Part shown: in pieces, positions 1-62,884 of the stretch
How the letters are laid out: each line of letters starts with the position of its first letter
Numbering within the stretch: position 1 is the first letter of the stretch
IMG/VR virus record: IMGVR_UViG_3300017989_000120
Coordinates: 1-62,884 of that record
Reading direction: 5' to 3' (one strand)
Origin: a virus
Lineage: Duplodnaviria; Caudoviricetes
DNA length: 62,884 nt
Notes under the pieces: model-generated
Databases searched by the model: none
Told to the model about the DNA's origin: nothing
Seen by the model: the letters and a program-made list of their open reading frames with translations, nothing else
Position numbers and translations under genes: made by a program

Positions 1-16
1 AAGATAAAAGAAGAAA

Positions 17-1531
17 ATGCCGAGTCTGAACATAAAAGCTTTAAACGCTGGAGATACCCAGGAGTCTATCAGAGAAAAGGTAAACTCAAACTTCGACTCA
101 ATTGTAGCAGCTGGTGGAGGTCCACAAGGACAACAGGGTGAGCAAGGAGAGCAAGGCCCGATTGGACCAGCGGGTCCTAAAGGAAATCCCGGTCAAGAAG
201 GCTTGAGAGGAACTAAATGGTTTGTACAGGGCTCTGAACCTCTTGGAGGTCCGAGCAATCCTATTAGAATCGGCGATTATTGGGTTCAAACTCTTCTTAA
301 TAACTCCATCTATGAATATACAGATTTGGGCTGGGTTGATACCGGTCAAAATTTAAAAGCATCTGAGGTTTTTGAGATCGTAGCTGGCATCTCTGGACCT
401 ACTGGGGGTAAGGATGCTATCGTTATCAGTAGTCCCTTCCCAGAGCTTAATACACTAGTGATTAGTGATTCTGCAGCTGCAACTTCTACTGTAAATCCCA
501 CTTATGCTAAGTTTCTGATTTCATCGAATGGAAGCAATGATTACCCCATCATGGAATTTTCGAAAACCAATGTTGGTGGAATCGGAACCCCAGCTGACTA
601 TAACAGACACCCTCAATTTAGGTGGCTAGATCCTGCTGGAAGTAATTACAATTTGCTTTTTTCTGTACCACAGGATGATTTTTCTGTAATATCCGGAGGA
701 AGCATGCTTCTGCAATCCACTTCATCGACTTTAAATATTTCAGGTAATGGCGGATTGAATATTACATCTGGTGATAAAATGACTTTTACCTCAACTGGTG
801 CAATGTCATTTTCGTCTGGATTATCTTTAATGACTTTTGCTTCCCAGAAATTTAACTTAACCAGTTCACTTTTGGCCCTTAATGTTCCCATGACAATAAG
901 TGGGGTGACAAGTCAGTCTCCCTTGCTTAGCTTATTGAGTAATGGTAGCGGGGATACTTTAAAAGTTCAATCATCTTCAACTTCGTCTTCCTTTTATTTA
1001 CTAAGACTGTTAAGCGGTGGAACTGAAAGGTTTAGTGTTAGAAATGATGGTAAAGTAACATTCCAAAGACAAGTTAATGCGACTAATACAAATACTAGCA
1101 GTACAGCTTCGGACACTCGAACTTTAACATCCTCATTAGGTGGAACAAAAGCTTGTGATCTCTGGATACATGGTCCAATATCTGGGACTCAATCAGGTTT
1201 CACAGTGTATGCATTTGGACCTGGAAACAATATTTATGCAGACTGGACCACTTCAAACGAGAGAGTAATTAATGTAAATAATGCTAGCGGCTCAAACCCT
1301 ACAAGTTGGAGAGAATATCTTTCTAATAATGAATCTATTACCCTAAATTACTACGCTGCCAGTGGAAAGCCCATCGACGGTATAGCATTTTTTACTGGAG
1401 GCCCTCCATCTTTATTTACTGAATTTTTGACACCGGCTAGCCGGGTGGAGGTTACACACATGAAGGTCGGTTCAACATATAAATGTTACTATTCAACATG
1501 TGCTGGTGAATGTGGTACATTAATAGTCTAA
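17..1531 (+). CDS. Collagen-repeat tail fibre-like structural protein
   Basis: G-X-Y repeats (GPQGQQGEQGEQGPIGPAGPKGNPG), then a WF..GDYW block and a long S/T/G-rich beta region; paralog of the next ORF. Confidence 0.65.
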   Translation: MPSLNIKALNAGDTQESIREKVNSNFDSIVAAGGGPQGQQGEQGEQGPIGPAGPKGNPGQEGLRGTKWFVQGSEPLGGPSNPIRIGDYWVQTLLNNSIYEYTDLGWVDTGQNLKASEVFEIVAGISGPTGGKDAIVISSPFPELNTLVISDSAAATSTVNPTYAKFLISSNGSNDYPIMEFSKTNVGGIGTPADYNRHPQFRWLDPAGSNYNLLFSVPQDDFSVISGGSMLLQSTSSTLNISGNGGLNITSGDKMTFTSTGAMSFSSGLSLMTFASQKFNLTSSLLALNVPMTISGVTSQSPLLSLLSNGSGDTLKVQSSSTSSSFYLLRLLSGGTERFSVRNDGKVTFQRQVNATNTNTSSTASDTRTLTSSLGGTKACDLWIHGPISGTQSGFTVYAFGPGNNIYADWTTSNERVINVNNASGSNPTSWREYLSNNESITLNYYAASGKPIDGIAFFTGGPPSLFTEFLTPASRVEVTHMKVGSTYKCYYSTCAGECGTLIV

Positions 1532-1539
1532 TATAGGAG

Positions 1540-3123
1540 ATGGCAGACTTTAATACAAAATACATATTACCAGGAGATGATAAAGATACCATCATCAATA
1601 AGATAAATCACAATTTCTATCAGGTATTTTTTAATGGAGTTGGCGAGAAGGGTCCTGTTGGTAATGTGGGGCCTACAGGGATTAGAGGACAAGCTGGTAG
1701 GGACGGCATACCAGGAGCTACTGGAGAAAGAGCTGCCGAATGGTTTTTCTCTTCTACCGAGCCCCTGGATTCTGTTTCACAGGACGGCGATATCTGGATT
1801 AATATAGGGATAACTGGTGGCCAACAAGTTTATGTTTACTCCTCGGGGTCTTGGGTTTATAGCGGGCAAACGCTTTTATCCTCTGGTGTATTTTCGACAA
1901 TAACTGGTATTTCTGGCCCTGGTAATTCCACTTCAAGTAATGCCATTTATATTAATGCTAACCAAGGGGATAAAACTTTTGTGCTATCAGACTCAATTGG
2001 TGCAACAGCATCCATGAATCCTAACTTTTCTAAAGTTGTGGTTTCAACAGATGCCTCTCAAACTGCTGATTTTCCAATTTTTGGATTTGCAAAGACATTT
2101 TTGCCACAGTCTAGTGGAAATATTGTGGAAATGAAATGGGGTGAGACTGGTAGCTCTTACAACCATAGCTGGACTTTTCCGGATGAACTGAGGATGCAAA
2201 GTGGTCTTTCTTCGACATACTCTGCTACTGGAGGTACTATGAACTTAACCTCACCCAGCGAAAGCGTGGCTGGCTCTTCCCAGAGTTTTGCCAACTTCAC
2301 TGCCGCGACCGGAACTAGCGGGGCTTTTTCATTCTCTACACCTTCCGTTTTAAGTTTTACCTCTTCTTTGGTTAATTTATCTGCATCCTCCTTCTCTGTA
2401 ACACTATCAGCTCCGGGTGGGACTGGATATATTGCAGCTCCAGTAACTCCATCTGTTCCACTAGTAAGCATATCTGGATCCGGATCTGGTGTAAGTATCA
2501 GCTCTTCTTCTGATAGCTCTTCAGAGCTCATGCAGGTTTTAAATACAACTGGTCAATCTTTTATAAAATCTCGAAGGGACAATAAATTTGTGTTTGGTTC
2601 TGTTGGAGCAACTGGCCTTAAAAAAGTAAAGGGCATTACAACAACCTCCCAAAACTTTTTATCTGACGGAACAGATTCTTATGTACTCTGTGGCAACCCA
2701 ATAAACGATGTTTGTGTTATCACCCCACCACCGTCGGGTAGCCCGGTAGCTAATGGAAAGACTAATAGAGTGATGCTTTCTATGGGAACTAATTTTAGTT
2801 GGGCGACTGGATTGGTAAGCGCTGGACAAAGTAGAACATTTGATTTCTTTATGAACAGTTCCACCTATTCCTTTGGTGGAATAAGGGTGGTTCCCGAATC
2901 CGGTCTTGGATCTCCTATTAGAGTTTATATAAATGATAACGCTGCTGGTCCAACAGGATGTCAGCACATTAGAATTACTTTTTTTCCGTCGAGTGTCACT
3001 GAGAAGTTTCACTATGAAGCATTTTCTGATGGTAATTATAAATGTGGACAAATAACATACACTTTTGCAATAGCTGAAGAGATTGGCGGTGGTGGTGGGG
3101 GAGGACCTTTTATAGGATTATGA
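1540..3123 (+). CDS. Collagen-repeat tail fibre-like structural protein (paralog of 17..1531)
   Basis: Same N-terminus (GD..D.I..KIN.NF), G-X-Y repeats, WF..EP..GDIW, ISGP and NP.[YF].K blocks. Confidence 0.65.
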   Translation: MADFNTKYILPGDDKDTIINKINHNFYQVFFNGVGEKGPVGNVGPTGIRGQAGRDGIPGATGERAAEWFFSSTEPLDSVSQDGDIWINIGITGGQQVYVYSSGSWVYSGQTLLSSGVFSTITGISGPGNSTSSNAIYINANQGDKTFVLSDSIGATASMNPNFSKVVVSTDASQTADFPIFGFAKTFLPQSSGNIVEMKWGETGSSYNHSWTFPDELRMQSGLSSTYSATGGTMNLTSPSESVAGSSQSFANFTAATGTSGAFSFSTPSVLSFTSSLVNLSASSFSVTLSAPGGTGYIAAPVTPSVPLVSISGSGSGVSISSSSDSSSELMQVLNTTGQSFIKSRRDNKFVFGSVGATGLKKVKGITTTSQNFLSDGTDSYVLCGNPINDVCVITPPPSGSPVANGKTNRVMLSMGTNFSWATGLVSAGQSRTFDFFMNSSTYSFGGIRVVPESGLGSPIRVYINDNAAGPTGCQHIRITFFPSSVTEKFHYEAFSDGNYKCGQITYTFAIAEEIGGGGGGGPFIGL

Positions 3124-3160
3124 TTTTAACTTATAAAAATGTTGGATAAATATAGCTAAG

Positions 3161-3397
3161 ATGGAATTAACAAAGGAAGAAAAGGAAAAAGCCAATATGC
3201 TTAAGGATAGATTTTCTTCGGTTAGAGGAGAGATTGAATCGGTACAAGCGGAAATGGATATACTAAATACAAAGGCTGGTACTTTAATCAGGGAACTGGA
3301 GGAATTGAGAGACCAGGAATCCAAGTTTGTTGGTAACCTAAAAGAGAAATATGGTGAGGGTACGCTCGATCCATTTAAACTAACTTATATGAAATGA
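3161..3397 (+). CDS. Small coiled-coil hypothetical protein
   Basis: 78 aa heptad-rich ORF ending LKEKYGEGTLDP; GATAAATATA upstream. Confidence 0.6.
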   Translation: MELTKEEKEKANMLKDRFSSVRGEIESVQAEMDILNTKAGTLIRELEELRDQESKFVGNLKEKYGEGTLDPFKLTYMK

Positions 3398-4209
3398 CAA
3401 CAATTTTGGGTAAAATCTGGTCTGTAGTCAACAGCAAAATTGGACCTATAATAGCCATAGTGGTATTAGCTTTTCTGCTCCTAAGACAGTGCAATATATC
3501 ACAGGACGCCAAGAGAGAAGCTGAAAGAAATATGAACAACCTACTTGCAGAGCAAGATAGTGTTCGGGAGGTATCATCAAAGCTAGGTAACGTACTTGCA
3601 GAAAAGTCTGCTTTTCAGCTTAAGTATAATGAGCTTTCTGCAGAGCAGGAAGAATTGATAAAACAACTTGAGCTTGCTAAAAACAAAAAGCCAGGAGTAA
3701 TCATAGAGACCCAAGTAGTGTATAGAGATACAACTATTATGGTACCGGTAGAAAATGAAATCGGTGATAGCACAAGTTCTCTAAAATTTACGTACAATCC
3801 TACCTTACCTGGTAACAATCGTTTGGTGGTAAGTGGTAGACTACCTTACACTACCAGGGACACTGTTTATGGCGGGGTTGAAAGAACCTTAATTAATCCG
3901 GGGTCTGTTAATTTATCGATTGAACAGAGAATAGATCTTGTTACTGGTTTATATAGGGATCCGAAAACCGATAGACTTTATGTGAGAGCCTCAACAACTT
4001 TTCCTGGCATTTCTTTTAATGATATAAATGCCTTGGATATGGTTGATGATCCGGGGACACGAAAAGCTTTGAGAGGTGCTAGAAAGCCCTTTGGCATTGG
4101 AGTAAATGTAGGTTATGGGATGGTAATTACAACAAACGGTTATCAGGCTGGGCCTGTCATTGGAGTTGGTCTTCATTACTCCCCGAAATTCTTGCAGTTT
4201 GGTAAATAA
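3394..4209 (+). CDS. Membrane-anchored coiled-coil protein, possibly spanin-like
   Basis: N-terminal TM (IGPIIAIVVLAFLLL), coiled coil, C-terminal amphipathic beta strands (FGIGVNVGYG...IGVGLHY). Confidence 0.45.
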   Translation: MTTILGKIWSVVNSKIGPIIAIVVLAFLLLRQCNISQDAKREAERNMNNLLAEQDSVREVSSKLGNVLAEKSAFQLKYNELSAEQEELIKQLELAKNKKPGVIIETQVVYRDTTIMVPVENEIGDSTSSLKFTYNPTLPGNNRLVVSGRLPYTTRDTVYGGVERTLINPGSVNLSIEQRIDLVTGLYRDPKTDRLYVRASTTFPGISFNDINALDMVDDPGTRKALRGARKPFGIGVNVGYGMVITTNGYQAGPVIGVGLHYSPKFLQFGK

Positions 4210-4220
4210 AGAAAGATAAA

Positions 4221-6689
4221 ATGGCATTTTCAACAACATCAAAATTTGTTCAGCTAACTCCATATTTGGTTATGGAGTACATGTATGCTGACCAGCCAAA
4301 TCCTGAAACATATTTTGTGAACACCGGATTTCCAGCTGTCGGATTCAACAAATTAGTTAATGGTGTATTTGAGGATGAAAACGGACAACCTTCTAATGAC
4401 ATCCAAATAATGAACTTGGATCAGGATCAATCGGTTACACAAAATACTAGGAATAACAGCGTTGTCCGTACCAACCAGAACACCTTTGTTACACTGGATC
4501 CGAGTTTGATAGTTCCTTATAATGACTTCAATTCGAATCTAACTGACACTGCAAATCTACAGATCACATTTCCTTCCAATATCCAAGTTATTTATGATTC
4601 CATAAGGTATCACATTTTAGCGGGATATAATCTAGATAATGTTGATGGACTGGTGTTGCAGGTACAATACCCTGATGTTGATAGTTCATTTGTTACCTTT
4701 TCTCAGATAAAGTTATCAAAGGGATCCTCTCAAACCTATACGTTAAATCCAAATCCAGTAACCATTGGATCTAGTATTTATGACAAGTATTATGAGGTAA
4801 AAGTTCCAAGCCTTGTTGATATGAACAACAAGTATGCTGTAGCAACCGCCCCAAATAAACCAAATACATTAGCTGGACTAACTAGTAAGAGTGGTAGAGG
4901 ATATCAGACTGCTGCTCCTATTAGGATCAATGCTTACGAGATTCTAAGCACTACTACCACTAATGGTTACGATACTTATGGGGTAGATATTTTGGCATCT
5001 CTATCGCTGGAGTCTACAGATCCATTTAAGAATATTGGTGCATATATTGCTCCTTCGGACCAGGGAGATTATTTCGAATATTTCGCAACAGATAATGGCG
5101 GATTCCCGGAGGATTTTATACTTTTCCAGAATTCGATTGGAAACAGTTATTATCTAAATCACTCAATCGAAACCCTGGAGCAGGTTGGTGGTGCATTGCT
5201 AAACACATCAAACTTTAGCAACATCCAAACAACTGCTTATGACGTCCCAAATCTTTTAAGGCCCATTGTTAGATATCCGCAGGTAGCTTCTTCTTTTACC
5301 TTAAGGTACACTATGACCTTGGTAAACAATAAAGATCAATCCAGATTGATTAGGATTGCAACTTATACCTCGACGGATGTCAGTAGGTATGGTGCTAACA
5401 TTCAGCCATTGCAGCTACAGGTTTTACCCCAACAACAAAAAATTTATAATAAAGTTGCTGCGGGAGTAAGCATTTCAGTACCCGCAAATAAAAATGTACC
5501 TAAGCAGATAACAAAGTTTTCTAATGTCTTTATCGACAGAACCTTGGTAAATACAACTCTTACCAATTTAATTGTTAATGGAACGACCTTAACTGAAGAC
5601 AATTCTAATGAGACTACCGAAACTGCTGCAGTTTCATATGGTGTGGGCAAAGCTTACATTACAGTTTCACCTTTTGATAACTATTATAAGTTTACCTTTT
5701 TCCAGAAGGCAAACGATGGAACTATAAGAAACATAGATCTTTCTTCCTCCGGGGAGTATTCCATGGTTTTCATCAATAACCAAAATAGGAAAGTTAGTGC
5801 TCCTTCTATAGTTGATAATAACATTGCTAAACCTGCTAAGGGAGAGCTTGCTTTCAAGGTTGATGAAGCGCTGTCAACTCAAATATTGCAATTCACTAAC
5901 AAGAAATTCTACATTTCTAACCGGCCAATAGTTGAATCTGAAACTGAATCTAACAATGTCAAGGTTTCTAGACTAAATAAGGTTGCATCTAAACTTGCAT
6001 CAAGGTCTGTTTCTTTAAATGATTCCATAACGGAATTAAGAGCAGAAAGTGTGAGGAGATCTGAGCAACAGACATCGGTAAAAATTGATACAGCTAGAAT
6101 TTCCTCTAAATCTTCCTCTGTGCTTTATTGGGGAAATTGGATTAGCGAGGGTGAAAGTGTTCCTACACCGAATGTGATTACAAACGAGGCTCTAACTAGT
6201 TCAAGAGGTGCGCTTGATGCTCCAACTGTCATAACACAAAGAACGCCTGCTGTTGGAAAGCCATCTTGGCAAAAGTTTGGATCCACCTCTGGTAATTCAC
6301 AGGCTAACACCACGTCGACAGTAAATCCAGGCAGAGGAAATAACCAAACTACTAACTTAAGTCCTTCCCAGCTTAGAAGTGCTATTGCATCCGATGTGCA
6401 AGGAAAAATAGAACTTGGGTGGAGCACACCCGACATCCTCTCATATTTCTTAGACCCTTCTGGAACAGGATATAAGCTTTATGGTGGAATCACAAAAGAA
6501 GTTTTTGAGCAAGCAGTAGCTGGTATATTTGGCAGAGAAGATTTAGCACTACTTCTAAATTACGGAAACACCTCTTCAGGCAGAACAAACGGTGGAAGTG
6601 CATCTCAGGGGGGATCTAATAGTAATCAGACTGGAAGCGACAGCGGTAGTCCAAACAGGGGTCCTCAATTCCCAACAGGTCCTTCATAA
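4221..6689 (+). CDS. Large hypothetical protein, probably virion structural
   Basis: 822 aa N/T/S-rich beta-type ORF within the structural region; low-complexity C-terminus. Confidence 0.5.
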   Translation: MAFSTTSKFVQLTPYLVMEYMYADQPNPETYFVNTGFPAVGFNKLVNGVFEDENGQPSNDIQIMNLDQDQSVTQNTRNNSVVRTNQNTFVTLDPSLIVPYNDFNSNLTDTANLQITFPSNIQVIYDSIRYHILAGYNLDNVDGLVLQVQYPDVDSSFVTFSQIKLSKGSSQTYTLNPNPVTIGSSIYDKYYEVKVPSLVDMNNKYAVATAPNKPNTLAGLTSKSGRGYQTAAPIRINAYEILSTTTTNGYDTYGVDILASLSLESTDPFKNIGAYIAPSDQGDYFEYFATDNGGFPEDFILFQNSIGNSYYLNHSIETLEQVGGALLNTSNFSNIQTTAYDVPNLLRPIVRYPQVASSFTLRYTMTLVNNKDQSRLIRIATYTSTDVSRYGANIQPLQLQVLPQQQKIYNKVAAGVSISVPANKNVPKQITKFSNVFIDRTLVNTTLTNLIVNGTTLTEDNSNETTETAAVSYGVGKAYITVSPFDNYYKFTFFQKANDGTIRNIDLSSSGEYSMVFINNQNRKVSAPSIVDNNIAKPAKGELAFKVDEALSTQILQFTNKKFYISNRPIVESETESNNVKVSRLNKVASKLASRSVSLNDSITELRAESVRRSEQQTSVKIDTARISSKSSSVLYWGNWISEGESVPTPNVITNEALTSSRGALDAPTVITQRTPAVGKPSWQKFGSTSGNSQANTTSTVNPGRGNNQTTNLSPSQLRSAIASDVQGKIELGWSTPDILSYFLDPSGTGYKLYGGITKEVFEQAVAGIFGREDLALLLNYGNTSSGRTNGGSASQGGSNSNQTGSDSGSPNRGPQFPTGPS

Positions 6690-6707
6690 TTCATAATAGG
6701 ATTCAGT

Positions 6708-7238
6708 ATGTTCCTTCATAGAAGAGGCAAACAATTTTCCACAAGACCTTTCAAAAAGCCCACCTGGGATTTATTTAGGTTGTGGCTTAGAGATTACCTA
6801 AATGAAAACCCTAACCTAAAGTATGATATACTCTTAGTCGGTGCCTTTTGTGAGAATATTTTTGGTGAGTCTGATAAAAAATATGATACCCTGGATGTTG
6901 ATATCGCTTTATGCGGGGAGATCACAGATTTACAGAACCTGAGAAGTGGACTGATAAGTGCTTTTGAAATTGGTAAAAAATATAATTTGTTGATAGATGT
7001 TGCTTGGAGAAGCGACCTTTTGTCTTCCGTGCAGGAATCTATCGGACAGGAGAAGATAATTACTTACTTTGATGTTGAGGATATTGATGATAAAGGAGAT
7101 GGAAGGGTATATACTATGAGTGGGACAGTTACTCCTTTATCGGAAGATCTTTACCACTTCAGGGATTATGATCTTAGCTCCGCACTAAAGAAATTTAAGG
7201 AAAGAGGATATACTGTCCCGTTTAAAAAAATTGCATAA
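6708..7238 (+). CDS. Pol-beta-superfamily nucleotidyltransferase-like protein
   Basis: LLVGAF...DTLDVDIAL (hG[SA]...DxD) and a later IDV strand. Confidence 0.5.
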   Translation: MFLHRRGKQFSTRPFKKPTWDLFRLWLRDYLNENPNLKYDILLVGAFCENIFGESDKKYDTLDVDIALCGEITDLQNLRSGLISAFEIGKKYNLLIDVAWRSDLLSSVQESIGQEKIITYFDVEDIDDKGDGRVYTMSGTVTPLSEDLYHFRDYDLSSALKKFKERGYTVPFKKIA

Positions 7239-7799
7239 ATGGGTATATTAAACGCAAGAGCAAATAGTTTTTATTTTGTTTTTCCTAAGGGGTTTTTCCC
7301 GGATAAGGTTCACCAAAAATACATTGACTATCTAAAGAAGCAGCCAACCCCATATGATACACTAACCTCGTATATGAACAGTACGATCCAGAGTGTTACC
7401 TTTCCTTCGATGAACATGGATTTATCTGAACAGGTAAGGCAGCTTGGAAAAAGAGTGAATTATCAAAGTGCTACACCGGTGCAGGATCTTTTCAATAGGG
7501 AATTTCAGGTTTCTTTTAGGATAGCGGAGGGATTTGTTAATTACTTTATAATGTTAGAGACCGTGTTGGATTACTTGGATTTTAAAAATCCTGGGACTTA
7601 TATCCAAAACCTTCCTCTTAGGACTTTGGATAATGAAGGTAATATTCTAACAACTGTGATGTTCAAAGAGGTAACTCTCACTTCCTTCTCTGAGCTTAAT
7701 TTAAACTACACTCAAAATGCACCTTCCGTGTACACCTTCAATGTCGGATTCAAATGCAACTACTTGGGTCTAGATCTTGAAATTGGTAGGGAGAGGTAA
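7239..7799 (+). CDS. Tail tube / tube-completion-like protein (T4 gp19/gp3-like fold)
   Basis: QSVTFPS...FQVSFR...LRTLDNEG...F......L.Y......F.VGF.. pattern typical of tube-fold proteins; 186 aa. Confidence 0.5.
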   Translation: MGILNARANSFYFVFPKGFFPDKVHQKYIDYLKKQPTPYDTLTSYMNSTIQSVTFPSMNMDLSEQVRQLGKRVNYQSATPVQDLFNREFQVSFRIAEGFVNYFIMLETVLDYLDFKNPGTYIQNLPLRTLDNEGNILTTVMFKEVTLTSFSELNLNYTQNAPSVYTFNVGFKCNYLGLDLEIGRER

Positions 7800-7807
7800 G
7801 ATATATA
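7800..7807 (+). promoter_or_regulatory. GATATATA putative late promoter
   Basis: Octamer recurring shortly upstream of many starts; 21 nt before ATG 7829. Confidence 0.6.
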
Positions 7808-7828
7808 GAATACAAAAAATACTAAGGT

Positions 7829-8074
7829 ATGAAGAAGTTCTCAGATTTAACCAAAATTAACGAAATGAAATATGGTCAGCCAATGTACGGAGAGGATGAC
7901 CTAAAGCAACATATGAAGGATCTTTTAGTCGCTGCATCTGGTAACGACCAGAGGGTTCTAAATGATATTGTTGATTGCTTGACTGATGATCAGATGAAAA
8001 AGTGTTATGACAAGCTGATCAATGATTACAACTACACTGGAAAGAAAGGTGAGGTTGTAAAACCAACTATGTAA
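7829..8074 (+). CDS. Small hypothetical protein with CTS-like N-terminus
   Basis: MKKFSDLTKINE start. Confidence 0.6.
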   Translation: MKKFSDLTKINEMKYGQPMYGEDDLKQHMKDLLVAASGNDQRVLNDIVDCLTDDQMKKCYDKLINDYNYTGKKGEVVKPTM

Positions 8075-8121
8075 CCCACTTCTCCTTGGATAGTATCCAA
8101 GGACCGACTCATAAGAGTTTC

Positions 8122-8148
8122 AGCTCCCTGGTAATGGGGAGCTTTTTT
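8122..8148 (+). terminator. Intrinsic terminator
   Basis: AGCTCC...GGAGCT hairpin followed by a T-tract. Confidence 0.7.
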
Positions 8149-8153
8149 GTGTT

Positions 8154-8161
8154 GATATATA
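8154..8161 (+). promoter_or_regulatory. GATATATA putative promoter of the RuvC/RLP operon
   Basis: Directly after the terminator, 25 nt before TTG 8187. Confidence 0.55.
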
Positions 8162-8186
8162 ACTTGTATCTTTAAACACACAAGTT

Positions 8187-8858
8187 TTGAAAACACTAGT
8201 CGGGATAGACTTTTCCCTTAATTCACCAGCATTCTGCATTTTGAGAGATAATCAATTCACTTGGGGATCTCTGACCAGAAGTGATCGTACAGAAGATTCC
8301 TTAAAAAAGAATTCTAAAAAACCTTACTCTGTCTTATCTGAGGATAAATCCGAAGATTATGTCCTAATGTTTATGTCAAAGGATAAAATGCCAGACGACT
8401 ACTCCGAGAGAGAAAGGATAAAAATAGATTATTTCCAAGAACTTGTCGATGTGTTTTGGTCCGAGATTGAGAACCTCTGTGGTGGAGATGACATTGTGGT
8501 AGCTATGGAAGGACTCAGCTTTGCTTCGAACGGAAATGCTTTAATAGATATTTCCATGGCAACTGCTCTTCTAAGGAAAAAAATAGTGGACCACACAGGA
8601 AGTGATAATTTCTATGTGTATTCTCCCACATCTGTGAAAAAGTTTGCTTACAAGGGAAATGCAAAAAAACACGAACTCTATAATTCTTTAATAGAGCACA
8701 GATTTCCAGAAACTAATCTGAAGTCATTCACTACTATTTTAGAAGAAAACAAGGATGAATGGATAACTCCTTCTGGCAACGTAAATAAGCCACTTGACGA
8801 TATTATTGATTCAACTTGGATATGTTTGTTTTTGCATGACTCAATCAAAGAAGATTAA
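8187..8858 (+). CDS. RuvC-like Holliday junction resolvase (RNase H fold)
   Basis: VGIDFSLNSPA, AMEGLSF, YSPTSVKKFA..GNAKK, DDIIDS motifs. Confidence 0.8.
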   Translation: MKTLVGIDFSLNSPAFCILRDNQFTWGSLTRSDRTEDSLKKNSKKPYSVLSEDKSEDYVLMFMSKDKMPDDYSERERIKIDYFQELVDVFWSEIENLCGGDDIVVAMEGLSFASNGNALIDISMATALLRKKIVDHTGSDNFYVYSPTSVKKFAYKGNAKKHELYNSLIEHRFPETNLKSFTTILEENKDEWITPSGNVNKPLDDIIDSTWICLFLHDSIKED

Positions 8859-9567
8859 TATACTCATTCCTCTTGGCGGTGCTGGAAGGAGATTTACTGA
8901 AGTAGGGTATAAGCAGGTAAAGCCTTTTATAGATGTAAAAGGTGAAACTATGATTAGGTCAGTTATCAAAAACCTGAACCATAGAGATGCACACTTTATA
9001 TTTGTTGTAAATGAGGAGTATATCTCCCCTAAGGAGTTTAAGTCCCATATAGAAGATGTGGGGATTTCCTATGAAATTTTCTCAACCCCAATCTTGACTC
9101 AAGGACCTGCTTCAACAGTTCTAATTGCCAAAGAAGCTGTAAATAATGAGGTCCCTCTCATTGTTGTAAACTGTGATCAAATTATCCTGGATTTCGATTT
9201 GGATCATTTAATGAACTTTGCAAATTCAACGGGATGTGATGGATTGTTAGGATGTTTTCTTTCTTCCTCTAAGAAGAACAGCTACGTAAAACTTGATCCC
9301 AATGGTGAGGTTTGTGATGTAAAGGAGAAGATTGTTATTTCCAACATAGCTACAAATGGATTGCATTTTTGGAAGCATGGTGAATATTTTGTCTCCAGTG
9401 CAGAACAGATGATAGAATCTAATGACAGATACAACAACGAATTTTATGTTGCCCCCACCTACAATTATCTCATAAAAGATGGAAAAAAAATATTGCCTTT
9501 CTTCTATAATCTTCACTTTCCAATAGGAACCCCGGAGGACCTGGAAAGATTTTTAACGATAGTGTAA
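8836..9567 (+). CDS. Sugar-phosphate nucleotidyltransferase (GT-A, dTDP-glucose pyrophosphorylase-like)
   Basis: ILIPLGGAGRRF..GY..VKPFIDV, TQGPASTV, NCDQ, EFYVAPTYN, IGTPEDL; ATG 8836 preferred over the ORF-track start. Confidence 0.8.
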   Translation: MTQSKKINILIPLGGAGRRFTEVGYKQVKPFIDVKGETMIRSVIKNLNHRDAHFIFVVNEEYISPKEFKSHIEDVGISYEIFSTPILTQGPASTVLIAKEAVNNEVPLIVVNCDQIILDFDLDHLMNFANSTGCDGLLGCFLSSSKKNSYVKLDPNGEVCDVKEKIVISNIATNGLHFWKHGEYFVSSAEQMIESNDRYNNEFYVAPTYNYLIKDGKKILPFFYNLHFPIGTPEDLERFLTIV

Positions 9568-9891
9568 ATGGAGGTTTTTAGAATAGAAGAAATGAAAGAT
9601 GGATGGTACGCTGGTAATTTTTCCCCGTCAGCATACCAAACAGAACAATTTGAGATTTGCTACAAAAAGCATTTTAAGGGTGAAAAATGGCCAAAGCATT
9701 ATCACAAAGAGGCAGACGAAATTAATTATCTTAGATCGGGTAAAATGATAATACAAGGCAGGGAGCTGAGTGCTGGAGATATATTCATCTTGAGAAAAAA
9801 CGAAATTGCTGATCCTGTTTTTTTGGATGACTGCGAGGTCTTTATTGTAAAATCACCTTCTGTACCGGGTGATAAATTTGTGATTGAATGA
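9568..9891 (+). CDS. Cupin-domain protein
   Basis: GWYAGNFSP, HYHKEADEINY..SG cupin metal motif, KSPSVPGDK. Confidence 0.75.
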   Translation: MEVFRIEEMKDGWYAGNFSPSAYQTEQFEICYKKHFKGEKWPKHYHKEADEINYLRSGKMIIQGRELSAGDIFILRKNEIADPVFLDDCEVFIVKSPSVPGDKFVIE

Positions 9892-11123
9892 TTAGCATTT
9901 TTAAGGATAGGAGTGAATTCGATATTGCTGACTATTTTGTGGTTAGGTATTATTTGGAAGCTAAAACTTCTTTGAGAGATGCCTCTTGGAATTTGGCTAT
10001 CGGTCAAAGTATAGGTAACCCGACGAATCGCAGTGAATGGGAAACTGATGAAATGTTTGAAAATCACAGTTGTTTCATTCTTGCTTCTGAACAAGATCTT
10101 AGCCAAAAAAAAGATGGTGAAGTTGAAATTGCTTTCCCCTTGGCAAACCTTAATTTGGAGGAGGATGGGATATCACAGATCCTTTGCCATATAGCCGGTG
10201 GACAAGTCGATATAGAAGAGGTGAAGCAGTGTCATGTTTTGGATATTGTACTGCCTCAAGAAGTTGAAGACTCTTTTTCTTTGAAACCTGCTTACGGGAT
10301 TAATGGATGGAGAAGATTCAACGGAGTTGATGACAAGCCTTTTCTAGGTGGAATAGTTAAGCCTAAAGTAGGCATGTCCCCTGAGGTATTGCTAGAAGCT
10401 GTTAAAGAGATGGTTTATGGTGGGGTCAACTTTATTAAAGAGGATGAGCTCCTAGCAAACCCTTCTCACTGTCCGCTAGAACAAAGAGTGCCTTTAATTT
10501 CATCTTGGTTAAAAGAAAATGCTCCTGATGTGATCTATTGTTTCTGTATAAATGGTGATAGCCCATATGCTTTGGAAAGAGCTAAATTTGTAGCAGATAA
10601 TGGCGGAAATGGTATTCACATTAATGTTTGGAGTGGATTAGGCGTATATCGTGCTATCAGAAAGCAAAATCCTAATCTTTGGATACACTTCCAAAAAAGT
10701 GGTGATAAATTTTTTACGGATAGAAGATCTCCAAACCATATTTATTGGCCTGTTTTATGCAAGATTGCTGGATGGTCTGGGGTTGATTCTATTCATGCTG
10801 GAATGATTGGTGGTTATATGAACCAGGACGAGGAAGAGATTCGGGATACCCTAAGGGTTCTTTGGAACTATAACATTGTACCTGCTCTTAGTTGCGGAAT
10901 GCATCCGGGTCTAGTCCAGTACATTAACGAAACAATTAGCAGTTTTGATTGGATGGCTAATGTTGGTGGAGCAATGCACGGACATCCACAAGGCACAAGG
11001 GCAGGTGCACTGGCAATGAGACAGTCCATAGACCAAGACTATGATCATCCAGAATATACAATAGCAATAAAAAAGTGGGGAAACAAATGTTTTTCTGAAG
11101 ATTTGGATTACAGAATTTTCTAG
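9888..11123 (+). CDS. RuBisCO-like protein (form IV RLP)
   Basis: GGIVKPKVG (K175/K177), GVNFIKEDE (carbamate Lys motif), DSIHAG, PALSCGMHPG, GGAMHGHPQG; His294 and Lys334 equivalents are substituted. Confidence 0.9.
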   Translation: MISIFKDRSEFDIADYFVVRYYLEAKTSLRDASWNLAIGQSIGNPTNRSEWETDEMFENHSCFILASEQDLSQKKDGEVEIAFPLANLNLEEDGISQILCHIAGGQVDIEEVKQCHVLDIVLPQEVEDSFSLKPAYGINGWRRFNGVDDKPFLGGIVKPKVGMSPEVLLEAVKEMVYGGVNFIKEDELLANPSHCPLEQRVPLISSWLKENAPDVIYCFCINGDSPYALERAKFVADNGGNGIHINVWSGLGVYRAIRKQNPNLWIHFQKSGDKFFTDRRSPNHIYWPVLCKIAGWSGVDSIHAGMIGGYMNQDEEEIRDTLRVLWNYNIVPALSCGMHPGLVQYINETISSFDWMANVGGAMHGHPQGTRAGALAMRQSIDQDYDHPEYTIAIKKWGNKCFSEDLDYRIF

Positions 11124-11124
11124 C

Positions 11125-11559
11125 ATGAGGCTTATATCGCATAGAGGAAATCTAAACGGACCGAACCCATCAAGGGAAAATAGACTGGATTACATACAAG
11201 AAGCATTGGATATGGGCTATGATGTTGAGATTGACGTCTGGATATCTGATACCTCCATATACTTGGGTCACGATTTACCGGAAACTAAAGTTCCCCTTGA
11301 ATGGCTGCTGGAAAGGTCAGAAAAACTTTGGATCCACTGCAAAAACATAGCAGCTATGGTTTATCTTAAGGAGTATGGTGAACTCAACGTTTTTTGGCAC
11401 GAAGCGGATAAGATTACTTTAACCTCCAGATCATTTATCTGGGCTTTTCCTGGTATGCAGCCAATAAACAAAAGCATTGCTGTTTTGCCCGAAATGTATG
11501 ACGAACCAGTAGACAATTGCTGTGGGGTTTGCTCAGATTACATCTCAAACTATCGATGA
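11125..11559 (+). CDS. Short glycerophosphodiester phosphodiesterase (GDPD/PLC-like) protein
   Basis: ISHRGN...EN...DVEIDVW...LGHD...WIHCKN...CSDY. Confidence 0.75.
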   Translation: MRLISHRGNLNGPNPSRENRLDYIQEALDMGYDVEIDVWISDTSIYLGHDLPETKVPLEWLLERSEKLWIHCKNIAAMVYLKEYGELNVFWHEADKITLTSRSFIWAFPGMQPINKSIAVLPEMYDEPVDNCCGVCSDYISNYR

Positions 11560-12338
11560 AAGTAGCATTACTCCTTCCTGGTCAAATAAGAGATGCAGAT
11601 AACACTTTTCCGAACATCAAGAAAAGTATATTGGATAAATTTGACGTTGATGTTTTTATTTCCACCTGGAACCCCTCGAAAGAAATTAAAAACTCACTGC
11701 ACGCGGATACCAAAGATCTTGAAGATCGTATAAACATAGATGCTCTTATGCGTCTTTATTCTCCTGTCCAGATTAGGACTGACAATTTCGATAGTGATGG
11801 TATACAAAAAATCATAGATAGATCTTGGTCCTATGAATCCTTTGGCCCACAGACTGGAGAAATAAGTCCAGTTTCTGTTTTTCTCATGTGGTACAAGATA
11901 AAACAATCTTTCATGTTAATGAAAGACTATGAGGAGATCTTAGGAGAAAGATATGATTATGTCATAAAAGGAAGGATGGACATCCAGATATTGAATGCTC
12001 TAGAACTGGACAAGAATCCCCAAAAGATCTGTGTCCCTCCTGGTTTTGATTGGAAAGGTGGTGTCAATGATATTTTGGCTTGGGGAGGTAGGGATGCAAT
12101 GGAGCATTATTGCAAAATGTTTGATTACTTGGATGAATATATTTTGTCTGGGATCTACTTTCACCCAGAAACTTTATTAAGGCACCATATAGAAAGTTCT
12201 GAATTTATTTTATCTAGGCCTTTTGTTAAGGTGATGCTCCGGGATAAGAATGTTTGGGAGACCGAGGTGTCAGATAATGAAATAGATGAAAAAAGTTTTG
12301 GATATATAGAGTCTAGGGGAAACATTTGGGACACTTAG
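11556..12338 (+). CDS. Glycosyltransferase-like hypothetical protein
   Basis: MKVALLLPGQIR, DVFISTW, YDYVIKGRMD, NDILAWG, HPETLL; ATGA overlap with the previous gene. Confidence 0.55.
   Translation: MKVALLLPGQIRDADNTFPNIKKSILDKFDVDVFISTWNPSKEIKNSLHADTKDLEDRINIDALMRLYSPVQIRTDNFDSDGIQKIIDRSWSYESFGPQTGEISPVSVFLMWYKIKQSFMLMKDYEEILGERYDYVIKGRMDIQILNALELDKNPQKICVPPGFDWKGGVNDILAWGGRDAMEHYCKMFDYLDEYILSGIYFHPETLLRHHIESSEFILSRPFVKVMLRDKNVWETEVSDNEIDEKSFGYIESRGNIWDT
12301..12308 (+). promoter_or_regulatory. GATATATA putative promoter
   Basis: In the 3' end of the previous gene, upstream of the SSB gene. Confidence 0.4.
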
Positions 12339-12375
12339 AGATTAAATAAAGGATTTAAAAATAATTAAAGGAATC

Positions 12376-13326
12376 ATGAGTAATTTAGACATTTTCAATT
12401 TGGATGCGGAAGCATTCGTAACGAAAACAAAGAAGGAGAATTCAGAGGGAACAGAATTTTACAAACCATATCCGGAAAACGGAAAGGATGGAGTTTATAA
12501 ATCGCTGATCCGTTTTCTCCCCAACCACGTCGATCCGACGAAATCAAAAATCCACAAGTACTACGTTTATCTAAACGATCCAACAACGGGAGATGGATTC
12601 CCAGTTGACTGTCCGTCAACAGTAGGAAAAAAATCTGTACTTAAGGATATGTTCTGGAAGTTGAAAAATTCACATTCAGCTGCAGATCAAGAGCTATCAA
12701 GAAGTTTTTCTAGAAAGGAAGACTATTACTCTCTCATCCAAATTGTACAGGATAAGCACAATCCTGAACTTGAGGGTAAAATTATGATCTTCAAATTTGG
12801 ACGCAAGCTAAATGATATGCTCGAAGCACAGCTTAAGCCTGAGTATGGAGATTCGTGCAACCCTTACGACCTTTTCGAAGGTAAACTTTTCTCAGTTCAC
12901 ACAAGAAAAGTTGGTGAGTGGAACAACTACGATCTTTGTTCATTTGTTGGAGATAGAACTCCTATCGAAATCAATGGCAAAAAGATGGAGAAAAATCAGG
13001 ATGACATGAATGCAATCATGGAGTACCTTAAAACAGGTCCTGACAACCTCACCCAGTTTGAATATAAAGATTGGGACGATAACACTACTCAAAGGGTTAT
13101 GAATGTGATTAAAAACACAGTTCCAGATGGAAGGCTAGTTAATGAGGTTTTAGGAGGTGCAAACCAGACTTCGACCCCATCGTCATCTAGCTCAACGAAT
13201 GACTTTTACAACGAGGCTTCATCAACTAAAGTAGGCTCTGAACCTGCAAAGGAAGATAAAGGCATTAGTCAGCCATCAGCACCTGAAACATCTTCGTCTC
13301 TAGACGACCTATACGCAGATCTCTAA
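12376..13326 (+). CDS. Single-stranded DNA-binding protein (T4 gp32-like)
   Basis: IRFLP, NPELEGKIMIFKFGRKL, NPYDLFEG, WNNYD, acidic tail SLDDLYADL. Confidence 0.85.
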   Translation: MSNLDIFNLDAEAFVTKTKKENSEGTEFYKPYPENGKDGVYKSLIRFLPNHVDPTKSKIHKYYVYLNDPTTGDGFPVDCPSTVGKKSVLKDMFWKLKNSHSAADQELSRSFSRKEDYYSLIQIVQDKHNPELEGKIMIFKFGRKLNDMLEAQLKPEYGDSCNPYDLFEGKLFSVHTRKVGEWNNYDLCSFVGDRTPIEINGKKMEKNQDDMNAIMEYLKTGPDNLTQFEYKDWDDNTTQRVMNVIKNTVPDGRLVNEVLGGANQTSTPSSSSSTNDFYNEASSTKVGSEPAKEDKGISQPSAPETSSSLDDLYADL

Positions 13327-13339
13327 ATCTACCTTGAAT

Positions 13340-13379
13340 GGGGGCTAAGCAATAATCATTGCTGCCCCCTTTCTTTTTT
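13340..13379 (+). terminator. Intrinsic terminator
   Basis: GGGGGC..AGCAAT / ATTGCT.GCCCCC hairpin plus T-tract. Confidence 0.7.
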
Positions 13380-13400
13380 AACTGTAAATAAAGGATTGAT

Positions 13401-14462
13401 ATGGATTTGGGTAGAATTAGGGAGCTTTTAGAAGATATCTTAAGGAAAGAATTTGCTGGTAATATTGGAAAGCAAAAAATCTATGAAGCCGGTAATAGGC
13501 TGAACATTTCTTGTCCCTATTGTGGGGATAGTTCTAATCCTAGAAAGAAGAGGGGGAATTTTTACATTGATACCCTTACTTACAAGTGCTATAATGGAGG
13601 ATGTGGGATCTATAAGGACGCATATTCTATGTTCCGTGATTTTCATGTTGCGTCAAAGCTTGAGGGTGATGAAAAGAGGGATATAATCGATCTCATTAAA
13701 AAGGGGAAAGAGAAGAGACAGACGATATACGGAGATGTCGACATTTCCCTTTTCTTCGATACGGATTTTAAGTCTGTTGTTATTCCGAGGGATAAGTTCG
13801 TACATGATATGAACCTCCAGGAAGTAAAGGGATCAAAGATGGAAAGATATCTAATGAGGAGAAACCAACAGGCTGATGATAAGTTTGCTTGGGATCCCAA
13901 AAGTGGCAAACTTTATCTTTTCAATTTATCCAAGGATAACGAGATTCTAGGTTTGCAGTTTAGAAATATGGATTCAACGTATGGATCTAAATATTACACG
14001 TACAAGCTCAGTGGTATTTGGGAAAAACTCCTCAAGACCAATGACCAGAATTTGATAGAAGAGGCAAAAAAGATAGATCCTGTATCCTTTGTTTTTAATG
14101 TAGGCAGGATTTCTTTTGATCGGACCATAACTATCTTCGAGGGACCAATGGATTCCTGGCTCTGGAAAAATTCGGTTGCACTTTGCTCTATAGAAAACAA
14201 ATTCCCATTTGATGTTGAGAATGTGCAATATTGGTATGACTGGGACAACGCAGGAAGACAGAAGCATTCTGAGCTTTTATCTGCGGGTAAAAAGGTGTTT
14301 AATTGGAAGAAGTTTTTAATGGATCACGAACTTCCGATAAATAGGAAATGGGACTTAAACGACCTTGTGAATTTTCTTCGAGCGAAGAGAATAAAAATAA
14401 GGAGATTGGATAACTACTTTACCGAGGAGATACTTGATTTATCCGATTTCATATATGCATGA
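13401..14462 (+). CDS. DNA primase (T4 gp61-like)
   Basis: Zn ribbon CPYCGDS..KRG..YKCYNGGC, TOPRIM IFEGPMDS, YDWDNAG, KWDLND. Confidence 0.85.
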   Translation: MDLGRIRELLEDILRKEFAGNIGKQKIYEAGNRLNISCPYCGDSSNPRKKRGNFYIDTLTYKCYNGGCGIYKDAYSMFRDFHVASKLEGDEKRDIIDLIKKGKEKRQTIYGDVDISLFFDTDFKSVVIPRDKFVHDMNLQEVKGSKMERYLMRRNQQADDKFAWDPKSGKLYLFNLSKDNEILGLQFRNMDSTYGSKYYTYKLSGIWEKLLKTNDQNLIEEAKKIDPVSFVFNVGRISFDRTITIFEGPMDSWLWKNSVALCSIENKFPFDVENVQYWYDWDNAGRQKHSELLSAGKKVFNWKKFLMDHELPINRKWDLNDLVNFLRAKRIKIRRLDNYFTEEILDLSDFIYA

Positions 14463-14682
14463 GATGCCAACTATAGATCAAACACAGGAGTGGGAGGAAA
14501 GCTTAAATTCTGAAGAGGGTGAGGTAAAATTTCCCATATCTTTTCTTGACAGGTTTAACGAGGAAGAGATTAGAATAGAAGCATCCAATATTGATATAGG
14601 TCCACCGAGGCTTAAGAAGTCCTCGGTAAAGGAAATAAAGTTAGGGAAAAAGACTAAAAACAAGGGCAACGAATTATTCTAA
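14455..14682 (+). CDS. Hypothetical protein
   Basis: ORF filling the gap between primase and UvsY-like genes. Confidence 0.5.
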   Translation: MHEMPTIDQTQEWEESLNSEEGEVKFPISFLDRFNEEEIRIEASNIDIGPPRLKKSSVKEIKLGKKTKNKGNELF

Positions 14683-14683
14683 T

Positions 14684-15130
14684 ATGTCAGAGCAACAAAA
14701 AACCGATTACAGTAAGCTTTTCGAAAGGGAAAGAGCTGAATGGAAAGAAAAAATCCAAGTGATATCTTTGAGCCTAAAAAACATTAGAACAGTTGCTGAA
14801 GCACAAGTGGATTTGTTTTCCAATAGACAAATACTATTGGAATACAGCTATAAACTTGCTCAGATTGTTAGTAAGCTTGCTACTAAGGAAAGAAAGCTGA
14901 GAGCTTCCAAACTAAGAGATTATACGGTTAACAGTGATGTGAGATATGGATCTAATGAGACTAAATTACTTATTGAGGGAGATGTTGCCGATGTTGTGGA
15001 AAAAATACAACTAGTGGAAGGACACCGCAAATTTATTGACCAAACAATCCAGACTGTTGATCACATGCTCTATGGTATTAAGTCAAGGATTGCTCTTGAA
15101 GAATATCTTAGAGCTAGCACGATAAAATAA
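14684..15130 (+). CDS. UvsY-like recombination mediator
   Basis: All-helical 148 aa, C-terminal YGIKSRI, immediately upstream of the UvsW-like gene as in T4-like phages. Confidence 0.55.
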   Translation: MSEQQKTDYSKLFERERAEWKEKIQVISLSLKNIRTVAEAQVDLFSNRQILLEYSYKLAQIVSKLATKERKLRASKLRDYTVNSDVRYGSNETKLLIEGDVADVVEKIQLVEGHRKFIDQTIQTVDHMLYGIKSRIALEEYLRASTIK

Positions 15131-15139
15131 GATAGGTAG

Positions 15140-16663
15140 ATGATCAAATTTAACGTATCTGAGGATCAACAATGGCTAATACTCGCTCAATCAAATGATG
15201 AGATAGAAAAAAGGCAAATTGAGATCTCTTTAACCAAGAAAATACACAATTGGTATTTTCACCCGCTAGTTAAGAAGAAGATCTGGGACGGTAATATTTG
15301 CTTTATAGAAAAAAGAGGGCCATTTTGGAAAGTCCCAGTTGGGCTCTGGAGGGAGGTTCTGGAGATAGGTAAAGAGTTTGGTATAGACATCGACATTGAG
15401 GGCCTTGATAAGATAATACTCAGCGACTTAACTCTGGAAGAGTTCCAAGAATGGGTAGACGGGTTCTTTGCAGATAAGGATATTACTCCCCGTGATTATC
15501 AGGTTGAAGCTGCATGGAAAATCGTAAAGTATAGGTATTCTGTATCTGAGATTGCTACCTCCTCTGGTAAGACACTTATATCCTTTATGATATTTGCTTT
15601 TCTTAAGCAGAGGGGACTGATTAGAAAGTTCTTAATGATTGTACCAAACACTAACCTAGTCTTCCAAGGAAACGATGACTTTATAGATTATGGCATTGGC
15701 GAACTTGGTGTGAGAATCCAGCAAATTGGAGGTGGTAGTAAGCTTAGAGAAGGGTGTGATCTTATAATAGGTACTTTCCAATCTTTGGTTAAAAAAGACG
15801 AAGATTTCTTCGAGGAGATTGATGCAGTTTTCGTTGATGAAGCACACCACACAAACTCCATGTCAATTAAGAAGATTGTTGCTAAGTGCATGCACAGTAA
15901 GTGGAGGTTTGGTCTAACTGGGACACTTACTAAAAGGGGATCAGCTGACCATTTAACCATACAGCAATTTTTGGGACCTGTTGTCGTTGAGATCTCACCG
16001 GATTTCCTTTTCAAAAATAAACATGCAACCCCGGTCCATATCAAAGTGGTAAGAATGAATTGGCTGGATGACGAGATTAAGGGAAAACTAGCAGACCTCA
16101 AAGCTAATTCACAAAATCTCGAGGGAAATGAGCTTTATAACCTTGAAAGAAAACTTGTAATCGAAAGCGAGAAAAGACTTAATTACGTAGTTGAATTCAT
16201 ATCTAAAACATCTAAGAATTCATTGGTCCTGTTCCAATCGGTAAAGGACGAGTATGGTAAGCAGATATGGAATAGACTCAGGGAGGTAACCAACGATAAA
16301 GAGGTCTTTTACGTCGATGGGGATACAGACGAATCGCTCAGGGAAGAGTATAAATCTAGGATGGCAAATGGGGAGAATAAAATCCTAGTTGCAACATATG
16401 GTACTTTTTCTACGGGTATCTCTATTAACAATCTTCACAACATTTTCTTAGTAGAGTCTTATAAGAGCGAGGTTCTCATTAAGCAGAGCCTCGGTAGGGG
16501 AATGAGAAAAATGGACGGAAAGGAAAAAGTTAACGTGATTGACTTTGTGGACGATTTTTCCTCCCCAAAATACAAGAACTACCTGATTAAGCACAGCGAA
16601 GCAAGGATTGAGATCTATAAAAACGAAAAGTTCAAGTATAAGATCTTTAATGTTAATCTCTAA
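15140..16663 (+). CDS. uvsW: SF2 DNA helicase (T4 UvsW-like)
   Basis: WDGNI, PRDYQ, ATSSGKT, VDEAH, GLTGT, TFSTGISI, QSLGRGMR. Confidence 0.9.
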   Translation: MIKFNVSEDQQWLILAQSNDEIEKRQIEISLTKKIHNWYFHPLVKKKIWDGNICFIEKRGPFWKVPVGLWREVLEIGKEFGIDIDIEGLDKIILSDLTLEEFQEWVDGFFADKDITPRDYQVEAAWKIVKYRYSVSEIATSSGKTLISFMIFAFLKQRGLIRKFLMIVPNTNLVFQGNDDFIDYGIGELGVRIQQIGGGSKLREGCDLIIGTFQSLVKKDEDFFEEIDAVFVDEAHHTNSMSIKKIVAKCMHSKWRFGLTGTLTKRGSADHLTIQQFLGPVVVEISPDFLFKNKHATPVHIKVVRMNWLDDEIKGKLADLKANSQNLEGNELYNLERKLVIESEKRLNYVVEFISKTSKNSLVLFQSVKDEYGKQIWNRLREVTNDKEVFYVDGDTDESLREEYKSRMANGENKILVATYGTFSTGISINNLHNIFLVESYKSEVLIKQSLGRGMRKMDGKEKVNVIDFVDDFSSPKYKNYLIKHSEARIEIYKNEKFKYKIFNVNL

Positions 16664-16673
16664 CCATTTGTCC

Positions 16674-16681
16674 GATATATA
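16674..16681 (+). promoter_or_regulatory. GATATATA putative late promoter
   Basis: Upstream of CTS-like ORF 16688. Confidence 0.6.
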
Positions 16682-16687
16682 GGATAA

Positions 16688-17188
16688 ATGAGGAAGAAAA
16701 TGGATAACATAAAAGATTTTCAAAGTTTTCTCAACGAGAATATTGAAAGAAGAGAACCATATTCTGCTACTGAGTGGATCAAGCAGAAAAGGAGAAGTAT
16801 AGAGGCAGAAACAGGCGCTGAGAAAATCTACCAAATGACTTATGATGAAGGGGGTGCTTTGCAGAGACTTGTAAAAGGTGCTGTTGAAGGACTTAGAAGC
16901 CTAGGACAAGGAATTGCTGATCTATTCGATTCAGGTAAGGCAGCAAGCATGGATATTGAGGGTCTTAGTAAAAATAAAGATCAGGTTTTATCTAGATGGG
17001 GAGATTCAATTAGAGCTTCTGGAAAAAACAAAAGGGGAGAATATGAAACCTTTTATAGGGATGCTATCCGTAAGGGCAAGTCAACTTTTGGTAAAGACTT
17101 TGATATCAACAACCCCCAGGGAAGAGACCAGCAACTTTACAGGGATTATGTCTTTTCTGCCACAGACTATTTTGATTTAGGAAGATGA
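16688..17188 (+). CDS. Hypothetical protein with CTS-like N-terminus
   Basis: NIKDFQSFLNE motif. Confidence 0.6.
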   Translation: MRKKMDNIKDFQSFLNENIERREPYSATEWIKQKRRSIEAETGAEKIYQMTYDEGGALQRLVKGAVEGLRSLGQGIADLFDSGKAASMDIEGLSKNKDQVLSRWGDSIRASGKNKRGEYETFYRDAIRKGKSTFGKDFDINNPQGRDQQLYRDYVFSATDYFDLGR

Positions 17189-18096
17189 GAAACGTGCTAA
17201 AATTCGGAGATTACGTTTCGCTGTTCGAAGGTGGAGCTGCGATAAAGGAATCTAGGAGGATAAAGGAGAGTGAGGTTCCAAAAACCATGGAGTCCATCAA
17301 AGAAATTCTTTTCCCTCTGCTTGGTGGTGGGGAGGTAGACAAGGAATATCTTATCATTGGTAGCATTGGTAAAAAGAAAGATCAAAATGACACATCTGGT
17401 GATATTGATCTTGGTATAGATAAAAAGTTCCTCTCTAAGAAGCTGGGTGTTTCTGAAGATGATGTTCTCGGAGCTTTATACAAAAATCTTTCGGAGACCT
17501 TACACAACAAACTTGGCTTTGTACCAGATATGAAATTGATGAGAGGAATTAACGTTCTCTCGATTGGTTGGCCTATAGAGGGTGACGCTGAAAATGGTAT
17601 AGTTCAATTAGATCTTATTCCAATTTCTGATATGGAATGGGCTAAGTTTATATTCTATTCCCCAGATTACAGAAAGAACGAAAGTAAATACAAGTCGGCT
17701 CACAGAAACTGGCTTTTCCAAGCAATTCTTTCAGCACTAAAGGAAGTAATTTCTAAGGACGAAAATGGTGAACTGGAGGATTTTTATTCTTATGCTCTGA
17801 GGTTAAGCGATGGGATTTACAAAAATAAGAAGTCTTTTAGGGGTGCTACAAAAAGACTAAAAAGTCCTAAAACGGTTAAAGGAGAAAGCACTTTGGTAAC
17901 TAGAGATCCCGACGAGTTTGTTGAGATGATGTTTGGTGGTGGGATTAAGAAGGAGGATCTAAAATCTTTTGAGGATGCTTGGAAGTTGGTTTCTTCTCCA
18001 AACTTTGTCCATGCTGACAAGAGGGACGAGATCAGGGACGATCTGGAAAGATATTTAACAAACGGTGGATTTGAAATCCCCACTGAGATCAAATAA
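17185..18096 (+). CDS. Pol-beta-superfamily nucleotidyltransferase-like protein with CTS-like N-terminus
   Basis: IIGSIGKK...SGDIDLGI, VQLDLI; starts VLKFGDYVSLFEGG. Confidence 0.65.
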   Translation: MRNVLKFGDYVSLFEGGAAIKESRRIKESEVPKTMESIKEILFPLLGGGEVDKEYLIIGSIGKKKDQNDTSGDIDLGIDKKFLSKKLGVSEDDVLGALYKNLSETLHNKLGFVPDMKLMRGINVLSIGWPIEGDAENGIVQLDLIPISDMEWAKFIFYSPDYRKNESKYKSAHRNWLFQAILSALKEVISKDENGELEDFYSYALRLSDGIYKNKKSFRGATKRLKSPKTVKGESTLVTRDPDEFVEMMFGGGIKKEDLKSFEDAWKLVSSPNFVHADKRDEIRDDLERYLTNGGFEIPTEIK

Positions 18097-18548
18097 TGGA
18101 GTTTACACAAAAACATAACGATTTAATCTACGGCGCCTTGGAGGTTTTCTTAGAAAAGGATTCACCTTCCCTAGTAGCGAGGGAAGAAGATGGACTTATT
18201 TCTTTTTCTACCGTACTTGGTTTAAGTGGTGTAATTGAGAAGGAAGAGGATGGAAGTGCTAATGTATTTTTAGAGGGTCAAAAGTACTATGAAATTGAGA
18301 AAGAGGTTTTCCATCTAATAGAGAATAGAAACGATGCCCCAGAGGTTGAGTCTCTATTGGAAGAGTTGGCTATAATACATCAGATGGAATTACAGGAAAG
18401 ATCGAAAATTCTTATAGAAACGATCATAAGAGGTTTAGCAAAACTTATAGTGGACCAAAAGGTAACTGTCGGAGTTGATATCCAACTTGGACCTGTACTT
18501 ATTAAGAACACCGATGACATGGGGAACGTAAAAATTCTATTGAACTAA
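18096..18548 (+). CDS. Hypothetical protein
   Basis: 150 aa ORF, TAATG-coupled to the previous gene. Confidence 0.6.
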   Translation: MEFTQKHNDLIYGALEVFLEKDSPSLVAREEDGLISFSTVLGLSGVIEKEEDGSANVFLEGQKYYEIEKEVFHLIENRNDAPEVESLLEELAIIHQMELQERSKILIETIIRGLAKLIVDQKVTVGVDIQLGPVLIKNTDDMGNVKILLN

Positions 18549-18552
18549 GAGG

Positions 18553-20466
18553 ATGGCTGGGATAAATCACTTATACGACATTTACAATAAGAAGGGATCT
18601 GACTTTGTCAATCAGCTTTTTAATCGTTACGTAACCATCAACGAAAAGATGGACGGCTCGGCTTTCTCTTTTGAAAGAGATAAGGAATCCGGAAATTTCC
18701 GTTTTTATAGGAGGGATCAAAGAAATCCTATAACTTTAGTGGACAGGACTCTCATGAAATATTACGAGAAGCCAATCCAGTATATCGAATCTCTCCCTCC
18801 AAACATACTTGAAAAAATACCTAGAGGATGGAGATTCGGGCTGGAATATTTTTCAAACACCAAACCTGTAGAGATCTCATACGATAGATTGCCAAAGAAT
18901 AACTTGATTCTTTCTTATATCCACAAGATGGGTACTGGAGGTAAGATAGAAAGCACTATCCAGGATAAAGGGGAATTAGATAATTGGGCAGATCTGATTG
19001 GGGTTGAAAGACCACCAATTGTTTTTCAGGGAGTTCTAGACGAGGATCAGAAATCTGAACTTATGGAGTTTTTGAACACCCCGTTCAAGGATCTTGTCGA
19101 AAGATTCAAAACTCAATCTTTTGTTAGGTTTGTTATTAAGACCCTGAACCCAGAGTTAACCAAAACTGCTCTCAACGATGACCTAGATAAGGACGTCGAG
19201 GGAATAGTTTTTAGATTTGGAGAGCCTGATGGGGATAGTGATACTGTTTTAGCTAAAATGGTAGATCCAATATTCACCGAGATTGCTAAGCAAAAGTTTG
19301 CTGACAAAAAGAGCAAAAAACCTTCTGATTTTCTAGGTATTACGCTGCTTGACGTAATGAATTTCATTTTGGAGAAAGATCTTTCCGAATTTGAAGTTGA
19401 AGGAGAGTCTGAGGACGAGAGATACATTTCCTTTATGGGAGACGTTTTTGTCAAGTTCCTTGATGAATACGAGGAAAAGTATAAGGGTACTGATTTCGAA
19501 GAACCAGATTACCTAAAAAGAGAAGAATTTAGGTTAAACAAGGAAAAAATTAAGGATAGAAGAGTTCTTAAGTATGTTGAAAAAGACGACTCGTTCGAAT
19601 CTCTATTCAAACTCATTCTTAATTCCTTCAGAAAAATAAAAACCAGAGCTGGTGGAATAATCACAGCTGGTATGAAGGACCAAATGAATCTTTTGATCAA
19701 AGACATTAAGGACTACATCAAAAAACCAGAGAAGAACGTAAACGAATCTAGGTTTATTAGCTTCGGTGAATTTAGGAAGGAGAACACCCCCTCTGTAGAA
19801 TACCTACAGGAGGAGGATGATTCGGATACAAGTGATGATCCTTTTTTCTCATACCGTGAATTCATCAGCAAACTTGAGACTATTGATAACGAGGAGTTAC
19901 CAAACGAGGTAGAGATTCTTAAAGAGGACGATACCGAGGAAAGAAAGCCGGTAAATGTTATAATGGGTAGATTTCAGCCTTTCCACCAGGGACACCTCAA
20001 GATGGCAAAGGATCTTATGGAGAAAAACGATTTGCCGTCATTCGTTGTTGTAGTTTATCCTGGCCACAACAAGTCTGGAAAATCTCCATTTGATGAAGAA
20101 TCTATCAAAAGATACATGGATGCGATAGTTGCCAACAATGAAGAGATAGAAGGCTATGTTCTTGCTACTCGGGGACTTCTTGGTTCTGCCATTGCAAGAC
20201 TAATAGATATGGGATATGATCCTAAGTTAATTGGTGCAGGCCCCGACCGAATAGATGACTATACTAAGCAGATAGACTATGTTAAGATGTCTGATATAAA
20301 AGACAAAATAAGCGATGACCTAAGCATAGTAGAAACCCCAAGGGTAACGAGTGGTACCGAAGTTAGGCAAGCTATGAAAGACCAGGATTTTGCCAAGTTT
20401 AAAAAGATGGTTCCAAAAGAGGTCTCAAACCTTTATAATGACCTCATTACAAGCGTCAGGGACTGA
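18553..20466 (+). CDS. Fusion of an RNA-ligase-like (KxDG) domain and a HIGH-family cytidylyl/adenylyltransferase domain
   Basis: INEKMDGSA (ligase motif I), EGIVFR (motif IV), LAKMV (motif V); C-terminal GRFQPFHQGH, GPDR, SGTEVR. Confidence 0.7.
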   Translation: MAGINHLYDIYNKKGSDFVNQLFNRYVTINEKMDGSAFSFERDKESGNFRFYRRDQRNPITLVDRTLMKYYEKPIQYIESLPPNILEKIPRGWRFGLEYFSNTKPVEISYDRLPKNNLILSYIHKMGTGGKIESTIQDKGELDNWADLIGVERPPIVFQGVLDEDQKSELMEFLNTPFKDLVERFKTQSFVRFVIKTLNPELTKTALNDDLDKDVEGIVFRFGEPDGDSDTVLAKMVDPIFTEIAKQKFADKKSKKPSDFLGITLLDVMNFILEKDLSEFEVEGESEDERYISFMGDVFVKFLDEYEEKYKGTDFEEPDYLKREEFRLNKEKIKDRRVLKYVEKDDSFESLFKLILNSFRKIKTRAGGIITAGMKDQMNLLIKDIKDYIKKPEKNVNESRFISFGEFRKENTPSVEYLQEEDDSDTSDDPFFSYREFISKLETIDNEELPNEVEILKEDDTEERKPVNVIMGRFQPFHQGHLKMAKDLMEKNDLPSFVVVVYPGHNKSGKSPFDEESIKRYMDAIVANNEEIEGYVLATRGLLGSAIARLIDMGYDPKLIGAGPDRIDDYTKQIDYVKMSDIKDKISDDLSIVETPRVTSGTEVRQAMKDQDFAKFKKMVPKEVSNLYNDLITSVRD

Positions 20467-20472
20467 TATATA
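20465..20472 (+). promoter_or_regulatory. GATATATA putative late promoter
   Basis: Upstream of CTS-like ORF 20492. Confidence 0.6.
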
Positions 20473-20491
20473 AAAAAATACAAATAAACCA

Positions 20492-21031
20492 GTGGATAAA
20501 AGAATACAGACCTTCTCAGACTTCCTAAAGGCTTCTTCGATTAACGAGGGAGATGGATTTGGTACATACCCTTTCTTGTTAATAAAGGATGGCGATATTT
20601 ACAACTATCTTTTCCAGCTAGAGCTTGAGAATGGCTCTCAGAAAGGATTCATGCTAGTAGTTGGTAAATATTCTCAGTATGAGACAATGGAGGGACCTAA
20701 AAACTCTTACGCAGTTCTAAACATAAATGAGATAGCTCCTGAAATTATAGAGGATATTGCTATCAAGAAATCTGAAATCCCCGATCTAAATGATGCTAAG
20801 TTTAATCTTAAGGACAATGATCTAAGCAGATTTTTAGAGCAGATATCTAAGGCTTTATTAAATTATCTTGAGAAAAATCCAAAAGTAATTCGTATATTTG
20901 ACGAAATGCAGGATAATATGGATATCGAAAACTATGAAGAAATGGTAAAATCAGTTTTACTTTCCTTCCTAGGTCCAGAATGGGCAATTCAGGAAGGATC
21001 TCACAAGGGAACATTCATAATCAGTAGATAA
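20492..21031 (+). CDS. Hypothetical protein with CTS-like N-terminus
   Basis: RIQTFSDFLKASSINEG. Confidence 0.6.
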   Translation: MDKRIQTFSDFLKASSINEGDGFGTYPFLLIKDGDIYNYLFQLELENGSQKGFMLVVGKYSQYETMEGPKNSYAVLNINEIAPEIIEDIAIKKSEIPDLNDAKFNLKDNDLSRFLEQISKALLNYLEKNPKVIRIFDEMQDNMDIENYEEMVKSVLLSFLGPEWAIQEGSHKGTFIISR

Positions 21032-21039
21032 TCCAAATC

Positions 21040-21070
21040 GAAACATTTACTCTTAACAATCCTATAAATA
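21040..21070 (+). promoter_or_regulatory. GAAAC-N18-TATAA promoter (also contains TATAAATA)
   Basis: GAAAC atttactcttaacaatcc TATAAATA before ATG 21089. Confidence 0.55.
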
Positions 21071-21088
21071 AGGAAAATTTAAACAATT

Positions 21089-21265
21089 ATGGAAAATTTC
21101 GATCGAATCAAAGAAGTTATGGAAGCTGCAGAAGCCGACGTAGCAAAGTTTGTTGAAAAAGGCAATAAGGCAGCTGGAACAAGAGTTCGCCAAGCCATGC
21201 AAGAAGTTAAGAAGCTTGCTCAACAAGTAAGGTTGGATGTTCAGGAGATGAAGAACAACTCTTAA
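21089..21265 (+). CDS. Histone H1-like protein Hc1 family (not in the ORF track)
   Basis: Manual translation MENFDRIKEVMEAAEADVAKFVEKGNKAAGTRVRQAMQEVKKLAQQVRLDVQEMKNNS; KF.EKGNKAAGTR signature. Confidence 0.85.
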   Translation: MENFDRIKEVMEAAEADVAKFVEKGNKAAGTRVRQAMQEVKKLAQQVRLDVQEMKNNS

Positions 21266-21289
21266 GAAACCAAACTACAAACAGATATT

Positions 21290-21314
21290 AGGCAGCCCTT
21301 CCGGCTGCCTTTTC
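21290..21314 (+). terminator. Intrinsic terminator
   Basis: AGGCAGCC cttcc GGCTGCCT TTT. Confidence 0.75.
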
Positions 21315-21348
21315 TGTGTACATGGAAATGGAATAAAACCATCTAATT

Positions 21349-21356
21349 GATATATA
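21349..21356 (+). promoter_or_regulatory. GATATATA putative promoter
   Basis: 19 nt before ATG 21376. Confidence 0.55.
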
Positions 21357-21375
21357 AGATGTAAATTTTATACAC

Positions 21376-21582
21376 ATGGGATATTACGTAGCAAAAGTTA
21401 GTTTTGAATCAACTGAAACCAAAAGAAATGGTGATCCAGTAATTCACAAATCAGAATTTCTAGTTGCAGCTGAGTCTGTGCTAGAGGTTGAGACAAAAGT
21501 AGCAGAGTTCCTTGAGGGAACCACTGGATTCTTTGAAACCACACAGATTTCAAAATCCAAAATTGAAGCAGTTATAGAATAA
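21376..21582 (+). CDS. DUF4494-like small protein
   Basis: YVAKVSF...G......FLVAAESVLEVE.KV...I..SKI..V pattern. Confidence 0.55.
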   Translation: MGYYVAKVSFESTETKRNGDPVIHKSEFLVAAESVLEVETKVAEFLEGTTGFFETTQISKSKIEAVIE

Positions 21583-22118
21583 TGGCAAATACCGGCAGCT
21601 ATATTCCCCCACAATCCCCCATTGCTATCCAGCCTGGAGACAAGGGATTTGAGATAGTTGGGAAGGGTTACAATAGATGGCTTTGGACATTCCCCGATTG
21701 GAAGAAGGGAAAGAAGAAGATAATTAATCCTGCAACTAACTGGGAATTGAACGCAAAGCCAATGAGTCCTGCAGAGATAAAGAAAAAGATGAAGGGTCTT
21801 TATCTCCAAGAAGACTCTGACGAAAGGATTGAAGGCGGCATTTCCCCTGGAAAAAATCTAAGAGATATCGCTATTATGCATACCTACGACGATTCGATGG
21901 ATCACGTGGACCGTGAAGCTATAGAGAAAATGCTTTCTCACCTGGAGAAACAGCTTCAAATGGGAATTGGTGTAGAGATGGAACATACAGACGATGAGGC
22001 TCTGGCTGCTGAGATCGCTAAGGATCACCTGGTGGAAGATCCAGACTATTATACTAAGCTTCAAAAAGTTGAAGAGAGTATGAAAATTATCATACCTTTC
22101 GAAAAATATAAGATTTAA
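21582..22118 (+). CDS. Hypothetical protein with DUF5661-like domain
   Basis: QLQMGIGVEMEHTDD...EIAKDHLVEDPDYYTKL. Confidence 0.65.
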   Translation: MANTGSYIPPQSPIAIQPGDKGFEIVGKGYNRWLWTFPDWKKGKKKIINPATNWELNAKPMSPAEIKKKMKGLYLQEDSDERIEGGISPGKNLRDIAIMHTYDDSMDHVDREAIEKMLSHLEKQLQMGIGVEMEHTDDEALAAEIAKDHLVEDPDYYTKLQKVEESMKIIIPFEKYKI

Positions 22119-22119
22119 A

Positions 22120-22557
22120 ATGCCATCAGTAAGTAAAGCACAACAGGCAATTATGGGTCAAGCTTGGGCTCTTAGACAAAATGAGCTAAAGCTAAAGGAT
22201 ATCAATCCCAGATACAGAAAAGAAATCGAAAAGATTGCTTTTGGTTACAAGGACAAGGACGGAAAGTTTATTGCACCTATGACTGACAAGGAACTTAAAA
22301 AGTTTGCAAAAACAAAATCTAAGGATTTACCCGAGAACGTAAAAGACGGTAAACCGGTGAAGGAGGAAAAATTCACTCCGGGGATAACCAGTTCTAAGGG
22401 AGTTCCATCCTTTACACCTAGTATTACTTTTGGTGGAGAAATTAAACCCATTATACCTTATCTAGACACGGATGCAAAAAAAGAGAAGCCCGGGAAGAAA
22501 AACCTAGAGAATCTCAAGGATTATAGGGACTGGATAAAGGAAAGAAAGAAGTCATGA
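22120..22557 (+). CDS. Hypothetical protein (DUF3008-like N-terminus)
   Basis: MPSVSKAQQ..MG and M..KELKKFAKTK.K.LP motifs. Confidence 0.55.
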   Translation: MPSVSKAQQAIMGQAWALRQNELKLKDINPRYRKEIEKIAFGYKDKDGKFIAPMTDKELKKFAKTKSKDLPENVKDGKPVKEEKFTPGITSSKGVPSFTPSITFGGEIKPIIPYLDTDAKKEKPGKKNLENLKDYRDWIKERKKS

Positions 22558-22964
22558 TAAATCTTTTTGAGTTTGATAAGTATGATCCTAAATCTGAATA
22601 TCTTGAGGATGAAAGGAGAAACATAGATCTGGATAAGATAAGAAAGTCTGATGCTTATATGGATATTTTAGACCTCGGTTTTTCCGATGAAACCTCGGAT
22701 CAACAGGAACTAAACAATACACTCAAATTCAAAAGAAAGAATCAGCCTGAGGTAAAGGGATATGGTGAGGTATTTTACACTATACACCCAACAGGTGTAA
22801 TTCGTCGCTATAACCCAATCAAATCAAATGAAACCCCAGAGGGACAAGGAAATACTATTAGGACTTATCCATCACCTTTCAGAAACGGTAAGGAATATAA
22901 AAAGGCATTAAGATACCTCTTTAATTATCTACGGAGAAAGGAATTAAGGAAAGACTATAGATAA
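22554..22964 (+). CDS. Hypothetical protein
   Basis: 136 aa, ATGA-coupled. Confidence 0.6.
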   Translation: MINLFEFDKYDPKSEYLEDERRNIDLDKIRKSDAYMDILDLGFSDETSDQQELNNTLKFKRKNQPEVKGYGEVFYTIHPTGVIRRYNPIKSNETPEGQGNTIRTYPSPFRNGKEYKKALRYLFNYLRRKELRKDYR

Positions 22965-22992
22965 ATATAGAAACAACTTAAAGAATACTAAA

Positions 22993-23220
22993 ATGGGATG
23001 TGGATGCAATAAAGGGTCAAGGAGTGAGACAAACACTCAAACTACAAAGCAATACGATGACCTTTCTGGCAAGTTTATACTTGACACACAGGGTAACAAA
23101 TTTCTTGTAACTTCGCCAATATATGATGCTTATAAGGATATTGTTGGATACACTGTCAAGGACGAGCAGGAAAACTCTCTTAGAATATTTGCAAAGAATG
23201 TTCAAAAAATACTAGATTAA
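22993..23220 (+). CDS. Hypothetical protein (MGCGCNK start)
   Basis: 75 aa; GATAAATATA upstream at 22960. Confidence 0.6.
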   Translation: MGCGCNKGSRSETNTQTTKQYDDLSGKFILDTQGNKFLVTSPIYDAYKDIVGYTVKDEQENSLRIFAKNVQKILD

Positions 23221-23221
23221 A

Positions 23222-23725
23222 ATGGATTCAATGTACTATCCAACTGGAAATTCAACTAACGGACGAACGCTAGTTTGTTTGTGCTGCGAGGATGTTCCGG
23301 TAATGGAAGACCAGGAAACTCCGGATGCTATGGAACTTAAAATCAAGGAATGGTTGGATGAAAACGACTATTGCGTTGAAAAATGGCAAATGGACGAAGA
23401 AATGAAAAATTGCGGATGTGAAGGGTATGAACTCCAAGAAATGGATGGAGGAGCACCTGCACCAGCCGGAGATGGTGGCGGAGCATTCGCTACATTAGGA
23501 ACTACCCAAGGAATGGGAAATGTTGAAGCACCTTCATCTGGTGGTACTAATGCAGATTTTTATAGTGGAGCAGTTGGATCCGGAGATAAGTTCCCTTCGC
23601 TTACGGTAGGAACACCTGCTGCTAAAGGAGGTTCTAGAGGTTCTTCTAAAAAGAAGAAAAAGAAAGACAAGGTTGTTAAAAGCTTTGAGGATTTCAAGAA
23701 AATGATGAAATCTTTGCAGAAATAA
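23222..23725 (+). CDS. Hypothetical acidic/Gly-rich protein with C-terminal CTS-like motif
   Basis: LQEMDGG...GSGDKF...KKKKKK..VVKSFEDFKK. Confidence 0.6.
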   Translation: MDSMYYPTGNSTNGRTLVCLCCEDVPVMEDQETPDAMELKIKEWLDENDYCVEKWQMDEEMKNCGCEGYELQEMDGGAPAPAGDGGGAFATLGTTQGMGNVEAPSSGGTNADFYSGAVGSGDKFPSLTVGTPAAKGGSRGSSKKKKKKDKVVKSFEDFKKMMKSLQK

Positions 23726-23748
23726 GACAAAAAGTCATAACTGTTTGC

Positions 23749-23775
23749 AAAAAGGTGCCAAAAAGGCACCTTTTT
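23749..23775 (+). terminator. Hairpin: terminator and/or operator upstream of Hsp20
   Basis: AAAAGGTGCC aaaaa GGCACCTTTTT. Confidence 0.55.
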
Positions 23776-23791
23776 CTTTGCTTTTTATTAG

Positions 23792-23807
23792 TGGAACAGG
23801 ATTTGAA
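23792..23807 (+). promoter_or_regulatory. Putative sigma-54 (-24/-12) promoter of Hsp20
   Basis: TGGAACAGGATTTGAA versus consensus TGGCACG-N4-TTGCW, with correct spacing. Confidence 0.4.
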
Positions 23808-23831
23808 ATATTAGTAATAAAAAAACAGATT

Positions 23832-24188
23832 ATGAACAGAACAACTTTTTACAGTCCTCTAGAAATGATGGAAAGGATTTTCCACAACACAAATCCTGTT
23901 ATTCAAAGTAGAAACTACTTTGTGGACGAGAGGGATGGAGAGTATGCTTTAGAAATACCGGTCCCTGGTTTTTCTAAAAAAGACATCTCGGTTGATGTCG
24001 AAGGAAACTTTTTGGTCATAAGCGGTGAAGATAATGAATCATATTGGACAGATGACTTCACGAAGAAATTCAAACTTCCCAATGAAGCTGATCCAGAATT
24101 GATTAAAGCGAAGATAGAAGACGGTGTACTTAAGGTTTCAGTGGGTAAGAAGAAAGAGTCAATGCCTAAGAAGATTAAAATCTCATAA
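23832..24188 (+). CDS. Small heat shock protein Hsp20
   Basis: EIPVPGFSKKDISVDVEGN.LVISG, F.KKFKLP, IKAKIEDGVLKV; ATG 23832. Confidence 0.9.
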   Translation: MNRTTFYSPLEMMERIFHNTNPVIQSRNYFVDERDGEYALEIPVPGFSKKDISVDVEGNFLVISGEDNESYWTDDFTKKFKLPNEADPELIKAKIEDGVLKVSVGKKKESMPKKIKIS

Positions 24189-24220
24189 GTTCCGAAATTT
24201 TTCTTACTTTTATAAATATT

Positions 24221-24252
24221 AAAGCTCGATCACTAAAGATTGAGCTTTTTTA
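24221..24252 (+). terminator. Intrinsic terminator
   Basis: AAAGCTCGATC...GATTGAGCTTTTTT. Confidence 0.55.
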
Positions 24253-24254
24253 TT

Positions 24255-24470
24255 ATGTCAAGGGAAAAAGAAATATTCGAAAGATTCGCAATTGAGATTG
24301 CACAAGAAATCATTAAGAAGGAAGAAAATCCAGACTATGAGATAATTCTGGATAGAAAGTCTGTTATAAGTAAACTTTCATCTATCATGGGACAAGAATA
24401 TCCAGAAACAGCCTCTCAGTTTGATAAGAGAATAAATGATCACCTAAAAAGATTAAGGAGAAATCTATAA
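24255..24470 (+). CDS. Hypothetical protein
   Basis: 71 aa from ATG 24255. Confidence 0.5.
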   Translation: MSREKEIFERFAIEIAQEIIKKEENPDYEIILDRKSVISKLSSIMGQEYPETASQFDKRINDHLKRLRRNL

Positions 24471-24856
24471 TGGAAAGGCTTATACAGGAAGATTACTTAG
24501 ATAGCCCTTGGAAGATGACCGTAATATGTATACTGCTAAACCAAACCACTAACCAGCAGGTAAGAAAAATTTTAGATCCTCTTTTTGATCTAATACAATC
24601 CCCAGAGAAATGCTCTGGATTGAACCCAGACCAGATCTATCCAGTAATTAAAGGAACTGGCTTTGGAAACGTAAAATCTAGGAGGATAATCTCTATGAGT
24701 CAAAAATGGATCGACGGATTTAAAGACGTCCAAGAATTACCTGGTGTTGGAAAATACGCAAAAGAGTCCTGGGAAATTTTTGTGAATGGAAAAACAAATT
24801 TTACTCCAAGTGACAAAAAATTAAGGATGTACCTAGAGGGATTGAATAGTCTCTAA
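24470..24856 (+). CDS. MBD4-like HhH-GPD DNA glycosylase
   Basis: LIQE...PWK...CILLNQT, HhH ELPGVGKYA..SW.IF, P.DKKL..Y. Confidence 0.8.
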   Translation: MERLIQEDYLDSPWKMTVICILLNQTTNQQVRKILDPLFDLIQSPEKCSGLNPDQIYPVIKGTGFGNVKSRRIISMSQKWIDGFKDVQELPGVGKYAKESWEIFVNGKTNFTPSDKKLRMYLEGLNSL

Positions 24857-25525
24857 TAGAGCTGGATGTGGTGGACAGCTCAATCTATCAATTCTTACAT
24901 TGCTATGAGACCAAAGACCTTGACCCCCTAATAAAGCATTTTCTGACAGTTCAAATCCACCAAAATCACCAAACTTCAGGATTTCTTTCTGAAGACCCCT
25001 TTTAAGATCTATTTCATATTTTTCGCTAAGGTATTTAAGTAAACCCTTTAGTGATTCTATTTGAGCTTTTGAATAACTATGAAAATACTTACTGCCCCTG
25101 AAAGGTGATTCAAGCTCTGTAACTTGATTTTTACTTATCTTAACGTGACTTGATGTGTAGAAATCTCCATCCTCTGTTTTTATAAGAGGACCGTAGTTAC
25201 ATATGTCGATGCCTATACTCTTTTGGTTTAGGAAGGTGTTATTTTTTGCTTTTATGAATAGATGGTGTGACCACATAGATTCTTTAAAAGCTCTATAAAC
25301 TATCCCATCATACTTTTTATCTTTCCCGTCGGGAGATATACCACCAATTACGAATGCACTAGAGGATCTTATTTTGTTGGTAGAATTTTTCCTGTCTCTT
25401 CCCCAGTATTCAATCAGCCAATCAGGCCTATAATGTCCAGACGAATCCCTTAGGAAAATGGAATCCTTCGGGTGTGGTTGTTGATAATATGCACTTTCGG
25501 AAAGTGGATAATCAATATATTCCAA
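24833..25525 (-). CDS. N-acetylmuramoyl-L-alanine amidase (Amidase_2)-like protein, apparently degenerate active site
   Basis: N..SIGIDICNYG, YS.AQIESL..L...L, LWSHSNVR..R..CP; IFLRDSSG replaces the usual I.LHHTAG. Confidence 0.7.
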   Translation of the reverse strand: MEYIDYPLSESAYYQQPHPKDSIFLRDSSGHYRPDWLIEYWGRDRKNSTNKIRSSSAFVIGGISPDGKDKKYDGIVYRAFKESMWSHHLFIKAKNNTFLNQKSIGIDICNYGPLIKTEDGDFYTSSHVKISKNQVTELESPFRGSKYFHSYSKAQIESLKGLLKYLSEKYEIDLKRGLQKEILKFGDFGGFELSENALLGGQGLWSHSNVRIDRLSCPPHPALLETIQSL

Positions 25526-25535
25526 TCCTTGATAC

Positions 25536-25862
25536 TTATTTTTCTTCGGAGGTTTTGGCTGTTGGTGAAAGTTCCTCGTGTATTCTCTTTTTCAAATACT
25601 TGATAACATCCTTAGGTGCCTCTCCATTTTTAACCATATTCGTGAATTCCTCCTCCTCTGCTAACGTATCTAAATAGTTGTAAAGATCCGTACTTTGAAA
25701 CATTGAATCCACTACCTGTGGGGTTTGTGTATAAGCGGGTCTATAGTTTCTTGAGTTAACATTATCCTTGTACCATTCACCAGGAACAACCACACTACCA
25801 GGTGCTGCTGAAATGTAATATTCATTAAGGAAATTCTCGAAACTTTTGATCCTGCTATCCAT
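25536..25862 (-). CDS. Hypothetical protein with CTS-like N-terminus
   Basis: MDSRIKSFENFLNEYY from ATG at 25862. Confidence 0.6.
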   Translation of the reverse strand: MDSRIKSFENFLNEYYISAAPGSVVVPGEWYKDNVNSRNYRPAYTQTPQVVDSMFQSTDLYNYLDTLAEEEEFTNMVKNGEAPKDVIKYLKKRIHEELSPTAKTSEEK

Positions 25863-25872
25863 AAGTATGTTG

Positions 25873-25880
25873 TATATATC
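25873..25880 (-). promoter_or_regulatory. GATATATA putative late promoter (minus strand)
   Basis: TATATATC on the + strand, 10 nt upstream of the minus-strand ATG 25862. Confidence 0.6.
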
Positions 25881-25922
25881 TTTAGCGATTTTCGCCAAAG
25901 GTGTAATCTCAAATTTTATTCC

Positions 25923-27335
25923 ATGATAGTAGACATTGAAAACAAAGGGACTTATCTAAAAGTATCGTCTTTCTCCGAGGAGGGCGATTTAATTTTTGTA
26001 GATGTTCCTGTCCCAGAGGAGGAAAGGTTTATCTGGGAAAAATGCTCACCTTCGGATAGAAGAAGGGCATCTGATTGGGAGTCTTGGGATGGAATGCCGG
26101 TTAGAAAAGTGAAGACCCAGAAGTATGACAAATACCGAATGGTTCAAATCTTGGAAGAAGCAGACCCAGAGCTTACTAAATCTCTTTGGGATTTCCAAAT
26201 ACCGAAAAAGTACTTTGTGGATATTGAGGTTGAGATGACCGATGAGATGGGAGATTCCCTAGATACCGCTAATGCCAAGAACAAGGTGCTTTCTATCGGT
26301 ATTGCAACAGATAGGTGTAAATCAATAATTCTAGGGCTTGATCCACTTTCAGCAGAGGAGCAAGCGGACATTTACAAAAAGACCAACGAGTATCTTGAAC
26401 CGATGGGGGATGAATGGTCTTTTAAATATCACCAGTTTGAATCTGAGTATGATATGCTTTATACCTTCTTTAAGAAGTTGGCCCCTAAAATGCCATTGAT
26501 AACTGGGTGGAACTGGTTTGGGTATGACTGGCCATATTTGGTGAATAGAGCTAAGAGACTTGGTATCGATCCGAAGGTAATTTCACCAGCTAACTGGCTT
26601 ATTGGAAAGAAAAATCTTCCTATGCATTTGCTAATGGTCGATTATCTTGAGATCTATAAAAAATGGGATCGGACAATTAAGATCAAGGAGAGCAATAGAT
26701 TAGACTATGTTGCAGAGAAGGCTACAGGATTAAAGAAGATTGTATATGATGGATCTCTAAGGGACCTCTACCAGTCTGATTTCCCTAAGTTTATCCTTTA
26801 CAACGTAATTGACTGTGCCCTGGTTCACTATATAGATGTTAAGTTAAAAACCCTTCTAACTTACTTCAAGATAGCAAATTTAAACAGGGTTGAGATCAGT
26901 AGGGCACTTTCTCCCGTGTGGGCAACAGAGGTTATGATGCTCAAAAAGTTTTTGGAAAGGAATCAAGTCTTTGTGAATGAGAGAAAAGAAGAAAGCCATG
27001 TCAAATTCATTGGTGGGTATGTCAAAGAGCCTATCAAGGGACTTCACGAATGGGTTGCTTGTTATGACTTTGCTTCCCTATACCCAAACACCATTGTGCA
27101 ATGGGGTATTTCTCCTGAGGTTTATAAAGGTAAACTAGGAAAGGATATATCTGAAGCCAAGGAGGGATGGGTGAAAACCTCTTCGACCGCACTCTTTGGT
27201 GGAGACGACGAAAGCCCAATCTTGAAGACAATAATTAAGGACCTATACTCAAAGAGGAAGGCAACAAAAAAGAGAATGCTTGAGTTGCAGATAGAAATTG
27301 ACGGGTTGGAGAAACAATTGAAAAAATTAACATAG
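25923..27335 (+). CDS. DNA polymerase family B, N-terminal subunit (3'-5' exonuclease plus palm motif A)
   Basis: ExoI FVDIEV, ExoII GWNWFGYDWPYL, ExoIII YNVIDC, GGYVKEP, motif A YDFASLYP; ends in the first fingers helix. Confidence 0.9.
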   Translation: MIVDIENKGTYLKVSSFSEEGDLIFVDVPVPEEERFIWEKCSPSDRRRASDWESWDGMPVRKVKTQKYDKYRMVQILEEADPELTKSLWDFQIPKKYFVDIEVEMTDEMGDSLDTANAKNKVLSIGIATDRCKSIILGLDPLSAEEQADIYKKTNEYLEPMGDEWSFKYHQFESEYDMLYTFFKKLAPKMPLITGWNWFGYDWPYLVNRAKRLGIDPKVISPANWLIGKKNLPMHLLMVDYLEIYKKWDRTIKIKESNRLDYVAEKATGLKKIVYDGSLRDLYQSDFPKFILYNVIDCALVHYIDVKLKTLLTYFKIANLNRVEISRALSPVWATEVMMLKKFLERNQVFVNERKEESHVKFIGGYVKEPIKGLHEWVACYDFASLYPNTIVQWGISPEVYKGKLGKDISEAKEGWVKTSSTALFGGDDESPILKTIIKDLYSKRKATKKRMLELQIEIDGLEKQLKKLT

Positions 27336-27372
27336 AATTTCCCTAAAATCACCGCACTTTAGGGACCCACTT

Positions 27373-27380
27373 GATATATA
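27373..27380 (+). promoter_or_regulatory. GATATATA putative promoter
   Basis: Upstream of the dUTPase-nrdB-nrdA unit. Confidence 0.5.
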
Positions 27381-27431
27381 AAAAACCTAGAGACGGGAAG
27401 GGATTTTAAAAACTATTGCAAACAAACAAAT

Positions 27432-27899
27432 ATGGCAAATACAGACAATCAATGTTCAGACCTACAGATCAAAAATCTTTATCCCGAATCTAAAGATACT
27501 CTAGGTGACATTTTAAATCTTCAGGCAGAAACCCAGAGGAATGTTTATGGTTACAACTTCGATGAAATGTCTCTAAGGGACCTAATGGAGTTTTGGCACA
27601 TGAACAACCACGCACTGATCGACGAAATCCACGAAGCAACCGACGCACTAGGGGGCATCAAGGACGGCAACGGAAACGCTATATGGAAGAGATGGAAAAG
27701 TGCATACTCTACATATTCAGACAAATGTTTTTCCGATTTATCCGAATCCGACAAAATGGAATGCAAGTTTGAGATTATAGATATGCTACATTTCTTCATG
27801 AACTATGCAGCTTCCATTGGAATGACTTCTCAAGAAATGTACAACATGTACATGAGCAAGAACGAGGAAAATCGTCGAAGACAGGCAAACAATTACTAA
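27432..27899 (+). CDS. Dimeric all-alpha dUTPase/dCTPase (T4 gp56-like)
   Basis: DEIHE, WKRWK, EIIDMLHF, Y..KN.EN..RQ...Y. Confidence 0.8.
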   Translation: MANTDNQCSDLQIKNLYPESKDTLGDILNLQAETQRNVYGYNFDEMSLRDLMEFWHMNNHALIDEIHEATDALGGIKDGNGNAIWKRWKSAYSTYSDKCFSDLSESDKMECKFEIIDMLHFFMNYAASIGMTSQEMYNMYMSKNEENRRRQANNY

Positions 27900-27924
27900 A
27901 CTAAAAAAAACAAAGTATTAAATT

Positions 27925-28908
27925 ATGAAGGAGGACTATTCGCTACCGGAACCGATTTTACAAGAAAATCCCAACAGATTCGTTATTTTTCCCATACAGC
28001 ATCAAGAGATTTGGGAGATGTATAAGAATCAGGAAGCTTGTATCTGGACAGCAGAAGAGATTGACCTTTCGGCAGATATCGACGATTGGAGAAATAAGTT
28101 AAATGATAGTGAAAGACACTTTATTAAGCACGTGTTGGCATTCTTTGCTGCTTCGGACGGTATTGTGAATGAGAACTTAGCTGAAAACTTCGTTAGAGAG
28201 GTGCAATATTCGGAAGCTAAATTCTTTTACGGATTTCAAATCATGATGGAGAATATCCACTCTGAAACCTACTCCCTCCTAATTGATACCTATATTTCGG
28301 ATCCTGCTGAGAAAAAGATGCTTTTCAATGCAATTGAAACCATCCCGGCGGTGAAGAAAAAAGCCGAATGGGCTTTAAAATGGGTTGAATCCGAGCATTT
28401 CCAAGAGAGACTAGTTGCCTTCGCTGCAGTTGAGGGTATATTCTTCTCTGGTTCTTTCTGTTCAATCTTCTGGCTTAAAAAGCGTGGATTGATGCCAGGC
28501 TTAAGCTTCTCGAATGAACTTATTTCAAGAGACGAAGGGATGCACTGTGATTTTGCAGTTCTTTTGCATAATAATTATCTTGCTAACAAGGTTTCTGAAG
28601 AAAGAATTAGGGAAATCATTCTCAGTGCACTTGAGATTGAAAAAGAATTTATTACAGAATCTTTGCCTGTTAAGCTAATTGGTATGAATCAAGATCTTAT
28701 GAAGCAATATCTAGAGTTTGTTGCTGACAGATTGCTAGTAGATCTTGGATGTTCAAAGGTTTTCAATGCAGAAAATCCATTCGACTTTATGGCAAATATT
28801 TCTTTGCAAGGTAAAACTAACTTCTTTGAAAAAAGAGTTGGGGAATACCAAAAAGCAGGAGTGAAGAATTCCTCCGAAAATACGTTCGATATGGACGTAG
28901 ACTTCTAA
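27925..28908 (+). CDS. nrdB: Ribonucleotide reductase class Ia beta subunit
   Basis: [54 protein letters not shown]. Confidence 0.95.
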
Positions 28909-28924
28909 AAAAATAAAAGCAAGC

Positions 28925-31396
28925 ATGTACGTAACTAAGAGAGACGGATCCAAAGAAGCGGTAAGATTTGATAAGGTTTCTAATCGCGTAAAAAAGATGA
29001 CTTATGGTCTAAACAACGACTTTGTTGATTGGATGGGTATTTCACAAAAGGTAATCGCTGGAATATATGATGGCATTTCAACGGGAGAATTAGACAACCT
29101 AGCTGCTGAAACTGCAGCATCACTTATTCCAAGCCATCCAGATCATTCCATTCTGGCAGCAAGGATTGCCATTTCTAGATTGCACAAATCAACAAAGAAG
29201 AAATTTTCTGAGACCATTGAGGATTTATATTCCTATATTGATCCTGAAACTAATAAGCCTGCAGGACTTATTGGAGATGAAACCTATGAGGTCGTAATGA
29301 AGAATAAGAACAAATTTGATTCTGCCATTATACATGATAGGGATTTCAACTTTGAATATTTTGGATTCAAAACCCTTGAAAAAAGTTACCTCCTTAAAAT
29401 GCATGGAATTCCAGCAGAAACTCCACAACACATGTACATGCGTGTTGCCGTAGGTATCTGGGGAGATGATATTAAAAATGCTCTCAAAACATATGAGCTT
29501 CTCTCAACTCATATGATGACACATGCAACCCCAACTTTATTTAATTCTGGTACTAAGAAACCACAGCTATCCTCTTGCTTCCTTTTAACTATGCAGGAAG
29601 ATTCCATTCCTGGAATCTACAAGACTCTTTCTGATGTTGCGATGATTTCCCAGAATGCCGGTGGTATTGGTCTTGCTATCCATAACGTAAGATCAACTGG
29701 TTCTTATATCAGAGGTACGAATGGTAAATCCAATGGTATTGTACCAATGCTTAAAGTATTCAACGAAACTGCTAGATACGTTGATCAAGGTGGGGGTAAA
29801 AGAAAGGGATCCTTTGCTATTTACTTAGAGCCATGGCACGCCGACGTTGAGGATTTCTTAGATCTGAGAAAGAACACAGGTAAGGAGGAAAGAAGAGCAA
29901 GAGACCTGTTCCTTGCTCTCTGGGTTTCTGACCTTTTTATGGAAAGGGTAGAAAAAGATGAAATGTGGTCTTTATTCTCTCCATCCGAGGTACCTGGACT
30001 TCATGAAGTTTATGGGCAGAAGTTCAATGAAATGTACATAGCAGCTGAAGAGGCTGGGAAGGCAAAGAAAACCATTAAAGCGAGAGAACTCTGGGGAAAG
30101 ATTATCGAGTCTCAAATTGAAACCGGAACACCCTACATCCTTTATAAAGACTCTGCTAATAGAAAGTCAAACCAGCAGAATTTAGGGACCATCAAATCTT
30201 CAAACTTATGCTGTGAGATCATTGAATACACAGACAGGGACGAACAAGCAGTTTGTAACTTGGCCTCTATCCCAGTTAACAAGTTCCTGAAGTCTACTGA
30301 TGCAAGAACATCGAAGATAACTAGGGGTAAGTGTGAGGTCGATCATGATTATCTATATGAAGTAGCATACCAAACTGCTGTAAACTTGAATAAAGTAATT
30401 GATGTAAATTTCTATCCTACTGTTGAAACCAGGAGGTCCAATATGAGACACCGTCCAATTGGTATTGGAATTCAGGGATTGGCCGATCTTTATGCAATGA
30501 TGGGTATTCCATTTACATCTGACGAGGCAAGAAAAATTAACTCGGAATTATTTGAGACAATTTATTTTGCATCAATGACAGCTTCTAAAGATCTTGCTAA
30601 GAAATTTGGAGCTTATGAAACGTTTGAAGGTTCTCCGTTAAGTGAGGGTAAATTCCAATATAACTTATGGCAGGTAAACGACGAGGATCTTTCTGGAAGA
30701 TGGGATTGGAAAAAACTTAGGAAGGATGTTATGAAGCATGGGGTTAGAAACTCTCTTCTTCTTGCACCTATGCCAACAGCTTCAACAGCTCAAATTATGG
30801 GTAACAACGAAGCGTTTGAACCTTTTACCTCTAATATTTACACTAGAAGGACACTAAGTGGCGAGTATGTTATAATCAACAAGCACCTAGTTTCTGATTT
30901 GATTTCTCTAGGACTTTGGAATGAGGATATGAAGAATATGATTATCATCCACAAAGGATCTGTACAGAACATTCCAAACATCCCTGACGACATCAAGGAG
31001 ATCTATAAGACAGTTTGGGAGATCAAACAGAAGGATCTTATTGAAATGTCTGCTGACCGTGGCAAGTTCATTTGTCAATCACAATCTCTGAACTTGTTTA
31101 TAGAAGGAGTAAATGCTGCTAAACTTACTGCAGCCCACTTCCATTCATGGAAGCTTGGTCTTAAAACAGGCATGTATTACCTAAGAACAAAAGCTGCTGT
31201 AGATGCACTTTCTGGTCTTGGTATAGATACGAGCAAATACAAAAAAGTCGAGGAGAACCCAACTCCAAAGGCAATTGTGGTTGAGCAGAAAATTGTGTCT
31301 GCAAACGAAGACCTAAAAGCCCTGGCAGAACAAACTATGAACGATCTTTCTTGTAGCTTGGACAACCCAGATGATTGTTTGTCTTGTGGTTCTTAA
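28925..31396 (+). CDS. nrdA: Ribonucleotide reductase class Ia alpha subunit
   Basis: ATP cone VTKRDG, TPTLFN, QLSSCF, SNLCCEI, VCNLAS, PTAST, C-terminal CLSCGS. Confidence 0.95.
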   Translation: MYVTKRDGSKEAVRFDKVSNRVKKMTYGLNNDFVDWMGISQKVIAGIYDGISTGELDNLAAETAASLIPSHPDHSILAARIAISRLHKSTKKKFSETIEDLYSYIDPETNKPAGLIGDETYEVVMKNKNKFDSAIIHDRDFNFEYFGFKTLEKSYLLKMHGIPAETPQHMYMRVAVGIWGDDIKNALKTYELLSTHMMTHATPTLFNSGTKKPQLSSCFLLTMQEDSIPGIYKTLSDVAMISQNAGGIGLAIHNVRSTGSYIRGTNGKSNGIVPMLKVFNETARYVDQGGGKRKGSFAIYLEPWHADVEDFLDLRKNTGKEERRARDLFLALWVSDLFMERVEKDEMWSLFSPSEVPGLHEVYGQKFNEMYIAAEEAGKAKKTIKARELWGKIIESQIETGTPYILYKDSANRKSNQQNLGTIKSSNLCCEIIEYTDRDEQAVCNLASIPVNKFLKSTDARTSKITRGKCEVDHDYLYEVAYQTAVNLNKVIDVNFYPTVETRRSNMRHRPIGIGIQGLADLYAMMGIPFTSDEARKINSELFETIYFASMTASKDLAKKFGAYETFEGSPLSEGKFQYNLWQVNDEDLSGRWDWKKLRKDVMKHGVRNSLLLAPMPTASTAQIMGNNEAFEPFTSNIYTRRTLSGEYVIINKHLVSDLISLGLWNEDMKNMIIIHKGSVQNIPNIPDDIKEIYKTVWEIKQKDLIEMSADRGKFICQSQSLNLFIEGVNAAKLTAAHFHSWKLGLKTGMYYLRTKAAVDALSGLGIDTSKYKKVEENPTPKAIVVEQKIVSANEDLKALAEQTMNDLSCSLDNPDDCLSCGS

Positions 31397-31410
31397 ATAA
31401 ATATACTACG

Positions 31411-32070
31411 ATGGATAAGGTACGTAATTTTGAAAACTTTATTGCTATAAACGAAAGAGTTATCCCAGATAAACAAGGAGAGATCCTTGTTATTCTGGGT
31501 CCTCCTGGATCTGGTAAAGGAACAGTTTCAAAAAAACTTGTCGAACGGAATAATTTCACCCACATTTCTACTGGAGAACTAATTAGGAATTCTGATGACA
31601 AGGAGCTAAAGAAAAAAATAGAGAAGGGAGAGTTTATACCAGATAGGGTGATGGTTCGAATGCTTAGAAAGGCACTCGGTAAGGCTGACCTCGAGCGAGG
31701 TATTATTCTTGACGGATTTCCTAGAAACGTTAAACAGATAAAATTATTGGATTCTCTCCTGGGAAAACTCGGGGTTGGTCTCAGTCATGTAATTTATTTG
31801 GATCTGGAAGAAGATAAGGCCAAGCAGAGAATCATGAAAAGGGCTGAAAAGGAAGACAGAGCTGACGATAAGAATCCTGAAATCATATCAAAGAGATTCA
31901 AGGAGTATAAGGAGAAAACCCTTCCCCTTGTTAAAAAATACAAGAAGAGTAGGAAACTAGTTAAAGTCGATGCATCTAAGAAAATCGAAAGCGTTTACAA
32001 GCAGTTGCTAGACAAGATAGGAATTTCTTACAAACCTGAGGATGAGAAAGGGAAAGAAAAAACTTCCTGA
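31411..32070 (+). CDS. adk: Adenylate kinase with CTS-like N-terminal extension
   Basis: GPPGSGKGT, HISTGELIR, ILDGFPRN, R.DD; extension MDKVRNFENFIAINE. Confidence 0.9.
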   Translation: MDKVRNFENFIAINERVIPDKQGEILVILGPPGSGKGTVSKKLVERNNFTHISTGELIRNSDDKELKKKIEKGEFIPDRVMVRMLRKALGKADLERGIILDGFPRNVKQIKLLDSLLGKLGVGLSHVIYLDLEEDKAKQRIMKRAEKEDRADDKNPEIISKRFKEYKEKTLPLVKKYKKSRKLVKVDASKKIESVYKQLLDKIGISYKPEDEKGKEKTS

Positions 32071-32461
32071 TAACATTGTCTATAATGGGGATATTGAAAA
32101 ATATGACGCTTTTCTTAAGCCATATGCAACATCAGTATCTTCTCCTAAAATAGATGTTTCTGGTTTAGCACTATTCAAGCAACGTGCGGCAATCCACTCT
32201 AACCATAAATTCGGAAAAAGGGCTGAGGAGATCAAGGAACAGATTTCAGATCTTCTGCAGGAATTTGAGGATAATGATTTAGTTTGGAACTCGAATATGT
32301 CATTCGAAGCTCATATCGGGACTGAGATATATCTATATGAAAATTCAAAAGGAGAAACTTTTGCAAGTTTAATTTCACCCAATGAATGGAATAACAAGTT
32401 CCGCTATTTTGGTCACTTTAAACTAGACACGGATTTTTCCTGGAAAAGAATAAAAGAGTAG
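32042..32461 (+). CDS. DUF2452-like protein
   Basis: LKPYATSVSSPKI, FEAHIG..IYLY, SLISPNEW. Confidence 0.6.
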   Translation: MRKGKKKLPDNIVYNGDIEKYDAFLKPYATSVSSPKIDVSGLALFKQRAAIHSNHKFGKRAEEIKEQISDLLQEFEDNDLVWNSNMSFEAHIGTEIYLYENSKGETFASLISPNEWNNKFRYFGHFKLDTDFSWKRIKE

Positions 32462-32462
32462 G

Positions 32463-33164
32463 ATGAGCACACACCATGGCAAATTAGTGGATGATTTCTT
32501 GGCAAAGGTCGAATCTGAGATAGAACACAAGAAGAAGGTCAATCTCTCAGAGATCGAACAACTTGAAACTATTCTGGATATAGTATTAAACTATTTAAGG
32601 TACTTTGCCGAAATAGATGTTAAAGAACCTAAAATTATTGGAGGGAAGCACCCACATTTAATCTTGGACATTCCAAAAACCGATGTGGATGATCTTGTCC
32701 CTATAGTTGAAAAGTTTTTAATGGAATTGGGAATTAGATTTAAAAGGCATCGCTTTCAGGGGTCTTTACCCCTACTTTCCGCAAAAAACAATACTGTCCC
32801 TGGACTTGTTTATGGTAGGGGATATTTTTTAATGACACCTTCTACTAAGTTCAAAAGGAAAGGTTCGACTTTAAGAATTGAATGTCTAAGAGAGAACCAA
32901 GTTGTCAAGATTTTGGATGGTAAATTGGATAACTTAACCCTTGTTTATTGGAATGGTAAGGGAATGAGTAGAATGGCTTTTGACCCTGTTTGTGAAGATG
33001 AGAAGAAAAGGGCAATAGAATACCCAGACGATCAAACTGGACTTGTTACCCTTGACCTAGTTGCAAGGAAAAGAGAGAAAAACCTTAAAGCTGTGGGGAA
33101 TTTCACTTTAACCCTAAATGACGAGCTAATACTTGAAAGAATTACCTCTTTAGCCCGGGGTTGA
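32463..33164 (+). CDS. Hypothetical protein
   Basis: 233 aa ORF. Confidence 0.6.
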   Translation: MSTHHGKLVDDFLAKVESEIEHKKKVNLSEIEQLETILDIVLNYLRYFAEIDVKEPKIIGGKHPHLILDIPKTDVDDLVPIVEKFLMELGIRFKRHRFQGSLPLLSAKNNTVPGLVYGRGYFLMTPSTKFKRKGSTLRIECLRENQVVKILDGKLDNLTLVYWNGKGMSRMAFDPVCEDEKKRAIEYPDDQTGLVTLDLVARKREKNLKAVGNFTLTLNDELILERITSLARG

Positions 33165-33167
33165 GGT

Positions 33168-33197
33168 GAAATCTTTCTAATTTTTGGGATATAAATA
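33168..33197 (+). promoter_or_regulatory. GAAAT-N17-TATAA promoter
   Basis: GAAAT ctttctaatttttggga TATAAATA before ATG 33221. Confidence 0.5.
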
Positions 33198-33220
33198 GAA
33201 ACGACAATCATTTAGTTTCT

Positions 33221-34507
33221 ATGGCTTCTAAAAGCAAAAAGAAAAGAGCAAAAAAGGGCTCTAATAAAAACTCCACAAAAAACCATAAACCCAGCGGTCA
33301 AGCAATTGCACAACCCCCTGTAGATTTAACAAAGCAAGACATTTCATTGTGTCTTGTAATGATTGTAAAAGATGAGGGTGACACAATTAGAAGGTGTCTT
33401 ACGCAGGTTGCTCCATTTATTTCATATTATGTAATAGTTGACACCGGGTCTTCTGATAACACCACAGAGGAAATTAATTCCACCATGGAATCTCTTGGTA
33501 TTGAGGGTGAAGTTCACGAAAGACCGTGGGTAAATTTCGAGGTAAATAGGACTGAAAGTCTAGAACTTGCAAAGGGTAAGTGTGATTATAGGTGGATTAT
33601 CGATGCGGACGATACGTTCCAAGTAGCAAATCCAAGTGTAAATCCATTTAGTAATTTACCTAAAGAAAAGGTTGATTGCTTCCAAATTTTATATAAACTT
33701 AATAATCTTCAATACCACAGAGCACAGATCGTCAGGTCTGACCAGGATTGGGTTTATAAAGGCGTATTGCACGAGTACTTAGATCTCCCTGGAAAAGAGC
33801 AATTAATTCAGTACCAGATTCCAGCGGATAAGTGTTATGTAAATGCAGATATCAGTCCGCTTAAAAGAGCAAATTCGTTGGAAGAAAAATATGCTAAAGA
33901 TGCTGAGATCTTAGAAAAAGCATTGGAGGATGAACCTGCCAACACGAGGTATATGTTCTATTTGGCCCAAAGTTATCGGGATTCAAACCAGAAGTTAAAA
34001 GCTATAGAAGCTTATGAGAGAAGAATAGAAGCAGGCGGATGGGAAGAAGAGGTTTATTATTCCATGTACATGATTGGTAAAATTAAAGAGCAACTAGGCA
34101 GACACCCCGATGAGGTTATACAAGCTTATTCAAGGGCATGGGAATATAGACCGGAAAGACTTGAAGCAGTTTTCCATTGTATGAGAAAATTAAGGGAAAG
34201 AGGCAGATGGGTCCTTTCATTTACTTACGGAAATATGGCTGTCAAAAACCCCGGAACCTCTGATATTCTTTTTGTTGAACCCGAGGTTTGGCAGTGGAGA
34301 CTTTTAGACGAATATTCTCTTGCAGCTTTCCATACAGGCAATCCAGAACTGGCCTTTGAAAAAATGGATGCAGTGGTCCGTATGGATTTCTTTGAGCATT
34401 TACCCGCTAATGAGAAGGAAAGAATTCTTAAAAATCTAGATCATTATAGGCAAGCAGCAGCGAAAAAAGCTGAGGTCTTGAAATCTAAGGAAGCTACTAC
34501 CGCTTAA
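33221..34507 (+). CDS. GT2 glycosyltransferase with TPR repeats
   Basis: CLVMIVKDE, VDTGSSDNT, IIDADD, GVLHE, RYMFYLAQSY, TPR helices. Confidence 0.85.
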   Translation: MASKSKKKRAKKGSNKNSTKNHKPSGQAIAQPPVDLTKQDISLCLVMIVKDEGDTIRRCLTQVAPFISYYVIVDTGSSDNTTEEINSTMESLGIEGEVHERPWVNFEVNRTESLELAKGKCDYRWIIDADDTFQVANPSVNPFSNLPKEKVDCFQILYKLNNLQYHRAQIVRSDQDWVYKGVLHEYLDLPGKEQLIQYQIPADKCYVNADISPLKRANSLEEKYAKDAEILEKALEDEPANTRYMFYLAQSYRDSNQKLKAIEAYERRIEAGGWEEEVYYSMYMIGKIKEQLGRHPDEVIQAYSRAWEYRPERLEAVFHCMRKLRERGRWVLSFTYGNMAVKNPGTSDILFVEPEVWQWRLLDEYSLAAFHTGNPELAFEKMDAVVRMDFFEHLPANEKERILKNLDHYRQAAAKKAEVLKSKEATTA

Positions 34508-34518
34508 TAAAGCTATCG

Positions 34519-36273
34519 ATGTCCAAGATATTGTCAATATCTGCTGTTGCACACGATTGTGGAATAGCTTATATCGAAGATGGTATTATCAAATATGTTT
34601 TTGAGGAAGAAAGGTTTAAAAGGCTGAAGGGTATTTTTAATCAATTTGCCTTTCCTCATCTTTCCCTTGAAGCATTTGAAAGAGAAACTGGAATAACTCC
34701 TTTTGATAAGGATGTTATAGTTGTAATGCCAAAAGCGGTCCTTTGTGGTCTGGATTATTTGGAGTCTATACTTGAAGTAAAGGACATCTACTTATACGAT
34801 CACCATTTTTCACATGCTTGTACAGCTTATTTTCTTTCTGGGTTTGAAGAGGAGACCCTGGTTTTTAGTTATGACGGAGGTGACTCAAACGGGATAGAGG
34901 AAGATGTTCTCAGTAAGGATGTTCTTCAAAAAATCCGAGATCAAGGTCTCCCAAACAGGGAAACCGAAATTCCAGAGGATGAATACATTAAAGTTGCTTC
35001 CACGGCAAAAACAGATTCGGATTTACCCGATCAACTAAGAATTTGTAACGGCTCTTGGTGGTTTAAAGAAGAACATACACTAAGTAGTAACAGGACATCA
35101 ATCCATGTAGGGAAAAATTCCCAACTAGAGCTAAAATATAAAACTAAGGGATTTGATTCGGTTGCTTCCCTGTGGAATTCTTTTTGTGTGATGAATAATA
35201 TGATAGGAGGGAAAGACGAGGGTAAAATCGTAGGTCTTGCTTCTCAAGGTAAATTCAGCCAAGAAATTTTCGATTCTGTAGGTGATTTTTTTAAATTCGA
35301 CGGCGATCTTAGATGGAAGCATTACTATACTGTGGAAAGCTATTTCCAATCTTTGGACCTGAAAAATCCTGAAATAAAAAAGGACGCAGCCTATATGATC
35401 CAGTATTTTACTGAGTCCTATTTTCTTGAGGTGATACAACATCTTAAATCTCAATATCCGTCTTGCAAAAAATTAGCACTTGCTGGTGGTCTATTTTCAA
35501 ACGTAAAGGTAAACCAAAAGATAAACGAGCTTTCTGAATTTGATGAAATATTTATTGCACCTGGGATGACTGATGGAGGTCTTGCTCTCGGGGCTGCGAT
35601 AGCTAAAGCGAATGAGCTTGGTGAATTCAAAGTGCAGATGATAAATAATGTTTTCTGGGGAAATAAAACCGAGATCCCAGCAATACCCAACAATGTAGAA
35701 CGTGTGGAGCTTAACTTTCACGATATTGCTAATTATCTTGACGAAGGTAAAGTTGTGGGTGTGTTCGCGAATAGAAGAGAGTGGGGACCAAGAGCTTTGG
35801 GTGGAACATCAATTATGTTTGATCCAAGAAGAAATGACGCTCAGGAATACGTAAACAGGAGATTGAACCGGAACGAGGTTATGCCTTTCGCACCCGTTGT
35901 CATGCAAGGGTTTGAATCTATTCCCTTCCATTGTTATAAATCGAAGTATGCATCACAGTTTATGACCATATGCTACGACGTAAAAGATGAGTGGATTAAT
36001 AGAATACCAGGGGTTATAAACACATACGATAATACTGCAAGGATCCAGATTGCTCGAAAAGATAACCTTCCATTTTTCCCCATACTTGAGTCTTTCTATG
36101 AAAAAACTGGGATACCCCTTCTTATGAACACATCGTTCAACGTGCATGGAGAACCAATAATTAATACCTCCGAGCAAGCACTAAATCACTTGCTAGAAGG
36201 GGTAGTTGATATATTAATAGTGCAGGATAGGGTGTATAAATTAAAATCTGATACCTCCATATTCGATACATAG
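34519..36273 (+). CDS. Carbamoyltransferase (NodU/CmcH family) 1
   Basis: HDCG, EEERFKR, HHFSHA, DGG, EGKIVGLA, LAGGLFSNVKVN, EWGPRALG, MPFAP, NTSFNVHGEPI. Confidence 0.9.
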   Translation: MSKILSISAVAHDCGIAYIEDGIIKYVFEEERFKRLKGIFNQFAFPHLSLEAFERETGITPFDKDVIVVMPKAVLCGLDYLESILEVKDIYLYDHHFSHACTAYFLSGFEEETLVFSYDGGDSNGIEEDVLSKDVLQKIRDQGLPNRETEIPEDEYIKVASTAKTDSDLPDQLRICNGSWWFKEEHTLSSNRTSIHVGKNSQLELKYKTKGFDSVASLWNSFCVMNNMIGGKDEGKIVGLASQGKFSQEIFDSVGDFFKFDGDLRWKHYYTVESYFQSLDLKNPEIKKDAAYMIQYFTESYFLEVIQHLKSQYPSCKKLALAGGLFSNVKVNQKINELSEFDEIFIAPGMTDGGLALGAAIAKANELGEFKVQMINNVFWGNKTEIPAIPNNVERVELNFHDIANYLDEGKVVGVFANRREWGPRALGGTSIMFDPRRNDAQEYVNRRLNRNEVMPFAPVVMQGFESIPFHCYKSKYASQFMTICYDVKDEWINRIPGVINTYDNTARIQIARKDNLPFFPILESFYEKTGIPLLMNTSFNVHGEPIINTSEQALNHLLEGVVDILIVQDRVYKLKSDTSIFDT

Positions 36274-36275
36274 TC

Positions 36276-36283
36276 GATATATA
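36276..36283 (+). promoter_or_regulatory. GATATATA putative late promoter
   Basis: Immediately upstream of ATG 36288. Confidence 0.55.
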
Positions 36284-36287
36284 GATT

Positions 36288-36845
36288 ATGAAACTAAGAA
36301 GCTTTACCTCCTATACATCCGATACAATAAGTGAATCACTAAAGTATCATTTAGACGAGGGCCTTTCTTTAATGGAGAGTGTTTACAGGATTGAATCAGA
36401 CTCCTGGCTGGATCTTATTAAGGAATCAAGAAGACTTTGGTTAAACGAAGAGATTGATTTAGAACTTGATGATGTTTTTTTAATAAGTACAGATGCAGGA
36501 GAAAAAGCTGATTACAGGGGCGAGATGGTTTTATTGGATGTCCCCTTTGAAATCAACGAGGAAGAATATCGGGGGAGGAAAGTAAAGCTAAATAAGCCAT
36601 TTAGAACTCCTGGTGAGACCAGGAAATTCGCAGTTTACACTAAAAATGGTGAAGGTAAAGTTGTCAAGGTAAGGTTTGGACAACCTGGACAAAGGATCAA
36701 AAATTACGACAAAAAAGCTTCAAAGTCTTTTAGAGCGAGACACAGATGTACCGATCCGGGTCCAAAATGGAAACCGAGGTATTGGTCTTGTAACGTTCAC
36801 AGATATCATAAACTTTTAGGACTTAAATCTAGCAATCCTTGGTAA
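36288..36845 (+). CDS. Hypothetical phage protein (DUF6321-like) with CTS-like start
   Basis: MKLRSFTSY..TISE; EYRGRKVKLNKPFR..KF.VY..KV.FG..SFRARHRC..YWSC. Confidence 0.6.
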   Translation: MKLRSFTSYTSDTISESLKYHLDEGLSLMESVYRIESDSWLDLIKESRRLWLNEEIDLELDDVFLISTDAGEKADYRGEMVLLDVPFEINEEEYRGRKVKLNKPFRTPGETRKFAVYTKNGEGKVVKVRFGQPGQRIKNYDKKASKSFRARHRCTDPGPKWKPRYWSCNVHRYHKLLGLKSSNPW

Positions 36846-37120
36846 CCCCATTTTCAGAACAGAAGATCTCAAGCACGGAATTTATAAGATGCTTCAGCCA
36901 GGACATAGATCCAATTGAATTAAAGTGGCACCAAGATTGGGAGGATAGGACTATTAATTTTTTAGAATCCAACGATTGGATGTTCCAGTTTGACAACGAA
37001 CTTCCGATCCCATGCAAAGGTGAATTATTAATTAAAGCTGGAAGGTGGCATCGGGTGATCAAGGGAAGTGGTAATTTGAAGTTAAAGATTATTAAACATC
37101 CTTCTGGTGGAGATATATAA
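36839..37120 (+). CDS. Small cupin-like protein
   Basis: ELKWHQD.EDR, W.FQFDNELP, WHRVIKG. Confidence 0.6.
   Translation: MVTPFSEQKISSTEFIRCFSQDIDPIELKWHQDWEDRTINFLESNDWMFQFDNELPIPCKGELLIKAGRWHRVIKGSGNLKLKIIKHPSGGDI
37112..37119 (+). promoter_or_regulatory. GATATATA putative late promoter
   Basis: 19 nt before ATG 37139. Confidence 0.55.
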
Positions 37121-37138
37121 ACAAAGAAATTTTTCAGC

Positions 37139-37669
37139 ATGAACAATTTAAAATTATACGAGGAGTTTTCTAATTCAATTTATGAGGGTGTAACTCCTGT
37201 CTATGACGAGTCTAAGTTTAGAAAGAATGTAAATGTAAAGCCCGAAATGGAGCTTAAATATTCTCAGGTAATTCCAACCCTTCGTGATTTGTTAGCACAA
37301 AAGGAGGCAGGTCAAATCGAGGATATTACAATAATTGCAGAAGTTCCTACACAGGGAAAGGGCGCTCCGGATTATGTAAAAGATATCATTAATCAAGAAA
37401 GAGAAAGACTGGCAAGACAATATAAATCGACTATTGGAAAGTCCATAGATCAAGAACTAGATGCTGAGGAATTTGATTTTGACTTAAATAGATTTGGTGA
37501 TAAGAGAACGATCTTCTTCGATTCTGAGTTTATTGTTGATCGCGTTGAAACTATTGAAGGAAAGGATTATGTCATCGGGATCCCGGTTTCGCTTAAAGAA
37601 AAAGGTTACGAAGCAAAGATCCTACCGATCAAAGTGGAAGAAATTTATTACGAGCCGGCTGGAAAATAA
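37139..37669 (+). CDS. Hypothetical protein with CTS-like N-terminus
   Basis: MNNLKLYEEFSNSIYEG. Confidence 0.6.
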   Translation: MNNLKLYEEFSNSIYEGVTPVYDESKFRKNVNVKPEMELKYSQVIPTLRDLLAQKEAGQIEDITIIAEVPTQGKGAPDYVKDIINQERERLARQYKSTIGKSIDQELDAEEFDFDLNRFGDKRTIFFDSEFIVDRVETIEGKDYVIGIPVSLKEKGYEAKILPIKVEEIYYEPAGK

Positions 37670-37690
37670 TCAGCTTGCATAAAGAGGTGT

Positions 37691-37715
37691 AAAAGCGGGA
37701 AGACCCGCTTTTTTT
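37691..37715 (+). terminator. Intrinsic terminator
   Basis: AAAAGCGGG aaga CCCGCTTTTTTT. Confidence 0.8.
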
Positions 37716-37717
37716 GT

Positions 37718-37745
37718 GAAATTAAATCAACCACTAGACATATAA
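37718..37745 (+). promoter_or_regulatory. GAAAT-N18-TATAA promoter
   Basis: Directly after the terminator, before the topoisomerase B-type gene. Confidence 0.5.
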
Positions 37746-37764
37746 CCTCAAACAATCATAATTA

Positions 37765-39543
37765 ATGGCTACTAAAGACATACAGGTACTAACCGATTTT
37801 GAACACATTTTGAAAAGGCCAACTATCTATGTTGGTTCCGTTAAACTCAGCGAAGAAGTTGTACCCATCGTTAAGAACGATAGAATAGATGCAATGGGGT
37901 ATCAGATTTCTGTGGGGATGTACAAGCTCTTTGATGAGGTCTTCTCAAATTGTGTGGATGAAGCCAAGAGGATGAAAAAAAATATGGGATCTATTACAAT
38001 CGAGGTAGATTCCAAGACTAATACAATCAAAATTACTGACACCGGGGAGGGATTTACAAACGGGTCTGAAATTAATAAGAAAAGCGGACTAACAAATATT
38101 GCAACTGCGGTATCCATGTTGAGGGCCGGATCAAATTTTGATAATGAGAATGTTTCCGAAACCCTTATCGGAACTAACGGAATGGGGGTAAGTCTTGTAA
38201 ATGCAATGTCCAGTTTTTTCTCTATTGAGACTACTAACTCAAAGGAATATTATTACCAGGAATGGAAAAACTTTAAACCGCAAAAGCCAAAGATTCTTAA
38301 AAAGGGAAGAAATAAACTTGGTACTACCGTAAGTTTTACACCGCTCCCAAATATTTTTGATAAATGTAAGTGGAACAAGGATATTCTTCTCTCCCAATTG
38401 TTGCTTAAGAAAAGGGTTTTAGAGACCGAAGATAATACAAAAGGTATCAAGTTGAATTTTATTTGGGATGGTAAGACAATCCCTGTCGATACATCAACGT
38501 TTAAACAAATTTCCTATAAAACAAAGATTGGTGAACTTCTCATATGGGAAAAAACTCCAAATTCTGGTTCTTTTTCTTTTGTGAATTCTGCTATCTGTAC
38601 AGGAATTCATCAGAAAATTATAGCAGATCAGATTAATAATACATTGGATGATTCCCTCGCTCACCACTTTTACGACTTTTGTTTAATAATAAATTTACCT
38701 CCGGCTTTGGTAAAATTTGGTGACCAGAACAAAACTAAGTTTGTTACTAGGAGGGAAGACATAGAGAATATAATCGTAAATAGCTTTGCTTCCTCTCTTA
38801 AGAAATTCTACAGTACGCCACTCTTTAAAAAAATCAGGAAAGAGGTTGAGGCAAGAAAAAGAGATGCAAGTCTTAAGAAAATCAGGAAGGAGAAAAAGAA
38901 TACTCGGGTAAAATTTTCCAATAAATATTTTCCACCCACTTCTAGGAATGCAGAGAATCTTTTTATAGTTGAAGGATTAAGTGCCATGGGATCTATCCTA
39001 CAAAAAAGGAATCCGACACGGGACGGGGTTTACGCACTCAAGGGTAAAATTAAAAATGCTAGAAGCTTATCGGATCTTGCTGACAATAAAGAGATTCTGG
39101 AATTAATGCAGATCCTAAACCTGGAACCAGAAAGACCAGATCTTGCTTGTCCGTATGATAATATAGTCATTGCAACAGATCAGGATCCCGACGGTGCTCA
39201 CATTACCTCTTTACTAATAAATCTTTTCTTCAAGTGGTTCCCGTGGATAGTAGAAAATAAGAAATTGAGTTTTCTGGAAACCCCTCTAGTTTCTGTTGGA
39301 GACCGAAGTAAGACGTATTACTATTCTTTAGAGGAATTTAAAACCAAAAGCCAAGGTAAAAGGATTTCTAATGTTCGATATCTAAAAGGACTAGGATCTC
39401 TTTCCCTTGACGATTGGGATCACGTAATGAAAAATAAGAAAATCACAAAGATTGTAAAGGATAGAAAATCCAATGCAATGCTTGAGATGGCTTTTGGCAA
39501 ATCTTCCGATGCAAGGAAGGTTTGGTTATCAAATTTTTCCTGA
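37765..39543 (+). CDS. Type IIA topoisomerase ATPase/TOPRIM subunit (T4 gp39+60, GyrB-like)
   Basis: EHILKRPTIYVGS, E..SNCVDE, AGSNFD, GTNGMG, IVEGLSA, LKGKIKN, TDQDPDGAHI, YLKGLGS. Confidence 0.9.
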   Translation: MATKDIQVLTDFEHILKRPTIYVGSVKLSEEVVPIVKNDRIDAMGYQISVGMYKLFDEVFSNCVDEAKRMKKNMGSITIEVDSKTNTIKITDTGEGFTNGSEINKKSGLTNIATAVSMLRAGSNFDNENVSETLIGTNGMGVSLVNAMSSFFSIETTNSKEYYYQEWKNFKPQKPKILKKGRNKLGTTVSFTPLPNIFDKCKWNKDILLSQLLLKKRVLETEDNTKGIKLNFIWDGKTIPVDTSTFKQISYKTKIGELLIWEKTPNSGSFSFVNSAICTGIHQKIIADQINNTLDDSLAHHFYDFCLIINLPPALVKFGDQNKTKFVTRREDIENIIVNSFASSLKKFYSTPLFKKIRKEVEARKRDASLKKIRKEKKNTRVKFSNKYFPPTSRNAENLFIVEGLSAMGSILQKRNPTRDGVYALKGKIKNARSLSDLADNKEILELMQILNLEPERPDLACPYDNIVIATDQDPDGAHITSLLINLFFKWFPWIVENKKLSFLETPLVSVGDRSKTYYYSLEEFKTKSQGKRISNVRYLKGLGSLSLDDWDHVMKNKKITKIVKDRKSNAMLEMAFGKSSDARKVWLSNFS

Positions 39544-39583
39544 TTCATTTTTTACTAACCGGGTAAAGCATTATTATTACCCT

Positions 39584-40531
39584 ATGGAAAGAAAATTCGG
39601 TTATTGTTGTATTAATCTCTCTCTAAACGAGGGGGTCAAAAAGAAGGACAGGATTACAACAAATAGGTCTATGACCAAGAAGACTTTCCTTTCGAGAGGT
39701 ATAGATTATGCTTCTGAACTTGCCTTACAAAACGTAAAGGATCTCAAAACCATTTTGAAGTGGAATCCCGAGAACAATATCCTCATGTATAGAATGAGTT
39801 CTGATATGTTCCCTTGGTGTTCTGAATACGAGTTTAATGAATTACCTAACATCGCTGAGATTGAAGAAACCCTGTTTGAAGCTGGTGAAATAGCTTTATC
39901 CACCGGGCAGCGAATAACTTTCCATCCATCACCATATTCGGTTTTAGCTTCCTTAAGAGAAGATGTAGTAAACAACGCTATCAAGGAGTTAAGACAGCAC
40001 GGTGAAATTATGGATATGATGGGTCTCCCGCAAACTCACTACTATCCTATCAATATACACGTCAATACCACACAGCCATCAAAGGAAGAAGCTGCTGATA
40101 GATTCTGTTCTAATTTCTCAAGATTACCAGAATCGGTTAAGAAAAGACTTGTTGTTGAGGTCGATGATAAGGGTTCTCAATATACCTCAGTTGATTTAAG
40201 GTCGATGGTGTATGAAAAAACCGGTATACCTATAACCTTTGATTATCTTCACAACAAGTGCAATCCCCCAGAGCACCTTTCAGAAATGGAATCTTTAAAG
40301 GTTTGTTTGGATACGTGGCCGGAGGGAATTACCCCCTTAACGCACTTCTCTGAGTCTAGATCCTTGTTCGAAGATAGCTCTGCAAAGGATCTTGCTCACT
40401 CAGATTGGATACACGAAAGGATCGAAACATATGGGCTTGAATTCGATATAGAGTTGGAGGTGAAACAGAAAGATAAAGCCCTTTTGGATTACCATCAAAA
40501 TATCGAACAAATCCTATGTCTAAAGAGCTAA
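39584..40531 (+). CDS. uvsE: UV damage endonuclease UvsE
   Basis: FGYCCIN, YRMSSDMFPW, RITFHP, INIHV, IPITFDYLH, HFSES, AHSD, ELEVKQKD. Confidence 0.9.
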   Translation: MERKFGYCCINLSLNEGVKKKDRITTNRSMTKKTFLSRGIDYASELALQNVKDLKTILKWNPENNILMYRMSSDMFPWCSEYEFNELPNIAEIEETLFEAGEIALSTGQRITFHPSPYSVLASLREDVVNNAIKELRQHGEIMDMMGLPQTHYYPINIHVNTTQPSKEEAADRFCSNFSRLPESVKKRLVVEVDDKGSQYTSVDLRSMVYEKTGIPITFDYLHNKCNPPEHLSEMESLKVCLDTWPEGITPLTHFSESRSLFEDSSAKDLAHSDWIHERIETYGLEFDIELEVKQKDKALLDYHQNIEQILCLKS

Positions 40532-40767
40532 CAAAAGAAGATCTAAAAAGATTTGAAGAATTTGAAAAAACAATCCTTAACCTAAAAGATTCGTCCGTAA
40601 AATACAAAAAGGACGTCGAGATGGAAATTGAAATAAAAAGAGATGTACTTTATTCAAACTTTGGGAAGGAAAGAGTAGATCTTGTTTTAGAAAAACTTAA
40701 AGTTGATTTTAGGGATTTAATCGAACAAAAGGTTTATATAGAGATATATAAATTTTTAGACTCATAA
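40516..40767 (+). CDS. Hypothetical protein
   Basis: 83 aa ORF. Confidence 0.5.
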   Translation: MSKELTKEDLKRFEEFEKTILNLKDSSVKYKKDVEMEIEIKRDVLYSNFGKERVDLVLEKLKVDFRDLIEQKVYIEIYKFLDS

Positions 40768-40774
40768 CAAACCA

Positions 40775-41122
40775 ATGAACCTAGGACCTGGAAGCTATCA
40801 TTTTTCTGATTGGGGGTCGTCTTTTGACGATCATCCCCAATATGCTATATTGAAGTGCCACGTTGAAAGAGCAGTCCAGGATCTATTTCTCAATGCTCTC
40901 CGATTGCAATCACAGGATTTCGTCTATATTTTCGACACAGAAGAAAAGATAGACGATTTTTGTAGTAGGATGATCTCATACTGGGAATCTGAAGAGGATT
41001 ACGAGATTTGTGGAGAGATAGTTTCTCTTAAGAAGAAGCTAAAGAAAAAGTGGTTTGATATCCCTCCGGTGGATAGGGGGAAAGAAATGGTAATTCGAGA
41101 ATGGCTTAAATCCTCCTTTTAA
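40775..41122 (+). CDS. Hypothetical protein (UVR-like EDYE.C..I motif)
   Basis: YWESEEDYEICGEI; GATATATA at 40743. Confidence 0.5.
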   Translation: MNLGPGSYHFSDWGSSFDDHPQYAILKCHVERAVQDLFLNALRLQSQDFVYIFDTEEKIDDFCSRMISYWESEEDYEICGEIVSLKKKLKKKWFDIPPVDRGKEMVIREWLKSSF

Positions 41123-41131
41123 GGATATAAG

Positions 41132-42151
41132 ATGAAGCCAGATTACTACAATATACTCGGAGTAAGTAAGAATTCTACCCCCGAAGAAATAAAGAAAGCT
41201 TATCGAAAGCTAGCTCTCAAATATCACCCAGACAAAGCAGGTGGGGATCCGGAAGCTGAGAAAAAATTCAAAGAAATAGCTGAAGCTTACGAAACTCTAA
41301 GCAATCCAGAGAAAAAATCAAAGTACGATAATCCTAATCCTTTTGGAGGATTTGGTAGAAACCCGTTTGAAGGTGGTTTTGGTGGCTTTCGGGGGAGTAA
41401 TTTCTATGAAAGTGATGTTATCAAAAAAGGTAACAACATAAATGCAAAGGTTGAGATTACCCTGGAGGAGGTACTGAACGGGACAAAGAAAAATGCCAAC
41501 CTATATCGAAAAATGCAGTGCTCCGATTGTGAGGGAACCGGAGCTCAAAATGCTGAACTTGACACCTGTCATGTTTGTGCTGGGATGGGGGTTAAAAGAA
41601 AAATTATAAACACCAATTTCGGACAGATGGCCATGGATGAGACCTGTTATGCCTGTGAAGGTACAGGGAAGATTCCAAAGTCAATTTGCAAAACCTGCTC
41701 TGGAGCAGGGGTAGTTAGAAAACCCGATCAGATAGAAATCCAAATACCTAAGGGATCTGTCACAGGAATAAGTTTTAGAGTTCCTCAAAAAGGAGATCAT
41801 GCTAAATCCCCCTCAGATCCAGGAGATCTCGTTGTTAACGTTTATGATAAAAAACATGACTTCTTTCGAAGAGATGGGTATAATTTAATTTGTGATGTTG
41901 ATCTGACGTTCCCAGAAGCATGTTTGGGTAAAGAAGTCCAAATCCCTAACCTCATATCCGGGGGAGAGTATAAAATTACCATACCTCCTGGCACATCTCC
42001 CGGCAAGATATTTAGACTAGCAGGAAAGGGGGTTCCTGAATTCAATTCTACATATCGAGGAGATATATTGGTTAAGGTTGGGGTAAAGGTTCCTAAAAAC
42101 TTATCCCCCGAACAGCAAGAATTTATTGAAAACTATAAAGACAAATTCTAA
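41132..42151 (+). CDS. dnaJ: DnaJ chaperone
   Basis: J domain with HPD, G/F region, four CxxCxGxG repeats, C-terminal domain. Confidence 0.95.
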
Positions 42152-42495
42152 TGAAAGACTTATATTTTATACTTATTGCCTGGTCAATCACTTCGATTCT
42201 AGTGAATGGGACAATTTTTGATCAGTTAAGGGTTTACCTTCTAATCAAAGCACCTGTGCTACATAAGCTATTCTCGTGTATGCAATGCAGTGGTTTTTGG
42301 GTTGGTGTAATTTTAGGGATTTTGGCAACGGATGGAATTATCTACAACCCACTAGGAACTCTTTTCCCTTCTCATCTTAACTTTTGGGTTGATTATCCAC
42401 TAACTACGCTTTCGTATGGATTCTTATCTAGCGGAGTTAGTGTTTTATTGAATAGTCTCGTCGTATTCTTTTATTCTTTCAGTGATAAAGAATAA
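42151..42495 (+). CDS. Membrane protein (DUF1360-like)
   Basis: Hydrophobic helices, IFDQLR, LFSCMQCSGFW. Confidence 0.55.
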   Translation: MKDLYFILIAWSITSILVNGTIFDQLRVYLLIKAPVLHKLFSCMQCSGFWVGVILGILATDGIIYNPLGTLFPSHLNFWVDYPLTTLSYGFLSSGVSVLLNSLVVFFYSFSDKE

Positions 42496-42505
42496 CAGGA
42501 CATTG

Positions 42506-42513
42506 GATATATA
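42506..42513 (+). promoter_or_regulatory. GATATATA putative late promoter
   Basis: 20 nt before ATG 42534. Confidence 0.6.
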
Positions 42514-42533
42514 GGTTAAACATTTTCCAACCA

Positions 42534-43613
42534 ATGGGAAGAATAAGATCTTTTGACGAATTCCAGAAAAAATTAAATGAAGAAGTGGCTTCCAGCGCCG
42601 GCGAGTTTATACAACAAGCGACTGGGCAGGCTTCTTCACGTACTTCTTCTTCTTCTGCATCTTCCACATCCACAAGTAGTCAAAGCGGAGGAACAGTTTT
42701 TGGAAGGGGAAAAATATCTGGGTTGGACCTTCTAATGGCAACTAAGGTTGGCCAGCAATTAGAGGATTGGATCTTATCTAATTCTGATATTGAGAGCGGG
42801 CGAGCTTCAGATTCTCCCCAACCTGCTGATGAAATAATTTCACAAATCAGTGGAAATCGGTCGGAAGAGGAAAGGGTTAACAGAAATTTAGAGGTTGCTA
42901 GGAGCGAGAATAGCTCTTTTGAAGTGATAGAGCCAAATGCTTCTCTTCTTCCCCCAAGTTCTCCTTATACATATAGGGATATTGAAAAACTAACCTGGGA
43001 TAAGGTTAAGGGATTTTTAGAATCCTCTGGAGAGTGGAATAAGATCGACAAGGACAAATATACCCTTGTTGCACTTAGAAATAAATTGAGTCTAAAGAGA
43101 AGATCTCATAACCATTTTATAGATGCATTGGTATTAATGTCTCCAGAGGACGATAAGGAAGTTTGGGCATACAAGGCAACTACTGTACCTGGACCAATGT
43201 TCATGGTACAACAATTCAGAAATTGGTATACTACCCACGGCAGGGATAACAATATAAATCCAAAGGGACTTGCAATTATCCAGCCTGGTGTATATGATTA
43301 CAAGATCGGCAGGCACAACGGATACCCGGCTTTTGTACAGGACGGTAATGTTACGGTTGACCGATATGAGCCAGTAAACGGTCCTAGAGAAGTCGAGTTT
43401 AGGACTTTTTCTCCAGGTAACACTGAATCCGGTAAATTTGGAATTAATATACACAGAGCGGGTTCAAGCGGAACCTCTCAAAATGTAAACACACATTCTG
43501 CTGGGTGTCTTGTTTTCGCAAACGCTAGGGATTTGAGCGAGGTAATAGATAAGCTTAGGAACTCCCGTCAAAGGACTATCAAGTTGGCAGTTGTTCAATT
43601 GGATGACGTCTGA
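42534..43613 (+). CDS. CTS-tagged protein with a C-terminal L,D-transpeptidase(YkuD)-like domain
   Basis: IRSFDEFQKKLNEE; ATTVPG, G.AII.PG.Y, FGINIHRAG...HSAGCLVF. Confidence 0.6.
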   Translation: MGRIRSFDEFQKKLNEEVASSAGEFIQQATGQASSRTSSSSASSTSTSSQSGGTVFGRGKISGLDLLMATKVGQQLEDWILSNSDIESGRASDSPQPADEIISQISGNRSEEERVNRNLEVARSENSSFEVIEPNASLLPPSSPYTYRDIEKLTWDKVKGFLESSGEWNKIDKDKYTLVALRNKLSLKRRSHNHFIDALVLMSPEDDKEVWAYKATTVPGPMFMVQQFRNWYTTHGRDNNINPKGLAIIQPGVYDYKIGRHNGYPAFVQDGNVTVDRYEPVNGPREVEFRTFSPGNTESGKFGINIHRAGSSGTSQNVNTHSAGCLVFANARDLSEVIDKLRNSRQRTIKLAVVQLDDV

Positions 43614-43619
43614 TAATTA

Positions 43620-43647
43620 GAAACAAACATTTCACATTACTATAGAA
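43620..43647 (+). promoter_or_regulatory. GAAAC-N18-TAGAA promoter
   Basis: Before the topoisomerase A-type gene. Confidence 0.5.
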
Positions 43648-43664
43648 CTACCGTAAATCAAATA

Positions 43665-45041
43665 TTGGTGGCGAATACTTTAACTATTACAGAGCAGATT
43701 AATGAGAAGTACAGGGATTATGCCCTTTACGTCTTACAGTCAAGGGGAATCCCAAATTTCTACGATTCACTAACTCCTGTTCAAAGAATCATTATTGAGA
43801 ATAGCCCTAATTCATTTAACAAAACCATTGGACTTGTTGGTGAGGTTATTAGGACGGGTCTTTATCATCATGGGGATGCTTCTTTGGCTGGTGCGATTTC
43901 AAAATTAGCTAGGCCCTTTGGGTGTTCTTTTGAAATTCTAGAGGGAGATGGGTTTTTTGGATCTCCTGTTAATCCAAATCCTTCTGCCCCAAGATATACC
44001 GCAGTTAAAATTAACAGGAGCATTAAGGATATAGTTGAAAAACATAAAGACCTTAATGAAAAAAACGAAGAGGGAGGATACGATTGGCTCCATCTGGAAA
44101 TACCAATAGGTCTTCTAACTCACATAGTGGGAATTGCGGTCGGATACAGAAGCAATATCTTGCCACGTAAGGTAGAAGATATAGTTGAATATCTAGAGGG
44201 TAAAAACAAACTTCTCAAACCATATTTCAAAGATTTCTCCGGTAAGATTTATAAACTTGATTCCGATGATTCGTGGATTATAGAGAGCGGATTCGAGATA
44301 AATGAGAGAAAAAAGACTATCCGGATCTTTGACCTTCCCCCGATCATGAGGTACGAGTCTTTTATGAAAAAACTTCTTACCAAACTCGAAGCATATGGAT
44401 ATGAATATTATATGCAAAACAACTCCCAAAGCAAGTGTGACGTTGGTATATCTCTGAAGAAGGTTTCCCCAAAGGAATTTAAGGAAGCAGTTGATGTTAT
44501 CAAGAAGCAGACACAGATAGTTGTTAGAGAAAATGTTGTATTCATTAAGGACGGAGCGGTAGCACAGTTCGATTCTGTAAAGTCATACTTAGATTCTTTT
44601 AAAGTCCATCTGGAAAATGTTCGACTCAAGAGACTTATGAAAGATGAAGTGGACCTTAAGTTAGATTTAGAATTCCTTGAGGCAAAGCTTAAGTTCTTAA
44701 TCTTCATGAGTCAAAAGAAGAGACAAAATAAAGAGATTGTAGAATTCCTTAGCAAATTTGCTAAATGGATCTCAACTAGACTTTCTCAGATTCAGATAGT
44801 TAAGCTATCCTCAGATCATATCAAAGAAACCGAAGATATGATTAAGGACATTAAGAAACGTATACAAGAAACCAAAAAGGCAATCACTAAGCAAAAGCAG
44901 GTTGTTAAAAAGGTTACTGATGCTTTAAAGAAAATCAAATCTGCATCCCTGATGCCTAAATCAGTAGTCCCCAAGAATATTTCTATAGACCCAGAGATTG
45001 AGATTTTTGATCTGGAGGACGAAGATGACGAAGAAGCTTAA
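43665..45041 (+). CDS. Type IIA topoisomerase breakage-reunion subunit (T4 gp52, GyrA-like)
   Basis: YALYVL..RGIP..YDSLTPVQR, YHHGDAS, G.FGS, APRYT (catalytic Tyr), GIAVGY; no beta-pinwheel CTD. Confidence 0.9.
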   Translation: MVANTLTITEQINEKYRDYALYVLQSRGIPNFYDSLTPVQRIIIENSPNSFNKTIGLVGEVIRTGLYHHGDASLAGAISKLARPFGCSFEILEGDGFFGSPVNPNPSAPRYTAVKINRSIKDIVEKHKDLNEKNEEGGYDWLHLEIPIGLLTHIVGIAVGYRSNILPRKVEDIVEYLEGKNKLLKPYFKDFSGKIYKLDSDDSWIIESGFEINERKKTIRIFDLPPIMRYESFMKKLLTKLEAYGYEYYMQNNSQSKCDVGISLKKVSPKEFKEAVDVIKKQTQIVVRENVVFIKDGAVAQFDSVKSYLDSFKVHLENVRLKRLMKDEVDLKLDLEFLEAKLKFLIFMSQKKRQNKEIVEFLSKFAKWISTRLSQIQIVKLSSDHIKETEDMIKDIKKRIQETKKAITKQKQVVKKVTDALKKIKSASLMPKSVVPKNISIDPEIEIFDLEDEDDEEA

Positions 45042-45058
45042 GAAAAATATACTACATG

Positions 45059-45089
45059 AAAATCCTAGCCAAAAGCTAGGATTTTTTTT
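45059..45089 (+). terminator. Intrinsic terminator
   Basis: AAAATCCTAGC caaaa GCTAGGATTTTTTTT. Confidence 0.8.
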
Positions 45090-45148
45090 GTGATAGACGA
45101 AAACAATTCGTTTTATGACCGTAGAAGATTAAAGTTAAAACATTAGAA

Positions 45149-45910
45149 ATGAAGATTAGGGTAACAAGCACAAACAATCTCATAGCTTTCCTTAAAAAGC
45201 TTAAGGTTGTTGATAAGAGTGTTCTTTTGGAGTTGAATGCAGAAAAGCTATTCTGTAAGGTACACACCCCAGACAAATCGGTTATGAAATACTCCTCCGT
45301 AGATATTAGTCAGGTTTTTGAGGAGGTCCCTGGATTTGATGATCTTGGGTGTGATCGGATTAAAATTGGTCTAATTGACGTAACTCGACTAATGGACTGT
45401 TTTAAACACTTCCGCCCGGAAGAAGATATACATTTGGATCTAAACATTAATGAAGTTGACGGAGAATGTGTTGCATCGGAAATGCATGTTGTTTCTCCAT
45501 CCTTAAAGATCAAGATTCGATGTGCAGATTTATCCCTGCTTTCTTATGTTGAGGACACAATCTTAAGTATGGTTCATTCGCAGGAAGATGCGCTTTCCAA
45601 TTTTAAGATTTACAGCTCAGACTTTTCTTCCGTAATGTCACTCTGTGGTCTAGAATCAAATTCTGAAGAATTACTTGTATATCGTGTTAATAAGGAACAA
45701 GTAAAGATTAGTGGAGATTCTTTTGATTATAAGTTGAACATAGGTCCATCTGAGATTGAGGTTCAGGATCCTCTGGAATCTTCAATCTATAAATCTCACC
45801 TTAATTACGTTGATGCTGAATCCTCGTCTTGCTATGTCCACGAGAATCGAATTGTTTTCTTCTCCGAGCAAACAGAAACTTCGACTGCAGTAGGAATCAT
45901 AGAAAAATAA
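45149..45910 (+). CDS. Sliding clamp (T4 gp45/PCNA-like)
   Basis: 253 aa with a two-repeat beta-alpha-beta pattern (L..FLKKL, IGLIDV..L, F..V..LC), adjacent to the PolB C-terminal gene. Confidence 0.6.
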   Translation: MKIRVTSTNNLIAFLKKLKVVDKSVLLELNAEKLFCKVHTPDKSVMKYSSVDISQVFEEVPGFDDLGCDRIKIGLIDVTRLMDCFKHFRPEEDIHLDLNINEVDGECVASEMHVVSPSLKIKIRCADLSLLSYVEDTILSMVHSQEDALSNFKIYSSDFSSVMSLCGLESNSEELLVYRVNKEQVKISGDSFDYKLNIGPSEIEVQDPLESSIYKSHLNYVDAESSSCYVHENRIVFFSEQTETSTAVGIIEK

Positions 45911-45914
45911 AAGA

Positions 45915-47060
45915 ATGTCAGAAGTACAGGAACTAAAGGAAAAAATAGAAAGGCTCACTGCTTTAAAAAATGAGCTAAAGAACGAAGAGCAAGCCATCAA
46001 GTTGACTATGAACTCTATCTATGGAGCGATTGGTAATAGCTGGTTCGTTTGCTTTAATCCAGAGGTTGCTGAAGCTGTGACTTTGCAGGGGCAAGATCTA
46101 ATTAAGCATTCTGAAAAAATTCTCCACAAGTACTTCCACGAATTTTGGCACAAGGACAAAGAGTTGCACGACAAACTTGGCCTTACTAATGTCAAAAAAA
46201 TACACCGCCCGATGGTAGTGTATGGAGATACTGATTCCAATTATGTTACTTTCCAGGAGGTCGTTGCTTCTTGTGAGGGTTGGGAAGGAAGCGATAAGGA
46301 TTTAATTCTTGCCATCAACGAACACCGATTGGTTGGTTATCTTAAAAAGTGTTTTGACATCTACGCAGAAAAATGGGGCACGGATAACTATCAGGACTTT
46401 GAGCTGGAAACCCTTTCTATTAATGGCATATTCCTTGGTAAGAAGAAGTACGTTACCAATATTGTTTATTCTGATGGAGTACACTCGGAACCCCTTAGTT
46501 CTATCAAGACAACTGGGGTTGAAATGGTAAAGGGTGGTACCCCCTCGTTTGTGAGAGAAAAGCTTATCTATCTAACCAAATTTATCTTTAGCCGCGGTAG
46601 GTCTTTTGAATTAAGGGAGTTTGTCCAAGAACTTAAAACAATTAAGAAAGACTTTAAGGCACAGGAACCCGAAAATATATCGGTTGCTGTAAATGTCAAT
46701 AATTATCAGAAGTTTGTGTTAAACGATACCACAGCTTTGGAAGTAGCAAAGGGATGCCCAATTCATGTAAGAGCATCTGCTTATCACAACTTCTTACTTA
46801 ATTCAACCAAGTATAAGGACAAATATCCGCTTATTGGGGGTGGTGAAAAAGTAAGATTCTATTTTGTTAAGGTTAAGAACCCAGGAGACAATAATGTTTT
46901 TGCTTATTCACAAGGTACCTATCCATATGAATTTGCTCCTCCGATAGATTTTGATCAACAGTTTACAAAAACTATCCTGGACCCGATCAATCGATTTATA
47001 GAGGTAATGGGTCACAATCCAATTTCACCAAACCTTTTTATGATTAACACTTTGTTTTAA
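45915..47060 (+). CDS. DNA polymerase family B, C-terminal subunit (motifs B and C, thumb)
   Basis: QAIKLTMNSIYGAIGN, VTLQGQ, YGDTDS, KKKY, TGVEMVK, C-terminal INTLF clamp-binding-like tail. Confidence 0.9.
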   Translation: MSEVQELKEKIERLTALKNELKNEEQAIKLTMNSIYGAIGNSWFVCFNPEVAEAVTLQGQDLIKHSEKILHKYFHEFWHKDKELHDKLGLTNVKKIHRPMVVYGDTDSNYVTFQEVVASCEGWEGSDKDLILAINEHRLVGYLKKCFDIYAEKWGTDNYQDFELETLSINGIFLGKKKYVTNIVYSDGVHSEPLSSIKTTGVEMVKGGTPSFVREKLIYLTKFIFSRGRSFELREFVQELKTIKKDFKAQEPENISVAVNVNNYQKFVLNDTTALEVAKGCPIHVRASAYHNFLLNSTKYKDKYPLIGGGEKVRFYFVKVKNPGDNNVFAYSQGTYPYEFAPPIDFDQQFTKTILDPINRFIEVMGHNPISPNLFMINTLF

Positions 47061-47061
47061 A

Positions 47062-47268
47062 ATGGGATTCAATAAGAGATATTTGCCTGATTTAGAGCTG
47101 TTACAAAAAATAAGAAAAGAAACTGGGGATGATCTTAGTTTTCTTACAACTTACCTTTACCGACCAGATGCTATAATTGGATCTCAAGGAGCTTTGGATT
47201 TTCTTAAAAAGGTCGAGGAAGAACTTTTAATAAAACAATTAGATGAAGCAGAGAAAAATAGCAATTAA
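47062..47268 (+). CDS. Hypothetical protein
   Basis: MGFNKRYLP...DAIIG; 68 aa. Confidence 0.55.
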   Translation: MGFNKRYLPDLELLQKIRKETGDDLSFLTTYLYRPDAIIGSQGALDFLKKVEEELLIKQLDEAEKNSN

Positions 47269-47632
47269 GGCAGAGTATAGAAAAGACTCTGAAGCTTTCC
47301 CTGAGTGGCTGAAGTATGAAGTAACTATACTTAAAGACGACGGAACAACAGAAAAAGTACCAGCTTATGGTAAGGATCTCCAGGACGCACTCTCTAGGGT
47401 AGTACACGACGAAAAGGTAAAAAAAGTTGGTGAGACAACCAAAAAAATACCAGACATAGTTTGGGCTGTCCTGTGGTTTGGGTATATGCTAGGACTTGTT
47501 AACGTAACCTACCTAATCTCGGGTGATGGAAAGTTTAATGGTATATTTTTTGTCGGAGGTCTAGCAGTTTTGAGCTTGGGAATTTGGAGAGCTGAGAGTT
47601 GGTTAAGAATGAGAAACAGAGACAAAATATGA
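47243..47632 (+). CDS. Hypothetical membrane protein
   Basis: PAYGKDLQDALSR, then two TM helices. Confidence 0.6.
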   Translation: MKQRKIAIKAEYRKDSEAFPEWLKYEVTILKDDGTTEKVPAYGKDLQDALSRVVHDEKVKKVGETTKKIPDIVWAVLWFGYMLGLVNVTYLISGDGKFNGIFFVGGLAVLSLGIWRAESWLRMRNRDKI

Positions 47633-47925
47633 TAGATCCCTTAACTGAACATCTCTTTGATGAAGGATTTGAGGAATATCGGGACTTCATGTACACCAAC
47701 TATGATGCTATTATCAAGCACCGATCATTCTTCATCTCAGATAAATATTTTTCAACCTCTTTCAAGTGTGAAAGGGTAAAGGAGCTTTTGGATTTTTTTG
47801 AACTGGAAGAAGATTTTGAGAAGTGCTCCGAGTTAAAAAAATTGTATGCTGCTGTTGAGGTTGATCACCTGTTTAGTGAAATTGCAAGTAAGATTAAGGT
47901 AAGCGGCAAGGAAACCAAAAAATAA
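47629..47925 (+). CDS. Hypothetical protein (UVR-like motif)
   Basis: LDFFELEEDFEKCSELKK. Confidence 0.5.
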   Translation: MIDPLTEHLFDEGFEEYRDFMYTNYDAIIKHRSFFISDKYFSTSFKCERVKELLDFFELEEDFEKCSELKKLYAAVEVDHLFSEIASKIKVSGKETKK

Positions 47926-47932
47926 TTTTAAG

Positions 47933-49054
47933 TTGGATAAGCCCTATGATTATATTATTGTTGGTTCTGGTCTTTTCGGAAGTGTCTTTGCACAACAACT
48001 TACCGAAGCTGGAAAGAGGTGTCTTATTTTAGAGAGAAGGAATCACAACGGTGGAAACTGTTATACTGAAAATGTTGAGGGGATAGAGGTTCATAAATAC
48101 GGTCCACATATTTTCCACACCTCAGATAAGGGGATATGGAATTACGTAAACAGATTTGCAGAATTTAACAATTTCGTGAACAGACCAAAGGTCATGTATG
48201 GTGACAAGCTCTATTCTTTCCCCATTAACTTGATGACCCTTCATCAGTTGTTTGGTGTTAAAACACCAGAGGAGGCTAAAGCAAAACTCGATGAGGTAAG
48301 GATTAAGATCAATAAGCCTTCTAATCTTGAGGAATGGGTCCTGAACGAGGTGGGTGAGGAGATTTATGAAACCTTTGTAAAGGGATATACAACAAAGCAA
48401 TGGGGAAGAGATCCTAAGGAACTTCCCTCTTTTATAATTCGTAGACTTCCAATACGTTTGACATACGACGATAATTATTTCTTTGACCGGTATCAGGGAA
48501 TTCCTGTTGGAGGATACACAAAGATGATTGAAAATATCCAGGGTGATGTAGAGGTAAGGTTTGGTGTTGATTTCCTCCAGGAAAGGGAATACTGGGAATC
48601 ACAGGCACATAAGATAGTTTTTACTGGTCCTATAGACGAATTCTTTGAATTTTCTGAGGGAGTACTAGAATATAGAAGTCTAGACTTTGAAACCTCAGTG
48701 TTGGATATGGAAGATTATCAGGGCAACGCAATTGTAAATTACACGGAGGCTGAAGTACCCTGGACAAGAATATGTGAGCACAAGCACTTTGATCTGCATA
48801 AAACAGATAAAACAGTTATCACCAAGGAATATCCCGCAGAGTGGAAGGTTGGTAAGGAGAGGTTTTATCCAGTTTCTGATGAAAAGAATAAGGAGCTGTA
48901 TGGAAAGTATAAAAAACTTGCCGATCAAATTGCAGACAAATACATATTTGGTGGACGGTTAGCCGAATATAAATACTACGATATGCACCACGTTGTTGGT
49001 AGTGCATTGGCAAGATCTAAAAGGGAAATAAGAAACATCTCTGAGGATATATAG
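47933..49054 (+). CDS. glf: UDP-galactopyranose mutase
   Basis: IVGSGLFG, GGNCY, HKYGPHIFHT, YTTKQWG, YQGIP..GYT, EYRSL, TRICEHKHF, GRLAEYKYYDM. Confidence 0.95.
   Translation: MDKPYDYIIVGSGLFGSVFAQQLTEAGKRCLILERRNHNGGNCYTENVEGIEVHKYGPHIFHTSDKGIWNYVNRFAEFNNFVNRPKVMYGDKLYSFPINLMTLHQLFGVKTPEEAKAKLDEVRIKINKPSNLEEWVLNEVGEEIYETFVKGYTTKQWGRDPKELPSFIIRRLPIRLTYDDNYFFDRYQGIPVGGYTKMIENIQGDVEVRFGVDFLQEREYWESQAHKIVFTGPIDEFFEFSEGVLEYRSLDFETSVLDMEDYQGNAIVNYTEAEVPWTRICEHKHFDLHKTDKTVITKEYPAEWKVGKERFYPVSDEKNKELYGKYKKLADQIADKYIFGGRLAEYKYYDMHHVVGSALARSKREIRNISEDI
49046..49053 (+). promoter_or_regulatory. GATATATA putative late promoter
   Basis: Upstream of the RimK-like gene. Confidence 0.6.
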
Positions 49055-49069
49055 GATAAATTATTTCTC

Positions 49070-50563
49070 TTGATGAAGAAGGTAACCCCTGCTCTTAATT
49101 TTGAATCTTTTCTGAACGAAGCCAAGGATAATGGGATGGTAGACATCCTTATTTTAAGCGGGGAGTCCAAGCCCAGCAAAACTGCAAAGTCTTTCCTTGA
49201 AGAATGTAGTAAAAGAGATATTCCCTGTAATGTAGTAAATGTCAACAATGTGGTCCTGGAAAAAATATACAACGGACACATTGTTAAATTTTCTGAGGGT
49301 GAAGAAACCAAGGAGATTTTAATTAAGCCTGAGACTACTGCTATAATTCCAAGAAGGGGCGTAATTACAAATTCTTATACTAAGCAGATAATGAGAGACC
49401 TGGAAGCTTCTAGGTACTTTTGTGTCAACACTCTAGAATCTATTGAAATCTGTGAAAGCAAATACCTCACCTCGAAAGTTCTTGAGGAAGAGGGACTACC
49501 AATACCGAGATATTCGCTAGTTAATGGAATAGAGGGACTTGATAGATCTTTGGAAGAAGTTGGTGGTGAATTTCCTGTTGTTATGAAGCTTCTTTCGGGT
49601 GCACAAGGAATCGGGGTTTCTATTGTTGATTCATACGCTTCACTAAAATCGGTTTACCAAACTATTGAAAAGCTTGATCCAGAAGGAGAAATCCTTTTAC
49701 AGGAAAAGATAGATTCAAACTTCGATGTTAGAGTGCAAGTAATTATAAAGAAGTTCGATCCGCTAAATCCTGGAGTTGAGAATTGTGAGATCCTTGGAGC
49801 CATGAAAAGGGAAGCGGTTGAGAAAGACTTTAGAACTAATTACACATTAGGTGGTGAAGTGTCAGCTTATGAAATAACAGAAGAGATTGAAAAGATAGCA
49901 TGTGAAGCTGCAAATGCTGTTGCTTGTCATTGGTGTGGTGTTGATATAATGATAGATTCTAAAACCAACAGGCCATACATCTTGGAGGTAAACTCATCTC
50001 CTGGAACAGATGGAATCTCACAAGCAATAGGAAAACCTATTGTGGACGATGTGATTAACTATGTTGTTAAAAAAGACAATTGGTCTCAAGCTAAGCTTGA
50101 AGTTGGGTATTTAGAAACCATTGAGATTCCCCAAGTTGGTAAGATGGTAGCTAAATTTGATACCGGAAATGGATCTACTGCTTCCTCTATACATGCAGAT
50201 GAAATATCTGAAGATGGCGATACACTTACCTGGAAGATAGGTGACAGCGAAATGAGCGGTAAAATCATTGGTCGTACAAAAACCGAGATTGGCAGGGATA
50301 CGGAGGAAAGACCTATAGTAAAAATGGATATTCTATTTAATGGAGTTAAGATCCCGGGGGTTAAAGTTGCACCGACAGATAGGATTTCAAAAAGTACTCC
50401 ATTCTTAGCAAACAGGCCGCTTATGAAAAAGCTTGGTGTAATGGTTAACCCTCACAAAGCATTTGTAGTGTCGGACCGTGTTAATGATTATTCACCAATG
50501 CAAGCTAAAGGAGATCCTTATGGGGGAATAGAATTTATTGAAATTTCTGACCGGGAGGATTAA
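49070..50563 (+). CDS. RimK-family ATP-grasp ligase fused to a retropepsin-like (RimK-associated) protease, CTS-like N-terminus
   Basis: FPVVMKLLSGAQGIGV, DVRV, DFRTNYTLGG, GVDI, LEVNSSPG; C-domain AKFDTGNG..SIHA, EERPIV, LANR; LNFESFLNEAK. Confidence 0.85.
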   Translation: MMKKVTPALNFESFLNEAKDNGMVDILILSGESKPSKTAKSFLEECSKRDIPCNVVNVNNVVLEKIYNGHIVKFSEGEETKEILIKPETTAIIPRRGVITNSYTKQIMRDLEASRYFCVNTLESIEICESKYLTSKVLEEEGLPIPRYSLVNGIEGLDRSLEEVGGEFPVVMKLLSGAQGIGVSIVDSYASLKSVYQTIEKLDPEGEILLQEKIDSNFDVRVQVIIKKFDPLNPGVENCEILGAMKREAVEKDFRTNYTLGGEVSAYEITEEIEKIACEAANAVACHWCGVDIMIDSKTNRPYILEVNSSPGTDGISQAIGKPIVDDVINYVVKKDNWSQAKLEVGYLETIEIPQVGKMVAKFDTGNGSTASSIHADEISEDGDTLTWKIGDSEMSGKIIGRTKTEIGRDTEERPIVKMDILFNGVKIPGVKVAPTDRISKSTPFLANRPLMKKLGVMVNPHKAFVVSDRVNDYSPMQAKGDPYGGIEFIEISDRED

Positions 50564-50591
50564 ATATATAAAGTAGAAATAAATTCCAATT

Positions 50592-50771
50592 ATGGCAAAA
50601 GGAGAAGATAAAACAGAAAAAATCCAGGTCCTGTTATCAACAGAAGACCTGGAAGAACTAAGTAAAAAGATTTCTAAGAAAGCTTTGACTTCTGGAGAAC
50701 CCCCAGTTTCAATCTCTCATTATGTGAGAGGCCTAATCCGGAGGGATCTTGGAAGATCCGAGAAGGATTAA
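50592..50771 (+). CDS. Ribbon-helix-helix DNA-binding protein (not in the ORF track)
   Basis: Manual translation MAKGEDKTEKIQVLLSTEDLEELSKKISKKALTSGEPPVSISHYVRGLIRRDLGRSEKD: beta strand KIQVLL, helix, S.S.YVR.LI helix. Confidence 0.65.
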   Translation: MAKGEDKTEKIQVLLSTEDLEELSKKISKKALTSGEPPVSISHYVRGLIRRDLGRSEKD

Positions 50772-51115
50772 TCTCTATTGTTAAGAAAATCCTCAAACCT
50801 CATTACTCTTCCGGGTGATGAGGTTTCTTGTGATTGTTGAACTGGTTGCTCTGGAGCCATTTCTCCTGTGGTCTCTGGAACATTAGGTTCTAAAGGTTCT
50901 TGCGGAGTTTCAGTTTGTTCCGCAGTATCTGCTTGATCCATTTGTTGTGGCTCTGGTGTTTCAGCAGAATCCGCAGGAATCTCAGATGCTACCTCTTCTC
51001 CGTCAGTTTGTTCAAAATCATTTACCTCTGGTGTAAGTTCTTGTTGTTCTGGGGATTGTTCTTGTGTAAAATCAACCTGATCTTCAATTTGTGTATCTCT
51101 TTCTTCTGTAGACAT
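50768..51115 (-). CDS. Acidic disordered protein with C-terminal CTS-like motif
   Basis: E/Q/P/T-rich, ends RVMRFEDFLNNRD. Confidence 0.65.
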   Translation of the reverse strand: MSTEERDTQIEDQVDFTQEQSPEQQELTPEVNDFEQTDGEEVASEIPADSAETPEPQQMDQADTAEQTETPQEPLEPNVPETTGEMAPEQPVQQSQETSSPGRVMRFEDFLNNRD

Positions 51116-51141
51116 GCTAATTATAAATTAGAGTTATTGAA

Positions 51142-51149
51142 TATATATC
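51142..51149 (-). promoter_or_regulatory. GATATATA putative late promoter (minus strand, possibly bidirectional)
   Basis: GAATATATATC between divergent genes 51115(-) and 51175(+). Confidence 0.55.
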
Positions 51150-51174
51150 AAGTAAAAGAATAAGTGTTTCGGCT

Positions 51175-51495
51175 ATGAGATTGATTAGAGAATTTGATGA
51201 CTTTATGTCCAATTTATCCTTAACCCAGCCAGAGCAAGCTATGATTAGGGATTTTGTAAAGAAATATGAGAAGTATTTCAAATTCCACGACCCGGCAGAG
51301 TTTGAGAATTCGCTAGACAAAATAGTTGATGATGTGATGTCCACTTATAGTTTTCCACCGGAAAAGAAGGAGGATGTTAAAAATTACATCTCTAGCCTTC
51401 ATGATCTTTCCGATGGAATCTCTGTTGTTATGTCTCCAAACCCACAGATCATATATAGAACCCAACCCGACATGGTTCAAACCATACTTATCTAA
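51175..51495 (+). CDS. Hypothetical protein with CTS-like N-terminus
   Basis: MRLIREFDDFMSN. Confidence 0.6.
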   Translation: MRLIREFDDFMSNLSLTQPEQAMIRDFVKKYEKYFKFHDPAEFENSLDKIVDDVMSTYSFPPEKKEDVKNYISSLHDLSDGISVVMSPNPQIIYRTQPDMVQTILI

Positions 51496-51541
51496 TGGAA
51501 TAATCGTTCTGGTTGAAGCTATAACTAATAAATAACAAACT

Positions 51542-51844
51542 ATGACAGTAGAAGAATTTAAGCAGGAACTTTCAGAAAACGAAAACGCATTGGTCGATTT
51601 TTGGGCACCTTGGTGCGGCCCTTGTAAAATGATGGGACCTGTTTTGGAAAAGATTGACAGTGAAAACCCAAATCTAAAGGTTATCAAAGTAAATGTTGAT
51701 GAATCTGGAGAATTGGCGGGCATGTTTGGAATAAGGAGTATTCCAACCCTTACCATGTTTAAGGGGGGTCAGCCTACATCCACTAAAACTGGTGCTTTAC
51801 CTCAAGCTAAGGTTCAAGAGTGGATCAATGAACACATTGTTTAA
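51542..51844 (+). CDS. trxA: Thioredoxin
   Basis: VDFWAPWCGPCK, IRSIPT. Confidence 0.95.
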   Translation: MTVEEFKQELSENENALVDFWAPWCGPCKMMGPVLEKIDSENPNLKVIKVNVDESGELAGMFGIRSIPTLTMFKGGQPTSTKTGALPQAKVQEWINEHIV

Positions 51845-51849
51845 CCAAT

Positions 51850-52173
51850 ATGAACTTCCTAAAAGAATTAGAATCGTATTTAAAGGAGAAGGAGGGTTTT
51901 GATACCCACTTCTCCGATTTTTTCCAAAAACCATCTGGTGATGGTGTTCTTTACATTCAATGCATTTGTCCTGTTCATGGTAAATGTACTTTGAGGTGTA
52001 AATTTTCAAAAATGATGGGCGACAATAAACTTGTTTCGGTAAAGCCCATGGTAAGACTTTCAGAATCCCAATTTCCTTGGGATAGCACAATAAAGAACGT
52101 ATATTCTTTGTATAGCGGAATTGCTGGTGTGGGTGGAGTAGCTCACAGATCTGTTAATAATTCCCTCATTTAA
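51850..52173 (+). CDS. Hypothetical protein
   Basis: 107 aa, CPVHG motif. Confidence 0.5.
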   Translation: MNFLKELESYLKEKEGFDTHFSDFFQKPSGDGVLYIQCICPVHGKCTLRCKFSKMMGDNKLVSVKPMVRLSESQFPWDSTIKNVYSLYSGIAGVGGVAHRSVNNSLI

Positions 52174-52230
52174 ATTTTTTTTCTTCGTTTCTTCCTGATA
52201 GTTTTGTAGTATAATCCAAAACTGTATAAA

Positions 52231-52470
52231 ATGGAAAACGTAAAATATATGCTCCAAGAAGCAGGTGCAAAAGTAAATTCAGCTATTTGTGATATTGAGG
52301 ATTTAACGATATCTAAAAACCATAAGGTCAACATCCTTGACGTCTTGGAAGAATTAAAGAAAGCGAGGGAAATAATCTATCACTTGCAGGGTAATATTGA
52401 TACCGATGTGGATCGCTATTTTATCAATCGAGAAACCGGGATAAGGGAGCCATTCAAACTAGATTATTGA
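52231..52470 (+). CDS. Hypothetical protein
   Basis: 79 aa. Confidence 0.5.
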   Translation: MENVKYMLQEAGAKVNSAICDIEDLTISKNHKVNILDVLEELKKAREIIYHLQGNIDTDVDRYFINRETGIREPFKLDY

Positions 52471-53049
52471 GTGATAGTAGTTATTGACGACTTTATTAAG
52501 GACGAAGAGCTGTTAGCAGAAATTGCAGCTGATAAAGATTTCTTCAAGTATGCGGGAGCTAATTATTTTTTCTGGGAGGGATGGTGGAGTACATCACCGG
52601 ACACCCTCAAGAAAAGACTCATCAAACACATCTGGGGTGATAACTGCCCGATTAATAAAGTATTCAATGTAGCTGGTTTTGAGTACTGGACGGGCATACT
52701 TTCAGCGGACCCAGGGAATCATTACCAAGACACCCTAGGTGTTCATTTTGATAAAGACGAGGAATTGTTCTCCGAAACTGGGGAAATACAATCCTCTCAA
52801 ATTGGAACGGTATATTACCCACCACAGGAAGAATTTGATGGCGGAATGTTGGAAATCTTTTCAGAGGGTCTTGATAAAGAACCAGAAAGGATTTATGCGA
52901 AGTCAAATAGACTTGTAATATTTGATGCTGGAACGGTTCCACATGGGGTTTCTACAGTAACAAGCGGAACAAGAAAAGCAATAGCAATAAACCTTTGGGA
53001 GTTTATCCCGCACAGCCAAACTTTAGGAAAGCTTAAAAAAGAAACATGA
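52471..53049 (+). CDS. 2OG-Fe(II) oxygenase
   Basis: VIDDF, GFEYW, HFDKDE, GGMLEI, NRLVIFD, PHGV, RKAIAINLW. Confidence 0.8.
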   Translation: MIVVIDDFIKDEELLAEIAADKDFFKYAGANYFFWEGWWSTSPDTLKKRLIKHIWGDNCPINKVFNVAGFEYWTGILSADPGNHYQDTLGVHFDKDEELFSETGEIQSSQIGTVYYPPQEEFDGGMLEIFSEGLDKEPERIYAKSNRLVIFDAGTVPHGVSTVTSGTRKAIAINLWEFIPHSQTLGKLKKET

Positions 53050-53711
53050 GAAAAGACTTTGAAAAATACGCAATGAGTGAACATCGAATCGGTTCCCTCG
53101 ACGTGCACAACTATTCTAAATTTATCGAGGGTTCTCTAACCCCCTATATTTTGGAGGAGCGAGAATTGAGAGCCACCCAAATGGACATCTTCTCGAGGTT
53201 GATGATGGATAGGGTTCTTTGGGTTGCTGGACCTGTTAACGACAAGATGTCAACAATAGTTCAAGCACAGTTAATGTTTTTGGATTCTGTGGATAGCAAA
53301 GATATTACTATGCATATCGATTCACCAGGTGGGTCCGTTAAATCTGGGCTTTCTATGGTGGATGTTATGGATTACATCAAATCTGATATAGTTACGGTAA
53401 ATACCGGTATGGCTGCTTCGATGGGTTCTATACTACTGGGGGCAGGAACAAAAGGCAAAAGATATTCTCTGAGATTCTCTAAAGTAATGCTTCACCAATC
53501 ATCTGGAGGATTTAGCGGTAACATCCAAGATGCTAAGATTGATTTTGAAGAATGGGAAAAATACAACAAAATTCTTTTTGAATTGTTGGGTGAGTACTGT
53601 GATAAAGACCCAAAACAAGTTGCTGAAGATGCAAGCAGAGATTTTTGGATGGATGCTAAAGAAGCTGTTAAATATGGCATCATAGATGATGTGATCAAAA
53701 ACAAAAAATAG
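53046..53711 (+). CDS. clpP: ATP-dependent Clp protease proteolytic subunit
   Basis: DIFSRLMMDR, IDSPGGSV, GMAASMGS, MLHQ, RDFWM..EAV.YGIID. Confidence 0.95.
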   Translation: MRKDFEKYAMSEHRIGSLDVHNYSKFIEGSLTPYILEERELRATQMDIFSRLMMDRVLWVAGPVNDKMSTIVQAQLMFLDSVDSKDITMHIDSPGGSVKSGLSMVDVMDYIKSDIVTVNTGMAASMGSILLGAGTKGKRYSLRFSKVMLHQSSGGFSGNIQDAKIDFEEWEKYNKILFELLGEYCDKDPKQVAEDASRDFWMDAKEAVKYGIIDDVIKNKK

Positions 53712-54473
53712 ATGATAGATTCCCAATTAACCCAAAAGATTAGATTTGGGTATTCAATAGCTTATCCTTTTCCCCACACAGTCATTGATAATTTTATTGT
53801 TGATGAGAGTAAATTGAGACAATCCGCTTCAGAAATGGAAAGATATGAATATTGGGGATGCGATGCATCTAACTATTCTGGGGAAAACCAGGTTAATAAG
53901 TTCTTTACCCCTTGGTGTGAGGATAACATCCAGGATATAAAATTACATTCCCCGTCAACCTTTGAAATCCTAAATTTTCTTAATTCAGATACAGCTTTGA
54001 GGTTTTTAGAGGATCTAACTGGAATAGATGGATTAATAGCAGATCCTACTTTTGTTGGTGGTGGGGCTCATAAAATAATGCGAGATGGAAAGCTTTCTGT
54101 TCATGCAGATTATAATATCCACCCTCATACTGGATTACACAGGAGGATAAATTTACTCCTCTATCTAAATGAAAATTGGGATAAATCTTGGGGCGGCAAC
54201 CTCGAGCTTTGGGATAAGGACTTGAAAAATTGTGTAAAATCAATTCCTCCAGTTTTTAACAGGGCTGTTATTTTCAACATAACAGATGACGCTTTCCATG
54301 GACACCCAGAGCCATTAGCTTGTCCATCGGAGGAATCAAGAATTTCTCTTGCTCTTTATTATTTTACTAAAGACAGACCGGATGATGAAAAGAGTAGCCA
54401 ACACGCTGCTATTTGGAAACACCCAGAGGATAAAGGAACTAAAAACCCTGACAAAAAGTTATTTGAGGTTTAA
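53712..54473 (+). CDS. 2OG-Fe(II) oxygenase (prolyl/Asp hydroxylase-like)
   Basis: PFPHTVIDNF, GGGAH, LSVHADYN, RRINLLLYLN, GGNLELW, FHGHP, RISLALYY. Confidence 0.85.
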   Translation: MIDSQLTQKIRFGYSIAYPFPHTVIDNFIVDESKLRQSASEMERYEYWGCDASNYSGENQVNKFFTPWCEDNIQDIKLHSPSTFEILNFLNSDTALRFLEDLTGIDGLIADPTFVGGGAHKIMRDGKLSVHADYNIHPHTGLHRRINLLLYLNENWDKSWGGNLELWDKDLKNCVKSIPPVFNRAVIFNITDDAFHGHPEPLACPSEESRISLALYYFTKDRPDDEKSSQHAAIWKHPEDKGTKNPDKKLFEV

Positions 54474-55594
54474 TGAGTGGAACATTAGAAAAAATAGCTT
54501 GGCTTGCCTCTTGGCCGGATTCCCAAGAAAAGGTGGATCAAATTAATACTAATGCTACCCTTCTAAGAGAGAATGGGTGGGAGGTTGGTTTGGTTACCCA
54601 ATACCCAAAATTGGATGCTATTGATTTTTCTGGGTTAGACCATGTTGTTTTTGACAATACCAACGAGATGTATTTCTCAGAAACTAAATCCTTTAGATTT
54701 GGTTTTGATAGAATAATCCCATCCTGCTCAGAGATGAAACAAGATTGCGGAGATTGGGTTTTTGTAGATACCAAGACAAGGGCACCTCACGTTTATTCCG
54801 TTTATCGTCTTTACTCCATTTCTATGCATCTAAGCTCCGGGTATGGTTATAAGGTTTATGCGTATTTCGAAGCAGATTTTAATGGAACACAAAAGCTGTG
54901 CGACGGGATAAATGAGCTTGCAAATGATATAATTCGGCACGAATTAAATTTTGTGGGGTTTGATTCATCAAACCAAAAAGGTGGGATGAATGCTTGTTTG
55001 TTTCTAGGGTCTCCCAAAAAACTGTCTTCATATTTTCCTATGTATGCCATCAAAAGTGAGGATGATTTTTTTAGACACTACCAGAATGAAAGTGTTGAAG
55101 ATTCGCTTGTAAGATTTTTTAAAGGTGATCCAAATTCAAAAATTTATCCAAAAGAAGACGTGGTTAATTTCTTGGGTGAATATGGGAAAGACTGGGATAC
55201 CTCACACGCTGGTCTAAATTGGGTAGAAGAAGTAAGTGCAAGGGCCTTATCAGCCTTTACTACAAATGCTCCGTTCTTGAAACCCATCGAAAATGGATTT
55301 TCCTTGTTTTATCTTTTTAAGCAAGAGTTGATACTCAAGGAAGTTAAATTTAAAGCAAAACTTACGTTATCCAACAAATCCGGGGATACAGTCATATTTG
55401 ATGAAACCACATCTCTCTCATTTAACCACTACAGGTTTTTTGTTGATCTATCCGAGATTCTCTTTGACGGAAACGGGAGTATAAGGGTTGAGACTGAAAC
55501 CTCATGTGAGGATTCTATCTTGCGGGAGGATTATTTGATCCCTTTGAGCTTTAAAGAATTAACTGGTTACTATAGGATTAGACACATAGAATAA
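54473..55594 (+). CDS. Hypothetical protein, possibly glycosyltransferase-like
   Basis: 373 aa; YFEAD DxD-like motif; context of modification genes. Confidence 0.4.
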   Translation: MSGTLEKIAWLASWPDSQEKVDQINTNATLLRENGWEVGLVTQYPKLDAIDFSGLDHVVFDNTNEMYFSETKSFRFGFDRIIPSCSEMKQDCGDWVFVDTKTRAPHVYSVYRLYSISMHLSSGYGYKVYAYFEADFNGTQKLCDGINELANDIIRHELNFVGFDSSNQKGGMNACLFLGSPKKLSSYFPMYAIKSEDDFFRHYQNESVEDSLVRFFKGDPNSKIYPKEDVVNFLGEYGKDWDTSHAGLNWVEEVSARALSAFTTNAPFLKPIENGFSLFYLFKQELILKEVKFKAKLTLSNKSGDTVIFDETTSLSFNHYRFFVDLSEILFDGNGSIRVETETSCEDSILREDYLIPLSFKELTGYYRIRHIE

Positions 55595-56088
55595 TGGGAA
55601 CAAACTATTATAGAATTCCGACAGAATTAGAAATGGAGGAGCGTAGGGACAGACTTAGGGTAAGACTTATTGGTCTCAAGATGACACCGGATCTTATCGC
55701 TGATGGATTCAGGTACATTGAAACCCCCGATGACGAATGGATCCACCTTGATCCTTGGGACGAATTTATCGAGGGAACAAGCATTCACCTGGGAAAAAGA
55801 AGTATGGGGTGGAAATTCTGCTGGAACTTCCACGACAATAAGTACTATTCTAATAAGCAACAATTAATCGATTTTGTCAAGAATGGTCGAGTAGTTGATG
55901 AGTATGGTGCAGAGGAAGATCCTCAAGCATTCTTAGATATGGCATTTGAGTGGGGTGGACCTGATGGTTTGACTGTTGATGCTGAATATTACAAAAACAA
56001 CGAAAGGAGTTCCCTGTTTAACGATCCTAAATATTATGATCGTGAGATCGACGGTTTAAGAGTATGTAGTTCAACTGAATTTAGTTAA
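55594..56088 (+). CDS. Hypothetical phage protein
   Basis: MGTNYY...IHLGKRSMGWKF...VDEYG...EFS. Confidence 0.6.
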   Translation: MGTNYYRIPTELEMEERRDRLRVRLIGLKMTPDLIADGFRYIETPDDEWIHLDPWDEFIEGTSIHLGKRSMGWKFCWNFHDNKYYSNKQQLIDFVKNGRVVDEYGAEEDPQAFLDMAFEWGGPDGLTVDAEYYKNNERSSLFNDPKYYDREIDGLRVCSSTEFS

Positions 56089-56090
56089 GG

Positions 56091-56393
56091 ATGAAATCAC
56101 AAGCCAATTTCTTAATCAAACATTACGAATACTTTGACGAGAAAGGTAATCTCTCCAATGAGTATTACTACATCCAAGAATGGAAAAAGTTCTTATGGTG
56201 GTCCTATTGGAAAGATATAAACCATGAGACTTGGGGATATGATGACTGTTATAAAGTGAGAACTACGTTTAAGACTCTTAAAGAGGCACAAGACTTTGTG
56301 AGAAATGTACTCTGTCCAGAAATACCAAGGGATAGTCGTAAAGAAACAGTAGTAGATGAAATGGTTTGTAAAAACGGAAAATCAAAATGGTAG
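56091..56393 (+). CDS. Hypothetical protein
   Basis: YYIQ..KFLWW, F.TLKEAQDF. Confidence 0.55.
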   Translation: MKSQANFLIKHYEYFDEKGNLSNEYYYIQEWKKFLWWSYWKDINHETWGYDDCYKVRTTFKTLKEAQDFVRNVLCPEIPRDSRKETVVDEMVCKNGKSKW

Positions 56394-56420
56394 GTGAGAA
56401 ATTCTGTAAGGTATTTTTAA

Positions 56421-57863
56421 TTGACCTCCCATAATAAATTTGAAAGTTTGGGCACTAAAACAAAAACAGTAGATACCTCGATATTAAATGGCGACCAAAG
56501 GCTGGCATTTGGGAAGCTTGTAAATTATGTCAGAAACCCAGCTGACAGATCCATCTATGTGCTTAGAGGTTGGGCCGGGACGGGTAAAACATTTTGCGTA
56601 AGTCTTTTGGTTAACTACCTCTTAACAGAGCTTTATCGGGATAAGGGGTGGTACAGAATTGCAGTTACGGGTCCAACTAATAAATCAGTCAGGGTGATTC
56701 GTAGATCGTCTGATATACACGACACCCGCGTCTCATTCCAAACCATCCATAAGTTACTTGGATTAAAGGAGAAGATAACACTTGACGGAAAGCAGGAGTT
56801 TGTCAAGGATCCTGGATTTCAGCCGAAGATATCGAAAATTAAGCTTCTAATAATCGATGAGGTCTCTATGTTGAATGATGATCTCTTTGAAAAAATAATT
56901 AAGCACAGGGAAAATATAAAGGTAATATGTATGGGGGATCCTGCACAGATCCCACCTGTTGGGAAACCCGATTGTATTCCCTTTAGAGAAGAGCTTGCAG
57001 AGGAATATGACATTAAGACTTTGGATCTGAAGACAATCATGAGACAAAAGCTTGACAACCCAATTATTAGTTCTTCTGTAAAGATCCGAGAAAATATCAA
57101 CGAGTCAGATTCTGGTATTTTACCACAGACCTTAACAAATAAATCTGGGGAAGGGATTGAATTTCTAAATCTTGGTGATCCCGGGGTAAGGAAAAACATT
57201 TCCTCTTACATGGAAAAGTATTTCAAAACCAAAAAGTTTGAAGAGGATTCGGAATATGCTAAGGTGATAGCTTGGAGGAATAAAACGGTGTCAACCATGA
57301 ACACCTTAGTTAGAAGAGTGATCTACGGGGAAGAGCAAATAGGCGAAAAGATATTGGTTGGAGAAAAACTGATTATCAATAGTCCCTATATTGTGAATGG
57401 AATGGTGGTTTTCAACACCAACGATGAATTCACTGTTGATTCATTTGAGATCAAAACACAGAAGGCTAAGGTTGAAGATCTTGAGGTAGATCTAAAATAC
57501 TATGAAACCCGTGTTTGGTTTTTGGACGACAACAACTCAAGACACGAAGACACCATAGAGATTCTCCACGAGGATAGTGAATACGATTTCAAGAGGGTGG
57601 CAAACATTCTTAAGAATATAGCAATCCAAAAGAAAGGAAAGGACAAGTCCTGGCTTGCTTACTATGATTTTCTTAGAGAATTCGCTGATGTTTCTTATGC
57701 TTATTGTATAACCGCACACAAGTCTCAGGGAAGTACCTACGAAACTTCTTTCGTAATGGAGGATGACATTGAGATGAACTGGGATGTCATAGAAAGAAAC
57801 AGAATCAAGTACACAGCATATACGCGGGCAAGCAAAAAACTTTATGTGCTGAAGAGATTTTAG
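56421..57863 (+). CDS. SF1B DNA helicase (Dda/RecD-like)
   Basis: GWAGTGKT, PTNKS, TIHKLL, IIDEVSM, GDPAQIPPV, IMRQ, YCITAHKSQGSTY, YTAYTRA. Confidence 0.9.
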   Translation: MTSHNKFESLGTKTKTVDTSILNGDQRLAFGKLVNYVRNPADRSIYVLRGWAGTGKTFCVSLLVNYLLTELYRDKGWYRIAVTGPTNKSVRVIRRSSDIHDTRVSFQTIHKLLGLKEKITLDGKQEFVKDPGFQPKISKIKLLIIDEVSMLNDDLFEKIIKHRENIKVICMGDPAQIPPVGKPDCIPFREELAEEYDIKTLDLKTIMRQKLDNPIISSSVKIRENINESDSGILPQTLTNKSGEGIEFLNLGDPGVRKNISSYMEKYFKTKKFEEDSEYAKVIAWRNKTVSTMNTLVRRVIYGEEQIGEKILVGEKLIINSPYIVNGMVVFNTNDEFTVDSFEIKTQKAKVEDLEVDLKYYETRVWFLDDNNSRHEDTIEILHEDSEYDFKRVANILKNIAIQKKGKDKSWLAYYDFLREFADVSYAYCITAHKSQGSTYETSFVMEDDIEMNWDVIERNRIKYTAYTRASKKLYVLKRF

Positions 57864-57932
57864 GAATTTTTCAGAAACATTTTTTTAGTTAGGAGGATCC
57901 CATTAATATTGCGTTGTTCTTCAAAAAAACGA

Positions 57933-57960
57933 GAAACAATCAATGTTTAGAGGTATATAA
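57933..57960 (+). promoter_or_regulatory. GAAAC-N18-TATAA promoter
   Basis: GAAAC aatcaatgtttagaggta TATAA, 17 nt before ATG 57978. Confidence 0.55.
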
Positions 57961-57977
57961 AGTCCAAAATCGGTAAT

Positions 57978-59417
57978 ATGAAACTCGTAGACGCACTTAG
58001 AACCAAGAATACCACCACGGAAAATGGTATGGCAACTAATTCATCTTCTTTGAATGCTTGCGTAGATTTATTCTTCATGATTGGTGCTATGAGGGGGCAG
58101 GATAAGCAAAGACTTATTGCAAATTTCTCACTTGCGTTTCACGAGGATCCACTTACAGCCATGAGAATTCTTTTTTGGGTAAGAGACATCAGAGGTGGAG
58201 CGGGAGAAAGACAGATCTTCAAGGACATTATTACATATTTAGCAAGCGACAACCCAGAGATACTAGGAAAAAACCTACATCTCATCCCAGAATATGGAAG
58301 ATGGGACGATTTGCTTACTTTGATTGGTACCAAGCTCGAAGCACCTGCATTAGATCTAATAAAGAGTGGTCTCGAAAGCGAAAATGGACTTTGTGCTAAA
58401 TGGATGCCTAGAAAGGGACCGATAGCAAACAGACTAAGAAACTTCTTAGGATTCACACCTAAGCAATATAGAAAGACACTGGTTGGCCTCACAAATGTTG
58501 TCGAGCAGGCTATGTGTGCTAAAGATTGGGAGTCTATTGAGTATGGTAAGCTTCCTTCAGTAGCAGCAGCAAGATACACTAAGGCATTTCACAAAAACGA
58601 TTCGGAGAGATATAATTTATATCTTGAGAAATTAAGGTCTGGCGAGGAAAAAGTAAATGCTTCTGCAGTCTATCCTTATGATGTGACCAAAACTCTCAAA
58701 CACGGAGATGCAGACTTTGCCTCTGAGCAATGGAAAGCACTTCCTGATTACATGGAGGGGAGCGAGGAAAGAATTCTTCCAGTCGTTGACACCTCAGGTT
58801 CTATGGCGACACCAGCTGGGGGAAATTCTAATGTTAACTGCTTGGATGTTGCAATCTCTCTGGGTATGTACATTTCTGAAAGAAACGAGGGAGCATTTAA
58901 GGACTCTTTTGTAACTTTCTCTGCTAACCCAGAGATTCAAATACTTAAGGGAGATTTAAAATCGAGGTTTTCCCAATTATCAAGAGCTGCTTGGGGTATG
59001 AACACGGATCTCCAAAAGACTTTTTCACACATATTGGATCAGGCAGTAAAAAATTCTGTACCTGCATCTGAAATGCCAACGAAGATCTTGATCCTCTCCG
59101 ACATGGAATTCGACAATGCGACAAGGGCTAACTCTTATTGGAATAACACTGATACTGTAGAGTGGAATCCTACTGCACAGGAAATGATCAGAGAGATGTA
59201 TGCTGAAGCAGGATACACAATGCCTTCCATCATCTACTGGAATATACAATCCAGGGGTGGTAATGTGCCGGTTTCTTTCACTGAATCCGGTACAGCTTTG
59301 GTAAGCGGTTTCTCTCCAGCAATTCTTAAAAGCATTTGCAAGGGTGAAATTATTTCGCCACTTCAGGTGATGAACGAAACTATTCTTTCTGAAAGGTATA
59401 AAGACATTATAATTTAA
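57978..59417 (+). CDS. DUF2828-family TROVE/Ro60-like protein with C-terminal vWA domain
   Basis: TENG, CVDLFF, FWVRDIRGGAGER, YGRWDDL, AKWMPR; vWA MIDAS VVDTSGSM, WGMNTD, LSDMEFD, IIYWN, VSGFSP. Confidence 0.85.
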   Translation: MKLVDALRTKNTTTENGMATNSSSLNACVDLFFMIGAMRGQDKQRLIANFSLAFHEDPLTAMRILFWVRDIRGGAGERQIFKDIITYLASDNPEILGKNLHLIPEYGRWDDLLTLIGTKLEAPALDLIKSGLESENGLCAKWMPRKGPIANRLRNFLGFTPKQYRKTLVGLTNVVEQAMCAKDWESIEYGKLPSVAAARYTKAFHKNDSERYNLYLEKLRSGEEKVNASAVYPYDVTKTLKHGDADFASEQWKALPDYMEGSEERILPVVDTSGSMATPAGGNSNVNCLDVAISLGMYISERNEGAFKDSFVTFSANPEIQILKGDLKSRFSQLSRAAWGMNTDLQKTFSHILDQAVKNSVPASEMPTKILILSDMEFDNATRANSYWNNTDTVEWNPTAQEMIREMYAEAGYTMPSIIYWNIQSRGGNVPVSFTESGTALVSGFSPAILKSICKGEIISPLQVMNETILSERYKDIII

Positions 59418-59423
59418 TTCAAG

Positions 59424-59699
59424 ATGGCAGATATAAATATTGACCCAGAAGATTATTGGTATTCATGCTCTGAATATGAAAGGGAGGAGCTGGCAAAAAC
59501 GGTAGTTCAGGAAGGATATATTTCAGACCTACTTCTTGAGATGGTTAAAAAGGGTGGAACCACATCATTTCAACCTGAAACTTACACCGAGCAAGAAATT
59601 GTAAGGTTGTTTAATGCCATTTGGGATAGTAAAAGATTTATCGAGCAAAAGCACATTGACGAAATATTCAAAAGCTTGAGGGAGCAAAGAGTTCTTTGA
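59424..59699 (+). CDS. Hypothetical acidic protein
   Basis: 91 aa between the DUF2828 gene and the non-coding units. Confidence 0.55.
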   Translation: MADINIDPEDYWYSCSEYEREELAKTVVQEGYISDLLLEMVKKGGTTSFQPETYTEQEIVRLFNAIWDSKRFIEQKHIDEIFKSLREQRVL

Positions 59700-59706
59700 A
59701 AATATT

Positions 59707-59766
59707 AGGTTTCTTACAGCAATTTTTTATACTATCCAATAAGTGTTATATAAAAAAGAAACCTGT
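59707..59766 (+). ncRNA. Candidate structured RNA unit 1 (helix / ACAGCAA bulge / helix)
   Basis: AGGTTTCTT(59707-15)/AAGAAACCT(59756-64); bulge ACAGCAA 59716-22; inner TTTTATA/TATAAAA; ends CCTGT. Confidence 0.55.
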
Positions 59767-59769
59767 GAA

Positions 59770-59955
59770 AGGATCGGTACAGCAAACCTATTCTATACTA
59801 GATGCAGAGTTAGTTGTAGTACAGCGCAAGCTTACTCTCTAACGAGACCCGGAGATCAGTGACCTGGTTCAAAACTAAAATCACGACGTCAACTTCTCAT
59901 TGGCGTAAAGAGAGATATAGCTGCAGAGCCGAATAATACTAATAGCGATCCTGTT
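59770..59955 (+). ncRNA. Candidate structured RNA unit 2 (same closing architecture, about 150 nt structured insert)
   Basis: AGGATCG(59770-76)/CGATCCT(59946-52); ACAGCAA 59779-85; inner CTATT/AATAG; ends CCTGT. Confidence 0.55.
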
Positions 59956-59960
59956 ATTTT

Positions 59961-59994
59961 AAATCCCTGGGTTAATAACCCGGGGATTTTTTTT
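59961..59994 (+). terminator. Intrinsic terminator
   Basis: AAATCCCTGGGTT aat AACCCGGGGATTT plus T-tract. Confidence 0.8.
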
Positions 59995-59995
59995 G

Positions 59996-60022
59996 GAAAC
60001 AATATGTGTAAAAAATCTAGAA
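59996..60022 (+). promoter_or_regulatory. GAAAC-N17-TAGAA promoter
   Basis: Directly after the terminator, before ATG 60048. Confidence 0.5.
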
Positions 60023-60047
60023 TACTGGGCATCACAAGGATTAATAA

Positions 60048-60695
60048 ATGACAGATTTTGAAAAAATAAAGGCCACGGTAGACTTTATTGATGGTCCTAA
60101 AATAGAGATTGGTGATAGTCACTCTGAAAATTTCTTGGTTGAACTTTACGAAGACATTGGTGGTGAGTGGGGAATCATCTATTCAAACCATGAATTCAAG
60201 CCCTTTATGTGGTACAAGTATTTAAGGAAATTTAGAACTAAGTGGAGGGTTAACATCTGGGGGATAGAAAATTTCGAGCCCGTTTTACTTTTTCAACATA
60301 CTTATAATGAGCAGGACAAAAAGATCCTTTTACGTTTTGACTCCCACTCTTACGACGTAAACTACAGATGGCTTCTGAAAGCTGAAAGTTTTGGTAAGTC
60401 AACCGGGAGCGAAATATTAGTTTCCTCTAAGTTCCACGACAGGCTTCGAAAAAATTATTCGGGCAGTGTTCAGATCATTGAACAACAAAAAGACTTTATT
60501 GGGTATTGCGAGACCAATGGAATATACGCATCTTACGATATTGGAAAACACGACATCCAAAGTAACATGTGGGACTTTTGGGAATCTGGTGGTATTTTTG
60601 AAAACCACGCTTCTTATTATGCTAGCTGGCACCATCCACAGAACTGGATCGGTTTAAGTAACGAGGATTTATTTGATAACATTCTAAGATTATGA
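60048..60695 (+). CDS. Hypothetical protein resembling the N-terminal part of Aah/TibC-like heptosyltransferases
   Basis: FIDGPKIEI, WYK..RK..T.WRV.I, KKILLRFDSHS; no LGD motif or Fe-Cys cluster. Confidence 0.35.
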   Translation: MTDFEKIKATVDFIDGPKIEIGDSHSENFLVELYEDIGGEWGIIYSNHEFKPFMWYKYLRKFRTKWRVNIWGIENFEPVLLFQHTYNEQDKKILLRFDSHSYDVNYRWLLKAESFGKSTGSEILVSSKFHDRLRKNYSGSVQIIEQQKDFIGYCETNGIYASYDIGKHDIQSNMWDFWESGGIFENHASYYASWHHPQNWIGLSNEDLFDNILRL

Positions 60696-62305
60696 GTATC
60701 ATTTTAGGAATTGGATTTTGCTCACACGATACCTCTGTTGCTGTATTAAAGGACGGTGAAATTCTAGGTATTTACGAGGAGGAAAAGCTAGTTGGCATAA
60801 AATCCTGCTACAACGTTTTCGCTCCACCCACCAATTGCCTTGAGGTTATAAAGAGGGACCATGGAATAGATCTTACAGACGTAGATCATTTTGCTATTTC
60901 CTCATTCTACAAGAAAGATATTGTCAAGGATAACATTGGAGTATTTTTGGGAAAAACAACCGAGGTATCTCACCATCTATCTCACACACTTGGTTCTTAC
61001 TTCACGTCGGGCATGAAGGGAAAGGTACTTAGTGTTTCCCATGACGGGAAGGGTAATCGGAGTAGAGGCAAGATATTGCTTTGTGAGGATGGTAATTACG
61101 AGGTAGTCCACTCACAGCATATTCCCACAACTGCATCCTTAGCAGGTCTTTGGGCTTCTTCTTGTACTCATCTGGGCTGGAAAATGCTTAAAGATGAGGG
61201 CAAGATAGTTGGTTTAGCTGCTCACGGTAAGCACGACAGCATAATCTACAAGTTAATCAAGGATTGTATACATTATGGTGGGGATCTAAATTTCCGTCCA
61301 GCAAACCACGAAGCCAGATTCCACTACGTCTGTGAACATATTCTTAAACCCCGTGGGGTTTTTACTGATAAACAGCTGAGAGCTAATTTTGCTTTTGCCC
61401 TTCAGAAGGTAACAGAAGAAACAATGAGAGATTTTCTGAAAGACCTAAGTAGTAGATTTCCAGAATACAGAAAGATCTGTTTTTCTGGCGGACTCTTTGC
61501 GAATGTTAAGATGAACATGTCCATCAACGACCTGGGACTTTTTGATGAAATCTACATTCATCCGGCAATGTCTGACAGCGGTTTAGCACTGGGTGCAGCA
61601 ATCAAGGTTGCAAACGACCTTGGAGAAATAACAGAACCTTTTAGACTCGAAAATGCTTTCCTTGGAGAAAGACACAATAGAGAAGCATGGGATGCTATTA
61701 TCAAAGAAAACTCAGAGGATCTGGAAACAGAACCCATGACATACGAAAGGATTGCTCAACTTGTAGATCAGGGATCTGTCGTTGGGGTATTTGTAGGAAG
61801 GACCGAATATGGTCCAAGAGCCTTGGGTAATAGGAGCATAGTAGTGAAACCAACCGATAAGGATACACACAGGAGACTGAACGAGAAGCTCAGAAGAACA
61901 GAGATAATGCCTTTTGCCCCTTCTGTGTTGGAAGAATTCAGCCAAGACGTTTTCCACATTGAGAAATCAAAACACACTGCTGAATTTATGACTTTGTGCT
62001 ATGACACAAGGGAAGAATGGCTCGGTAGAATCCCAGCAGTTGTACATACAGAAGACGGTACAGCAAGACCACAGATAGTAAACAAGGAAAGAAATCCACA
62101 CTTCCATAAATTGATCTCGGCATATCATAACATTTCTGGAATTCCCGTTGTTCTGAACACGTCTTTAAATGCCCATGGGGAGCCAATCAATAACTACCCA
62201 TACCAGGTGATCAAACACTTGCTTGATGATTCGCTAGATTATATTGCAACCGAGGATTACATTATAAACAAGAAAACAACCAGTAGTGTAAACTGGGAGG
62301 TGTAG
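60692..62305 (+). CDS. Carbamoyltransferase (NodU/CmcH family) 2
   Basis: SHDTSVA, EEEK, HHLSH, HDGKG, EGKIVGLA, SGGLFANVKMN, EYGPRALGNRS, MPFAP, DGTARPQ, NTSLNAHGEPI. Confidence 0.9.
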   Translation: MSIILGIGFCSHDTSVAVLKDGEILGIYEEEKLVGIKSCYNVFAPPTNCLEVIKRDHGIDLTDVDHFAISSFYKKDIVKDNIGVFLGKTTEVSHHLSHTLGSYFTSGMKGKVLSVSHDGKGNRSRGKILLCEDGNYEVVHSQHIPTTASLAGLWASSCTHLGWKMLKDEGKIVGLAAHGKHDSIIYKLIKDCIHYGGDLNFRPANHEARFHYVCEHILKPRGVFTDKQLRANFAFALQKVTEETMRDFLKDLSSRFPEYRKICFSGGLFANVKMNMSINDLGLFDEIYIHPAMSDSGLALGAAIKVANDLGEITEPFRLENAFLGERHNREAWDAIIKENSEDLETEPMTYERIAQLVDQGSVVGVFVGRTEYGPRALGNRSIVVKPTDKDTHRRLNEKLRRTEIMPFAPSVLEEFSQDVFHIEKSKHTAEFMTLCYDTREEWLGRIPAVVHTEDGTARPQIVNKERNPHFHKLISAYHNISGIPVVLNTSLNAHGEPINNYPYQVIKHLLDDSLDYIATEDYIINKKTTSSVNWEV

Positions 62306-62333
62306 AGGGATAAACCAGTAAATTAATTAGATA

Positions 62334-62884
62334 ATGAAAAAAAATATACCGCTCTTCAAGGTTTTTATGTCGCCCACCGCTGGTGAAAAAGTTACAGAGG
62401 TCTTAAATAGTGGCTACATAGGACAAGGTCCTAAGGTGGATGAATTTGAAACCAAATTGAAAAGGTTTTTTAACCAGGACTATGTTTCAACACTTAACTC
62501 CGGTACATCAGGATTACATCTTGCGCTACATCTGCTTAAAAAGCCAGTTAAGAATACAAAAATTTTTCGTGGGTCTATTTCTATGGATTCTCTTTGGCCC
62601 GGATTGCAAGAGGGAGATGAGGTATTAGCAACACCATTAACTTGCACTGCATCTAATTGGCCAATACTAGCAAACGGTCTAAAAATTAAATGGGTTGATA
62701 TTGACCCAAATACACTTAATATCGATTTAGACGATCTCGAGAGGAAAATTACAGATAAGACTAAAGTGATAATGCTTGTCCACTGGGGAGGATACCCAAA
62801 CGATCTTAATAGGATAAAAGAAATCCAGGAGAGAGCGGAAAGGAGATTCGGATTTAAACCCGCAGTCATTGAAGACGGTGCACA
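62334..62884 (+). CDS. DegT/DnrJ/EryC1/StrS sugar aminotransferase (truncated by the window end; not in the ORF track)
   Basis: Manual translation MKKNIPLFKVFM...SGYIGQGPKVDEFE...NSGTSGLHLAL...GDEVLATPLTC...VHWGG...IEDGAH. Confidence 0.9.
   Translation, partial: MKKNIPLFKVFMSPTAGEKVTEVLNSGYIGQGPKVDEFETKLKRFFNQDYVSTLNSGTSGLHLALHLLKKPVKNTKIFRGSISMDSLWPGLQEGDEVLATPLTCTASNWPILANGLKIKWVDIDPNTLNIDLDDLERKITDKTKVIMLVHWGGYPNDLNRIKEIQERAERRFGFKPAVIEDGA

Follow-up and report, generated by a model that had tools for sequence, protein, structure and literature searches.

The DNA analysed here (the window) is a stretch of 62,884 nucleotides whose phage origin is confirmed by its identity as an IMG/VR virus record (IMGVR_UViG_3300017989_000120; CheckV completeness 22%). 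The window encodes gp32 and a UvsW-like helicase, and its source is a large T4-like phage. A cassette of five genes lies on the plus strand and comprises, in order, an NTP-transferase (NTase; 8836..9567, 243 aa), a cupin (9568..9891, 107 aa), a RuBisCO-like protein (RLP; 9888..11123, 411 aa), and two genes designated g4 (11125..11559, 144 aa) and g5 (11556..12338, 260 aa). Going down the cassette, neighbouring genes meet at TAAATG, at ATGA, across a 1-nt gap and again at ATGA, and the NTase gene overlaps an upstream RuvC-like ORF (8187-8858) by 23 nt. The ORFs and junction letters thus match the five tightly coupled genes described in the first-pass annotation, and its labels (NTP-transferase, cupin, RLP, GDPD-like and GT-like) were upheld by Pfam, motifs, structure models and folds. 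A hypervariable segment (10680..12260) became apparent when the window was compared with L086, another genome of this phage. The segment takes in the 3' third of the RLP gene together with g4 and g5; nucleotide identity within it is 64-80%, whereas the values immediately before and after are 88% and 89%, and almost every other 200-base block lies at 90-100%. Protein identity between the two genomes is 90.5% for the RLP, 78% for g4, 65% for g5 and 99% for gp32.

The NTase is matched by Pfam NTP_transferase (50 bits, 3.8e-13; cut-off 21.2), by PHROG 3980 (phrog_3980, 8e-57), a virus-rich subfamily, and by PDB entry 4evw, a 'nucleoside-diphosphate-sugar pyrophosphorylase' (5e-13). It reached no NCBIfam model, the top one being HddC at 34.8 bits, far under the cut-off of 300. 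The cupin scores under the Pfam Cupin_2 cut-off (16.8 against 27.2 bits); its label is upheld by the cupin motif G(X)5HXH(X)4E(X)6G, which the translation shows in canonical form, with H44, H46 and E51 of the His-His-Glu metal site invariant in 45 sequences. It matches phrog_24762 at 2e-30, and its PDB profile matches are YxaG, small Cupin_2 proteins, 7zvm ('mannose-6-phosphate isomerase') and KdgF. By its motif, the product of 9568..9891 is a small single-domain metal cupin.

The RLP is matched by Pfam RuBisCO_large (PF00016; 112.3 bits, cut-off 30.1) and RuBisCO_large_N (24.2 bits, cut-off 20.7). Its residues were mapped by alignment to PDB 2cwx, and positions are given in spinach numbering. 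The alignment reproduces the retention of KPK, the carbamate motif (K201-E-D203-E204) and H327 read earlier from the sequence, together with the substitutions of H294 by Q, R295 by K and K334 by Y. The phosphate-binding S/GG loops, previously described as kept, retain S379, G381 and G403/G404, but G380 is Cys. This change and H298 to Asp were absent from the earlier reading, and N-domain residues are also altered (E60 to G, T65 to N, W66 to P and N123 to G). The clade was represented by 63 sequences whose identity to the window RLP ranges from 51% to 100%, and at 96 positions at least 62 of them carry the same residue. The invariant residues include K175, K177, K201, D203, E204, H327, S379, G381, G403 and G404, as well as the clade-specific residues G60, Q61, N65, P66, G123, Q294, K295, Y334 and C380. 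Because E60, N123, H294 and K334 are lost while the carbamate/Mg centre is kept, the RLP is, on its residues, non-carboxylating.

Every NCBIfam equivalog model, including those for forms I, II and III, scored under its own cut-off on the RLP; the MtnW models gave 115 and 82 bits (cut-offs 409 and 514) and the OiaX model 125 bits (cut-off 700). In the tree, the RLP falls in a 36-row clade (SH-aLRT 99) holding no labelled or NCBIfam-typed row (form I, form III, MtnW-like or OiaX-like), and the MtnW-like and OiaX-like representatives each form a separate clade, so that both scores and phylogeny place the RLP outside the methionine-salvage clade. It is a member of the phage/Beckwithbacteria 'form IV-like' clade already reported in passages of Jaffe et al. 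2019 (PMC6389311), and is 51% identical to a protein from a Beckwithbacteria metagenome-assembled genome (MAG), with which it groups in the SH-aLRT 99 clade.

No Pfam or NCBIfam family matched g4, which matches phrog_34507 at 1.5e-29. Its AF2 model (pLDDT 97.5) has GDPDs as best PDB folds (1v8e, 2o55 and 1o1z), with weak scores (E 3.5e-3 to 1e-2, TM 0.41-0.59), and eleven residues do not vary among 47 sequences (H6, R7, G8, E35, D37, H49, H71, K73, H92, C136 and D138). The protein may be a miniature GDPD/PI-PLC-like barrel, the GDPD assignment being weak at the fold level (E 3.5e-3). The g5 protein matches phrog_13607 and, under the cut-off of 27, Pfam DUF7796 (17.6 bits); Atlas cluster names are 'DUF7796' and 'capsular polysaccharide biosynthesis protein family'. 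The best folds for its AF2 model (pLDDT 89.6) are GT-A retaining glycosyltransferases, with Foldseek matches to BoGT6a, glycogenin, ABO GTA/GTB and LARGE1 (E 3e-7 to 2e-5, TM about 0.45). It has no DxD motif, and its invariant residues are R140 and D142. From the modelled fold, g5 appears to be a GT-A-fold transferase-like protein (DUF7796-like).

The conservation of the neighbourhood was checked by tblastn on 80 viral RLP loci, with matches to the NTase, the cupin and g4 in 77, 74 and 63 of them, respectively; the gp32 flank is common to only 19. After dereplication at 97% RLP identity, 60 viral loci remained. In a range of 6 kb around the RLP, 58 of these have the NTase, 56 the cupin, 46 g4 and 31 g5, and 23 have all five genes. 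Gene order and strand differ from locus to locus. Natural fusions were also found: RLP, NTase and cupin form a single chain in P0241 and P0242, P0244 joins the RLP to the NTase and P0298 joins it to g4, and an NTase-cupin fusion occurs in 12 of the 60 loci. Genes near the RLP in these loci include methyltransferases (35), SDR epimerase/dehydratases (23), DegT (7), GT2 (6) and RXYLT1-like glycosyltransferases (6). In the Beckwithbacteria MAG locus (L089), the order NTase-g4-cupin-RLP lies amid five glycosyltransferases and three methyltransferases.

Related cassettes carry other front ends. Cultured cyanophages Bellamy and SynMITS9220M01 encode an NTase::RpiB fusion (PF02502, 3.9e-32) followed by a cupin, a g5-like gene and g4. 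Among 30 IMG/VR loci with NTase::RpiB, the cupin is present in 29, g4 in 26 (directly after the cupin in 23), g5 in 26 and the RLP in none. S-SKS1 encodes NTase::RibB (PF00926, 5.4e-65), a fusion found in 11 viral loci, and RibB-fused NTases are nested among RLP-adjacent ones in the NTase tree. HAD_2::NTase accounts for 113 of the best 120 longer NTase relatives, and some sources label these beta-phosphoglucomutase-like. The front ends are not strictly exclusive, because RibB or RpiB homologues occur in the flanks of 7 of the 80 RLP loci. The earlier description of a cassette 'built around' the RLP is not supported: the parts constant across variants are the NTase, g4 and g5-like genes, and the RLP is one of several front ends (RpiB, RibB, HAD).

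On balance, we favour reading this gene set as one version of a sugar-activation cassette that is widespread in viruses and occasionally cellular, in which the RLP would be an enolising front end acting on a ketopentose phosphate, the NTase would synthesise the donor, and g5 and/or g4 would carry out transfer. In the recurring back end, the NTase would couple a sugar phosphate to a nucleotide, with g4 as a putative GDPD-like phosphodiester enzyme and g5 as a GT-A-like transferase; the front end, in the window the RLP and metal cupin, would ready the sugar phosphate. The RLP keeps the carbamylated-lysine/Mg2+ centre used by RuBisCO to enolise a ketose phosphate but has none of the residues required for CO2 addition. 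Its most likely reaction is enolisation of a ketopentose phosphate taken from the pentose-phosphate pool, followed by reprotonation to give an isomer or epimer. It would thereby fill the slot held by the RpiB domain in the sister cassette, an equivalence suggested by gene position, and the RLP and RpiB cassettes could differ in product. The cupin may perform a second isomerisation or tautomerisation, after which the NTase would yield a nucleotide-linked donor whose sugar g5 and/or g4 would place on an acceptor. What was observed is the order of the genes, their fusions, the conserved residues, the folds and the position of the clade; the substrate class, step order, product and acceptor are inferred. 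The window cassette contains no kinase, mutase or HAD, and a search for HAD_2 gave no match either in the window or in three related records (42-46% complete). The route to an anomeric phosphate is thus unexplained, unless the NTase accepts one that is not anomeric or the step falls to g4 or to a host enzyme. The RLP is thus one interchangeable front end, probably an enolising isomerase whose pentose phosphate substrate would be channelled into an activated sugar donor. The anabolic role proposed for it in the first-pass annotation fits the comparative genomics (linkage, natural fusions, glycan-type neighbours in phages and the Beckwithbacteria MAG, and a non-MtnW clade), and nothing in the analysis speaks for the 'branched' sugar suggested there. 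Gene order and natural fusions tie the RLP to a sugar-activating enzyme, the small metal cupin, the putative miniature phosphodiesterase and the transferase, which points to a putative sugar-building job for the RuBisCO fold, as far as sequence comparison can tell.

An alternative that differs in the acceptor only, and not in the chemistry, is that the cassette supplies a sugar donor for hypermodifying the phage's own DNA, with g5 as a DNA glycosyltransferase, by analogy with the arabinosyl-5-hydroxycytosine pathway of RB69-like phages. We consider this unlikely, though it has several points in its favour in the window lineage, where the cassette lies among replication/recombination genes (RuvC-like, gp32, helicase) and has a single transferase with no polymerase or flippase beside it. 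The hypervariability of the RLP 3' end, g4 and g5 between two genomes of one phage is as expected in an arms race, and passages of PMC13326640 describe a ribulose-5-P to NDP-arabinose to DNA pathway in T4-like phages. However, the known DNA arabosyl- and glucosyltransferases resemble GT-B in that account, whereas g5 is GT-A-like. A ThyA-family gene in one related 118-kb record speaks for this reading, but none was detected in the window itself or in two further related records, each of which is incomplete, as is the window. Most other loci hold the cassette within clusters of the kind usual for polysaccharide synthesis, with multiple glycosyltransferases, methyltransferases and epimerases, and the CPR bacterium locus has likewise polysaccharide-type surroundings.

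Still less probable is a salvage or catabolic auxiliary function (e.g. 5-deoxy or 5-methylthio pentose disposal), in which the RLP and cupin would act as a salvage-like enolase and then a dioxygenase, merely near sugar genes. RLPs and cupins are paired as MtnW and MtnD in methionine salvage, and as the Rhodospirillum rubrum RLP and cupin methylsulfurylase; the window pair, with its His-His-Glu cupin site, mirrors both. Sister cyanophage clusters also contain HAD phosphatases, kinases and a class II aldolase, a member of the MtnB superfamily. Against this stand the MtnW scores far under their cut-offs, the separate MtnW-like clade, the fusion of the RLP to an enzyme that salvage does not use, the NTase, and the lack of MtnA, MtnK and MtnP genes in the module. 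That the RLP is a carbon-fixing viral 'rbcL' auxiliary gene is scarcely credible: many close relatives are named 'ribulose-bisphosphate carboxylase large chain' by JGI, and viral rbcL is counted as a CO2-fixation AMG in passages of PMC12607003 and PMC12615777, but the replacements of E60, N123, H294 and K334 are invariant in 63 sequences, the form I, II and III models stay under cut-off, the module has no small subunit or phosphoribulokinase gene, and a passage of PMC12607003 groups its own viral gene with 'RbcL-like' proteins.

The sugar-activation cassette proposed here may be set beside several known systems. OiaX and its relatives, which serve in the catabolism of apiose and acid sugars, have the RLP fold in common with the window protein and are its top plasmid-record matches, all at 30% identity or less; they act on sugar-acid phosphates, form a separate clade and have catabolic neighbours such as four-carbon acid-sugar kinases. 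In the systems of MtnW/YkrW with MtnD, and of the R. rubrum RLP with cupin methylsulfurylase, an RLP enolises a ketose-1-phosphate derivative beside a metal cupin; these are salvage systems without an NTase or transferase, and their clade differs from that of the window RLP. The bifunctional type II phosphomannose isomerase/GDP-mannose pyrophosphorylase joins NTase and cupin isomerase domains in one chain and would be an analogue of the NTase-cupin fusions, although its cupin is larger and of PMI type, and no RLP is involved.

In T4-like phages RB69, DLP3 and HY126, ribulose-5-P is converted to NDP-arabinose for DNA glycosylation by an isomerase, kinase, phosphatase and NTase (passages of PMC13326640). 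Like the proposed route, it is phage-encoded and leads from a ketopentose phosphate of the pentose-phosphate pathway through an isomerase and NTase to a donor for a phage transferase. It differs in that its arabinose-5-P isomerase is of the SIS type and that a kinase and a HAD phosphatase take part; as described in those passages, an RLP, a cupin and a GDPD-like protein are all absent, and the NTase is MurU-like and kinase-fused. The 'form IV-like' proteins of phages and Beckwithbacteria, whose function is called 'unclear' in passages of PMC6389311, resemble the window RLP in coming from large myovirus-type IMG/VR phage contigs, in diverging from all RLPs and in grouping with Beckwithbacteria; main text passages of that paper describe no NTase-cupin-g4 neighbourhood, fusions or front-end swaps, which were found here. 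The sister cassettes of cultured cyanomyoviruses (Bellamy, SynMITS9220M01, S-CAM9, S-SM2, S-SKS1, B23 and DSL-LC03) have a homologous NTase (27-43% identity), g4 (37-48%), cupin (41-42%) and g5-like gene in the same order as the window and sit inside glycosyltransferase-rich clusters, but in place of an RLP they have an NTase fused to RpiB, RibB or HAD_2.

The window spans 62,884 bases, is catalogued in IMG/VR as a virus and has a CheckV completeness of 22 %; it thus represents a fragment of a phage of about 250-300 kb. It carries a T4-like backbone comprising gp32 (12376-13326; Pfam gp32, 47.8 bits), a RuvC-like gene (8187-8858; phrog_159) and a UvsW-like helicase, the best cultured or curated relatives of which are in uncultured huge phages (43 %) and Lak phages (34 %). 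The RuvC-like gene and gp32 enclose five plus-strand genes encoding a nucleotidyltransferase (NTase, 8836-9567), a cupin (9568-9891), a RuBisCO-like protein (RLP, 9888-11123), a small GDPD-like barrel protein (g4, 11125-11559) and a GT-A-like transferase (g5, 11556-12338), with junctions exactly as stated in the first-pass annotation. The sole convincing terminator-like hairpin (8122-8143) is upstream of this operon. Sigma-70-like sites are not enriched (20 vs 15.4 ± 4.2 in shuffled sequence), and the window has 5 copies of the T4 late-promoter word TATAAATA (5.3 expected), none of them near the operon. A search of sequencing runs returned contigs of DNA runs only, with no RNA run. Elsewhere in the window, an 822-aa open reading frame (4221-6689) without a Pfam family, whose C-terminal third is rich in Ser, Gly and Asn, is located upstream of baseplate-like genes and probably encodes a structural or fibre protein. 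At 33221-36273, a GT2-TPR protein (428 aa) is directly followed by a NodU/CmcH-type carbamoyltransferase (584 aa); the pair adjoins the large subunit of a class I ribonucleotide reductase (28925-31396) and an adenylate-kinase-like NMP kinase (31375-32070), and together these genes may be a further module for modifying sugars or nucleotides.

The RLP belongs to the RuBisCO large-chain superfamily (PF00016, 112.3 bits, cut-off 30.1; PF02788, 24.2 bits, cut-off 20.7) and matched 99 PDB RuBisCO or RLP sequences at E ≤ 1e-3. Its residues, given in spinach numbering, were mapped by aligning it with 2cwx, a form III structure from Pyrococcus, and confirmed in 63 members of its clade. The lysine equivalent to K201 is K184 in the protein's own numbering. 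K175, K177, K201, D203, E204, H327, S379, G381, G403 and G404 are retained and invariant; equally invariant are the substitutions E60G, T65N, W66P, N123G, H294Q, R295K, K334Y and G380C, while the position of H298 is Asp in 58 of the 63 members. As a further measure of constraint, 62 or more of the 63 sequences agree at 96 positions, the mark of an enzyme under strong purifying selection whose pocket has been remodelled around an intact carbamate/metal centre. Carboxylating RuBisCO uses E60, N123, K175, K177, K201, D203, E204, H294 and K334 in catalysis. The other catalytic residues are kept in the RLP, and a carboxylase of forms I-III is rejected by E60G, N123G, H294Q and K334Y; the corresponding models were likewise scored far below their cut-offs (rubisco_III, 169 bits vs 497; PRK04208, 145 vs 438; PRK13475, 97 vs 489). 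An OiaX-type 3-oxo-isoapionate-4-P decarboxylase is rejected by a score of 124.6 bits vs a cut-off of 700 and by the position of the OiaX references outside the window's clade, and an MtnW/YkrW DK-MTP-1-P enolase by the scores of two NCBIfam models (114.7 bits, cut-off 409; 82.2 bits, cut-off 513.6) and a separate clade. By its residues, its clade and its scores against all NCBIfam equivalogs, each far below the cut-off, the RLP is neither a carboxylase nor any known type of RLP.

The phylogeny of the RLP was built from 120 sequences (the window, 13 viral sequences, one from Beckwithbacteria, 99 full-length representatives at 50 % identity and six annotated plasmid references) by a quick maximum likelihood search in IQ-TREE under LG+G4; the tree is unrooted, its support values are SH-aLRT only, without bootstraps, and its references do not include labelled form II, Photo or DeepYkr sequences. 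The window's RLP groups with all 13 viral sequences and the Beckwithbacteria sequence in a 36-row clade (support 99). The clade excludes all six references, namely one form I protein, two OiaX proteins and three RLPs encoded beside four-carbon acid-sugar kinases, and the two OiaX references fall across a branch with support of 99 from the window's RLP. Of 20 representatives outside the clade typed with NCBIfam models, the form III cut-off is attained by two, MtnW is the nearest model for four and OiaX for one; the others were assigned to no type. The first-pass annotation had proposed a role for the RLP in making an activated sugar. The RLP is not in the methionine-salvage clade, and of the MtnW-like representatives P0337, P0359 and P0331 are in a different clade (support 99) and P0287 is also outside the window's clade. 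According to the available text of Jaffe et al. 2019 (PMC6389311), a "form IV-like" clade of about 80 phage and Beckwithbacteria sequences has a function that was called unclear. The window's RLP is on a phage contig, groups with Beckwithbacteria and is outside the other RLP clades, as that description has it, and we infer that the 36-row clade is the "form IV-like" clade.

The clade is large: of 4485 candidates, 2348 protein clusters matched at E ≤ 1e-3. In IMG/VR, stretches encoding the RLP were confirmed in 121 of 127 candidates from a single-sequence query and in at least 337 of 596 from a profile query, and 5 of 80 RLP loci bear names of giant-virus MAGs. Searches of 50,697 phage records, from which the window's own record is possibly absent, gave no match in cultured phages to the operon by blastn or to the RLP by tblastn. 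Three proteins outside the window's clade were also observed. P0314 (583 aa) has a TIR domain fused to a complete, distant RuBisCO-like protein (TIR_2, 3e-13; RuBisCO_large, 1e-45), and an RLP would not be expected to bear a domain of defence type. P0280 (726 aa) and P0286 (742 aa), which are unrelated to the window's clade, have an IF-2B-family domain, which we take to be of the ribose-1,5-bisphosphate/MTR-1-P isomerase family, fused to a RuBisCO large chain, and look like a fused two-step AMP-pathway enzyme.

The other four proteins were assigned with differing precision. The NTase is a sugar-phosphate nucleotidyltransferase by its Pfam match (PF00483, 50 bits, cut-off 21.2), its match to PDB 4evw (5e-13) and an N-terminal G-x-G-x-R loop, legible as LGGAGRRF; no substrate-specific NCBIfam equivalog was reached, the best being HddC at 34.8 bits (cut-off 300). 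The cupin (107 aa) has a full motif 1, G(X)5HXH(X)4E(X)6G, which places it in the cupin superfamily, and H44, H46 and E51 are invariant across 45 sequences. It has no conserved histidine in motif 2 and scored 16.8 bits against Pfam Cupin_2, under the cut-off of 27.2; the solved structures closest to it are small metal cupins of generic type, among them KdgF and a protein named "mannose-6-phosphate isomerase". No family was found for g4 in Pfam or NCBIfam searches. Its model (144 aa, pLDDT 97.5) is a small barrel, for which the best PDB folds are weak matches to GDPDs (E 3.5e-3, with about half a barrel covered) and PLC X-domains. GDPDs are full (beta/alpha)8 barrels with an H-R ... E-x-D ... 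H catalytic set, to which the H6-R7-G8, E35-x-D37 and H49 residues of g4, invariant in 47 sequences, presumably correspond. The g5 model (pLDDT 89.6) has a GT-A-like transferase fold with GT6/GT8 retaining enzymes nearest (Foldseek probability 1.00, E 3e-7, TM 0.41-0.47). GT-A enzymes combine a Rossmann-like fold with a DxD or equivalent motif; g5 has no DxD, R140 and D142 being its invariant residues instead, and the sole returns from an atlas search were DUF7796 and "capsular polysaccharide" clusters.

The linkage of these genes extends beyond the window. In tblastn searches over 80 RLP loci, 77 gave a match to the NTase, 74 to the cupin and 63 to g4, against only 19 to gp32, so the linkage is more than a common phage backbone. 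Dereplication at 97 % RLP identity reduced the 79 loci that have an RLP open reading frame to 60. In these, with a neighbour limit of 6 kb, conservation of the neighbourhood, which the first-pass annotation had named as a check, was confirmed for the NTase (58/60 loci) and the cupin (56/60), followed by g4 (46/60) and g5 (31/60); NTase, cupin and g4 occur together in 43 of the 60 loci and all five genes in 23, the absences being upper bounds because contig ends cut some loci. Gene order and strand vary among the RLP lineages. Fusions join the same partners: NTase to cupin in 12 of the 60 loci, RLP to NTase and cupin in a single chain (P0241 and P0242; no other longer relatives were found), RLP to NTase (P0244) and g4 to RLP (P0298, the end of which is probably cut). 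A genome scan with the RLP returned four loci only, of which one is the window's phage in a MAG, one is without partner genes and two are from CPR bacteria. Both CPR MAG contigs (one Patescibacteria, one Beckwithbacteria) carry the NTase on the minus strand, g4, cupin and RLP, and around the Beckwithbacteria cassette are genes for five glycosyltransferases, three methyltransferases and one B12-radical-SAM protein. The commonest further neighbours of the viral RLPs (n = 60 loci) are methyltransferases (35), SDR epimerase/dehydratases (23) and DegT aminotransferases (7), with GT2 proteins, RXYLT1-like glycosyltransferases and members of a UDP-glucose/GDP-mannose dehydrogenase-like family less common at 6/60 each. 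Two giant-virus-MAG contigs have family-less sequence in or near the NTase-cupin (L075:4762-7386 and L072:4851-6353): in an 874-aa protein about 520 N-terminal residues without a family precede the NTase-cupin, a neighbouring 500-aa paralogue is also family-less, and an atlas search with the N-terminal half of the fusion gave no usable match.

The enzyme that would prepare a sugar phosphate ahead of the NTase, termed the front end here, differs among related cassettes. Among phage records, the NTase was found in 22, g4 in 17 and the cupin in 3, nearly all of them Synechococcus myoviruses, and the cyanophage NTase clusters are glycosyltransferase-rich as annotated. In phage Bellamy, the homologous NTase is fused to RpiB (3.9e-32), in S-SKS1 to RibB (3,4-dihydroxy-2-butanone-4-P synthase; 5.4e-65) and in S-CAM9 to a HAD_2 domain; genes of B23 and DSL-LC03 match the S-CAM9 fusion in length and position only. 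Thirty IMG/VR loci with NTase::RpiB carry the cupin (29), g4 (26) and g5 (26) and no RLP, and g4 directly follows the cupin in 23 of them. NTase::RibB was found in 11 loci, seven with g5-like genes and none with the cupin or g4. HAD_2::NTase proteins, called beta-phosphoglucomutase-like in some sources, make up 113 of the best 120 longer NTase relatives, and in 2 of the 60 RLP loci (L010 and L061) a HAD::NTase is itself directly upstream of cupin-RLP. In a FastTree phylogeny of 86 NTase domains, the RibB-fused domains are nested among RLP-adjacent ones (support 95), the HAD-fused clade also takes in some RLP-adjacent domains, and the RpiB-fused domains form one long branch on an unresolved backbone. 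These placements and the fusions show one NTase family with repeated changes of partner. Strict exclusivity between the RLP and RpiB or RibB is rejected, as RibB (6 loci, one lineage) or RpiB (1 locus) flanks 7 of 80 RLP loci. The RibB homologue of that lineage (L023-L026, L031 and L034) is free-standing, about 4-5 kb upstream of the RLP and 53-54 % identical to the S-SKS1 domain, so two front ends coexist there; the NTase-cupin-RLP set also has another NTase and a small HAD-like gene beside it. On these gene arrangements, the RLP is predicted to be one among several interchangeable front ends.

The genomic setting that bears on the acceptor differs between lineages. In the window's lineage, the cassette is among replication genes with one transferase, a setting that would fit modification of DNA or the virion; the majority of other lineages and the CPR bacterium have it inside multi-enzyme glycan clusters. 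Because the records are 22-46 % complete, family searches for ThyA, HAD_2 and GT2 in the window and its relatives settle no acceptor. A second genome of the window's phage is present as a 64-kb contig (CALAZP010000190.1) binned in an "uncultured Saprospirales" MAG, a placement that either hints at the host or is an artefact of binning. Nearly all blocks of its flanks match the window at 90-100 % identity; the figure is 64-80 % over approximately 10,680-12,260, which covers the 3' end of the RLP gene, g4 and g5, and returns to 97-100 % in gp32. There is also an insertion of about 280 bases between NTase and cupin, at window position 9558. The divergence over 10,680-12,260 looks like local allelic replacement or recombinational cassette exchange, as at loci under diversifying selection.

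RpiB and RibB both use ribulose-5-phosphate, and the ancestral substrate of RuBisCO is a ribulose phosphate. As all three are tied to ribulose phosphates, the common theme of the front ends would be conversion of a ketopentose phosphate from the pentose-phosphate pathway ahead of nucleotide activation. The most likely mechanism has four steps. The carbamylated lysine and Mg2+ of the RLP would abstract a proton from a ketopentose phosphate and, as the residues for CO2 addition are lacking, the proton would be put back elsewhere to give an isomer or epimer. The cupin would carry out a second metal-dependent isomerisation or tautomerisation, the NTase would form a nucleotide-linked donor, and g5 and/or g4 would transfer the donor to an acceptor. 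Two versions of the donor remain. A classical sugar-1-phosphate donor is favoured by the HAD_2 fusions and by an arabinose precedent in T4-like phages, although no kinase, mutase or HAD was found in the window. In that precedent, as given in the available text of PMC13326640, Ru5P is converted through arabinose-5-P, the 1,5-bisphosphate and arabinose-1-P to NDP-arabinose, which is used to form arabinosylated 5-hydroxycytosine in DNA. The other version has the donor activated via a non-anomeric phosphate, and it would account for the absent kinase or mutase, the recurring GDPD-like enzyme and the RXYLT1-like transferases. CDP-ribitol and CDP-glycerol are donors activated in this way. A joint and more specific proposal, which we consider rather improbable, is that the RLP performs a reaction new to the RuBisCO fold in biosynthesis, that the NTase activates its product at a non-anomeric phosphate and that g4 installs a phosphodiester. 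The RLP would then act on a ketopentose phosphate or its nucleotide-linked form to give a pentose unit of unusual keto, deoxy-diketo or epimeric form, and g4 would attach this unit, activated in CDP-ribitol style, to a glycan or DNA as a decoration in phosphodiester linkage. If true, this would add a new donor class and a new transferase type across phages, giant-virus bins and CPR bacteria.

The RLP is a real and conserved feature, predicted to be an intact enzyme, and is a new functional variant in a known protein clade. To our knowledge, RLPs have been assigned so far solely to salvage and catabolic enolate chemistry, and activated-sugar biosynthesis by an RLP, if true, would be a new functional class for a heavily studied enzyme fold. 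Phage RLPs as such were already reported in the available text of Jaffe et al. 2019 (PMC6389311). In the literature searched, no paper combined a RuBisCO-like protein, a nucleotidyltransferase and a cupin, no functional study of the phage RLP clade was found and no function has been proposed for it since 2019; nothing in that literature describes the cassette, its fusions, the exchange of front ends or the biosynthetic reading. Viral "rbcL" genes of this kind have been tallied as carbon-fixation AMGs in the available portions of PMC12607003 and PMC12615777, a reading that is contradicted by the residues for the window's RLP clade. A counterpart is present in cyanophage SynMITS9220M01, in which a 385-aa gene with an NTase match has the length and position of the NTase::RpiB gene of Bellamy, its RpiB part being assigned by this likeness only. 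The order there, NTase::RpiB, cupin, g5-like and g4, is that of the window's cassette with RpiB replacing the RLP.
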